This document shows, piece by piece, positions 1-64,000 of a stretch of 64,000 bases of DNA. The first letter of the stretch is position 1. Every line of letters starts with the position of its first letter. Made by a program: the position numbers and the translations under genes. This DNA is from Octopus vulgaris (lineage: Eukaryota): positions 98,456,001 through 98,520,000 of the forward strand of contig OX597822.1 in the NCBI GenBank assembly GCA_951406725.2, read 5' to 3'. The notes beneath the pieces were generated by a model that was not told where the DNA came from, searched no databases, and worked only from the letters and a program-made list of their open reading frames with translations.

Positions 1-1167
1 TGCTCTGAAACCATAACAGAATAGAAGAACGCAAAAGTTAACAATTACACGGTGCAGCTGAAAGGAGAGAACAAAGTAACACACCCGGCATCAAACATAC
101 CTGTATTACCGAAGGGGCTGGTTTAAAAAATTAATCAGTTTCATAAAATATGATGCACCACACTAAATGTTTATAAAATTATGATGCACCACACTTAATG
201 TTTTCTTTCGGTAATGATGGTTAGACAGCAATGTTACGTGCATCAAAGCAGTACGTGGATTTCTTTGGTACACGACCATCTTAACAAATTGCAGACGGAA
301 CTATGACCTAATATAATTCTAAAATGAAGCCACCAGCCAGAAATATGCAATTTGCTGCCTTATTAAAGCGATAAAGAAAACATTAAAATTATGTAAGCAT
401 AACCAAAACCAATTGCTGAAATCATGTACAGATGAGTAGCGGATGAATGTCGAAATCATATGCAGAACCATTTCAGAATATCCTGAGAGTTGGAATGCTG
501 GGTGCTTTGGAAAGATATATTTCTTTGTTAATTTTACAATAAATTCAAATTGGAAAGATATTAAGCCGATTCTATTCTCAAACAAAATGTGAAGAAAATA
601 AATAATAATAAAAGGCCTCAGGAAATACCAGTTTTGCTTTAGGCCATGCCCACCTGGTATTCAAAAATAAAGTTAATTGACGCGCATGTATAGTTCCTTC
701 TATTATCAAAATAGAAATAATATCAGATTTTCTTTTGTGTATTGAGAAATGATTGTACTGGGACAGAAAATACCCCAGTACAATATGGAAGGTATTCTCA
801 ATATGAATAAAGTCATTTTCATTGCACAGAGCATTTTCTTTTCATTTTTTCAAATCATAGGAAACTTTATTTCTGAAAATACACTTTTATTTAATTAATA
901 TTTTGATAAACCTACGTTCTAGAACTCCAATGAAAAAAATGATGTGAAAAATTTTAAACCGTATGTTTTACCTTGTAACCCCTAAAACCCCAAAGTCTTT
1001 AAAATATTCACCAAAGCTATATTTCTTCTATAAGAATCGATGAAACGTCTGTCATCAAATGTGAGAAGCGAAATAAATTGTTAACATAGTGAGGAACCAA
1101 AAACTAAGTAGAAAATTTACTATTCGAAAAGTTTGTAAATGTTAGTGACTGAACACCGTAATATATA

Positions 1168-1902
1168 ACAACCTGCGGTACTGAAAAGTTCCTGGCTTTG
1201 GGTAAAAGAAAATACAGGAGAAGCAGTTAATTATGACTATATTCAAAACTAGCAGTATCGCCCGGCGTTGCTCGGGTTTGTAAGGGAAATAACTATATAA
1301 GCATTTTTAGAGAGTTACTTCCCTTATAGATGCCAATTCGGGCTTTCTTATCCATTTCTGTTTTGGTGTCTTCAAGCCATGAAGTCGTTGTTCTAAAAGA
1401 ACGCTGGTCTCCTTCACAACGCATTACGACGTTGATTTCTTTACACTCCCTTCCCCACAGCTTCACGAGGGAGGGAAGATGGGGGAGAAGCAAACAGGTG
1501 CAGGTGTGACCATGGACGCCAGCTCCGCCGCCATCGACACACGAAAAATTATGCATTAAAATGGAATAAAAAATTATGTTAAATTATTTTTAAAATCGTA
1601 GACTCATCGTAGACGCGCGTTAATACTCAGACGGGCTCGATATGAATCACGACTATAAGATACCCGAATTTGGTTAAACTGCACCGCAAAATGTGGGAGG
1701 AGTTAGGAATCTAAATCGAAGGGGACAGACACTCACACAACTACAGTTTTATATATATAGATATTCCGTTCTCTGATTCACACACTTATTACAGCAGTCC
1801 TTCGGTTTTTCTAAGACCTATAAAAGAGCGAGGAAGCTTGGGACTCCAACCAGGCCTTTCAGAATACATTTAAAGCCAGAACCTTCTTAGCACACCCACG
1901 TA
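1168..1902. mobile_element. Decayed mariner-type MITE interrupted by a Helitron
   Basis: Degenerate inverted ends ctgaaaagttcctggcttt (~1181-1199) and aaagccagaaccttcttagcac...cgta (~1872-1902); the Helitron at 1249-1761 sits inside. Confidence 0.5.
1249..1761 (-). mobile_element. Non-autonomous Helitron
   Basis: Minus strand begins TC(tatatatataaaa) and ends with hairpin cccgagcaacgccggg followed by CTAG; inserted in an A|T site with no TSD. Confidence 0.85.
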
Positions 1903-2042
1903 TTTATTAAAAGGTTCTGAATGTCATTTCAAGAAATGAACGAATTCAAAAAATAAAAATAACTTCCCGTGTAACTGCGAAACTTAGATATATGTTTAAC
2001 GTGTATATGTTTTTAAGAACATTTAATTTTTTTATATAGATA

Positions 2043-2442
2043 CTAGCAGTATCGCCCGGCGTTGCTCGGGTTTGTAAGGGAAATAACTATATAAGCATTT
2101 TTTAGAGAGTTATAGCCTAGAAATAGCAAAGAAATGCATTAAAAATGGAAAAAAAATGATGGTAAATTTTTTTTTAAATCGTTGACTCATCGTAGACATT
2201 TTTAGAGAGTTACTTCCCTTATATAATAGCGAAGAAAATGCATTAAAATGGAAAAAAATGATGGTAATTTTTTTTTTAAATCGTAGACTCATCGTAGACG
2301 CGCGCTAATACCCAGAAGGGCTCGATATGGATCACGACTATAAGATACCCGGTTTTGGTTAAACTGCACCGCAAAATGTGGGAGTAGTTAGGAATCTAAA
2401 TCGTAGGAGACAGACACACAACTTGACTTTTATATATAGAGA
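2043..2442 (-). mobile_element. Non-autonomous Helitron, same family as 1249-1761
   Basis: Identical 3' ~65 nt (hairpin + CTAG), similar 5' part, TC start, internal ~100-nt duplication. Confidence 0.85.
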
Positions 2443-2667
2443 TATTCTCGAATGATATATGGTATTTTATTTGCAATAATTTTAGGAAGTGTAGACCAAG
2501 AATATATCGCCAATGGTGATCAAATCTTGTATGTGCCTGAGGGATATAGCAGTCCTAATTATCACGCTAAAGCTGCCTGACAGCCTCAATATGCTAAAAT
2601 TAGACCTACATTATTCTAACTAGTTAGGATACTCCTCACGTTTGTATGTATCTATGTGTTTGCGTGT

Positions 2668-2686
2668 ACATATATATATTAATACG

Positions 2687-2782
<96 letters not shown>

Positions 2783-2929
2783 AATGAATGTATACACACA
2801 CATACGCGCACGCACACACACACACACACACAGACACACATATGTATTTATGTAAACATATATGCTCATATACCTAAGTGTATAGAGACACACGCATACA
2901 CATACACACACACACAAGATAGATATGGG

Positions 2930-2989
<60 letters not shown>
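2668..2989. repeat. Compound (TA)n/(CA)n microsatellite
   Basis: Direct inspection; explains the YIYI/THTH ORFs. Confidence 0.95.
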
Positions 2990-2993
<4 letters not shown>

Positions 2994-5714
2994 ATACCAT
3001 TGGTATGTATTAGAAGAAAGAAAGAATGCTTCAGGGAATATTAGTGTAAGGAAATGCGAAAATATAATGAAAAAGTGAGTGAAATTCATATCTGAAATCT
3101 TTAGAAGCCAATATTTTCAAGAAAAGATATTCCCATTGTTGACTTAAGATATATTTATCGACACGGCTCATTTTATTATCGTCAGAGCGTTATTTAAATG
3201 GGGTTATTCACAACTAAATTCACAACACTTTCTTGTCGATATTACCTATCATACTAACAGGCTCGATAAAATTAAGAGTTGATGACCTGTTAGATATAAT
3301 CAACCATATCTATTTCAAAATTTAAGATTTGCTTTTCATAGTTTAGAAACCAATAAACATAGATATATTGTATTCCTATGTTGTCGTTATTTATTCTGTG
3401 TAACAAAGCTGACGTGAGGATGTGTACGTGGTTTCTTGACTTTCTAGAAATAATTACTGAATCTCTTTCATATTTCACTGTACTGTCTTAAAAGAAGGAG
3501 TTTTAGCGTAGTTCAGATTGCACTAAATCTGACAGACAATGATGTGTTTGGCCCATTTTCAATCAGGTCTGTACTGTTGTTATACCCTTATAAGAATATA
3601 AACTATTGGCCTGAATAGTTTTCAAAAGATATTCTTCGTGAATGAAAAAGAAAATATTTATAAGGACTGCACTGAAGAACAGTATGATTAGATTTTGACG
3701 TTAAACTAAAGGACTGATTTAGACCACCACTCAAAAATAGGTTCTGTCGATGTATAGTGTTTGTAATACCAAATAATAAAGGCTACGCAAATCTGTACCA
3801 CTCTGGCGAGGTTCAGTTCAAATCGAAATACATATAGAGAGTTTGAATTAGTTCGGTTTGATTCAAGCCCTGCCAAGATCGATTTGTTTTAGATCATTGG
3901 GTCATAGTATTCCCTTTCTTAAATTTATACCGAATTTTCAAGCTAGAAGGTGGTTATTTTCGTTTTTAACGAGATTTTATACAGTTGTTTTTATCAAATT
4001 TCACTCTCAAAGATTGAATGAATCCCAAGATAGGGTAACAGGTATTTGTCCCAAGTTCTGCTCCGTAGGGCCTAACTTCGAATAAAGTGGTTGACAAGTT
4101 AATTTTCCGACCGAAACAGGCAACAAAAACTTGGGCAATAACATTTTAAATATGTCTAATAAGTACTAAATACAAGTTATCAGGAGTTATAGACATTGGA
4201 GGATTTTCACAAATCGTAACATGAAGATCCAGCAGTATATGTAGAATGGAATAGTTTGGTAAAATAACTGTATGAAAAGTTTAGCTTGATATAAGCTTAT
4301 TTCTTAATCTAGTATACTTTAACATTTTGCAGTTTCTAGCTCTGAAGAAAGTTACTGTACCTTATAAATGTCGCTGCTCCAGTTGGGGAAAAACACGAAA
4401 ATCGCATCATGTCCTTCACCATTCCAAAACTAAAGGGTCTCTGCAGTTAATGAAATGAAGCCAAAAAACGCCTATGGTTTATTGAATTCCTTAGCGAGTA
4501 TATCATAATAGGGATGATGTACCAATCACCGATTGAAATGACTCCATTTTACTGACGGAAAACGTATTTGTATATAGGACATAAATGTTTCCCTTCAGTG
4601 TTGAAAACTTGTTGATTAATTAAAAGAGCAGTGGGGAGGAATATGCTGCTGTATAATGTTGAATAATAGCATGGGGACAATGAAAAATAGCCAGCATTTG
4701 CATTCGCTTGCTGTTTTCGATTCTCGATTGATGGAAACAATCTTTAGTTAAACTGCAAATGGAAACAGGAACATCATAGCTTCATTATTCTCTATTCTTC
4801 TTTATCAAAAATTTAGTGTTTTGGTAACATACCAAAAGACATAATTACACATTGAATTCTTCTGCAAAGAACTATTTGTTTCTTACAGAATTTTGTTAAA
4901 TAACACCTGATTTTTATAACATCAATTTTAAGTTCATGTTGACCATAAATCTCAAAATTTGACAACTACATTTCATGTCTATTGAATAAGTTATTCCTTC
5001 GACAGAAGAACTATTTGTGGTAAAATCAGCCAGTAAAATTACTTTGGCAAACTTCGTTCTGTATCTGGCAATGCTATCAGATTTTATTACAAGGGAAAAT
5101 TCCATAAATTTCCCTAAATATATATTTGTTTGGAAGTTTCACAATGGAGAAAGATTATTTTTGTTTTTAATGACTTATTGATTTTCTTTCCAAATTCCGA
5201 AGCAATTCTGATTTGTTCTCTCATTTAATGGTTCATCGAAATAGGCTCATGTATGCTATAATCATTAGAATGTAAGACAATTTGACTCATAATTTTTACT
5301 TAGGACCCTCTTTTTTACTTCCTAATTGCTGAGATCGATTTTATTTCGCAGTCTTCGGGGTAGATACAAGTATCAGAGCAACAGTACGATGGCTCCAAAA
5401 CACATGCTCTTGTATTAGCTCCCGTTAGGAAAAAAAAAACATTCCCTTTCAGCATTCTGTGGTCTGTAAAATCAATGCCAGTTACGAACAGTGATTGAAA
5501 AACGGGCTGTACTTAATCCATTTTAACAAATCAATGTACCTTATCACTTGTTTTCCTCGTTATAAATAATCATAGAACATTAGCTAGAGGAAATTATTAA
5601 GAGAATTTATAATAATATATATGGCTATAAGGGCCTGGAAGCTGAAGAGGAGAAAATTCTGTAAGCATAAACTTTCACTCACACGCACACACTCTCTCTC
5701 ATTCTCTCTCTCCA

Positions 5715-5735
5715 TATATACATACATATATGCAT

Positions 5736-5828
<93 letters not shown>

Positions 5829-5830
5829 CA

Positions 5831-5891
<61 letters not shown>

Positions 5892-5925
5892 CCGAAACCC
5901 CACCACCACCACCACCACCACATAC
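5715..5925. repeat. Compound (CA)n/(TA)n/(TACA)n/(CCA)n microsatellite
   Basis: Direct inspection. Confidence 0.95.
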
Positions 5926-5929
5926 ATAT

Positions 5930-6178
5930 GCCAGGTGTTGCTGTATGATAAGAATTTTGCTTCCAAATCACATGATTCCAGCGTGGCACCCCGCGAAGTG
6001 TCTTCTATAGTCTCTAGCCGAGCAAAGCCTTGTAAGTGAATTGGGCAGAGGAAAACTGAAAGAAGCCCGTCGTATATATAGATATGCATATATCTATGTG
6101 TGTGCGTGTTTGTGTCTGCGCTCCCCACCGGGTGACAACCGGTGTTTGTATTGTTACGTCCTCATCACTTAGCGGTAT
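5930..6178 (+). mobile_element. Degenerate SINE family A copy
   Basis: Matches the reverse complement of 14669-15086 (aagtgtcttctatag...ggaaaactgaaagaagcccgtcgtata...cacttagcgg). Confidence 0.7.
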
Positions 6179-6359
6179 CATGTGTTGGTAGGATACTGCA
6201 GATATGTAGATATATAAGTACTAAAACAATTTCAACCGTCGATCCAATTCAGAACGTAGGCTCGATACGTGTTGTTGTTCATACATACATATACATAATA
6301 CATACATACATATATATACATACATACATATATATATACATACATACGCACACACACAT

Positions 6360-6392
<33 letters not shown>

Positions 6393-6943
6393 GTCTTATC
6401 TATTTTGAATATATCGCTCCCGTTTAAAACTTCTTACCTGCTTGACAATTACTTTCCAAGCTCTGCCTTGAAGGAAGCTTTACTTCTTGGACTCACGTTT
6501 TTGTGCGCAACGATGTTGTTAAACCTCCGTTAACAGCACCGTATGCAGGTCGTTCTGTTTTCTTTCACGCATGGATAAAGTTTTCACTATATACCTTTGT
6601 GGTGGTATAGATACTATATTAGTGGTTAGACTAAAAAAGCCTTCATAGAGAAAATTGTCCCTGTTCCCACTGCAGACGACACACACACAGCATTACAAAT
6701 ACCGCCCGAACACTCATCTTCACATTCCATGACTACCATTGGGATCGATCAGGTACCGGACAAGGATTCTGGATTAATTTCTCGGTCTTTTTTAGTTAAT
6801 ATTTGAGAGCGGTCGGGTTCATTTTAGTATTCTCGTTTGTGGGAGCAGTCGAGTTAATTTCAGATATTCTCCTTTTAAAAATCATCTCCGGCTAATCGCT
6901 GAGAGGACTTTGGTGTTGCTTTGGCGGAGATTTGCGCTCTCTG

Positions 6944-7142
6944 CTTCTTCTCCTTCTTCTTCTTCTTCTTCTTCTTCTTCTTCTTCTTCTTCTTCTTCTT
7001 CTTCTTCTTCTTCTTCTTCTTCTTCTTCTTCTTCTTCTTCTTCTTCTTCTTCTTCTTCTTCCTCTTCCTCTTCTTCTTCTTCTTCTTCTCCTTCTTCTTC
7101 TCCTTCTTCTTCTTCTTTTTCTCTTCCTCCTCCTTCTTCTTA

Positions 7143-7184
<42 letters not shown>

Positions 7185-7200
7185 GTAGTAGTAGTAGTAA

Positions 7201-7242
<42 letters not shown>
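6944..7242. repeat. Compound (CTT)n-(ATT)n-(AGT)n trinucleotide array
   Basis: Direct inspection. Confidence 0.95.
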
Positions 7243-7247
<5 letters not shown>

Positions 7248-8879
7248 ATGACCCAATATGAGGAGTATAGAACAAAAAATTCCCTGTAATATATGATTAT
7301 GTCTCTTTTTTCTTCTCCGATCTTTGCTCGTCCCTCATGAATTCCCTGCAGGTGGACAATTGCAACTGCTTAAGTAGAAAACTGAAATCCTGGTGAACCG
7401 GGGGAGGCTCTGGTAACTTCTTATTCGTTCAGACACAGCAAAGTAAGAATTAAAAAAAACTCTGAATTCGACAAATTAATACAAGACATATAACAGCGAC
7501 GTGAGTGTCCTCACTCACGAAAGATTTATGGGTCCATACCATGTTAGAAATAATAATTATCTTTATTCAGTCTTTTCATGGGAAATATTTCTTTCATAAA
7601 ACGCAAATCAGTGAAATACTGTATACGTGCTTCAAAGACCTTTACATTGAATTTTCGATGTTGTGGTGTTGAAGTCGATACAATGATGAATTGCTCGCTA
7701 AATATCTTTACAAATTACTTTTGTCAGTGTATTCGTACGACTATGCTGAACATAACCTTATGTTAGTGCAAACATTACATTGCAATAGAATAGAAAACGA
7801 CGATTCTTAATACTACTCAGCATTAATGGTGTCATGAAATTTCACAGTAACTGCGTAAAGTTTTCTCTTCTTTCTCTATGATTTAAAAGAATTTCTCAGT
7901 ATTTCTGAATGATCTTATATATCACAGATATCTTAGCAACAAAGTTCTTAAGTACACCAGAAAATAATAACATAGTATCGCATACATGTTTCATTGCTTG
8001 TTTAAACATTCTGTGTACGTTTAAGGAGAAATGAGTTTTGCAATATTTTATGAAAAATTCCAAAGTATTTACATTATTAAATCGCAATATTCTCGATTAT
8101 AAATATTCTTTTTTGAAATTTATTTCACAATATTATCCTAACAACCACGATAAGTAGCTATCAGCAAACAAAAGGAACATGGTATCTTAGTTTTGATTGA
8201 ATAAAATAATAAAATGAAATATACACCCTGATAGCCTCTGGTAACTGCTCAAATACCTGGATGAATGACATAGAATTTATTATATTCTGCATTTACTTGC
8301 ATGTCTTAGCACTTTGCTGTAGCTTTTTTCTCCGAAACACAAACGTACGAAAAGGTTTTGATTCTGTTTTGGTGCAAATGGCTTCTTACATCATTTGAAA
8401 GAAAAAAAAATAAGTATGAACATCACCTTGTCCTATTTTCTTTGCAGTTGTTGCCATGGCCATATGGTTAAAAGAATCGCTTCAAGAGTTCTGGTTCGAT
8501 TGAATTAGATATAATTTTAATGCCATCAACTGTTTTCACGTTGGTCAATACCTTGTGACTGAAATTAAGTAGACGGGAACTGCAGAGAAATCAATGAGAA
8601 ATACTTTACACTTTTAAAGCCAGCAAAATTGTTTCCCCTTACTACAACGATTGCTTTACATTCTGTGTGTTAAGAGAATGATATAATACATATAAGACTC
8701 AATACTATGGCCGACATGAACGACTGAAATCTTTGAATGTGATGCTCCAGTATCGTCATAGTCCAGAGTCTAAAACCTATAGAAGTTGCAGTTGCCAGTA
8801 GTGCAGTAGCATAACCGTAGTTTAATGAGTGAAACCAGTAGCGATAAACTTATTGATGATGTAGCTCTCAGTAAATAGC

Positions 8880-10670
8880 CATTGACAGAGTAAATCAATG
8901 CATACAACAGAAGCTATGTAGCATCTAGAAAATGTATAAAAAATATCAATTGGACTTTTAGATTAGTCAAGACGGGAGTATGACAAATAAAGGAGGAAAT
9001 GTTGTATTTGTATGGTAGTGTTTGAATGTTCCATGTTTGAATTTGGTTGGAGACCAGGATACTCTTAGAAATGGGGTAGTTTGTGGTGACGTAGAAGTAA
9101 ATAAACGGAGGTCGTGGGAAAACGTCTGTTGCTATGTTTTAATTCTAAATCCATCCGACCTACTGCAGAAGTTAATACAGCCATAACAAAACCATTGTGC
9201 TAGAGGTATTTACGACTACGTTATATAATATGATCGACCTTATAAAAGATACGCAGATATTAGTTAAAACAGATTAGGTTGCTATTTCTAGCTGGTAAAC
9301 TGCAACATATATGTTCCCTCATTGACTATTAATATGTTGTAACGGGATGGTCGATGTAAGGTTTTACATAACGGAATTCGATCCGTTGATTTAAGCACGT
9401 GTATGTCTGGCAGAAGTGTATACGTTATGCTGCCATGAAGATGACGAATATAAATGTCTACGTGTGAACGAGGATAATCATGTTTAATGAAGTAAGCATT
9501 ATTGAGGTTGATAGAGAGAAACTTTTCCTTTTCTTTATTTAATAGTTTGGGTTTAATGAAGAGGCTGTACCAATGGCATTAAAAGGTCGACTGAGCCAGA
9601 CGATTGTCGAAGTTGATGCTCTTTTTGACCAAATGAAGAAAACGTTCACAAAGCTCAAAAATCAGGCACGTGAAAACTTCTACACGGCTGAACTTCTCCT
9701 CTTCTCATAGCACACGAATTTAGGGGACTGTGTGAGCCGTTGAGAAGATGTATCATCTATGACTGGTAGAGGAAAGGCAATTAAGACTGGTAGTTCTGGA
9801 TAAAGAAGGTACTGGAGTAGAATCTGTTCTAGTATCAGTACAAGAAGAGTGGAACGGATTTCAAGAATTTAGAGTCACCCCGGTTCGGAAGAATTATTTT
9901 ATTAACGATATGAAAAATAGCTTAGAGTAGCGGAAATAGTCTTTCATAAGGCAATTACAAATGGATATGATAGGATGATTAGACGCACGCTAATAATATT
10001 TCTTGCTACTTTATTTGACATTATGAAATATTGTAGAAGTGACAAATATTCATTGTTGATACAATCATAGCAAAATATTGTGACTCTTATCTGTGAAGAT
10101 AACTGCTAGTTTTTAACATAAGAAGCTTTAAAACCGAGTAATTTGCAAACTGTACTCACTTTGCAAAGTTCCAAGAACTTGACAATAAATGATTTTTAAC
10201 TATTATCAAGTTGGATGACTATAGTTCTGAGAAAAACTAATAGGATGTCTCATTTCTAATTTGTAATGTAAATCAAAAGGTATTCCTCATGATTGCAAGA
10301 AAGCATGCCCAAAGCGAAGATTGCTGGTAGTCGAGGTTTTAAAGAGGGAAGGTAGAGATTAGTGTTTATTGCGAAGTGTTGGTTGGGGGTAGACAAAATA
10401 TAGATGATTAGAGGAGAAACGAGTAAAGTATGCTTTGTGCAGTTGGCCTGGTTTGATCCAGCACCGAGGAACAGAAGTTACACTGGAATCAGTGGGAAAA
10501 AGAAAAGTAAGTTCGGTATGCCAGTTATTGGCGCGTCAAGACCAGTCGATTTATAAACAAGGACGTTTTTGTACGTCTTTTCTTGAATTTGGTCTGCGAT
10601 GGTTGTATGTATAAGTAAAATCAGTGTCTTAGATGTGGACGTAATATTCCATTGTATCACTGTACAGAGT
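8880..10670 (-). mobile_element. Heavily decayed APE-type LINE (I/Jockey-like ORF2 remnants)
   Basis: Minus-strand motif scraps in the expected order: VIQWNI (~10660, APE start), LDYQQSSLWA (~10320, GDFNAH..WG-like), STF*CHWYSLFIK (~9570, AFD.VWH..L..KL-like), a QGS-like scrap (~9385); many stops. Confidence 0.5.
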
Positions 10671-11559
10671 TAATAAATGCTGGATGCTGAAATATTCTTT
10701 TATACTAAAGATAGATGCCAGTATTTTGGGTTGTGGTTATTATAAGATCGTTTGGAGAAATTATGAATTGTAAGAACAGAGATTTGTGGCAGTTTTCTTA
10801 GTTTCGTTTGTCTGTTTCTAAGAGTAAATGGGTGTTACATGATTTTGGCTTAGGGATGTTCCAAAGCAAGGTTGGAAGGTAGTCACAACAAAAATATGAA
10901 AACTAAGAGAAGGCTAAATAAGAGCAAACTGCAAACAAAATATATGCAAGCAAAGATATATTGTTCGGAAAATGTAAAATAAATATTTAGTGCTGATGAT
11001 AGACAACATTAATATAGAAAGCGCAAATGAAAGTAAATTGATGGTTATATTTTCGAACGCCATGTCTGCTAGAAACCTAAAGATCGTGAGCGAGCAAAGA
11101 TTGCATGGTTATTGTAGTTAGAGGTGGGGAATGAGGCTCATTATGAACTTCAAAGTAGTACACACTACTGTACATTGTTCCATTGTATTGGCTATCTGAA
11201 TTAGTGTGTGGAATAATAGAGTAATACCTGTATAAAACACTCTACAGTTATTCTTGAACACTACAAAATAGCAATCTTTATTATTTTCATAAGATATCAG
11301 TAGCACACAGTACGTAATTTCTAAAGTCATGTACCACACCTTCAGTATCACGTATCTCGTAGAATTCAACAGAATCTCATTAATGATTAAAACAAGAACT
11401 AATTTGTTGTTGCATCTCGGGAGAATGATTTTTGCCAATAAAAGCACACAAGTGGGATTTATATCGCTTCTTGTTATCATCAATCAACCAGTATTAAATA
11501 AGGAATTAGCTAATTGACTGAGTAATTCAATCAGAAATAATTTGCTTTCGGTTAATGTT

Positions 11560-11752
11560 GGCACAAGGCCAGCAATTTCGAGGAAGAGTGTAAGTCAATT
11601 ACATCGATTCCCAGTGGTGCTTGTTTTATCGACCCCAATATGTGAAAGACAAAGTCGATGACGGCAGAATTTGAATTCAGAACAGAAGGACGGACAACAT
11701 GCCGCTAAGAAATTTGCCCGGAATGCAAACGATTCTGCCAGCTTGTCGCCTT
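11560..11752 (-). mobile_element. SINE family B copy (diverged)
   Basis: Similar to 32525-32759 and to the reverse complement of 55541-55774. Confidence 0.75.
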
Positions 11753-11994
11753 GCTATCGGATAATTAAAAAAAAACACACAAAAATGACTATTTCTATGG
11801 AGATTGAGGGCATTTGTACGCTTGAAGGACACTAATCTATAGAAATCTAGAATTTGTACGAATAGAAAATGTTTGTGGAATGACTTAGATGTAAAATAAA
11901 AACAAAGTACAACCATTATACAGTAGAAGTAAAGCACTAAAAAATTAATTTTTGAATCAATATAACTGTGATAAGTACTTCAGTTTTATATATT

Positions 11995-13371
11995 TATATC
12001 TCTAAGCGGCAAAATGTCTGTGTATTTGTGTGTCTGTGTGTCCTTTATACAAATCACAGTTGTTCTCGTAACTGGTTCGCATTTTCTATGGGCTTTCAAA
12101 ACTGTCTGAGGGTGGTCGTGAAGATCTTTTCATTTCCCCAGTCACCCCAGAAATCCATTTAAAAAATCGATAAACCGACCCCTTATGCCCATAATTTATG
12201 GGCATATCCATTCAAAATCGCATAGAAATTTGTACGCGGTGCGTGCGTATAGCTAGATACACCAATAGACTGCCAGCTGATTTTTGATTGGACGGAGATA
12301 ATTTTACACTTGGCAGTTGAATGCGCGTGTGAATTTGCAGACAGTCTGTTTTTGTATTTTGCGAAGACGCGTTATCATGTGTTTTGGCTTTCAAACGTGC
12401 TCGCTTTTTTAATTTGTGAAATGTAGGGAATAACGAGTTAGGATCTCGAAAGCTTCGTTCTTCAATGATCTTTAATCCAATGAAGTCGTCCTCCTCCGAA
12501 ACAAACCCACCATGCACATCTCTACAGCCAATTTCCTCTACAGCCATGTAGGATGAGTTAGTGATAGATCGGAATTAAAAGCTGCCTTTTAGAGGCTCCC
12601 GACCCCCCTTCCGAAAGGTTAGTCTAGGTTTTAGTTGAAGGCTTAGTTATGTTCCGAACCTAAACTCCTTCGTTTCAGTAGATCGGGAGCACAATTAGCC
12701 TTCCGGTGAAAAGGCATACCTATTATTTATACCTTAGTTAACCTTGGTGTTTTACGTGCTTCTATGCGTCATGAACCTATAACTATTGACCTTACTGCGT
12801 TACTTGCTTCAATGCGTCATACTCAGAAAATCCCTTTGAATGCTGTTTTTTGTGCTCTAATTGCTCTGCCTTTTCGCCGGAATCAGCACTTTTCTTCCCG
12901 CTATTGCTATTCACTCATAGGACGAGGGGGTTGATGTCATAAGGGCTGGCATGTGCAACTTGATCACCTCTGCCAGTCAAACTCCCAATCCATACGTTCC
13001 CGTCGCGACACTGATTGCGCAGAACTGGGTTGGATGTGAAACCAAAACTCAACAAACGAGATTTATGTGTATTTTCAAAATCACGCTATTTTGCGACCAA
13101 ATTCGAGTTTTTCGCTTTCTTCTGCCTCCTTTTTTGTGCACAGTCCCGCTAATTTTCCATAATTATGCCGTTCCAGGTGTGAAAACCGAAGTCCAACGAA
13201 TATCAATTACTCTCATAAAAACCTCCAACTAGCTCGTAAACAACAAAACTGACCCGGGCTGAAATGTAATAAGAAACTTAGCTCTTGATTTACTGAGAAC
13301 TTTTTACTGCGACCCGGCAACGAACAACAAGCACTAGCACTAGACCCGGCAACGCCGGGTCATAGTGCTAG
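11995..13371 (+). mobile_element. Non-autonomous Helitron
   Basis: 3' hairpin gacccggcaacgccgggtc then CTAG|T at 13368-13372; 5' end resembles tc...aaaatgtctgtgt Helitron heads (exact start uncertain). Confidence 0.7.
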
Positions 13372-14276
13372 TTATTTATAACGGGGGTCAATGCCTTGCT
13401 TCACAGTATTGGGAGTGCGGTGTATGTAAGATGTATTGGGTAGGGCATAGGACTGAGATATCACCGTATGTAAGTTATATTGCATAGGGCATAGAATTCA
13501 GAGAGCCATGCATGTAAAATATAATATGTAGGGCATATACTGGATAGAGACATAAATTATAAAGGGTAGGGCAAAGAATGGGTTAAATTCTACAGTCAAG
13601 TTAATAGAAGAGTTAGTAATAAATGGGCGGAATGAATTACGCTACGTTTATTCCTACTTCAGGGATGTTCCAAATTGTGTTGTTTACGGATATTAAAGTT
13701 TGTTATAAAAGTGTTTATTATTCAAATCTTGTGTTTTTTATTACTGATTTCTCCTTTTTATATGTTATAATTTGTTTCTTATTATATTTATATATTTAGT
13801 TATGGACAATTATGGGGCAAGAAATGTAAAAAAAATATCTTACACAAATTTCCTTATAATAGATGTGATAATTATATCCGGAGGTAAATATAAGTGTACT
13901 TTTTGGAACAAATGTATTATTTTTATACCAGCGGCCTAAATCAATTTGCAAATTTGATTTGCAGATTATTGTTCTATTTTGTGAGATGCAAAGAATCCAA
14001 TTATTGTACGAATTATACTAGATTAGCTTATATAATTATATATCTATCTACTCCACAGAAACGTTCAGATTTGCAATTTGCCTATACACTCAACTGTATT
14101 TATATTTTGATACTTTCTAGTTTTCTTAGCGCATGTTCAAAAACAGAATTCAGGAGTAGCATTATTTCTTCCATTATGCATAGAAGTGTTTTATAATAGC
14201 TGCCAATATGTCTAAAGACATCTATATATGTATATGGACATGCACATGTGAGTGCGTGTGTGTATAAATCTGTATG

Positions 14277-14319
<43 letters not shown>

Positions 14320-14668
14320 GTGTGTGTGTATTGGGAATAATAAGGTTGTCAGAATATAGTTTATTTACAATTTTCGCACTTTCTTTCCTTATGGGGTTTA
14401 TCAAAAAAGTTGTTTATACTATGTTTACTTGGCCTACTTATATTTGAAAGGGATGAAGTTTTAGAAGGACAGAAAGAGGGAGAAGAGGGAGGGGAAAGAG
14501 AGAAATAAATTAGAAAGGAAGGTGCAGGGGTGAGAGAGGAGGAAAGAAGAGGGAGATTGTGAATAGAAAGAAAGTAGGAGTGGTTTGCGGAGGAAGGGGA
14601 GTGGCTTGAGAGGGATGAGGAGGAGTGGCTTTTCTCTCAGTGTGGTCAAACTTGCTTGATTCAATATA

Positions 14669-14883
14669 CTCTCTCTTTTTACTCTTTTACTTGTTTCAGT
14701 CATTTGACTGCGGCCATGCTGGAGCACCGCCTTTAGTCGAGCAAATCGACCCCGGGACTTATTCTTTGTAAGCCCAGTACTTATTCTATCGGTCTCTTTT
14801 TGCCGAACCGCTAAGTGACGGGGACGTAAACACACCAGCATCGGTTGTCAAGCAATGCTAGGGGGACAAACACAGACACACAA

Positions 14884-14914
<31 letters not shown>

Positions 14915-15086
14915 CATACATACGACCGACTTCTTTCAGTTTCCGTCTACCAAATCCACTCACAAGGCTGTGGTCGGCCCGAAGCTATAGTAGAAGACAT
15001 TTGCCCAAGATGCCACGCAGTGAGACTGAACCCGGAACCATGTAGTTCATAAGCAACCTACTTACCACACAGCCACTCCTGCGCCT
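14669..15086 (-). mobile_element. tRNA-derived SINE family A, full length
   Basis: Head aggcgcaggagtggctgtgtggtaag...ccgggttcagtc (A/B-box-like), internal (TG/TA) tract, (gtaaaaga)n tail; several copies in window. Confidence 0.9.
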
Positions 15087-15313
15087 ATGCTGTTTTTTTT
15101 AAGTTTTTTTTATGACATTTTATGTGGAAAAGGAAAGCAATATTTTGTATTCCAGTGGTCAAAGATTTTAATTCGAAGGTGATATGCTATTTTTGATTTT
15201 CTCCAACACAAATTATAATTACATTTTAAGATCTTGCTTTCTTAAATGCTTTTGTATTCGTTAAGGTAAGGGATACAGAATGCTTGTATGGATGTGGTCA
15301 TTATATATATATA

Positions 15314-15730
15314 TACAGTGTATATTTAAACACATAAGAGGTATCCTTCATAAGGATTCCTTTCACGCTAGAAGGAACAGCTAAAGTCCCAACCACTATT
15401 AGGGATAAAAACTAGAAAGGAATGAAAAATAAAAAAATATCTACCATCTATATAAAGGACCATGTTTTCTGACAATATTTAGCAAATGAAATAAACCATC
15501 ATCTAGGAAATAGATGGTAATTTTAAAAAATGTTTAATTCCCTTCGAGATTTTAGCCCTAAGAGGGATTTGGACCTTAGCAGTTCCTTCTAGCGTAAATG
15601 GAATCCTATGAAGTTTACCTCTTATGTGTTTAAATGTACACTGTATTTATATGAATAATATATAGTCTATTGACGAATTTTTCTACACGCTAGGCCACAG
15701 GTAGTAAAAATTTCCAAAATCTTTATTACC

Positions 15731-15735
<5 letters not shown>
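15314..15735 (+). mobile_element. Non-autonomous PLE-like element with 5' inversion
   Basis: Inverted arms ~15314-15452 and ~15509-15647; 3' end (atatatagtct...ctaggccacaggt) homologous to the 18076 and 25408 elements; followed by (TA)n. Confidence 0.65.
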
Positions 15736-15973
<238 letters not shown>

Positions 15974-16130
15974 TAGAGATAATTGTACCTCTCGTTTTTT
16001 TTTTTTTGACAGTTTTTTTTTTCTGTGAGACAACGGACATTGCGTTGTGTTATATTGAATGTTGAATGACGAAATTGTTAAAGTGCAAGTATTGTATTGC
16101 TGAAATTTTAATTGTTTAAATTGTAACGTA

Positions 16131-17196
16131 TTGAAGTCGTTGGAAATTTTGTTTAGCTTTCCCATTATGGGTGAAGCAGTAAATAGTAGAAACATGCAAG
16201 CACCACAGACAGGCAGTTATGCCGCGGTAACAGTTAAAAACCTGACAGCGGAGCTGCTGCAGATACGAAAGCTGGAAGTTAAAGATTCAGATTATAAAGT
16301 GTTTAACAACCTATTGAAAAAAGAAGAAGGATGTTTGAGGCTAACACCCCACCCAAAGAAGTGTCAGAAAAATACGAACGAAAAATAATAACATATCTAA
16401 CATTGAACATGGTGACACGGAAAATTGAAATAGCAGCCGCGGAAGTAATATAGAGAAATGCTTAAATGACGTTATGGATGAGACGACTTTTTATAACAGA
16501 GGGAGAAAATTTGGCACGGTGGAGGTACGCTTCGTTAATGAGAACGAAACAAAGAAGTACTCTACCGTGGCCTTGAAAATGGTACAATGGGCACTCTTGC
16601 CTACTTACTGTGACAGACGCGCAACCAGAGTAAGAATAGGAAGAGTGCCACCAGAAATTAATGAGGAATGGCTTGTGGAAGCCATCCTGTATAACACGGA
16701 AGAGAAGGTAGAAATATTAAAAATGTTCAAGAAAGCGGAGGTCGAATGGTGGAGGTTCGGCCTTGAAATGCTGGTCGTTATAAGCCTGCCTGACATCCAC
16801 AAAATGACAGTGGAAAATATACTACCGGATGAGACCAGACTGAGAGTCATGGTGGAGGGTAGACCACCAATATGCTTCAATTATGGAGTAAGGGGACACA
16901 TGAAAGCAAAATGTACCCAGAAACACGAACATGAGGTGGTGGAAGAGAGAAATCAAATAGAAATGGAAACAGTACCGGAAAGAGAAGCGGAGACCACAAT
17001 GGTAGAGAAAAAAGGAAATGGTGAATCTCCACCGAAAAAGAAAAGGAATACAGAGGAGAAGAGAAAAAAAAGAAATGAGGAAACCACAGAGAATAGAAAT
17101 CTTGAACCAGAATATTCAACTAGTAAGAGGAACAAGAAACAGAAGGAAAAAGGAGAACAACAGAAAGAAATGGAGATACGGATCTTTACCTTTTGA
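16131..17196 (+). pseudogene. L1/Tx1-like LINE ORF1 (gag-like) remnant, disrupted
   Basis: ORF 16474-17196 has VEGRPPICFNYGVRGHMKAKC (degenerate CCHC knuckle) then a K/E-rich tail; upstream frame has SYAAVT, typical of ORF1 N-termini; frameshifted; no ORF2 follows. Confidence 0.7.
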
Positions 17197-17402
17197 TCTA
17201 CAGATTTAAAAAATAATTTTTTGCAAATAAACACTTTCAAGCTTCGGACACTGGTAGAATGTGTCATATAAAGCATCTTTTACTCTTAGCATTTTTGAGA
17301 AAAACTTATATTTACGAAGTAATTTCACGTCAAAGTAGTCCTGTTTCGGTAATTTCAAGCAATCAATGACGTGTATTCAGCTGAATAAAATTACTACCGT
17401 TC

Positions 17403-17898
17403 GTCCATAAATATAGGATGAAAGCTGCCGTTGATTAGCTACAAGAATCCATCACTTTCGTCCTATATTTATGGACTGCCATATTAGCTTGGCGATAACT
17501 ATTAATATCCAGTACCACTGTTGTAGTCTGCTTTAGAGAGACTTAGAAATAATAATATTTCTATTTTTGAAAAAAAGTGGATGCATTCCACTGCATTTAG
17601 GTAAATAATCCTTCTGGGTTCGGCTACTCTGCATTGATAAAGGGCAAATACCCTGAAACATGTCTGCAGATGCCTGACCAGCAAGGGGAAGCTGCTAACC
17701 TCCCCTGTTCGAAGCTTATGATGGACAAAGGTTCGTGTGTCATATAGCTAGCTATAGGCGATGGCATCTTGCAGCTAACCAACGGCAGCTTTCATCCCAT
17801 ATTTATGGACTGCCATATTAGCTTGGCGATAACTATTAATATCCAGTACCACTGCCGTAGTCTCCTTTGGAGAGACTTAGAAATAATAATATTTCTAT
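17403..17898 (+). mobile_element. Mini PLE-like / retrozyme-like element, 334-nt unit
   Basis: Direct repeat 17455-17564 / 17789-17898 (period 334); 5' segment 17403-17454 is the inverse of ~17757-17810; hammerhead inside; homologous to 44767-45270. Confidence 0.8.
17628..17670 (+). ncRNA. Minimal type I hammerhead ribozyme, U3-A8 core variant
   Basis: UCUGCA-UUGAUAA-AGGG(CAAAUA)CCCU-GAAAC-AU-GUC^UGCAGA: perfect 6-bp stem I, 4-bp stem II, palindromic stem III ACAUGU. Confidence 0.85.
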
Positions 17899-18037
17899 AA
17901 ATGTATATATAAATAAAAGCATACTTAAATATATATATATATCTGTAAAATAATGTGACAATTATTCAATAGCCAGGATAAATACTATTTACATAGTATT
18001 GAGGTCTCTTTCTTTCTTTTGTTATCTTACCGTTTTT

Positions 18038-18075
<38 letters not shown>

Positions 18076-18079
<4 letters not shown>

Positions 18080-18600
18080 GATATAGTGTATATTTAAACA
18101 CATAAGGAATCCATTTATAGGGATTCTACACGCTAGAAAGAACAGCTAGGTTCTTTAAACACAAAAAGGACTGCGTCTGCGCAGTAAAATTTGAAAAGTT
18201 AGTTCGTATAAACACGAGACAAGTAGTCTTGCTTGTCTCGTGTGGATATGTTTAACCCTAGGTTGGACCTGCTGAAGAAAATCAGACCTTGTGAGTTCTC
18301 CGTGACTCGCTAAAAGATGATTAGAAACCAATTGGTCCAGGAAACTAAATGGTAAATGTATTTCATTTCCTAACTTATTCCTGTCGAATTTTATCCGTAA
18401 TTTTTGTGGTTACAGAACCTAGCTGTTCTTTCTAGCGTGTAGAATCCCTATAGGTGGATTCCTTATGCGTTTAAATATAAACTATATCGTATGACTAATA
18501 TATAGTCTTTTTGACTAAATTTTTTTACACGTTAGACCACTGGTCATGTAAATTTTGATTAAATGTTTTTAATTTTAATTAAATTCCATTTCCCTTTGAT
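18076..18600 (+). mobile_element. Non-autonomous PLE-like element with 5' inversion
   Basis: Inverted arms 18076-18154 / 18414-18492, hairpin acacgagacaagta..tgcttgtctcgtgt (~18213-18243), hammerhead; flanked by (TA)n. Confidence 0.75.
18268..18341 (+). ncRNA. Type I hammerhead ribozyme with extended stem II
   Basis: CCUG-CUGAAGA-A-AAUCA...(gugaguu/gacucgc hairpin)...UGAUU-A-GAAAC-CAAUUG-GUC^CAGG; stem III palindrome ACCAAUUGGU. Confidence 0.75.
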
Positions 18601-18735
18601 ATGATTATATATATATTTTCTTTTACGTGACCGATCAGACCATCAGATGTTGTTACACATCGCTGGTCACAATGCGTTCGCATTGTTTTAGCCTTCGAAT
18701 GACGCCACCCCGCGTGTGACTATCATGCGAGCAGG

Positions 18736-18772
<37 letters not shown>

Positions 18773-18775
<3 letters not shown>

Positions 18776-19344
18776 GATAAATCTCAGAGCGAGTTATAAA
18801 CAGTAGCGGTAACACATCGTGATGCATACTTGCCATTTGAATATGGCTAACCCATAAGGGTGGATGCTACTGTAGTTTGTAGCCCCAGGAAGATATCTCC
18901 TCCAGCTGGCTATAGACACACTATCTGTGTCCTCTCAGTATTTGTGAAGGGGAGTCATCCTCCCCGTCTTCAACACATGATACACACGTACCCGAGTTTC
19001 AAGGTGTTTACCTTTCTTTACCTTTCATCAGCGTGTGACAATCATGGTTGTCGATGAGAAGTCAGATCCCTTCACAAATACATATACTTTTTCCAGTGTC
19101 GATTTGACACTAATATTGAAAAAGTGAAATCAAACAATGATAAATCTCAGAGCGAGTTATAAACAGTAGCGGTAACACATCGTGATGCATACTTGCCATT
19201 TGAATATGGCTAACCCATAAGGGTGGATGCTACTGTAGTTTGTAGCCCCAGGAAGATATCTCCTCCAGCTGGCTATAGACACACTATCTGTGTCCTCTCA
19301 GGCACGTGTGTATCATGTGTTGAAGACGGGGAGGATGACTCCCC
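18773..19344 (-). mobile_element. Mini PLE-like / retrozyme-like element, 363-nt unit with 5' inversion
   Basis: Identical direct repeats 18773-18938 / 19136-19301 (period 363); 19304-19344 is the inverse of ~18949-18989; 3' end abuts (TA)n. Confidence 0.85.
18983..19037 (-). ncRNA. Canonical-core minimal type I hammerhead ribozyme
   Basis: CACACG-CUGAUGA-AAGGU(14 nt)ACCUU-GAAAC-UCGG-GUA^CGUGUG; perfect stems I (6 bp) and II (5 bp). Confidence 0.9.
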
Positions 19345-19604
19345 TACATTGTATACTTTATAGACAATAGTCTTTTCTTTAATTTAATTTTTTATTATCC
19401 ATCTGAACTATTCCATTTCTGCACGCTAATTTTATTTTTAATTTATTCCCATTCATGTGAAACCACTTATTCAAGTTCAAATCATTGATGCAATTTTATA
19501 CCAATTGCTATTTCTACTTTTGTTATGTTACGATTATATTATACTTTAGTTTGACTTTAATTATTACTTACTACATATAATTCAATTGTTATTATTATTG
19601 TTAT

Positions 19605-19869
19605 TGTTAAAATGAAAGCATCTGACATAAACTAGAAATATATTTTTGTTTCACTTTTAACACGTAATACTGAAATAGTGAAGATATGATATTGCTATGG
19701 GCTCGCTCTAGGCAAGAAGTTGAAGGTTTTTGCCGATGACACTTCCCGGACCCTAAGTAAAGCATGTGTAAAATTTGAATGAAATTGGTTGTGTAGTTCT
19801 CAAGTTTTAGGGAAACACACAGACAGACAGACAGACAGACACACATTCTCAGTTTTATTTATATAAAGA
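19605..19869 (-). mobile_element. Helitron-like 5' fragment
   Basis: Minus strand starts a|tctttatataaataaaactgagaatgtgtgtctgtctg, like the heads of the other Helitrons; 3' hairpin/CTAG not seen. Confidence 0.55.
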
Positions 19870-20370
19870 TAATCATATAATCATAAATAAAATCATAAAT
19901 TCCCTGGAAAGCCTCGACGTACGGAATTTCTATTTGGATGTATTTAGGAAACTTAAATGAATTCATGAATTTGCATTTGCTTTCCCGTGAGTATGCCTAT
20001 GTATTTGATTTACTTTCAATTTGTGTTCTTCGCTTCTGAAGGAAGAATCTTGTTTGGATTTGTCCAGAAATCGGAATCGATTCGGAGATGACTATAATTT
20101 TATGAATTTCTGTGAGCTTGCTTCCCTCGTTTCGCCACGTTGTGTAATAATATAAGTGAATATTCTATGTGGCTCGACGATTTAGAATGCATTTCTCAGC
20201 ATATTGGCAAGTAAAATATTTCTATTGCTCTTATTTATAATTGTATTTATAATTTTCACCTTAAAAGGTATTTGTCATATGCTGGCCACTGATAAAATAT
20301 TTTAAATAAAATTTTATTCTTATATTCGTAGTATATATACGTGTTTGTGTGTGTGTGTACGTGTATCTGC

Positions 20371-21459
<1,089 letters not shown>

Positions 21460-21779
21460 TCTTTCATTCTTTCTTTCTATCAGCCCCTTCACACTTATTT
21501 CGTTCTTTCCACTCTTCTTTCTTTCGCTCCCCCTCTCTCACATTTCCTGGTCTTCCCTTCATCCTCCCCTTTTCTCCTCTTTCACTTCAGTCTTTCCCTT
21601 TTCCTTTTTCTCGTTCCTCCTTAATTCTTCTATCCCTCTGCCTCTACTTCTCTCCTCTCCTTCCACGTGACTGGTGTTCGGCCAACCCTGACCTTTCTTT
21701 TTTGGTTCGACTACCATCCGTGCAACATATATATATTCCTTCCCACACGTGCCATGCCTTATGTCCCTGCTGTAAGGCT

Positions 21780-22165
21780 TCACTTCCACACACGCCAGCT
21801 GAATTTAATTCGTCCTTAGTCGAATGACACTTGTTAATATCCTGTTGTTTGCCTTTGTATTTTTGTATTATTTCTCCGTTTATACCGACCTTGCTTTCGT
21901 ATACATTCGCTGCTTTTTTCCAAGGAATCTAGTGCTCTTAGCTTACATTTCCCTTGGGGATGGCCAGATTGGAGCAGTCTCGAGTATAACCAACCGAAAC
22001 TGCAAAGATTATCTGGAACTCAACTGACGAATGTAAACTCAGAATGACACGTCCTTGTCTTTTCTTGTCCCTTTTTTTGTATCATCTAACTGTGTGGATG
22101 TTTTGTTGTCCCTTTTTCGTATTGTCTCACTGTCTGGATGTTTTGCGCTCTTGTCCCATTTTTGT

Positions 22166-22166
<1 letters not shown>
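21780..22166 (+). mobile_element. Second non-autonomous family carrying the permuted hammerhead motif
   Basis: Homologous to 26225-26530 (cgccagct..., ttcgtatacattcg...ttccaag.aatcta.tgctc.tagctta...tccttgggg.tggcc.gat.ggagc); ends in (TA)n. Confidence 0.7.
21964..22034 (+). ncRNA. Putative non-circularly permuted hammerhead (GUC site)
   Basis: GCA-GUC^UCGAGU-auaaccAACC-GAAAC-UGC-(14 nt)-ACUCAA-CUGACGA-A-UGU; stem III perfect, stem I 5/6, stem II decayed. Confidence 0.6.
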
Positions 22167-22211
<45 letters not shown>

Positions 22212-22360
22212 AGTTCAGCAAAATTTAGATTCAGATGAATATGGTGCCTAAGTTAAAGGCACCAGAATTTGGTATGGTGTAATACTTACAGTGTTTAATA
22301 AAATGAAGTAGCATGAAACGATTATACAACACTACCTTGGATATCCTTGTTGCTCATTTT

Positions 22361-22422
<62 letters not shown>

Positions 22423-22434
22423 ATCTATGTCTGT

Positions 22435-23230
22435 ATACAGGGTGCGTAAGGTATCTGAGGACAGTTATATACTTACACAAAAATGACTCTCAGAAACAGC
22501 CAATAATGCCTTTTTCTGAAAAAGGCTTTGAGGATAAGACTAAACATATTGTTTCGACCTTTTACTCAATAAAGTCTCTTTCAGCTTCAATGTCTGTGCG
22601 AGGTCTGAATCGCCTACATGCTAGGATCAAGTGGTCTGTGTTCATATTGGACATTATTCTGAGTATGCAGTCTTTTAAGAATTCTTTGGTGTTATGCGGG
22701 TGCTCATCAACCTCTTTCTCAACTACGCTCCATACATAGTAGTCCAATGGATTGAGATCTGGAAAGCTAGGTGGCCAAATGTTGGGGGTTATGTGGTCAT
22801 TCAAAACTTCCCTCATCCATTCCCGTGATGCTGTTGCCTTGTATCATGGTGCCGAGTCGTGTTGAAACACATAACGTCTTCCGTTGTGTACACTATCGAT
22901 CCATGGCTTAAGCATTATTTTCAGGACATCTATGGAGGCAGGAGACTTAAAGAAGTGAGGAGACATCACATGACCTTGATTGCTGACAACCCTCAAAAAC
23001 CATGACAGTTGCAGGAAATTTTGTAAGCATTATTCTTGGAGATGGTGAAGGGTCGGTACATAGCCATCAGTCATTTCCTCTGTTTACTTTCTGACATTGA
23101 TCAAAGTTTTTAACGTCTGAGAAGAACCAAATGACATCTTTCTCTGCTGGGTATTTTAAGTTTGTTCAGGGGTCTTTTAGATCTGATTAAGCTACTTTCC
23201 TTCGCTGTTTCTGAAACGACCTCTTCTCAT
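22435..23230 (-). mobile_element. Tc1/mariner-superfamily transposon remnant, DD37D (maT-like)
   Basis: WFFSD (~23120), YVFQHDSAP*YKA...WPPSFPDLNPLDYYVWS with 37 residues between the last two D; TA-CAGGGTG terminus at 22436-22444; stops and frameshifts. Confidence 0.85.
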
Positions 23231-24719
23231 CATAAAGAAACAAAACAAGAACGTATGATATAATGCATAAAAAAATGAAAATGATATATGGAAATGGGCT
23301 ACCTGCTCCACCTCAGGTAGCGTCACTTACATCCTTCATTTCTTCGTAAACTGGCATACTCATTCAATGAGAGTATCTTGGCCAGTCTATGAACTTTTCA
23401 GCCGCACACTCGCTTACATCCCAGTAGCTTTCCTGCTGACGCTGCCAAATTGAGCAATACCATTGTGACGGGCTCGCTGATGAGGGATGATCTTTCCATG
23501 TCCATTGTCTGTTTTTGTTCTGAGTTTCCTTTGTTTTTTGTTACTCTCTTGAGGCATATCTAATTATTATATGCATAGATATTATTCTAGCATTGAAAAA
23601 TATTATATAAATATTATATATCCCTAAAAACCAAAGCAGTAGAAAGAGGTTCAAAAATGAAGAACGTTTTTTTAGGGCAAGATGTACCCCTCACACACAC
23701 ATTTAAATTCTCATAGTCTGCTTAGGGCTGTCTGATATACAGTACTTTTGTATGGCCAATAATCTAGAATCTATTAAATTTAGAAGAATATTTACTCTTG
23801 CTATGATATTTTGCAATATCTTAAGTAAGATTTTAAGATAGTATATCAGGATGGTTTTCTATAGCAAATAACAATTCAACAACATTGTTATGTACTTTAG
23901 ATAATGAATACATGCGACATTTCATTTTAATTAAATATTCACTTCACATTTCTTTGTACTCAATGTGTTTTCTATCTTTTTATAATATTGTTTTCACTAT
24001 TGTCCAGATAATGTTATAAGATTTTCATTTTCTATTCTGTTTTTGTTTACATGAATCATCTCACAACAGAATGTAAATGAACGAAAGATTAATGTATTTT
24101 GTATTGTTAAGATAATTTAAGATTGACATTGCTTTAATTCTATAAATATTCTGTTCTTTTCTTTGCTTTTGTTTTGCATTACTTTTATCTTATCACCGAT
24201 AACATTTTGAGTTCACTCAATTTACAATTTCCTCAATGAATTAAAATTTCCTATTATTTATGATGAAAATATATGTCGCTCAATTTCCATCCAATTATCA
24301 TTTTATGAAATCTTCCAGTGACATCTGTTTTCTCCAAAAAGTTATATTAAGTTTTTGGTATAGTTGGTTATTTTGATCATTTGGTTTTTCGAAAGAATAC
24401 TTTAATTATTTAACTGAAAGTGATGTTCCCAACATCTCTTTTTTTTTTCTGCATATCTGGCTAACTAGCTAGCTATGTGCCAGTCGTTTCATTTAACTTT
24501 CGCCTGTGTTTCTATGTCTCTCACTCCAGCTATAAATCTGTCTCTGTATCTATCTACCTACCCACTTGCCTGCTCATCAGCCTGTCGACCTGTCTGTCTA
24601 TTTGGCGGCCCGTTCAACTATTTCTCTCTCTCTCTCGTTCTAGCTATCTGTTTACACATCTCAGTCCACGTCTGTGTATTTAAGTATCCCTTTATTTCTC
24701 CGTCTGTCTGTCTGCCCCC

Positions 24720-24770
<51 letters not shown>

Positions 24771-24965
24771 TATACAAAAAGTTCTTTTTATATATATATT
24801 TATATACAAATAGATAGCGTTAAGCAACAATACCGAAAATTTAGAAATAGCAGTCAAAGACCGCTTGTTTCTATTTTCTACAAATATCTCTCCGCATATA
24901 ACATTTACTTGCAACTCACATACGCAAAAAGAAGGAAAAATAAAGAAAACAAACAGTTTCGGTCA

Positions 24966-25024
24966 GTTGTGGACGCGTTTCTGGGTTAGAATTATAAAGA
25001 ACTTATTCCCGTCTTCAGCACAAC
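24966..25024 (-). ncRNA. Minimal type I hammerhead in a decayed PLE-like element (~24810-25260)
   Basis: GUUGUG-CUGAAGA-C-GGG(22 nt)CCC-A-GAAAC-GC-GUC^CACAAC; perfect stem I, palindromic stem III ACGCGU. Confidence 0.8.
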
Positions 25025-25317
25025 ATTCCATTAAATAATAGATTTGCAAATGCTATTTACCTACCTCTTGCATCCCGACCTCACGCCATCGGAGTCAGCA
25101 CAAACCAAATCCATATAGACGAATGAATTCGTATTTTCCCTCAAAGATCACCATGTGTGTTACAAAAATAGTAACGCAGAAAGAGAACTGTGGTTTGTTA
25201 TAAGGGAGTGAAAAATTCTATTATTAATAATATAATTTTATAATAATATAGTTTTTAAATTAATAATTATTTACACTTATATTATAAATAATAGAATATA
25301 TATGCATATATATATAC

Positions 25318-25407
<90 letters not shown>

Positions 25408-25412
<5 letters not shown>

Positions 25413-26050
25413 AATGGCCTTAATAGGCCATTCAACTCACTAAAACGAGCAGCTAAACTCAAACCGCTAAATAGTAGTAATTCAGAAACCAAAGGAAAAT
25501 TAAAAAACATTTACCCTAATCATCTTTGGACTACGCATAGTTTCGACGTACTTTTTGGTAAATTAATTAATGATTTTTTGGCTAATTCTGAAATTAAATC
25601 AGCAGTTTATATTTGCTACTGATAAGTTGGCGCGATGACGGTAGATTTTGAAAATTTAGAGTATATATTCTCAAGGCATCGATGCTGTTGCCTCGTGGAA
25701 TATTTATTCCTCCTGGCTTCTTTGCCGATGAGACGAGCCAGTGGTAAATTGACTTCATTAAATTTAATTTAATTTAATTAGGCTGGTTTACCAAAAAGTA
25801 CGTCGAAACTATGCATAGTCTAAAGATGATTAGGGTAAATGTTTCTAATTTTCCTTTGATTTCTGAATTACTACTATTTAGCGGTTTGAGTTTAGCTGCT
25901 CGTTTTAGTGAGTTGAATGGCCTATTAAGGCCATTCCTTAATATTATTGTTGAATGTACATTATATAGTCTGCTGACTATTTTTTCTTTCTCACTAGACC
26001 GCTGGTGGCGAAAAAATTTCAATCGAATTTTTTGCTAGCCTTATATTGAT
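25408..26050 (+). mobile_element. Non-autonomous PLE-like element with 155-bp 5' inversion
   Basis: Near-identical inverted arms 25408-25562 / 25787-25940; 3' end related to the 18076 and 15314 elements; inserted in (TA)n. Confidence 0.8.
25719..25826 (+). ncRNA. Type I hammerhead, U4C variant with long stem II insert
   Basis: UCUUUG-CCGAUGA-GACG...(ugguaaauu/gguuuacca)...CGUC-GAAAC-UAUGCAUA-GUC^UAAAGA; stem III palindrome ACUAUGCAUAGU. Confidence 0.75.
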
Positions 26051-26144
26051 AAATATATATATATACATATATATACATATATATACATATATATATATAT
26101 ATACCTACATACATATACACTCACATACACACACACGCACACAC

Positions 26145-26186
<42 letters not shown>

Positions 26187-26224
26187 CGCTGTCTTCGTCT
26201 GCCGATAAAGGCATTTTTTCAAAA

Positions 26225-26530
26225 TGCGCCAGCTAAACTTGTACTGTTTATTAGTCGTAAGGCAACCGCTGTTTTTGTCCTGTTTTTACCATTATTGTTT
26301 TTTGTATTTTATATTCGTGTGGCAACGTCCGTTTTTCTGTCCCTGTTTCGTATACATTCGATCCTTCTTCCAAGAAATCTAATGCTCGTAGCTTAGTTTT
26401 TCCTTGGGGCTGGCCGGATCGGAGCGATCTCAAGATTAATCAGCCGAAATTGCTAGGATGATCCGGTTCTTTTTTGTATCGTCTTCTAAATGTTTTACGT
26501 TTTTGTCCCAGTTTGTATTTTTCTACATAT
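26225..26530 (+). mobile_element. Copy of the 21780 family with partly deleted permuted hammerhead (26414-26471)
   Basis: GCG-AUC^UCAAGA...cagcc-GAAAU-UGC...UCUU, then the CUGANGA strand is missing. Confidence 0.6.
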
Positions 26531-27399
26531 AATATATATATAAACCTACATTAATGTACGCTCACATACACGCACTAACACACACATATATAATAATTTT
26601 GCAAAAGGAGGAGTGACAGCGACTTTGTCTTCGAATTTGAGCTGCTCTCTAATATTCTTAAATAGTCTCTAACAACAAAGAGAAGGTTGCGTATTACTTA
26701 CTGGAAGGTTTTCGAGAGATGCAGATCTTACGTCAGTGGTAGCAGACATGGACACTATAATACGATGGGAAATATTATACTAAGCCAGTGGTTCTCAACT
26801 GGGGTACATATAAGATTGCTGAGCTTACATGCGACAAAATAGTAAATTGGGGAACCGCAATTATATTTTAAGGGTCTCTGAGAAAGTTTGCTTTTGATGT
26901 ATGCATTGATATGTATTGCAAGAAGCAGTTTTGTTTCTCAAATCTTTTACATAGTTTATTATTGTTGAGAACCGCTGTACCAAACAGTTCCATACAACTT
27001 GGTGTTTGTTGAAACGCTAGAAGTGAAAAATTTCACGCCACCTGAATCAGTTCAAGCTACATTTTTACAGATTAGTCCCCATTCAATTTTACAAACAATG
27101 GTATCAAAGTATGTGAACAATTGTGCATTGAATACTGTTGGCCTTCTGGCGAAACTTGTTTCCTAAGTTTTAGTAACTTTAGTATTACGTATGTCCGACA
27201 CCAACCGTCTATTTCTCAAATTCTTTTGTTATCTGAGTGTAACAAATTGCTTGAAAAAGATGAAAACAGCATTATCAGAGTAGTAAATGGATATTATACA
27301 TATTGGAGCAAGAAGCGAAAGGTCTGCAGAGTGAAGCAAAAATGGAACAAATCGACATAGCAGTGACTACATGTGCATGTTTATATATATATATATATA

Positions 27400-27614
27400 T
27401 ATATTTTAAATCTAAAAGTAGGGTGAAAAATTGGATATTAATTTGATCAACATCGATTTAAAATCAGTGGTCTAGCATATTAAAATCTGAAGGTTCAGTA
27501 AATTGTATTACATACATATGAGAGAGGTGACCATTATGTGGACAACCCTTATGCTAGAAGTAGATCCGCTATGGTCTTACCATTAAGAGTATTTCTTAGT
27601 GGTAAGACCATAGC
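27400..27614 (-). mobile_element. 5'-truncated PLE-like 3' end capped by a 47-nt hairpin
   Basis: Palindrome 27568-27614 (gctatggtcttacca...tggtaagaccatagc); minus-strand ...gctagaccactg... resembles the 3' end of the 18076 family; abuts (TA)n. Confidence 0.55.
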
Positions 27615-28199
27615 TTTTTTTAATTTTTTGTCTTCAAGGACGAAATTTCCTTTTTCTTCAAATTTCATCAAACAGTTACACAGAAATTTCAAACGATTTT
27701 TTGAAGAACATACCTTTTCAAGGACACTCGAAATCTTCTTAATGTCTGCACCAATCAATATTAATTTTGAACTATAGTGTTCAATAATTTAGACTTTTGA
27801 TGCAATGAGACGTCAGGCTTTGATGTACTCATTGGTATATTTGATGAAAGACTGTCCGGTATAACTTGTTCTTGTTTGAATGATTCCAGAAATGATAAAT
27901 GGCTTTTGATTTTAGCACGAAAACGATTTTTTTAACTGATAGAAATGTCGATTTCTCAATTTCTGATTCGTATTTCAATGGTACAAAATCCATTGGCTCA
28001 TGGGTTGGACTCAACACTAGGTTCTAGCGAAACTAACAGAGCTGAGAAGCCAAATGTAAGAAGGAATAAAACGCAAAAGCTATAATTTACAATATGATTT
28101 TCCTAAGACATTGTTAACTTCCACAATTTTTAAATGATACAATTCTTATTCTGTGTACCCTAAAATCAATCATCTCAATGTACTTGATTTTGATATTTT

Positions 28200-29110
28200 A
28201 AAAGGATTGACGTAACTCTTCACAAAGGTAAACATTCAAGACAACGAGCGCGATTCGATTGTAATATATATTTTATTGTTTGAACGATATTTCGACAGTA
28301 AGTTTGTCTACGCCAAGTTCAAAATAAGAAGTTATAAAAATTCAAAATTATAGATATTTAAATTCAAAGTATGAACGAGAGAAATCAGCGTCCACACATT
28401 GATTGAATGACATTAATAACTTTGGAAGTATAAGTGAAGCAGATTCAAAATATTCTCTGTGAATATGCACTTTCAAAATTGCAACCGTTTGAAACGAAAT
28501 GTTCGGTAAGTTCTGTCGAGCTATTGTTATTGTGCCTGACGTCGAATCTGTGCCCATTAAATCTTTTGTTTAATTGTTTTGTTGTAAAACCACCTTCTGT
28601 ATAAATCATAACATTTCTGTCATGTGTCCTGATGGAATTCACTTGACTCATATTGTTGCACAATGAAGAAGACTTGCTGCTGTTTTTGAAGATACAGCGT
28701 GGAGATGCCCCAATGTTCGTTTTCTTGAAGTCAGAAATAGAGGTCAATAATTCTCGTATATTCTTATTCTGCCTAAAGGCTATAATAGGCGGCTGAGGAA
28801 ATATCTGTTTAAAACGCGGATAGTTTTTCGCCACATGCTAGTAACTTTCATGCAACATTTTTCAAATGCCAGAGAAATTTCGGTGCCAGTTAATCACTAA
28901 GGAATCTTATCGTGTTTGCTAAAATTACGCGTGAAGGTTTGACTATCTTTACCAGTCTTAGCTATTTCATTTGCTATTTCCTTCAATCGTGATTCACTGT
29001 AACTGCCTTTGATATAATGATGTACAAAAGCATTTGCATGATTCCAGTAATCCCCTCTGTCAGTAAAAATCCTTTTTATTCTCAAAAATTGGTATTTCGA
29101 ATTTGACCGA
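28200..29110 (-). mobile_element. Penelope-like element, inverted arm (RT C-terminus, GIY-YIG endonuclease, pLTR)
   Basis: RIKRIFTD..., KQIFPQPPIIAFRQNKNIRELL, LNKRFNGHRFDVR...LTEHF; ~28210-28600 is an inverted homologue of ~30240-30860. Confidence 0.85.
28279..28323 (-). ncRNA. Decayed minimal hammerhead in Penelope pLTR
   Basis: UUUGAAC-UUGGCGU-A-GACAA(acuua)CUGUC-GAAAU-AUC^GUUCAAA; stems kept, core mutated; paralogue of 30736-30778. Confidence 0.55.
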
Positions 29111-29134
29111 ATAATATGATGTGGATGATCAGAA

Positions 29135-30860
29135 TGGATGGAGAGAAATATATTTGCGGGTTAACATCACGCCCCTGGAGGAATGGATAAAACGATAGGG
29201 TAATATCATCAAATTTATACGAAACTGTTTGATTACATATTCTTAGATTTCCTTTTTTACTTTCTTCATTTTTCAAATGGAAAGAAGTCCTGGAATAGCC
29301 TCACAAACTCCGGCGTCTAGCTAATAACGATTCTATTGTTATCAAAATGGTGGATAAGGAAGGCGCTATCGTAATTATGGAGAAAAGTGAGTATATTTCG
29401 GCTTGTGAAGAAGTTTTAAATGACAAAACTTCGTATGAAGAATTACCTGTCGATCCAAACCCCAATTACAAAGAGGAACTTGACAAAATAATTCTGGAAA
29501 CGGAGTAAAACATTTTCATTAATAAAGCCGTATCCAGGATTTGATGGCCAGAAATAACTCCTGTATTTTAGGGTCTCCCTAAAATACACAATTTTCGAAA
29601 GATTTCCTCCAATACCCCTAAATTGCAGCGGTTATGAATGTTATACGGCCAAGATTTCGGAAGGGCTGGATTGCTGTCGCAAAAAGATCAAGTTCCCATA
29701 TTCGAGATACTTTTGATCTTGTATCTCAAATTAACAACTTTTTTTAATCACCGAGGCCATGTCGAGAAAATGTTTTTGATAACCATGGATATTTCTTCCT
29801 TATATCCCAATATTGACCACGATGAATGGGAAGAAGCATGCACGGATGCCTTCGAAAAGCTTTCAAACATAAGTGTTCCATCAAATTTTCTCTGTAGATT
29901 ATTGAGGTTTGTGTTACGAGTTACCACCATGAAGTTTAGACAAAGATTTTACCACCAGACGAAGGGTTGCGCCATAGGTATAGCATGCCAGTTAATTTCG
30001 CTAATATCTTCATGACAAAATTCGAGACAGAGTTACTGAAGGCATTCAAATCTCTTCATGATCACGGGTCAATATTCTGGTTACGGTTCATTGATGATGT
30101 CGTTTTTGTCTGGGAAAGATCAAAGAATAATTTAATGGACTTCTTGCATTTCTGTGACTGTTATGCTAAAGACTAAGGTTTTAAGTTCTACATAAAATTT
30201 ACGTGTAGATTTTTTCAAAAATTACTTTTGAATGCAGGAAACACAACTTGATTTATGTTGGTTGAACAACAGAACAATTAAACAAAAGGTTTAATAGGCA
30301 CAGATTTGACGTCAGGCACAATAACAGTACTTGGTCAGAACTTGTTGAACATTTCATTTCAAGCGGCCGCAATCTTGAAGAAGACTTGGAAGTGCATATT
30401 CTCAGAAAATATTCTGAATTTGCTTAACTTTCACTTCTCAGCATGTATGAGGAGAAATATGTTTGCGGGTTAACATTACACCCTGGAGGAATGAATAAAA
30501 TAACAGGAGAATATCATGAAATTTATACAAAACTGTTTGATTAAATGTTCTTTACCAGTTTTCTCTTTTACTGTCCTATTTTTCTGTTACTTTCTCTCTC
30601 GTTTTCATTTCACCTGTTATAAAATTGAAGCGTAAAGACTGATGGTGTCATTCCATCAACGTGTGGACGCTGGTTGCTCTCGTTCATAGTTTAAATTTAA
30701 GTTTCTATAATTTTGAATTTTTATCACTTCTTATTTTGAACTTGACAAAGACAGGCTTACTGTCGAAATATCGGTCAACCTATAAAATATATATTACAAT
30801 AGAATCGTGCTCTTCGTCTTAACTGTTTACCTTTGTGAAGAGTTACGGCAATCCTTTTAA
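29135..30860 (+). mobile_element. Penelope-like element: decayed reverse transcriptase, GIY-YIG end and pLTR
   Basis: LANNDSIVIKMVDKEGAIVIM, GLPKIH, LITMDISSLYPNIDH, FYHQTKGCAIG, FANIFM, WLRFIDDVVFVW; 29135-29245 repeats 30445-30552 (pLTR piece). Confidence 0.9.
30736..30778 (+). ncRNA. Minimal hammerhead in Penelope pLTR (U3-A8, extra A)
   Basis: UUGAAC-UUGACAA-A-GACAG(gcuua)CUGUC-GAAAU-AUC^GGUCAA. Confidence 0.7.
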
Positions 30861-30861
30861 A

Positions 30862-30925
<64 letters not shown>

Positions 30926-31640
30926 GAGGAGGAGGAGGAGGAGGAGTGGAGAAGGAGAAGAAGAAGGGGAAGAAGAAGAGGAAGAAGGGGAAGAGGAAAA
31001 GGAAGAATGGTGGTGGTGTTGGTCATCGTTGTGGGAAGAAGTAGAGCAAGAACTTGGTGGGAGTAGATGATGATGATGAAGTAAGAAAAAGATGAAGAAG
31101 ACGAAGTTGCTGATGAAGAAGAAAGAAAAAGATGATGATAATAAAGAAGTAAAAGAAAGAAGGAAAGAAAAAGAAGATGATTATGATGATGATGAAGAAG
31201 AAAGAAAAAGGTGATGATGATCATGAAGAAAAAGATGAAGTAGAAGAAGATGATGATGATGATGATGGTTACACTGAAGAAGAAGAAGAAGAAGAAGAAG
31301 AAGAAGAAGAAGAAGAAGAAGAAGACGAGGAAGAAAGAAAGAAAAATAAGAAGACGAGGAAGAAAGAAAGAAAGAAAAGGAAGATGGTGAAGAAAAAAGA
31401 TGATGACGATGATGATCATGAAGAAAAAGATGAAGATGATGATGATGATGATGATGATGGTTACACTGAAGAAGAAGAAGAAGAAGAAGAAGAAGAAGAA
31501 GAAGAAGAAGAAGAAGAAGAAGAAGAAGAAGAAGAAGAAGAAGAGGAAGGAAGAAAGAAAGAAAGAAAAAGAAGATGGTGAAGAAAAAAGATGATGACGA
31601 TGATGATCATGAAGGAAAAGATGATGATGATGATGATGAA
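30862..31640. repeat. Compound (AAT)n/(GAG)n/(GAT)n/(GAA)n array with ~190-nt higher-order duplication
   Basis: gatggttacactgaagaa block occurs at ~31264 and ~31456. Confidence 0.9.
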
Positions 31641-31959
31641 AATATAAAGAGAAACATTTATGAAGAATCAAATCAAACTTTGAAGGAGATGCAAAAGCTA
31701 TAAGGGCTGAAAAATGCAGCTGGCTACAGAGACAGAAGACGGAATGGAAGGAAGAAACCAAAATAATGAGCTTGGCAACACGAGCATAGGTCTTAAGTTT
31801 AAATTGCTTGAAAGAGAAAGTTACATCAACATAACTGGTTACACATGTGGAGAACGATTGTAAATTGTAAACAGTGGCCCTGCAAGTAACGTTGTCGCTG
31901 ATTATGTTTTTTATCTGCTCTTTTTTTTTAAAAATGAAGCATTCTCACGTTGTATCAGA

Positions 31960-32220
31960 TAGTTCTCGGGGATATTCAGAGTGACACAGAGAGTGACAAG
32001 GCCAGCCCATTGAAATACAGGTACAACAGAAACAGGAAGTAAGAGTGAGAGAAAGTTGTGGTGAAAGAGTACAGCAGGGATCACCACCATCCCTGCCGGA
32101 GCCTCGTGGAGCTTTAAGTGTTTTCGCTCAATAAACACTCACAACGCCCGGTCTGGGAATCGAAACCGCGATCCTATGACCGCGAGTCCGCTGCCCTAAC
32201 CACTGGGCCATTGCGCCTCC
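31960..32220 (-). mobile_element. tRNA-derived SINE family C, 3'-truncated
   Basis: Head ggaggcgcaatggcccagtggttagggcagcggactcg...ggtttcgattccc; near-identical to 45521-45904. Confidence 0.9.
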
Positions 32221-32524
32221 ACAATTTGAAGATACAACGTTATGTAAAATGAGGAAAAAGTAAAAAGGAGTTTATGTAGAAATAAATACAAGACAAATAC
32301 AAAAGACGTCACTTCACTCCGCCAGTACAGTCCAGGGGTTCCGCAAGAAGTTACAAAACTGCTAAAATCGGCAGTAATAAATTTTATTATCCTGTGCAGA
32401 TATGTGTGCATAAGACTATTAAATTATTGCACGGGGCTTCCTCGAGCCAGTGGAATGTTTCCTTGGGGTTCCGCTCCAGCAAAAAATTTGAAAAGCACTG
32501 ACCTACACAGTATCGGCGAGAGAA

Positions 32525-32759
32525 CCTATTTCTTTATTACCCACAAGGGGCTAAACATAGAGGGGACAAACAAGGGCAGACAAACGGATTAAGTCGATTA
32601 CATCGACCCCAGTGCGTAACTGGTACTTAATTTATCGACCTCGAAAGGATGAAAGTTAAAGTCGACCTCGGCGGAATTTGAACTCAGAACGTAACGACAG
32701 ACGAAATACTGCTAAGCATTTCGCCCGACGTGCTAACGTTTCTGCCAGATCGCCGCCTT
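32525..32759 (-). mobile_element. SINE family B with 18-bp TSD
   Basis: TSD tatcggcgagagaaccta at 32511-32528 and 32759-32776. Confidence 0.9.
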
Positions 32760-33139
32760 ATCGGCGAGAGAACCTAATTACATTTCAGCTGTAGCGGAAT
32801 GTTCTTCAAAGTGCATCAAGCAGCTTGAAAAAGCTTGACCATATCAGAAATCATACAATAAATTCCCGAATAAGAACAAAATGAACATAGGCGCAGGAGT
32901 GGCTGTGTGGTAAGTAGCTTGCTAACCAACCACATGGTTCCTTCGTTGCTGTTGTTTATTCTCAGAAATAAGGGTTTAATTTTCAGATCCTTGTAAATTG
33001 TATACTTGGAGATCCAGACCTTTCCGAATAAGTATGACAATCTTTTTTTAATCCAGTCTTAAGGCTGCTGCCACAACAGAATTCTGTTGATGTCACATTT
33101 GATGTTAGTAGTTAGTAGTTTAATATTACGCTCATCAGA

Positions 33140-33694
33140 AGGCAATATGGCCCAGTGGTTAGGGCAGTGGACACGTGGTCGTAGGATCGCGGTTTCGATT
33201 CCAAGACCGGGCGTTGTGAGTGTTTATTGAGCGAAAACACCTAAAAGCCCCACGAGGCTCCGGCAGGGGATTGTGGTGATCCCTGCTGTACTCTTTCACC
33301 ACAACTTTCTCTCGCTCTTTCTTCCTGTTTCTGTTGTACCTGTATTTCAAAGGGCCGGCCTTGTCACTCTCTGTATCACGCTGAATATCCCCGTTAAGGG
33401 TGCACGTGTCTGTGGAGTGCTCAGCCACTTACACGTTAATTTCACGAGCAAGCTGTTCCGTTGATTCGGATCAACCAGAACCCTCATCGTCGTAACCGAC
33501 GGAGTGCTTCCATCCAACTGTCGTCAAAAGACAGATAAAATAGCGGCGAGACATCGTGAAATATCCCCGAGAACTACGTTAAGGGTACACGTGTCTGTGG
33601 AGTGCTCAGCCACTTACACGTTAATTTCACAAGCAGGCTGTTCCGTTGATCGGATCAACCGGAACCCTCGTCGTCGTAACCGACGGAGTGCTTC
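33140..33694 (+). mobile_element. SINE family C copy plus a second 3' fragment (33558-33694)
   Basis: Sequence identity to 45521-45904. Confidence 0.9.
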
Positions 33695-34035
33695 CTCAAA
33701 AATTTTCAAATTGTGTCTGTATGTAATGGTGACTGTTGTTGCTATGTTTGTTGTTTCGTTTATTTTGCTTAATGTTTTGTGTAATTAAAGGAAATGCCCG
33801 GGTCGAATAAAAGTTTAATGTGGAAAGTTTCTTTTTCAAAAGGATATATAATTTAGACTATTTAATATAACCATAAGCAATACAAACATAAGAATAAGAA
33901 CAAAATGAACATAGGCGCAGGAGTGGCTGTGCGGTAAGTAGCTTGCTTAGATAAAATACAACACATACGAAAACAATGAAAAAGAGTTACAAGACAGAAA
34001 TAAACATAAAATAAATCCCCTTCAACTATACCAAT

Positions 34036-34563
34036 ACTCTTTTACTCTTTTACTTGTTTCAGCCATTTGACTGCGACCATGCTGGAGCACCGCCTTTAGT
34101 CGAGCAAATCGACCCCGGGACTTATTCTTTGTAAGCCCAGTACTTATTCTATCGGTCTCTTTTGCCGAACCGCTAAGTGACGGGGACGTAAACACACCAG
34201 CATCGGTTATCAAGCAATGCTAGTGGGACAAACACAGACACACAAACATATATGTACTGAATTCGTACTATGGAAACTATTGTAAACGGCAGCCCTATAA
34301 GTATGTAGTTTATCTTTTTTTTTTTTTTTACATAGGCGCAGGAGTGGCTGTGTGGTAAGTAGCTTGCTAACCAACCACATGGTTCCGGGTTCATATATAC
34401 GACAGGCTTCTTTCAGTTTCCGTCTACCAAATCCACTCACAAGGCATTGGTCGGCCCGGGACTATAGCAGAAGACACTTGCCCAAGATGCCACGCAGTGG
34501 GACTGAACCCGGAACCATGTGGTTGGTTAGCAAGCTACTTACCACACAGCCACTCCTGCGCCT
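34036..34563 (-). mobile_element. SINE family A with internal inverted duplication
   Basis: Identity to 14669-15086; 34251-34393 is an inverted copy of 34503-34643. Confidence 0.9.
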
Positions 34564-35201
34564 ATGTAAAAAAAAAATAGATAAACTACATACTTATAGG
34601 GCTGCCGTTTACAATAGTTTCCATAGTACGAATTCAGTACATACTTGATACAAATCTAATATAAACCGCGATGTAGAAGTGGCGAACTCTCAAAAGTTGA
34701 CAAAAACATATGGCCCACATCGTCCTGCTTATATCCACCAATAGAAAACAATATTAAAAGAGAAGATAATAAACAATACATTGACATTTTTGCATTCATA
34801 TATATTCATAGATGTCATCGTGCGAATAATATTAAAACAATGCACGTGTTCTGGAGATAAATAAAAGTAAAAGTGAGAAACAAATCAAAATACCCCAGAG
34901 AATGTGTAGAGTTTTATATTGAATAATATAAAGATGCTGGAAATAGAGACTAAACATGTCGAATAACAAACGAACACTGAAAATAAAGATGATGGACTTC
35001 ATACGAAAACGAAAATATCCCAGAGTAAATGAAATAGTCACATCTGAGACACAAACATATCAAATAAATTAATCTTGCACAAGAAGAAAATAACATAAAA
35101 GAACCGACCAAGCATACAACGAATGAATGTTCAAAGACAATGAAGTTACTAAAGAACCGATTACATGAATCGCTGGAAAAAAAGTATATACTAAACCCAA
35201 A

Positions 35202-35713
35202 ATGATGATGATGATGATGATGAGGAGGAGGAGGAGGAGGAGGAGGAGGATGACGTTGATGATGACGATGATGATGATGAGGAGGATGACGATGACGATG
35301 ATGATGATGATGAGGAGGAGGAGGATGACGTTGATGATGATGATGAGGAGGAGGAGGATGAGGAGGAGGATGACGTTGATGATGACGATGATGATTATGA
35401 GGAGGAGGAGGATGACGATGATGATGATGATGAGGAGGAGGATGACGTTGATGATGATGATGAGGAGGAGGATGATGTTGATGATGACGATGATGATGAT
35501 GAGGAGGAGGATGACGATGACGATGATGATGATGAGGAGGAGGAGGATGACGTTGATGATGACGATGATGATGAGGATGAGGAGGAGGAGGATGACGATG
35601 ATGATGATGAGGAGGAGGAGGAGGAGGACGTTGATGATGATGATGAGGAGGATGACGATGATGATGATGATGATGATGATGATGACGACGACGATGATGT
35701 TGATGATGATGAT
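35202..35713. repeat. (GAT/GAG/GAC) higher-order trinucleotide minisatellite
   Basis: Recurrent gaggaggaggatgacgttgatgatgacgatgat units. Confidence 0.95.
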
Positions 35714-36054
35714 AAAGAGAATTGGCTGCATTGTCTAATCCTTTTGTTGTCTAAGTGACCTCAGCTGCTTTGATGGAGGTAGTAGGGGGTATTATTGTTA
35801 ATTATAGCCGAAAATAATTTAGAACTGTCAACTCACTCGCTTTTTCATTTCCCTTAATGTTGACTAGCCTTTTCTGTACACTGATATGGCTTGAATACTA
35901 GTATAATTTGCTCCTAGCATACCTTTCCTAAACCGAGCTACTCGACCTAGTCGAGAATGTGATACCAATTTACCTTTCACGGTGTCCTTGGGTCATTCTT
36001 GTAAAGCGGTCTCTTGCCACTATTTTATCTGTCTTTTGACGACAGTTGAATGCA

Positions 36055-36433
36055 AGCACTCCGTCGGTTACGACGATGAGGGTTCCGGTTGATCCGAATC
36101 AACGGAACAGCCTGCTCGTGAAATTAACGTGTAAGTGGCTGAGCACTCCACAGACACGTGTACCCTTAACGTAGTTCTCGGGGATATTCAGCGTGACACA
36201 GAGAGTGACAAGGCCGGCCCTTTGAAATACAGGTACAACAGAAACAGGAAATAAGAGTGAGAGAAAGGTGTGGTGAAAGAGTACAGCAGGGATCACCACC
36301 ATCCCCTGCCGGAGCCTCGTGGAGCTTTAGGTGTTTTCGCTCAATAAACACTCACAACGCCCGGTCTGGGAATCGAAACCGCGATCCTATGACCGCGAGT
36401 CCGCTGCCCTAACCACTGGGCCATTGCGCCTCC
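36055..36433 (-). mobile_element. SINE family C, full length, with TSD
   Basis: TSD tgacgacagtt at ~36037-36047 and ~36436-36446. Confidence 0.9.
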
Positions 36434-36979
36434 ACTGACGACAGTTATCGCTCTGACAGATATTGTTATATTCCGAAGTCGTCGATAGAATGCTTCTATC
36501 TGGCACTGTACAACCCTCAGTAGTTTTACAGTGTTATTATCTACAAAAGGTTGGATCGTTATAAAATCCACTCAGTATCACAGTATAATTACTATATCAT
36601 CACAGACACGACTATGAACTCAGTCTACACGTTAACTCGACCTTCTCCTTGTCGACCGGCTACTAGTCTATTTATAATAGCTGGCTACTACCACTTTTCT
36701 TTACCGGGAGAGGTGTACAATTTCACTATACAACATCTCCCCTTGTAATTTTTTTTTATTTAACAATCAATTTCTTGTATTTACCCCACCAAGGTTCATT
36801 GTATTTGATAGTTTCGCTGCCAGCGCACATCCTCTACAGCCTTTCACCAGGTTTTCAACTTCCTCGTCCATGCTTGGCCAGTATACGAAACTGGTGGTTC
36901 TTCGCATCAGACCTTTATATCATTTTATCGACAACAGTTTTCTTATTCCATAACATAAGGGGGATCAGCCATCTGAATG

Positions 36980-37620
36980 TGGCTAGGGTCAGGGCGGGGT
37001 GGTGGGGGTGTTACTGATGCATTTAGCCCCAGGCGAACATCAACGTCACCAGAAGAGCTGACACCATCTCGGTGTCCTTGCCAGCTTGCAAAGGGAGATC
37101 AGCCTCCCCGGCTCAGAGATTTGTTATAGTTTTCTTATTGTCTCATTAATAGATTTGTTATTTCACACATTTCTTTTTATGTCTTCAAAAGTTACTGGTA
37201 GTTCATGCGCGATGTTCCACGTCACATTTTTTCGTTTTAGTTCATTGACCTTTTTTAATCATTTGACTGCTCCGTTTACGCCATTGCACAAAGCGCTTAT
37301 GAGTGTATCCCATAAATCAACTTTCTCCATACATTCGGTGCCAAATAAATTCATGGATGTTTTCAGCACATAAACATCCACTTTTGGCGTTCGACCTTTC
37401 AGCATTATATTACAAATATAATTTTCTTCCCGTAACACCGTACGCTATTTTGTTTGAACTACATAATTTTGGTTTACCCATTTGTTCCCATATTTTCTCA
37501 TTTATGATTGTGATATCACTTGCTGTGTCTAATTAATAATTCTGACAGTAATGTTTTCAATGCTCACATTCGTTGCAATCACAAGTTTTCCTGCTGACAA
37601 ACATTTTTCATATTAGCAAG
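36980..37620 (-). mobile_element. Decayed RTE-like LINE 3' fragment
   Basis: Minus-strand MEKVDLWDTL...TWNIAHELPV loosely resembles the post-RT E.V..F.YLG...AW..F.EL.P region; weak. Confidence 0.35.
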
Positions 37621-37756
37621 CACTAATATATTATATATCTGATTTATAAAAACATGTGACTTATTAATAAATATTTGTAAATATAAAACCATCCAGTTTT
37701 CTGATTACCTAATTTCTTCTAATATATAATACCTGTACATCATCTCCAAACCTTCT

Positions 37757-37784
37757 AATATATATAGATGTGTATATATGTATA

Positions 37785-37838
<54 letters not shown>

Positions 37839-38013
37839 GTATATATATATGCATATGTATATATATATATATGTATATATATGTATATATATATGTGTAT
37901 ATATGTATATATATATATATATATATATAAAGTTGGTATGTAAGCACGTAAATTGAATATATACATATATATATCATATATACATATATACACATATATA
38001 TACATATATATAC

Positions 38014-38045
<32 letters not shown>

Positions 38046-38281
38046 ATATATACATATACAAATATATACACTTACACACATACATACATGCATACATACA
38101 TACACACATACACACACACATACATACATACATACACACATACATACATGCACACACACACATACACACACATGCACACACACATACATACATACATACA
38201 TAATACATACATACACACACATACATACATACGTACATATATACATATATACACACATACATACATACATACATACATACA

Positions 38282-38312
<31 letters not shown>

Positions 38313-39150
38313 GGGGTTGGCTGTATTGCAGGCGTGCGTCAGTGTGTATGTGTGCCTGTGGATTCACATACACCCACACCAATTTTTTTTTCCATCAATC
38401 TTTCAATTATGAAGTGTGTGCTTGCCTACATATATATACACACATATAAACATATAAACACACATATAAACCTCTACATTTGTACACACACGCACATATA
38501 TACATACATTCACTCGCACGTACGTACACACACACGCACACACACATTTACATATATATACAATACACGCACACACACACATACACACGTACAAACACAC
38601 ACAAATTCACATACACACCGACACATATGCATACATACAATATATACCTACACGCGCACGTACACATACACATACGTACACACGCACACATACACGCACA
38701 CACAACTACACGCACATACATACACACACAAATGAACCCACACATACATCTCATACACACTGCACGCAATTATACATACACGCACACAATTCTGCATACA
38801 TATATATACACACACACGCACGTACAAGCACACACGCACACATACACTAAGTTAAGCACAGTTACTCGCCACACACCCAAGCTCTACGCATACACACACG
38901 AACACGCACATACACACACACACACTACAAACAAAACACACACACGATACATATACATACACGCACATACACATACCTCTTTGTTTTGACCTGTGGCTGG
39001 ACACAAAAAACACCACTCCTAATTCTTACTACTGGCCAGCTACTAGCCAGTTGTTCACCCTACACACTACACACACACACACACACACACACGTGTCATT
39101 ATTGCACACATACACACGCAGCCATTCCGCGCACGCACACATCCACACAC
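37757..39150. repeat. Long compound (TA)/(TACA)/(CA) low-complexity tract
   Basis: Direct inspection; source of the 260-aa HTYI ORF. Confidence 0.95.
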
Positions 39151-39331
39151 ATTCCCCCTCTCACTTTCCTTGTCTTTGACATACTACCTACTGTCTTTGA
39201 AAACTCTCCTGTCTTTAAAAAACATTATTCTTCCATCTTTCTACTTCCGGTCTTTCAATAGGTGACCTCGTGAGTACCGCTGGCGAATTTTTTCCTCTGT
39301 CTTCCCTTCTTGGGATCTTTCCTTCTCCTAT

Positions 39332-39365
39332 GTTTCCGACGAAGAGCTCCGCTCGAAACGTTAAG
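39332..39365 (+). ncRNA. Ultra-minimal hammerhead-like motif (U4C, extra A) in a PLE-like 3' end (~39255-39455)
   Basis: GUUU-CCGACGA-A-GAGC(ucc)GCUC-GAAAC-GUU^AAGC; stem III is only the palindrome AACGUU; element ends in (TA)n. Confidence 0.6.
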
Positions 39366-39489
39366 CCCTCCTTCTTCCCTTCTTTCCTGAGCGTCTAATA
39401 ATACAGCGTCCTCGCGTTGTTGTGTTTTTTTTGTGTTTTCTTTTTTAGATTAACTATATATATATATATATATAGTGGTGGTGGTGGTG

Positions 39490-39834
39490 GTGACCTCCTT
39501 CGGTCAGACACTGACCATGGGTTTGCACCTAGAGAGTTGCCCTCAGAGGCACAAGTCTGGGCAAGGTTGTTTTTGTTTTTTTTATGGAAGACCAGCAGTC
39601 ACCCATGCATACCGGCCTCCCCTCTCCACGTCACCGATGTTGTCCAAGGGAAAAGCAAGAGCCGATACAGCTTGGCACCTGTGACGTCGCAACTCATTTC
39701 TACAGCTGAGTGAACTGGAGCAACGTGAAATAAAGTGTCTTGCTCAAGAACACAACACGCAGCCCGGTCCGGGATTCGAGCTCACAACCTCACGATCGTA
39801 AGCTCGACGCTCTAACCACTGCGCCACGCGCCTT

Positions 39835-39835
<1 letters not shown>
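39490..39835 (-). mobile_element. tRNA-derived SINE family D
   Basis: Minus head gaaggcgcgtggcgcagtggttagagcg...gctcgaatcccgg (A/B boxes), then a CORE-like gtgttcttgagcaagacacttt segment. Confidence 0.8.
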
Positions 39836-39877
<42 letters not shown>

Positions 39878-39949
39878 TCAACAATGCAAGTTTAATCGAT
39901 TAGTTTTGTCTTTTCTAAACACCATTGTAACCTCTGAGTCACGCGCCTT

Positions 39950-40000
<51 letters not shown>

Positions 40001-40072
40001 TCAACAATGCAAGTTTAATCGATTAGTTTTGTCTTTTCTAAACACCATTGTAACCACTGAGCTACGCGCCTT

Positions 40073-40121
<49 letters not shown>

Positions 40122-40189
40122 CAATGCAAGTTTAATCGATTAGTTTTGTCTTTTCTAAACACCATTGTAACCACTGAGCCACGCGCCTT

Positions 40190-40280
<91 letters not shown>

Positions 40281-40331
40281 TCAACAATGCAAGTTTAAAC
40301 GATTAGTTTTGTCTTTTCTAAACACCATTGT
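39813..40331. repeat. 4-copy tandem repeat: SINE head + microsatellite + ~52-nt flank
   Basis: ttcaacaatgcaagtttaatcgattagttttgtcttttctaaacaccattgt occurs four times with variable (TA)n between. Confidence 0.9.
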
Positions 40332-40699
40332 TCGTTGTGTTTGATAAGATAAATGTATTCAAAGCCGAATTCATATTGTTTTAAAAACCGTCATTCAGAA
40401 GCGTCGCATAATTGTCTCTTTTTTAGAAAATTATTATTTCTTTCACTCCAACATTTCTCTGTATATCCTTATTTCATTTTTGTATTATATTATCTCTTAT
40501 GAGAAACTTAAAATACATCCGTGGCGATGCAATTTTGAATTTCTGGTGTTATCTTTTTTTCTCTCTCTAGTTTCAGCTCAGAGCTGCGGCCATGCTGTAA
40601 ATGTGTCTTGTGTTTGTTTTAGCAGTTATAAATCGCTTTGTTTATGTTTTGAAAATATGTCCTGTGACAATAACCCGACAAGTGTTGTCAGTTCGAAGC

Positions 40700-40955
40700 A
40701 AATCTTTTTGCCAACTTATCTAGTCTGCTAAGTAAGCGTCGAATTCATTCTACAGCTTACGACCCCACGTCTAACGGAATCATAGAACGTTTTCATCGAC
40801 AACTTAAAGCAGAATTACTAGCATATTCCAATCAGGATACAAGGTCAGAGGTCCTGTGAATTGTGTTATTACGATCAGGTATCGGTGTTAAGAAAGACCT
40901 AGATTACTCCACGGCAGAATTATTATTTGGTTCGGCACTTAAACTGTCTGGTCAA
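40700..40955 (+). mobile_element. Gypsy LTR-retrotransposon integrase fragment
   Basis: TAYDPTSNGIIERFHRQLKA...VKKDLDYSTAELLFGSALKLSGQ. Confidence 0.8.
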
Positions 40956-40959
40956 GTAA

Positions 40960-41320
40960 TATTGGCATCAAATGATAATACACCCTGTCACCAAGCACTC
41001 CTAACACGTGAATTTCTCACCAAAAAACAACATTGCTTCGCTTCCACACCCGCCCCAGTCGTAGCAGCTGTAACAGCTGCAGAAATCCATCCCTTCCCTA
41101 AGATGAAAGCGTAGCTCAAATGCCCGTTTTAACACCATTGTGGAAATCAAGAGCAATGGCAAAAGGTCTTTGATTCGTATCCAGCCCGAAAAGCAAAAGT
41201 GGCAGGATCGCTGGGACCGGTGTAGTGCTGCGCAAGGTGACTATTTCGAAGAAGATGTTAAAATTTAGTTGATTAAGTTATTATTTTTATCAAACATACC
41301 TAGTCTGGGAAATTTTGATA
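40960..41320 (+). mobile_element. mariner transposase C-terminal fragment
   Basis: DNTPCHQALLTREFLTK, LPHPP, FPKMK motifs across frameshifts. Confidence 0.75.
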
Positions 41321-42229
41321 GTTAGGTATCATCAGACTATAAACAGATTCAAGAGATGTTGACCAGGAGCTACCAAAGGTGTGATTGCACCAATGTGCTC
41401 AGCAAAGGTCAAAATATGTTGTTAGGGTAGTACGTACGAGTAACTACTCCTGTGATTAATGAGAGTGATGATAGATTTTGAAGAGAACTGATTAACACAG
41501 TTCTCTTTTAATTACCGATAAAAAGATAGATATACTCACTGCTGAATTTTTTTCACAGTATTAAACGAAGATTTGCAGTGCTTTGCAGTTTTCGTAATTG
41601 AGCAGTTTGTAAATACGCCAGTCGCTTATCTTATGCATCAATTATCAGTTCTGAAACGTGTTCCGAGTTTTGAGTTTTTGGTAGTGCTTCAGTTTTTCTT
41701 GGCTATGGAAGAGGAATGTCTGTTTGTTCGAAAAGCTAGTAGAAATTAAAAAAATATGTACTCGCAGCGTGTCACTTCTTTTGATTAGATAGCCGGAGGC
41801 ATTTAGCATGTTTGAATAATCAGAGAAAATTTTTTAATATTCACAAAAAACTTGTAGATATTCAATTTTTAAACTAGGAAACTAGTCCGTTAGAAAATCT
41901 CTGTTCGAGATAAAATGCAGTTTACGAACCAAAAGATAGTTTTACCGACACTTTAACGTAGGTGTTCTCTAAGAGGTTATAATACTGCTGTTTAATCCCA
42001 GGAAGATATCCCCAGCTGCTTTATTTTTGGCAACCTAATTTGTTGCCAAAAATATCTGTGGTTACGAATTGTCATAGTGAATATGGACCATTTTCAGATA
42101 TTTTGTTGCGGCCTCCTCACTCTAATGCCTTCTCTGTGCCCTTTTAGTTTCTCAATGTAACGTTTGTTGCCGACAGTACAACCACATTTCAGAAAATCAG
42201 GAAAAACAATGCTATTATTATCCTGAAAA

Positions 42230-42950
42230 ACAATCACCATGGCTTTGTGTACCGTTTGGTCGCTGAAGCTTGGACTTCTAAAGCATTGGAGAAGAGATGA
42301 ACTGTTGTATCGATATCATAAATTTAGCCCACCTTTCATCTCCTGTCACCAGATCCGAAATCGTCGTGTGTTCATTAGTTTAAAACGTTTCCAGCATATC
42401 AGTGCACACTTTCATGTTTCTTTGCTGAAAATCGTGTGTAGTGGTACACACTTTTCAATCATTTTCAGCCACCCCAATCCTCTCATCAACTTCTGTAATG
42501 TATTGTTACCACAGTCTAATTGTCAAACAAGCTCACAATTATGACTCATCTCTCTACGCGAGTCTATTCGTATTTCCGCAGTCGTTTCATGCCAGTGGTC
42601 GACTGATGTCGGTTGACGGTCTCCCACAGAACGATTTCATGGTTTTAGTGTTTGTTCGTTCTTCCTAAGACTTCTCTATCCATTTTTACACATTACTCTC
42701 GTCAGTGCTAACCTCTCTCTGAACAAACTCTTCCTGTGTATTGATGGCGGCCAACCTGCACTTCTCCAACTTCAACAACTCAACGATGGCAGGGAGCTAT
42801 TTCTGGGGGGTCATTATGTCTTTGCAATGCGGAAGGACATCAAGAGTGACTAAAATGAGTCACTCAACCAACACGTGCAACTGGAACGACCTGTATCACT
42901 TAATTAACACATATTTCCACTTCTGCAGTAGTTACAGTACGACCCTCGTA
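42230..42950 (-). mobile_element. mariner transposon 5' half remnant
   Basis: TA-CGAGGGTC terminus at ~42950, CGRPST (RSGRP-like), LVTGDERW. Confidence 0.7.
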
Positions 42951-44134
42951 TACACATATATTTTCCTCTAATGATAGCTTTTCGTCTTAATAAAGGAAGA
43001 AATATCGACCTTGTAGTACTAAACAGACTGGATGGTCTCGATTAAAATACATTTGATCATAGGTTTCCTCGACCAGAACTGTCTGGGGATAAGCAACAAC
43101 GATAACTCATCTGTATTGCACTCACATAACTTCTGTCCTCTTTGTGTTAAATATTTGATATGAGGTTGATGTGATATCAAATGAATGACGTATTTGGGGC
43201 ATGAATTTAATATTTGAAATACTTGCAACATTAAAGATTAAATCGTGATCTACTGACACTGGATAAAAGAAATTGATTATTTTGATATTTACAACATTCT
43301 TGCTAAGTTTAACAGGAAATCTTTCGATTTGTTTAATCACCGTCAAAACATACTTCACGTTCTTCTAGCTGTATGTCAGTCATTGACAGTTAAAACGTTT
43401 TCCTACTCATTAACGTTAACAATTATTTCGCCTCGTCAAAACCAAGCGAATTCTAAAGTATCTCACATACTGCAGGAAATATAGCGCTGGCGATTTTCAC
43501 TTAATATTGAAATCTGATTGTTTTATCCATTTTGTTTTATCAACGAAATGTAATGCGTTTCCTACTTAAAAGTATCGGTAATTTTCAAGTTTCTTTATAT
43601 TGGAACTAGTTCAAATATTGAGCAAAAGCAATTCTATGATGCTGCGAAATGCTGGAGAAAGGGTGGGGGGTCTCAAAATCCGTTGCAGTAATTCTTTGAA
43701 GCTAGCCAGCTTTCGATGATCGTTTGGTATCACAGCATATTAATTCATATTTTGTTCTTGTTGATAAACACAGGGATAATATATGACAGGCAGAATAACA
43801 CTGGTATTAAATTTCTGCATGAAACTCAAACATAATTATGCCTCGTATTAAATCAAACAAAATATGTTATGAATTTAATGAGGTCGAAAACCAGTGAGTC
43901 AAATCAACAAATTCTCCTGCAAATGAAGCACTATCTTCTCAAAAATATAAACCTGCAATATATAATTATACTTCTACAACCACTGTCGAAGGATGACGGT
44001 ATAGCCACGGGTGGGTTGACTTTTCCTATTGGTTTCCTAGACTAGAAGAGACTTGTGACTAAAGAACAGCCACAGGATGATAATTGTAGTTCATTAACAA
44101 TCGAGTCATTGTATACGGTCGCTTCTTAGAATAC

Positions 44135-44370
44135 CTATTTCTTTATTACCCACAAAGGGGCTAAACATAGAGGAGACAAACGACGACAGACATAGGTATT
44201 AAGTCGATTACATCGACCTCAGTGTATAACTGGTACTTAATTTATCGACCCCGAAAAGGATGAAAGGCAAAGTCGACCTCGGCGGAATTTGAACTGACAA
44301 CGTAACGACAGACGTAATACGGCTACGCATTTCGCCCGGCGTGCTAACGTTTCTGCCAGCTCGTCGTCTT
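44135..44370 (-). mobile_element. SINE family B with 17-bp TSD
   Basis: TSD cgcttcttagaatacct at 44120-44136 and 44380-44396. Confidence 0.9.
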
Positions 44371-44766
44371 GAACCAGCCCGCTTCTTAGAATACCTTCGG
44401 TATATATTATTCCGTTGAAATAAAATATTTCACAACTGAATAGTTCATGATTCTTTCCAGCCATTCAACACTTTGGATGATTGTCTTTAGCTAAAGCCTC
44501 GAGTTAAACAATAATGTGAGTGAGAATATTGTAGCCAAACTCTGTGGGGAAACATGTCACGCGCGCGTGTGTGTCTATGTGTGCATATATGCTCATGTGT
44601 ACGTATGCATGTATACGCGTGTGCGTGTGTGTGTATATTTGTAATACATTACATGAGGGATAACTTTTCTTTTAGGCGCGTATAAAAACACGACCATGTT
44701 ATAATTAAGGTGTTTGCCCACTTTTGTACCACGGTCACGCTTATAACAATAATATTATGAGATCAA

Positions 44767-45270
44767 AGCTGTCGCTGGTTAGCTCCATGAGGCCACCGCC
44801 TCAAGCTAGCTATTTGACACACGAACCTGCGTCCATTAAAAAAACCTTCGAACAAGGGAGGTCAGCCGCTTCATCCTGCCAGTCAGACAGCTACAGACGA
44901 CGTTTCAGGGTTGTTGCCCCCTTATCAATGCAGCGTAGTCAGACTTGCAGGTGTCGCTACTGATCGTCCCAGTTCGAAGGCTTTATTTACCTAGTTTCAG
45001 TGATAAGGGGCAACAACCCTGAAACGTCGTCTGTAGCTGTCTGACTGGCAGGATGAAGCGGCTGACCTCCCTTGTTCGAAGGTTTTTTAATGGACGCAGG
45101 TTCGTGTGTCAAATAGCTAGCTTGAGGCGGTGGCCTCATTGAGCTAACCAGCGACAGCTTTAGTCTTATATTTATAAGACTGCCATATTAGTATGGCGAT
45201 AACAATTAATTTCCAGTAACGCTGCCGTAATCTCCTTTAGAGAGACTTAGTAATTTTAATATTTCTATTA
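44767..45270 (+). mobile_element. Mini PLE-like element with 5' inversion and 14-bp TSD
   Basis: Inverted arms ~44766-44927 / 45001-45161; TSD tattatgagatcaa at 44753-44766 and 45266-45279; homologous to 17403-17898. Confidence 0.85.
44890..44934 (-). ncRNA. Minimal type I hammerhead, U3-A8 variant
   Basis: GCUGCA-UUGAUAA-GGGG(gcaacaa)CCCU-GAAAC-GUC-GUC^UGUAGC; a 5'-truncated copy lies at 45001-45037 (+). Confidence 0.8.
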
Positions 45271-45520
45271 TGAGATCAATCTTTAATTATTCTAGAATTT
45301 CTCCATCCCATCTTGAGAATGTGAGGTGTTATCAATGTGTATAGGAACTTGCTTTACGGTAAGTGAATGTGATTTTTGTTTACTATTTCAATTTTGCCGT
45401 TATATTTCCTCATTTCCAGTGTTATTTTGCTTGTGACACATGTATACATGTGCTGTCTGTGGGTTTTTTCTTCAGCATGTGATGTGATATTTTTGTGGGG
45501 AAGTCTATATATAATAAATG

Positions 45521-45904
45521 TGGAGGCGCAATGGCCCAGTGGTTAGGGCAGCGGACTCGCGGTCATAGAATCGCGGTTTCGATCCCCAGACCGGGCGTTG
45601 TGAGTGTTTATTGAGCGAAAACACCTAAAAGCTCCACGAGACTCCGGCAGGGGATGGTGGTGATCCCTGCTGTACTCTTTCACCACAACTTTCTCTCACT
45701 CTTACTACTTGTTTCTGTTGTACCTGTATTTCAAGGGGCCGGCCTTGTCACTCTCTGTGTCACGCTGAATATCCCCGAGAACTACGTTAAGGGTGCACGT
45801 GTCTGTGGAGTGCTCAGCCACTTACACGTTAATTTAACGAGCAGGCTGTTCCGTTGATTCGGATCAACCGGAACCCTCATCGTCGTAACCGACGGAGTGC
45901 TTCC
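45521..45904 (+). mobile_element. tRNA-derived SINE family C, full length, with TSD
   Basis: A/B boxes in head; atataataaatgt on both flanks. Confidence 0.9.
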
Positions 45905-46766
45905 ACATATAATAAATGTATAGAAATGTTTACTAATGTTTTCCTATCTGGTTTTGTTTTATGATCTTCAGAGTAAACTGCTGCAATCGTTTCTTGCTTT
46001 AAGTGCATAGTGAGCTGCGTGAGATTGCTTTATTTTATGGCCGATCCCTCCCTACGGTAATTCATCACATCCTGGAGATGAATCGGAGTAAGTCTAGAAA
46101 CGCTGATAATTAATTTATGAATATTATTGTCCTTACAAATTCATTATAGTAGAACTATGAAAATTAGACTACAGTCGAGTTTTCCCTGAAATATATGAGT
46201 GAGTATGCGTGTATAAATATCTGAGTATATCTTTCCCTGATATATAGCTGCGGCATATATAAACAGTCGTAAGTGTAAAAAAAAAAAAAAAAAAGGTGCG
46301 GATGCGAGACTCTTGTAATTCAGACTGATAAATGTATTGAATAAGCGGTTCGAACGTTAGAAATTCTCGATAATTGATAGTATTGATTGAAATGTGTGAT
46401 ATAATAATTAATATGTATCATGCCCAAATGATTGTATTAGAACATGTTTATGTGGAAGCTTTTTGAAGATTTTCATCTACAAATATATTGATCTCTCACA
46501 GTAAAATTAGCAAATCTTGTACATGTAACAAAAACGACAGTTTAACGCTATTTAGATTTAGATTATATAAAACACTTTTCTCGTTATTTTTCACTTGAAA
46601 CAGATACGCATCAACACCAACAGTAAACCTACATTACTACTTAATTTGAAATCAAGATTCAATCAACAGCGCCATCAAAAAGCTCGTGAAAATTCCTTAA
46701 TTACATTAAGTCGTTAATGAATTACTCGTACGAAATCCAACGAAACGTAAACCACATAACACTTCA

Positions 46767-46925
46767 GCCGTTACGTTCTGAGTTCAAATTCCGCCGAGGT
46801 CGACTTTGCCTTTCATCCTTTCGGGGTCGATAAATTAAGTACCAGTTACGCACTGGGGTCGATGTAATCGACATAATCCGTTTGTCCCCTCTGTGTTTAG
46901 CCCCTTGTGGGCAGTAGTGAAATAC
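46767..46925 (+). mobile_element. 5'-truncated SINE family B with TSD
   Basis: cataacacttcag on both sides. Confidence 0.85.
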
Positions 46926-47720
46926 ACATAACACTTCAGGAAATATAGCTAGGTTTATTCCACAGCAGATATATTTCGTTGCATCTCTGTGACAGACAGT
47001 AATTATTCAAATTTCAGTGATAGCAGTCGAGTTTCTGAACAAACTCAACACCAGAAAAGAGAAACTGCTGAAAGGAAGTGTGAATTCGTAAACAAACCGT
47101 CAACTTCATAGCCATCAGGATCACCATTACGCAAGTTTCATATATTCCATATCACAGAGATCGTACAAAGATGGCTATGCAGTACATATATAAATTTAAA
47201 ATTGAGCTTTGTGAATAATGTTTTCTAATTTCAGTAAGCTAATTTGAGATAAAAATCATTTTCACTACAGGAGTGAAGATATCAAACACTCACATATAGC
47301 ATAGCCAAAGTCTATGAAAGCATGTGACAATTCGTAATCAATAATCAACAACCGCTGTGTAAGTGGCAGGGAAGAAAACTAAACGTTTGCAATCTAGACG
47401 AAAAGCAATTTCAGAAAGAAATGCTTCAAAATAATAATTTTAAAAAATGCTTAATAAAAAAGAAAATAAAAACTGCTTAGAAATAAGAAGAAACATATTT
47501 TATGACAAAGAATTGCCGATTTCATTATAAAGCGATTCTCCACTCCAAACACTTGAACAAAAGTTAATAACTTAAAATACATAGTTTCACAACAAAAACT
47601 TCCGATGTCGAAAATGGTATTGTGTTAAGGTATTAATGACTTGTAGGTACGTGATATTTCGATATGCAGCCATACTATACTATAAAGTATATTAAACGTT
47701 TTTAAAAAGTCAAAGCTCAA

Positions 47721-47920
47721 TTACTTTGTTATAGTTATCCTTAGAGATACTCTATAGAGATTATAACCAGCACTGATTTTTGTCAGATGTAAACAAACAA
47801 TGAGATCGAGGATGAAAAATTGTTTGTTTACACCTGACGTTTTGTATACAAAACGTAGCAACAAAAATCAATGCTGGCTCTAATTTCTATAGAATATCTG
47901 TATAGATAATCTTAAAGTAA
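47721..47920. mobile_element. Foldback MITE-like element
   Basis: Imperfect ~200-bp palindrome (ttacttt...ccagcactgatttttgt / acaaaaatcaatgctgg...aaagtaa) with internal hairpins. Confidence 0.6.
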
Positions 47921-48210
47921 CTTATTAAGGTTTATTAATCACGGGTTCTTCTAAACTACAAACTATATACCAAAGACGCCTCAGATGTTTTCCTTCTCGC
48001 ATACGCGTCAGAGGTAGAGACAGCATTGGCTGGAAAGCATTTAAATGAAATATTTACTGTAAGAGGAAAAGTGTATGGGACTGTAAAACAGTGCAAAATT
48101 AAAGTGCAAATCTGAATTATACGTAACTTGCCTACCCACAAGCCTGTCCCTGAATGTTTAGGAATGAGGAACACAAAGCCAGGTATCAAGATTATATAGG
48201 ACTTTTATTA

Positions 48211-49431
48211 GTTTGGGCTGAAAGGTTCACAGGCTGATTAGGAAGATGTGATGCAATAGCTGTGAAATCTTGCATCTTAATTTCACCTCTTCTTATTAAT
48301 AGCTGCATTGTCTCTTTCCAGATAATAAGACATTTGATTGTACAAAGACATCTTCAAAAGTAACTAGTAGTGACGTCTCTCGACAATGGGACAAAATTTG
48401 GCACCGTGGTGTAATCAAGTACCAGCATGCTGACATGGTTGGTTCATTACGAATGACGCTTTACAAACAGTACAAAAGTGGGCCACTAAGTTTAGGAGGA
48501 GAAGGACGTGTCTTAAAGATGATAAAAATCTGGACATTCTGCATCTGCCTTCCTCCATCGACGAAAAACATTGATCATTGATCATTGTAATGGATGAGAG
48601 GTGATTGGCTATAAATGAAGTAGCTAATACTATTAGCATATTCAGTGAGAGACTTGAGAATATTCTGCTCAATGAACTTGGTATGACGAAGGATTCTGCT
48701 CGGGCGTGCCACGTCTTTTGACACCTGATCAAATGAGTACCAGGTTGATCACATTACGGAAGAACGTTTCCTAACCCAAAATGAGTGTTGGCTTCATCAT
48801 TTTGCGCCAGAGCCAAAGAGACAATCCACACAGCGGAAATATATATCCCTACCTGCTCCAGAGAAGGCCAAGGTTGTTTCATCTGCAAATTGGCCAATTG
48901 CCTCACTTTTGTGGGATGCAAAATGTATTGTGTTTATTAACCATCTTCAAAAGGGTTACGCCATCAATGAAAAGTACTTTTCCAACTTGCTGAGGCAGTT
49001 ACAAAAGACTGTCAACATGAAATGCCCAGAAAACTGACAAAAGGGTCCTTGTTTAATCAGAACAATGCTCCAGCACACAGGTTATTGGTTTCAACCGCTG
49101 TTGTACGTGAGTGTGACTTTGAACTGGTTGATCATCCTTTCCTATTCTCCTAATTTGGTCCCATCTGACTATCATCAGTCTCCAAGCATGAAAATACACT
49201 TGCCTGGGAACCAGTATCACAATGATGATGACATCATATCTGCTATTGATGATCTTCTGGACCAACAGGATGAGAATGAAAGCTTCTCCACCCCTGGGAC
49301 CCAAGCACTACAGCAGTAATGGAAGAAGTGTGTGAACTGTAAGAGGGACTATGTGGAAAAATAAATCTTTTTTGGTCACATTCCATGAGACTTTCTTAGT
49401 CAGCTTATAACGATTTCAGCCAACCCTCGTA
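48211..49431 (+). mobile_element. Near full-length decayed mariner transposon
   Basis: TIR remnants ggctgaaaggttcacaggctga / tcagcttataacgatttcagccaaccctcgTA; QKWATKFRRRRTCLKDD, LGMTK.SAR, NNAPAH, SYSPNLVPSDY..SPSMK.HLPG. Confidence 0.85.
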
Positions 49432-50650
49432 CCTTGTAGTCACCGTCATAGAACAGCAAGGGTCTGTTCTTAATGCAAACGTAACATTTGGTCAGATGTG
49501 GTCAGTAGATTAAATCACCATAACTTTAAAAATAGTCATGGCCTCTCAATTCCTCCAAGCAATATCAGAGTCGTGGCTTCTTGTCAATGATGTGGTGAGA
49601 TTTTCGATACCAGTATCCAGAGTAGAAAGCCTTACTCTAACAATTTTTGCAGTAAAAGTCATTTATGTGTGCCCTTCACAGAAAGTTTAAACGGGCAAAA
49701 ACAATAAACCGTAGAAGTTGCTGTTCCTAAGTCGGCAACGGCAAAAACTCTGGAGCAGTTAAAATGTCACCATATCCATATTGCTTGGAGCTAATACCTA
49801 AATACCCATTGTCTCTGCCTCGATCGGCAGAGGTAATGATTAATTTACAACAAAAACAACAGGAACTACACGGCAGAAAACCACCCTCCCAATTATGGAG
49901 GCGAGGGCAAACGGAGGTCACAGAAGATTGTAAAAATTTGAATAAAAAAAGGAAGACCTATATAAAGCGAACGAACCAAGTTATGAAAAGCGCAAGTTCA
50001 GGTACTCAGCACGTGAAGGAAAACTGCTCTCTTGTGAGGAGATAATCTCGCATGAAGGAGAGAATATTTTTGATGAAGACGAATACCTCTCTCGTGAGGA
50101 AGCGTCTATTTCATATGAAAGTGAACTCGTCTAAATCAGGAAAAACCCATTTCCAACTCGTATGAAATGGATGTCACAGACCTTAAACAAACTAGAAATA
50201 AAAAAAAAAATTGACCTCTTACACTAAATGCAGTGGGGCGATCCGGATGAAGGAATGGTTAGGCAAAAGAGAGGATCAGAATACAAAGAACCAGAACGAA
50301 AGTTAGAATTTTAGTATAATGCTTTATGAATGCTTACATATTACGTGTTAACTATCCGAAAGATCTGACGCATATTTGTTCACTATAATCGAGGCATTAT
50401 TCATGGAGGATTCTGAAATAAACTGTATCAAACAAAACAAAAGGCATATCGTTTAAGTTATTGATTGATGTTTTATTAAGCTTCTTTCATTTGGTGTAAT
50501 TAATTAACTAGTTCCGTTGTATATTATATAAAGTGTTTCACTCACATTTTGTACATCTTAATTGTTCCATCCTAGATGCCTTAGCATGCCTAGTTTCTCG
50601 CTTTTGGTTTTTAGTATATCTGTCTTGGAACCTGTGTGATAAATAAAGAA

Positions 50651-50729
<79 letters not shown>

Positions 50730-50732
<3 letters not shown>

Positions 50733-51152
50733 TATGTTTGACTTTTGCTTTATATTTGTACAAGTTGGCTCCAAGTCACACCCAGAGACCTCAAGAGACA
50801 ACAGGTTGGAAGTTCATGTTGTTGTTATGCCTAGTGTGCCATATATCTTTTTTTTTTTGGGGGGGGGGGTTGTACTAATGAATGTCTAAAAAAAATTTTT
50901 TTTTTAAAAACCGAAAATTATGTTTGTTTTAAACCTTGAGATTACATAGAAAGTATTTTGCGTAGGATATGAGCAGTTCCCATGAGCACTATCTTTTGAA
51001 TTTCTGCCATTTTGGGGTTTCCTGGTATCTGAGTTAGGTAGCTATCAGCCCCTTTTGCTATCATTCCCAGGGCACCTATGACAACAGGTATTGTTTTAGT
51101 CTTCAGGTTCCACATTTTGCTGATTTCTATTTCAAGATCTTTATATTTGCTC

Positions 51153-51154
<2 letters not shown>
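50730..51154 (-). mobile_element. R4/Dong-like RLE LINE 3' end
   Basis: KYKDLEIEISKMWNLKTKTIPVVIGALG...QKIVLMGTAHILRKIL; flanked on both sides by (ATT)n. Confidence 0.85.
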
Positions 51155-51218
<64 letters not shown>

Positions 51219-51219
<1 letters not shown>

Positions 51220-51558
51220 GAGTGAGAGAGCAGTTCATGCCATCAAAGTGACACTGGGGTAAAATATACGAAGCCCAATATACCCATCATGACTACCCGT
51301 CTGATAAAGGTACACCAGGCACATGCATCACAACCATATGTGCGCGACATGGTGATCTCATATCAAGATAAACAGCACATGACCTTGCAGGTGGGGCCCA
51401 GTTAGAATTTTCTTCAGGTTGAGTAGCCCATCCCGCTCAAAAGGTCCCTGAATAAGGGTTGTTTAAGGATGTTGAAAGAACCACCCATGTTTCCAGAGGT
51501 GAATTATTCAAACCCCAAAGAATCCCTCTCAACACATGGCTATGATGCTCCCCCACTT
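51219..51558 (-). mobile_element. Non-coding repeat family E embedded in (ATT)n (possibly the 3' UTR of an R4-like LINE)
   Basis: Homologous copies at 53907-54475 and 54813-55125, each starting next to an ATT-type tract. Confidence 0.7.
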
Positions 51559-51599
51559 ATTATTATTATTGATAATAAGATAATAAGATGCTTCTCCAC

Positions 51600-51667
<68 letters not shown>

Positions 51668-51687
51668 GTTGTTGTTATTATTATTAC

Positions 51688-51765
<78 letters not shown>

Positions 51766-51789
51766 CATTATGTTCATATACACTCAACA

Positions 51790-52620
51790 AATTAGACTGT
51801 TGGGAAAGAAAAACATCGCGCTACAGGTAACCTTAGTTGCCAAGAACCCACCTATCGGGCTACAACAAGTAGCCTTAGATGCCAATAACTCTTCTAAGTA
51901 TCGTAGCTGTCCCCAATAACACTATACTAAAATCGGTTTTATGCCTCTTTCCTCTAGCCACCTATTCAAATCTTTAGGGATAGTTTCCAGTGCACCTATA
52001 ACTACTGGCATACATTTTACCTACACTTTCCACAGTCTCTGTAATTCAATGTCTAGGTCCTGGTAATTTCCTATTTTTACTATACTTGTCATATTAATTT
52101 TTTCATCATTTGGGACTGGGAAGTCAATTATCTGGTAATTTCTATTCTCTTTACTACTACTAAATCAGGTCTTCTAGATTCTATTACTCTGTCAGTCGGA
52201 ATGTTAAAGTCCCACAACATATTTTGTTTCTTACTTTCTAGTACTTTACTTGGTTCATGTTCATGCCATTTATCAGTATGTTCAAATCCTAGCTTTTTAC
52301 ATAGTTCCCAGTGGATTATTTTCCCTAGATTATCATATCTTTTCTTGTTTTCTTTCTGTGCCAGCATGCTACATTCATTTACTATGTGAATCACGTTTTC
52401 CTCTTCCGGTTTGCATAATCTACATTGGGAATCGACTTGGTTTTTGTCTATCTTGGCTTTAGTCCTTAATGCTTGATCTTGTACAGCTACTAACAAACTT
52501 TCTGTCTCCCTCTTCAGCTTTCCTTTCTGCAACCATAAGCATGTCTCCCTAATACTTATTTTCTGGTCATGCTTCAAGAACCCAACGAAGAAATCTTGCA
52601 GTTCCAAGCAATGCTGATTT
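51790..52620 (-). mobile_element. R4/Dong-like RLE LINE C-terminus (CCHC finger + PD-(D/E)xK endonuclease), decayed
   Basis: ETESLLVAVQDQAL, CRLC...HIVNEC, RYD.LGKIIHWELCK, LWDFNI.TD..I..RRPDLVV. Confidence 0.9.
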
Positions 52621-53097
52621 TTTTAGGTGTTCTATTTCTACATTTGTACCAATCAGTTGAATACTGATACTTTCAAGTGCCCCAGTCATTATTGGTATCA
52701 CGTGTACTTACCTCATTGACCACAAACTTCGCATTTCCCACTTCAAATCGTCGTAGTTGTTCAGTTTTTGTTCTTCTTTCTCTTTCATCCTGTTATCACC
52801 AGGTCATGCTACGTCAATTATCATGCAAGTCTTTTTTTTCTTTTATATTCACCATAACATCAATGTTCAGTTTCCAGTTTTTGGTCAGCTTATACCAAGT
52901 TTATGCTTTTTGTAGGCCGTGATTTCAACAGAGCTCCCAATGGATCATTTTGCCACATCGACATGTCGTCTTTTGTAATTGCGTTGTGCTAATTTCAGAC
53001 ATTCGCAATACCGTTCCATCTTTCTCACCACATATCCTGCATTTATCTGTCGGTAGTGCTGTCGATTCTGGACGTCACATAGTTAATCCTTAACGCA

Positions 53098-53885
53098 TCT
53101 TCTCCTCCTCCTCCTCCTTCTTCTTCTTCTTCTTCTTCTTCTTCTTCTTCTTCTTCTTCTTCTTCTTCTTCTTCTTCTTCTTCTTCTTCTTCTTCTTCTT
53201 CTTCTTCTCCTCCTCCTCCTCCTCCTACTTCTTTTCTTGTTGTCGTTGTTATTGTTGTTGTTGTTCTTCTTCTTCTTCTTCTTCTTCTTTTCTTGTTGTT
53301 GTTGTTGTTGTTCTTCTTCTTTTCTTGTTGTTTTTGTTGTTGTTGTTGTTGTTGTTCTTCTTCTTCTTCTTCTTCTTCTTCTTCTTCTTCTTCTTCTTCT
53401 CCTCGTCTTCTTCTCCTTCTCCTCCTCCACCTCCTTTTTCTTCTTCTTCTTCTTCTTCTACTTTTCTTGTTGTTGTTGTTGTTCTTCTTCTTCTTCTCCT
53501 TCTCCTCCTCCTCCTCCTTCTTCTTCTTCTTCTTCTCCTCCTCCTCCTTCTTCTTCTTCTTCTTCTCCTCCTCCTCCTACTTCTTTTCTTGTTGTTGTTG
53601 TTGTTGTTGTTGTTCTTCTTCTTCTTCTTCTTCTTTTCTTGTTGTTGTTGTTGTTGTTCTTCTTCTTTTCTTGTTGTTGTTGTTGTTGTTGTTGTTCTTC
53701 TTCTTCTTCTTCTTCTTCTTCTCCTCTTCTTCTTCTCCTTCTCCTCCTGCACCTCCTTTTTCTTCTTCTTCTTCTTCTTCTTCTTCTTCTTCTTCTTCTA
53801 CTTTTCTTGTTGTTGTTGTTGTTCTTCTTCTTCTTCTCCTTCTCCTCCTCCACCTCCTTTTTCTTCTTCTTCTTCTTCTTCTTCA
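53098..53885. repeat. (CTT/GTT/CCT) higher-order trinucleotide array
   Basis: Direct inspection. Confidence 0.95.
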
Positions 53886-53906
53886 GCTTATTAGTATCAT
53901 TATTAC

Positions 53907-54475
53907 TGAGTGAGAGAGCGGTGCATGTCATCAAAGTGACACCGAGGTAAAATATATGATGTTCAGTATACCCATCATGACTACCCAATTTCATAAAGAT
54001 ACACCAGGTACATGCATCACACCCACATGTGCGTGACATGGTGAACTTATATCAAGATAAACAGCGCATAACCTTGCAGGTGGGGCCCAGATAGCATTTT
54101 CTTCAGTTCGAGTGAGTAGCCCATCCCGCTCAAAATGACTTTGAATATGAGTTGAGAATATTGAATGAAGCACCCATGTTTCCAGAGGTAAATTATTCAA
54201 ACTCCAAAGAATGCCTCAAAACACATAACTATGATTCCCTTCCCCCCCACACACACACACAGACTACTGCTTGCGATTAGAAATGCAGATATCGTCAGCC
54301 ACTAAGCGACATGCTCAACTGGTTAAAGTCAAACAACTGAAAAGCAAGTCTGTGATATTGAGCAGAATATTTACTGTAGCCCATCTTTTATACCAAGACA
54401 AAACTTGTAAATGACGATACTTTCAATCAGTTAAGATCAGAAGCCATGAAATAGAGTCCCTGGTATTGCATCGGA
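53907..54475 (-). mobile_element. Repeat family E copy
   Basis: Homologous to 51219-51558. Confidence 0.75.
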
Positions 54476-54489
54476 GCGAATATCGTAAA

Positions 54490-54557
<68 letters not shown>

Positions 54558-54559
<2 letters not shown>

Positions 54560-54767
54560 TAGTTTTATGTTTATAGCGTGCTTTCACTTCACTACCGAGC
54601 GCAGCTCTGTGTGCCTTGGGTATGTGCTGTGATTTGTTGTGATGCTCTGATGGTTATTGTATGGAAAGTGTTCTGCGTAGGATGTGTGCAGTGCCTAGTA
54701 GTGCAATTTTCTGTATGTTATATGTGTTTGTAAGTCCTAGTGTTTTTGTTATGTATTTGTCTGAATA

Positions 54768-54770
<3 letters not shown>
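54558..54770 (-). mobile_element. R4/Dong-like LINE 3' end, another subfamily
   Basis: KYITKTLGLTNTYNIQKIALLGTAHILRRTLSIQ; flanked by (ATT)n on both sides. Confidence 0.8.
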
Positions 54771-54812
<42 letters not shown>

Positions 54813-55371
54813 GAGCACATGACCTCCCAGGTATGTCCCAATTAGAATTTTCCTTCGGTCCTATAGCCTATTCCAATCAAAACATCCCTGAATAAGGGGT
54901 GTTTAATGAACATGAAGGAAACACCCATGTTTCCAGAGGTGGCTTATTCAAACCCCAAAGAATCCCTCTCAACACATGGCTATGATTCTTCTCCTCTACT
55001 CCTGCTCGTGATCCGGGATGCACATAGCGTCAGCCACTAAAGAACGTGGTCAAGCAACTGGCAAGCAAAACTGTAGTATCGAGCAAAACATTCGTTGTAA
55101 TCCTTGTTTTTCATTAACACAAAACTTTTACTAGTACTATGGTGTTATTGTATAGTGGAAACTATTGAGAAGCAGATTTACAACTTTGAAAAATCTCCCA
55201 CCCTTCCCTTTTGCCGGCCGACGAGGAATAACTACAGACGCCATCTTGTGAATCCAATTCTGATTTGCAAATAATTTTCCAACTTTTATACTTGGGGAAA
55301 GGAACTAAAGTACCAACCAGTCCCCAAATTCCTGGTCAGATTATCAAGCTAAAACAAATATATTTACTTAT

Positions 55372-56160
55372 AGGCGCAGGCGTAGCTATGTGGTAAGAAG
55401 CTTGCTTCTAAGCCAGATGGATCCGGTTTCAGTCACACTGTGTGGCACCTTGGACAGATGTCTTCTATTATAGCCTCGAGTGAGTTTACTAGACGGAAAC
55501 TGAAAGAAGACCGTCGTGTATATAAATGTGTGTGTGTTTAAGGCGGCGGGCTGGCAAAAACGTTAGCACGCCGGGCGAAACGCTTAGCGGTATTTCGTCT
55601 GCCGTTACGTTCTGAGTTCAAATTCCGCCGAGGTTGACTTTGCCATTCATCCTTTCGGGGTCGATAAATTAAGTACCAGTTACGCACTGGGGTCGATGTA
55701 ATCGACTTAATCCGTGTGTCTGTCCTTGTTTGTCCCCTCTGTGTTTAGCGACTTGCGGATAGTAAAGAAATAGGCATTTCGTCTGCCGCTACGTTCTGAG
55801 TTCAAATTCCGTCGAGGTCGACTTTGCATTTCACCCTTTCAGGGTTGATTAAATAAGTACCAGTTACGCACTGGGATCGATATAATCGACTTAATCCGTT
55901 TGTCTGTCCTTGTTTGTTCCCTCTATGTTTAACCCCTTGTGGGTAGTAAAAAATATGTATGTGCATGTGTGTGAGTGTGTGTGTATGTGTGTGTCTTTGT
56001 GTTCGTGTTTGTTCGCCACCACCGCTTGACAACCTGTTCGGCAACAGAAACCGTTAGAATAAGTACGAGGCTTTAAAATAATGAGTCCTACGATCGATTT
56101 CTTCGACTAGAACTCGTCAAGCTTGTACCCCGAGCGTAACCGTAGTCAATTTCACGGAAC
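55372..56160 (+). mobile_element. Old SINE A split by two nested tandem SINE B copies (55541-55774, 55775-55954)
   Basis: SINE A head 55372-55535 and tail ~55960-56160; the B copies sit in its (TG)n tract. Confidence 0.85.
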
Positions 56161-57720
56161 TAAGTTAAATTATAAACGATGAAAAAATAAATAAATACAA
56201 CCCTCTGGAACGGAAAGCAGTTTACAAGATAACGGAGCTTGTAAAGCAATTTCAGCTACGGCAATAAGCAACAACATCAACAACACCTACAACACTATTT
56301 CACTGCTATGATGTTAGCCTACTTGTAATCCATTTTGCTACTGATTTTCATTAACAACGGATCCTACTTCTTCACATGTTCCTTTCCTCCAGTACTTCAA
56401 TAATATTTCAATGAGACCTTGGCAATTTTAATTACTTTCACCTGACAGTAGACATTTTTATGTTCATTTCTTCTTACAGAAATATACAGAATATGATATT
56501 TTCATGAATATTTAACCCTTTCATATTGCCAAGTTTTCCATTTGTTTGTCAGTTTTTTTCTTCTCTTTATGTCGTCTTCCTGTCTATATCTTTCTGTCAC
56601 TATTAGACTTGTTTTCTAGATGAGTGTCACGTTTGAATAACTACTTGCATCACACTCATACATACGTGTACATATACGGAAAGAGGGGTTATATAAGTAG
56701 ATAAATTACATCCAATTATCATAACTCTATTCTTATTTCTCTAACACTAAGTTGTGAAGCGATATTGAAAGATATATCGACCGTAAAACCCTTGCCTTGA
56801 CTAGTAGATTTCATTTCTCTGTATTAAACAAATTATACATATATGACATTATCGCTGTGTGGCAATTTCTATATTTGCTGTCTGTCAATTTATTTGAAAA
56901 GCGAGAATGTTTCATAAAGTAACAACATTATGCTTCCAATATTACAGAAGAGGTCAAGGATGCATATTAATCAAACTGCTGTGAGGATATAATATAATAT
57001 ATATCCAGTCCTCATTGACGCTAATGTAAGCAACAGACTCCCACATCACTCTAGACAAACTGACATTCATACAATTAATAATATCGGTATTCCCTTGCGC
57101 ATTTGGCATGTAAAATGTCCGTACATTATGCTCGTATGTACCTATGTGTATCTGTCTGTATGTAGACGACACGACCTGTGTGTCTGCGGGCATATATTTG
57201 TATGTGCACGCTCGCATGAGTGTGTGTGACAGAGTGTGTATATGTGCATGTGTGTATAATTGTCTTCTTGAAACTTGCAACCCACAATCTGATGTTTTAA
57301 TTACTAAGTAAATGTATAAACTCTTGTTATGACTAATTACTCTGACGCTCATCAATTAATTCGAATTTGTTTCTTGAAACTTTCTATAACCGGTATGTCA
57401 CGATCTGAAATATTTTCCAACCATTTCTAATGCAGACAGCCTCTAATAAACAGCATGACTTAATAATACTCATTGATATTACTCTTGATTTATTCGGAGG
57501 CGTCACATCGAAACTTATAAATTGATATAATGCAATAACATAATTTGAGTATTTAAAAAATCAAATCAACTTGGAAGTAATTAAGCTTAAAATCTTCAGA
57601 CACAAGGCTGTTTCTGCTAAATAACTTATATATGCTGTTTTGCAGACCTTGTAAAAATATCTGTTCTGCCTTATTATCGCACGAGTCTTTTCAAACTCCA
57701 ATCACTTTCCCCCACTTTCT

Positions 57721-57800
<80 letters not shown>

Positions 57801-57933
57801 TTTCATATATGAAGTGTATAACGGTATATACACACAAAGACATGTTAGGAGGGGTAATTAAAACCAACCACTAAAAGATACTTCAAAAGGTATGCTGATA
57901 CAGCATTAGAAAAAGAGGAAATATTTTTAGTTA

Positions 57934-58004
57934 ATCACATACTCGAGTTTCCCTGTTAATGAACAAATAAATTAATTTTGACATATGTAGTTCGTCAGTG
58001 AGAT
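57934..58004 (-). ncRNA. Decayed type I hammerhead in a PLE-like remnant
   Basis: AUCUCA-CUGACGA-(weak stem II)-GAAAC-UCGA-GUA^UGUGAU; palindromic stem III ACUCGAGU. Confidence 0.5.
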
Positions 58005-58108
58005 CGCTAAAACAATGCATAATTATGTAGCAATAATTCGTACCGAAAGAACACTTGCGAGCAACATCCTTATAACATTTAGGCTTCAAAACAATTGCGC
58101 AGGCGCAT

Positions 58109-59098
58109 AGCTGATGAAGGGGAATTTTCCTTGTATTGTTTGTCCTGTACTCTGTTTTTTCGTTGTTAAAAAAAGTCCGTTTCCTTGTTTGATTTTATGT
58201 TTTCGTTTCTCGTTGTGTTCTACGTTTATTTGTGGTGTCCTGTACTCATATATGCAGGTATATATACATATAGATGTAAGTATATACATCTATATGTATA
58301 TATGCATATGTTTTATTTATCATATTGTTATTATATGACCGAACGCACGCGTTGTTTTCTCTTCTCCAAGTAAGTTTTTATTTGAATAATCATGACGCAC
58401 ACTCTTACTCTTTACTTGACCTTTCCTCCCTGCCTGTCTGTCTTCCTCTCTACCTGTCTCTCTCCTTCTTATTATTCACCCTTTCTGGTTTCTTTTCCTC
58501 TCTCTCTCTCTCCTCCTCCTCTCTCTGGCCGATGACCGGAGTGCTACTAAAACTTTCTTTCTGCCCGTGCTTTCAACAAGCCAACATCGACTTCTCTGTC
58601 TTTCGCAAGCCGATTTTTCACATGCGTTCTAACTAATTTTTCCACCGTCTAGGCTTTAAAAAAGCCTTTATTGTTGGTTTCCTTGTCCTGTTATTCTTTA
58701 TTTGTAGTTTTTTCTACTGTTTTTTCTTCATTTGTATTGCTTTTACGTCCTGTTCTTGTTACTTGTTTTACCCCTCTGCAAAATAATTTTATTTAATTCC
58801 TTTTGCAGGAAGGACTGTTTCGGCCGGGTCGTGTTCTGCCCTTACCTTCAAAACACGCATTGAGTCGAACCAGGGACAGCTGATGAAGGGGAATGTTCCT
58901 TGTATTGTTTGTCCTGTACTCTGTTTTTTCGTTGTTAAAAAAAGTCCGTTTCCTTGTTTGATTTTATGTTTTCGTTTCTCGTTGTGTTCTACGTTTATTT
59001 GTGGTGTCCTGTACTCATATATGCATGTACATATACATATAGATGTAAGTATGTACATATATGCATGTATATATACATATGTTTTATTTATTATATTG

Positions 59099-59100
<2 letters not shown>
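58109..59100 (+). mobile_element. Non-autonomous PLE-like element, ~769-nt unit with pseudo-LTR direct repeats
   Basis: 58109-58332 repeats 58878-59100; homologous to 20472-21410; ends in (TA)n. Confidence 0.8.
58815..58891 (+). ncRNA. Putative non-circularly permuted hammerhead (G12A decayed copy)
   Basis: CGU-GUU^CUGCCCU-ua-CCUUC-AAAAC-ACG-(15 nt)-GGGACAG-CUGAUGA-A-GGGG. Confidence 0.55.
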
Positions 59101-59139
<39 letters not shown>

Positions 59140-59321
59140 CGTACATATCTATGCATATACATACATACATACATACATACATACATGCATATATATATAT
59201 ATATATATATATATGAATATATGGGTACAGGACGTCACCAGCAGTAGACAACGAAATACGAAAATAAATGAGTTAAATAGGCAAATAAAGAGAGATAAAA
59301 AGGACAAGTAATACGGAGAAT

Positions 59322-59384
59322 GACCTTCGTCAGTTGTTGACTGATTATCTACTCCTCATTTCGAGCAATCAACGACAGTAGAGG
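59322..59384 (-). ncRNA. Degenerate third-family permuted hammerhead-like motif
   Basis: CCUC-uacug-UCGUUGA-uu-GCUC-GAAA-UGAGG-(13 nt)-UCAACAA-CUGACGA-A-GGUC. Confidence 0.4.
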
Positions 59385-59443
59385 CATACAGAGAAACCGA
59401 ACTAAAACAAACATGGAGGGTTGTTAGACCTGAACGAGGCGAA

Positions 59444-59536
<93 letters not shown>

Positions 59537-59590
59537 TGCATGTATATATGTATATATATATATATATATATGCATATATATAACATAACC

Positions 59591-59673
<83 letters not shown>

Positions 59674-59694
59674 CCTGCATCTGCATCTAGAATT

Positions 59695-60800
59695 CCCCTT
59701 ATTAAATGCAGGATTATACAGGGATGACAGTGTTATAGTCACCCATAATTTAAACAAACACCAGTTAAATAAACTTAGGTAGAATCTGATTATCTTCTTC
59801 CAAAGAATGTGCTTATGGATTACTATAGAAAGTAACCGTAATAATGTTGATATTTAGACTTAAATTTTCTAAAACTTTAATTTGCAATTAGATAATTTTA
59901 AACCCTACCGCCAGCGCAATGAAAAGCTATGTTGTATTAACAAAGAATCTAATGATTCACCCGTAACTCTTAAGAATCTAGTTAGTAATGTAGGAAGGTG
60001 AATATCATGAATTTCTCCCGATGAGACAGCATTTCGAAATAACGTTCCATATTATAATAATACATCAAAAAAGTGAATTCTCGGAGAAGAACCAATATAG
60101 TGAAGCTAGTTCTAACAATAATATACCACGTAGAAATAGAGCTAGGAAAGTTTTGTGATTTAACCCCGCATGTAATATTGTGGTATAAACTAATATAAGT
60201 AGGGAATTCCTTAAATTAGTTTCTAAACATTTTCTATCAAGCCATAAGTTCTATAGAATTGTTAATAGGAGAACACTGAAAGTTAGCTATTCTTGTTGCA
60301 AAAACTTCGCCTCGTTTATTAATCAGAATAATACAATAATTATTACAAACAACCACAGTGCCGAATCTAATCTGAGGAACTGCAACTTCAAAGATAAGAC
60401 TTGCTGTCCCTGGGAAGGTAAATGTCTAGAAAAAGGAATCGTTTATAGAACTAAAGTGCAAGTCGATGGCTCGCAAGAATATAAGAGTTATATAGGGGCT
60501 TTGGAAAATTCATTCAAGACTCGGTTTTATTCCCACCGAAATCATTTCCGATTTTCTGAGAATAGGACAGTAACTAGTCTTGCAAAACTTGTCTAGGAAT
60601 TGAAAGGGATCGATACCCATCCTTTCAATGTAAACTGGGAATTCTACAAAAAGCATCATCACACAGACATGGAACTTAATAAAATGTAGTCTTTGCTCCC
60701 TATGAAAAGTTCTTCATACTGTTCTAGGACAAGCATGCTTGGACCCAGAAACGCGAGCTCTTTAATTCTTGTAGGTACGCTGAGTGGTTTAAAATGTCAA
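59695..60800 (+). mobile_element. Penelope-like (Neptune-type) element 3' half: RT end + GIY-YIG, decayed
   Basis: GLYRDD; KVL*FNPA...FLKLVSKHF...NRRTLKVSYSC; CPWEGKCLEKGIVY...YIGALENSFKTRFYSH; KRELFNSCR. Confidence 0.9.
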
Positions 60801-60882
60801 CCGATAAAGTACCGTATAGGTAAAATGTTTTGACTTTCGGAAAATATTGACTGTCGCATTTCAATTTGACTTTAAACCTTTT

Positions 60883-61236
60883 TACGGAGATGTACTCGCA
60901 TAGCAAGTAATTTGATCTGAGATCGTGTGCTGAAACGAAAACAATTGCAGCGTGGAAGGTGTTTATAAGCCATTTAAGAAACACACAAAAGCCGTTCGAT
61001 TCACTTCAACATTGAAGTTTAATTTGTCAAAATATTTTCGTCGCTAAAATCCGCGACCTGTTCACTGACAAAAATCCGTGCTGCATCTGAGCAGCAAGGA
61101 TTTTTGTCAGTGAACAGGTCGCGGATTTTAGCGACGAAAATATTTTGACAAATTAAACTTCAATGTTGAAGTGAATCGAACGGCTTTTGTGTGTTTCTTA
61201 AATGGCTTATAAACACCTTCCACGCTGCAATTGTTT
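60883..61236 (-). mobile_element. Young mini PLE-like element forming a 298-bp palindrome, 12-bp TSD
   Basis: Perfect 139-bp arms 60939-61077 / 61098-61236; TSD tttaaacctttt at 60871-60882 and 61234-61245. Confidence 0.85.
61103..61152 (+). ncRNA. Minimal hammerhead-like motif with swapped G3-C8 pair (mirror copy 61023-61072 on minus)
   Basis: UUUGUCA-GUGAACA-G-GUCGC(ggauuuua)GCGAC-GAAAA-UA-UUU^UGACAAA; 7-bp stem I, 5-bp stem II, palindrome AAAAUAUUUU. Confidence 0.7.
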
Positions 61237-61928
61237 AAACCTTTTGTTGTATTATAATGCCAGTGCATATTTCGACTTCACTTATAAGATAGCCTTCGAC
61301 TGTTTTACGAATTTAAGCTTAACTTTCGCGGAAGTTTATTTTAATTTTCATGGTTTATTCACGCATATAATTATGTCATATCAATTTATTGTGCAATTTC
61401 CTCATTTTAGCATTTTAATATTATACATATCAGACAGTTTTTTAAAATGTTTGAGTATATAACTTAGGATATATGTATTTATCTTGATGTGAAGATATGT
61501 CTCTCCATATATGTGTATGTATGTATTGTAAGTATGTGTATGTATGTATTATCTATTAATTTTAAACCTTGAGTCAAAAGCGAGATATTGCGATAATGGT
61601 AATACATAGACATATTTAAAGTAAATTTATATAATCGAAAGTATAAAAATATAATTACTCGAAAAATATGTGCTGATATAAGTATGTGTAAAGTATAAAA
61701 TAATGCATAGAGATACAGATACAAGGAAGGTATATTATATATATATGTATATATATATATATATATTTGAGTAATTGAATGAATTATCTTATTAAGGATA
61801 ATTCGAAAGATAACCGATACCTGGGTAGCAAATTCACATCAGAAAGAACACGGTTGAAGCTACGTCCATAGGGCATAGACTACGTGTCTTCGTGCGGAAA
61901 TTTGTATGTTTATTTTAAAATTATAAGT

Positions 61929-62012
61929 ATATGAAAGAATGGAGTTGAACGACTAGTTAACAAATATGTCGAGAATAAAGGATATTTGTTAACTAGTCGT
62001 TCAACTCCATTC

Positions 62013-62020
<8 letters not shown>
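61929..62020. repeat. Perfect 39-bp inverted repeat capping a PLE-like fragment (~61770-62020) between (TA)n tracts
   Basis: atatgaaagaatggagttgaacgactagttaacaaatat and its reverse complement, 14-nt spacer. Confidence 0.8.
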
Positions 62021-62051
<31 letters not shown>

Positions 62052-62707
62052 TACGTGCATATACACACATATATATTTGTGCATATATGCATATATACAT
62101 AAACACAAATACGCTTACATGTATATAGTATAAGTATTTTACATAGACATAAGTAACTGAAAAATATCAATTTGAGAATAAGAAAAATGACAATTTTCAA
62201 GGGATAAGAGTTTAATAAGTACGGATATCAAAATAAGAAAACAAATTAATAAGCATTTATAGAAAACGATGAAGAAATATATATATATATATAATCTACA
62301 CATAAAGAGACGGGATTAAAATTAGAGGCAGAGAAATGGCAAAGGTAGCCTGAAGAGAGTGGGCAATAGGTATGGAAGTTGTAAAGGCAGTTAAATGTAT
62401 TCAAACCAAAGATATTTTATAATTTGTAATATTACAGGTGTTATTGTATGTACGATTTTATAGTTTCTAAAGGGTATATGATTTAGTCAAAGGGAGACTT
62501 ATTTTCATAAAGTCACTACAAATATATGGAATATGATTAGTAGGGGAGAACATCCTAGAAAGGAAAATAGTGTAATCACCAAACTAGGATGAAGTCAGAC
62601 TAACAAAGTAGGGATTATCATGGGATAATATATAATGTTTATATATATATATATATATATATCAGTGTGTGTGCGCGTAAACAATATTATTTTTGGAAAA
62701 CATTCAA

Positions 62708-62765
62708 CGTCTTAAAGCGTTTTCTGGGATATCCCCGAGTATAGTATATTCCGTCATCACAGACA
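62708..62765 (-). ncRNA. Decayed hammerhead-like motif
   Basis: UGUCU-GUGAUGA-CGGA...UCCCA-GAAAA-CGCU-UUA^AGACG; layout like 24966-25024 but C3G is uncompensated. Confidence 0.4.
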
Positions 62766-63137
62766 AATAAGGAAAAATAGGGAAAATAAGAATGGTATAC
62801 ATTAATGAGATGACAACATAGGGGACAGGAATAAAAAAATAAGGAAATGGAAAGAAATAAGATAAAAGAAGCATAAAAGTTCATTGTTCAACTCTTCGAA
62901 GTTATAGAAACGAGTATATGTCCATAGGTACAATCCTCAACTGTTACTTCCAGCAGGTAGACATACTTATTATGTCCTTTGATTAATTTTAATCCTTCTG
63001 CTATTTAATTCTTTTTGGGGGGGGGCCTGCAATCGCCTATATTATTGATTCTGTTATAATTTTAAATTGTTATACTAGATAATAACAGAGTCAATGATAT
63101 CTTTGAAAATTATGTTTTCGTGAATTATTTGCTCAGT

Positions 63138-63211
<74 letters not shown>

Positions 63212-63751
63212 TGAAAAGGAACCCATGAGTTGATATGTATAAGGAAAATAAGACAAGGTAGAAAATAATTTTATCATGAAGAACTTTTTAGTACCAGTTT
63301 CAGCCTTTGCGACTCTTTCAGCTTTAGAGTAAAGCATGAAAAAAAATTAGATTGTGGAAAAATTAAAAGAAATATTTTAAAAAATATTCTCATAGTTTTC
63401 AATTGCAAGGGACATTTTTTCTTTTTTCTTTTTGTCTCTCTCTCTCTCTTTTTTTTTTACTCATGTGAGGTCTTGGTACTAGGTAGCAGGTAGTACTTGC
63501 TACCTGCTACCAAGACCAAGTTATAGTTGGGGAATTTTTCCTTAAGTTCGTTGTGCTATAATAATAGCAACAAACATATAAATTGATATAAAGCTTGCAT
63601 TGATCGATTAAATGGAGCCACCTGAAACGGCCGTAATGCACTAATACCCGAACGTCTCTGTAACGTATTTGGTTTTTATTCACTTTCGAGCTGTGCGGAT
63701 AATACCGGACTGACTTGGTGCGTCAACTTAACTGAATCTTAATTATTTCTA

Positions 63752-63809
<58 letters not shown>

Positions 63810-64000
63810 GATCCTTTTAGCTGCTGGAGGGTAGTAGGACTTCGCTCCCCACTACTAGCGACGAATTGTATATAATGGGTGCACACCATTGCTGCGACAA
63901 CCAGCGGGCGGAGAATCTGCCTGGGTTAAACTAATAGTAACATTCAACTGCCATTTTGATGTGGCTACTCGCTTTACTGTATAGTATACGTTACTACTCT

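Follow-up and report, generated by a model that had tools for sequence, protein, structure and literature searches.

Among the hammerhead ribozymes described so far, the closest in layout to the motif analysed here is type SGC (HRIMA-1 and its variants; Eckert et al. 2023, PMC10085705), in which, according to the article text, the blocks follow each other in the order S-G-C around a full core, stems I and II are joined by a linker of typically 3 bases, and an extra helix connects the far ends of these two stems. The same text takes block C to be uninterruptible, i.e. the A9-G10.1 join to be unbreakable, and states that no known hammerhead alignment has more than 1-2 bases between CUGANGA and its stems. 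The type SGC RNAs reported there come from metatranscriptomes and metagenomes and not from the genomes of known organisms, with the exception of one GCS candidate. An extra base between A9 and G10.1 is described for the CChMVd (+) hammerhead, in which A or U is tolerated at this place and C or G is harmful (PMC1636495, PMC3705267). Among retroelements, the Naiad clade is reported to be without canonical hammerheads (Craig et al. 2021, PMC8557442), and the text and supplement of that work flag eight 'HHR_half_core' cases among Naiad, two of which are Naiad_Ovul and Naiad_Esco. Non-LTR retrozymes and Penelope pLTR hammerheads (bioRxiv 10.64898/2026.07.22.740005, PMC11167929) are presented in these sources as non-coding tandem units with one hammerhead each and a tie to Penelope-like elements, the hammerheads being of type I.

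The window is a stretch of 64,000 nucleotides of Octopus vulgaris DNA (GenBank assembly GCA_951406725.2, contig OX597822.1, positions 98,456,001 to 98,520,000), and searches extended to the genome, which is microsatellite-rich and comprises 2.8 Gb in 227 contigs. At 26185-26540 the window contains a repeat copy of what we call family B, flanked by (TA)n/(CA)n. The full family B unit is 830 bases long, non-coding, and occurs in tandem arrays. The window copy is a member, damaged by a deletion, of this high-copy repeat. The repeat is likely to be a non-autonomous Penelope-like retroelement, and a split-core S-G-C hammerhead is predicted in its intact members. Its parts are as follows:

26185..26540, + strand: family B repeat copy, 5'-truncated, non-coding (BLAST against the natural tandem unit in locus L028)
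26363..26369, + strand: predicted 5' strand of helix J (co-fold geometry); the bases after A9, with which it would pair, are missing from this copy
26370..26407, + strand: predicted hairpin P0, with its 3' end abutting G10.1
26408..26413, + strand: 5' strand of stem II, with G10.1 as its first base, upstream of the cleavage strand (pairs with 26440-26445; covariation across families)
26414..26420, + strand: 5' strand of the outer helix P, ccggauc (pairs with 26460-26466)
26423..26429, + strand: stem III strand and AUC triplet (AUC at 26427-26429), with the predicted cut after 26429 (sequence; 16.2-15.2 covariation; 5'-end footprint)
26430..26435, + strand: stem I strand after the predicted cut, UCAAGA (6/6 pairing with UCUUGA in intact siblings)
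26440..26454, + strand: block G, made of the 3' strand of stem II, GAAA (26446-26449) and the stem III partner (sequence)
26460..26466, + strand: 3' strand of the outer helix P, gauccgg (sequence)
26467..26471, + strand: deletion junction, 38 bases gone (alignment to intact locus L020)

In the proposed fold of intact members, the 5' half would run through the J strand, P0, the 5' strand of stem II, the first strand of P, the stem III strand with the NUH triplet, and stem I. The 3' half would run through a short linker, the 3' strand of stem II, GAAA, stem III, the P partner, the stem I partner, CUGANGA, and the J partner. The order of the strands of stems I, II, III, and P is shown by their sequence and covariation. 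It is S, G, C, in place of the circular order C, G, S found in types I, II, and III, and, as in type SGC, the core is full, stems I and II are separated by a short linker (3-5 bases here), and helix P takes the place of the extra helix. In contrast to type SGC, block C is split, and the piece of type SGC that consists of the stem II 5' strand and one half of the interaction helix appears to have moved to the 5' end.

Alignment to the intact locus L020 shows that the 38 bases following position 26469 are gone from the window copy; they comprise the greater part of the stem I 3' strand, all of CUGAAGA, and the helix J partner. The feature reported in the earlier note is real, and the copy that carries it is dead in cis, as that note had stated, because C3-A9 is absent. 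The deletion is sporadic: among 110 shortened copies, the same junction was found in 3 of 100 matches listed, the others showing scattered breakpoints, and an amplified subfamily with the deletion of the window copy was discarded on this count. The value of this dead copy lies in a prediction that was passed, namely that its undeleted siblings would carry UCUUGA-CUGANGA. UCUUGA-CUGAAGA is present in 15 of 17 central copies from loci L014-L030, which are partly dependent (five belong to a single tandem array, and another four are two pairs of nearly identical copies), and in the remaining two C3 is changed to U. Loci L001-L013 were excluded from this count as they too carry deletions. The UCUU stretch that had been read as the remaining stem I partner is ambiguous in its UU, which belongs to a 2-base microhomology at the deletion and can be assigned to either side.

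The sibling copy at 21964 (78% identity over 142 bases, E 2e-25) combines GUC with GAAAC and has ccagau/aucugg as its outer helix, whereas the window copy combines AUC with GAAAU (26446-26450). The paired changes between the two copies that had been listed for stem I, stem III, and the outer helix are all present in the sequence. A genome-wide pattern in which 16.2 and 15.2 were left free gave 5120 matches, compared with 0 for the reversed control, and a hand tally of 100 matches listed among them contained 93 A-U and 5 G-C pairs, 2 unpaired cases, and no A-C or G-U. The 24 stored complete copies of families A and B contained 15 A-U, 7 G-C, 1 G-U, and 1 G-A at these positions, with G-C/A-U and C-G/U-A swaps in helix P as well. 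The compensation at 16.2-15.2 is therefore real covariation, and it runs between subfamilies, so that it reflects a single change or very few changes passed on to many copies, and a Fisher test overstates its strength. The claim that GUC had become AUC was correct in that both pairings exist, but the comparison gives no direction to the change, because A-U is the majority form; both forms also occur inside family A. AUC was described as 'essentially absent' from natural hammerheads as of 2006, yet as fast once folded (PMC1636495, in its text).

A descriptor of the S-G-C arrangement found further families in the window and in the other loci. Three of the resulting 20 clusters, each consisting of one copy that was worn or chimeric (a truncated A, an A/B hybrid, and an F-type), were dropped, leaving 17 representatives that are related to each other (about six lineages, with 11 of the 17 being single copies). 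A strict version of the descriptor gave 2 matches in 400 kb of position-picked DNA and 2 in 10 shuffles of those 400 kb, with an upstream stem II of 5 bp in neither case. In addition to the family B copy, the window contains the following copies:

20692..20809, − strand: family D copy with the same wiring, unrelated helix sequences and a GUU triplet (descriptor search and sequence)
21913..22037, + strand: family A copy with every block present but decayed, with an A-A mismatch in stem II and C-A in stem I (sequence)
58774..58891, + strand: another family D copy, without G12 (bounds approximate, by eye)
59320..59400, − strand: decayed family E copy (approximate bounds; descriptor search and sequence)

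The core positions C3-U4-G5-A6-N7-G8-A9, G12-A13-A14, A15.1-U16.1, and H17 are present in the intact siblings and in all 17 representatives, which were selected by a descriptor of this core, and the triplets of the representatives are GUC, AUC, GUU, GUA, and AUA. The earlier note had expected CUGANGA to be followed by bases pairing with cagcc. This did not hold, as 0 bp are formed directly after A9 in 16 of the 17 representatives, and the base directly after A9 pairs with C11.1 in only one of them. A stem II partner of at least 5 bp is found upstream in 13 of the 17 (compared with 44 of 246 cross-lineage pairs), with fewer than 5 bp in the other four, and in each family the upstream strand lies 21-27 bases before the cut. 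In the window copy it occupies 26408-26413, just beyond the stretch to which attention had been drawn. Four unrelated stem II helices occur at this place (GGCUGG/CCAGCC, GAAGG/CCUUC, GAGCA/UGCUC, and GUGCCA/UGGCAC), and stem II opens with G10.1-C11.1 in 15 of 17 representatives, both exceptions being family K. Beyond A15.1-U16.1, stem III continues for 4 bp or more in 15 of 17 representatives, compared with 14 of 246 cross-lineage pairs. The upstream stem II strand runs straight into one strand of helix P, and the other P strand precedes the stem I partner.

Since the stem II partner lies upstream of the cleavage strand and not after CUGANGA, the chain opens between A9 and G10.1, and the motif is best described, from its sequence, as a type-SGC-like hammerhead opened at this join. 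It resembles type SGC but lacks the contiguity of block C, and it is therefore a variant and not a plain member of that type. The permuted model put forward earlier was thus right in its S-G-C strand order and in the compensations in stems I and III and the outer helix, but it misplaced the stem II partner. The plain type SGC arrangement of that model, with stem II formed by the bases after CUGANGA, can draw on GGCU located 5 bases past A9 in family B (4 bp) and on tail matches of 4-6 bp in several families. However, these matches lie at shifting offsets, in contrast to the steady upstream partner, and in family A the 20-32 bases that follow A9 provide at most 1 bp. Together with the lack of pairing right after A9, this makes the arrangement most unlikely. 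Families A and B also contain a GAAU-G.c.c-GUC motif 11 bases past A9, which could form an ordinary type I hammerhead with CUGANGA. This is scarcely credible: the motif is without A15.1, finds nothing to pair with as stem I, and does not occur in families D, E, F, G, and N. Such a hammerhead would also leave both the covariation and the footprint described below without an explanation, and an Rfam scan of the window gave no hammerhead match. In the window, this motif occupies 22042-22056 and resembles the remnant of an ordinary type I hammerhead. A hammerhead on the minus strand was rejected, as there is no CUGANGA on that strand.

It was also considered whether two tandem units of one transcript, or two separate molecules, complete the core of the motif in the manner of dimeric Penelope hammerheads. 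Arrays of 830-base units exist, and Penelope hammerheads are reportedly cleaved as dimers. Dimeric hammerheads are, however, driven by a short palindromic stem III, unlike the stem III of 5-6 bp found here, and a stretch of about 125 bases in a single unit is enough for all helices of the motif to close, so completion between units or molecules is very unlikely.

In the split-core fold, the A9-G10.1 bond would be replaced by a four-way junction formed by helix J, in which the bases after A9 pair with those just before P0, and by hairpin P0, which ends at G10.1. This geometry was obtained in 13 of 15 co-folds and in 40 of 174 cross-lineage co-folds (F3 included; K and K2 left out). By pair count (8 of 17, compared with 69 of 246 cross-lineage pairs) and by energy (−5.6 compared with −4.3 ± 2.3 kcal/mol in the controls), helix J is poorly separated from the controls, and in family B two U-U pairs lie at its junction end. 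For these reasons the four-way junction predicted to re-close the split core is moderately supported. In addition, P0 could stack on G10.1-C11.1, in the place required by the sheared G12-A9 pair, which would count against activity. In 16 of 17 representatives, A9 is followed by A or U. The insert of CChMVd (+), as described in the sources cited above, is a single base, compared with two predicted helices and the chain ends here.

Several variations were noted around this region. In subfamily C2 (L190, L209, and L210, near 1500), hairpin P0 is separated from G10.1 by 2 extra bases. The linker that precedes stem III in families A and B (window 26419-26425; L020 1590-1660) can pair with the tail 7-13 bases after A9 over 6-7 bp with G-U swaps; this pairing is absent from other lineages and is a possible switch. 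A polypyrimidine run followed by CAG that ends exactly at G10.1, resembling a splice acceptor, is found in the window at 20772-20790 (−) and in L087, L156, and L159; it occurs in families D, D2, E3, and G and not in A and B. Rejoining of A9 and G10.1 by splicing was rejected, as families A and B are without polypyrimidine-CAG and there is no GU after A9.

In an intact unit, self-cutting of the RNA would take place about 150 bases upstream of the unit's 3' end. On cut RNA, reverse transcription would run off at the cut and give rise to short solo copies, and uncut or re-ligated RNA would give full-length and tandem copies. The 5' ends of genomic copies were analysed with a pattern for B/C copies lacking G at −13, which gave 2381 matches; 100 listed matches were tallied by hand, the first 30 being checked by script. 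These 100 comprised 34 intact copies, 4 with internal deletions, and 62 truncated copies, which stand alone and are no longer than about 150 bases. Sixty of the truncated copies start between +1 and +17 relative to the predicted cut, one starts at −4, and one at −12/−13. The presence of 1 of 61 starts in the interval −11..−1 corresponds to p 2.4e-12 against an even spread, for the 100 matches listed of 2381. The highest peak among the matches listed is at +10 (14 starts) and not at +1 (7 starts), the mode at +10 lying beside the stem II strand, where the sequence AT matches the (TA)n target. A control pattern at −27..−12 contained 4-7 truncations in 100 matches listed of 575, and another at +18..+38 contained about 50-60 in 100 matches listed of 414. 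In a rough comparison among matches listed, as the three patterns were not normalised to each other for strictness, this corresponds to 84 ends per base behind the cut, at most 2.5 in −27..−12, and at most 12 in +18..+38. Subfamily C2 dominates the matches listed for −27..−12; its copies are often paired at a distance of about 780 bases.

These data bear on whether the fold cuts. A fold that is real but does not cut, being a relic or a protein-binding structure, could produce the pile of 5' ends through stalling of reverse transcriptase at the knot; the mode at +10 beside the stem II strand, the deviation of family K at 10.1, and the lack of a precedent found for a split core would fit such an explanation. 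However, among the matches listed the ends stop sharply at the scissile bond, with 7 at +1 and a single one across the 11 preceding bases, and the first obstacles at which stalling should occur are helices P and III (+18..+38), where ends are about sevenfold rarer. Moreover, G10.1-C11.1 and an H17 that is never G, the latter imposed by the descriptor, are catalytic constraints. A non-cutting fold is thus improbable. The boundary at the scissile bond suggests reverse transcription running off at a cleaved 5' end, which fits better than stalling, and the footprint suggests cleavage in vivo. From sequence and footprint taken together, hammerhead activity in the family is likely. Two further observations concern this region. 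In family K (L165, L169, L175, and L178, near 1500), all 4 copies examined apparently have A at 10.1, facing C11.1; this is possibly an inactive or deviant subfamily, which would provide a natural control for the 5'-end footprint. Some truncated copies join their own inverted copy close behind the predicted cut (G000:C1:111924504-111924555, and others).

The wiring of families A and B recurs in Naiad. The 3' ends of Naiad_Ovul and of the record preceding it in the supplement of PMC8557442 parse by eye fully into the same wiring, and that of Naiad_Esco does so with a worn stem II; it is absent by eye from the 3' ends of Naiad_Omin, Naiad_Adux, and Naiad-1_Skow, so three of the six records examined show it. 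The motif of the published Naiad_Ovul consensus has 473 exact copies in the genome, compared with 1 match for the control. In 32 genomic stretches around this motif there was no linked open reading frame (ORF), and the motif copies were only short. Naiad itself is characterised by an ORF with GIY-YIG at the N terminus and reverse transcriptase at the C terminus. In L224, near 5600, one of 20 Naiad-motif stretches, a copy starts at the predicted cut, right after (TA)n. Families A and B share with Naiad, as described in the parts of that work cited above, insertion at (TA)n, CUGANGA near the 3' end, and GAAA at a distance, the wiring of Naiad_Ovul being identical. They differ in that the half-core cases are given there without a fold, and in that A and B are non-coding and have only the architecture in common. 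Insertion at (TA)n and the tandem or inverted structures present here are common to other Penelope-like clades and are not diagnostic. Since families A and B match Naiad in architecture and not in sequence, we infer their link to Naiad from the published consensus sequences.

No coding parent of family A or B was found in the loci read, in which both are non-coding. Two ORFs were rejected as parents: that in L102 (2208-4202 +, 665 aa, with a C-terminal GIY-YIG) and that in L103 (minus strand, 542 aa, reverse transcriptase), as one is encoded on the other strand and has repeat ends of its own, and the second lies beyond an assembly gap and (TA)n. L102 and L103 contain two unrelated Penelope-like ORFs with C-terminal GIY-YIG that adjoin ribozyme copies. 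In the tandem non-coding units, the families resemble the non-LTR retrozymes and Penelope pLTR hammerheads introduced above; their motif, however, is not of type I and is no circular permutation of it. A point against the proposed cutting comes from an Anolis element, for which the text of PMC11167929 reports that no reads start at the hammerhead cut and that cleavage needs protein.

We lean towards regarding the motif as an active natural hammerhead opened inside its core, beyond the six-permutation scheme, which would be the missing Naiad ribozyme and whose germline cutting would set the 5' ends of thousands of insertions. A literature search covering the text, and some supplementary text, of largely open-access articles found no account of a split-core hammerhead. 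If correct, this reading would extend non-circularly permuted hammerheads from environmental RNA to thousands of chromosomal copies in an animal, and the A9-G10.1 join, assumed to be fixed, would be replaceable by a helical junction. It would also suggest how the 'half-core' Naiad cases may fold and allow cleavage in vivo to be read from genomic copies, which bears on the role of hammerheads in Penelope-like elements.

Three other elements were noted in the window. By eye, 24960-25025 (−) contains an ordinary minimal type I hammerhead (CUGAAGA, a long stem II, and GAAAC-GC-GUC), and 18975-19040 (−) contains an ordinary type I hammerhead with a 6-bp stem I and a GUA triplet; both went unreported by Rfam. 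At 55592-55955, a tandem pair of 184-base units was found, which we take to resemble an octopus tRNA-derived SINE.
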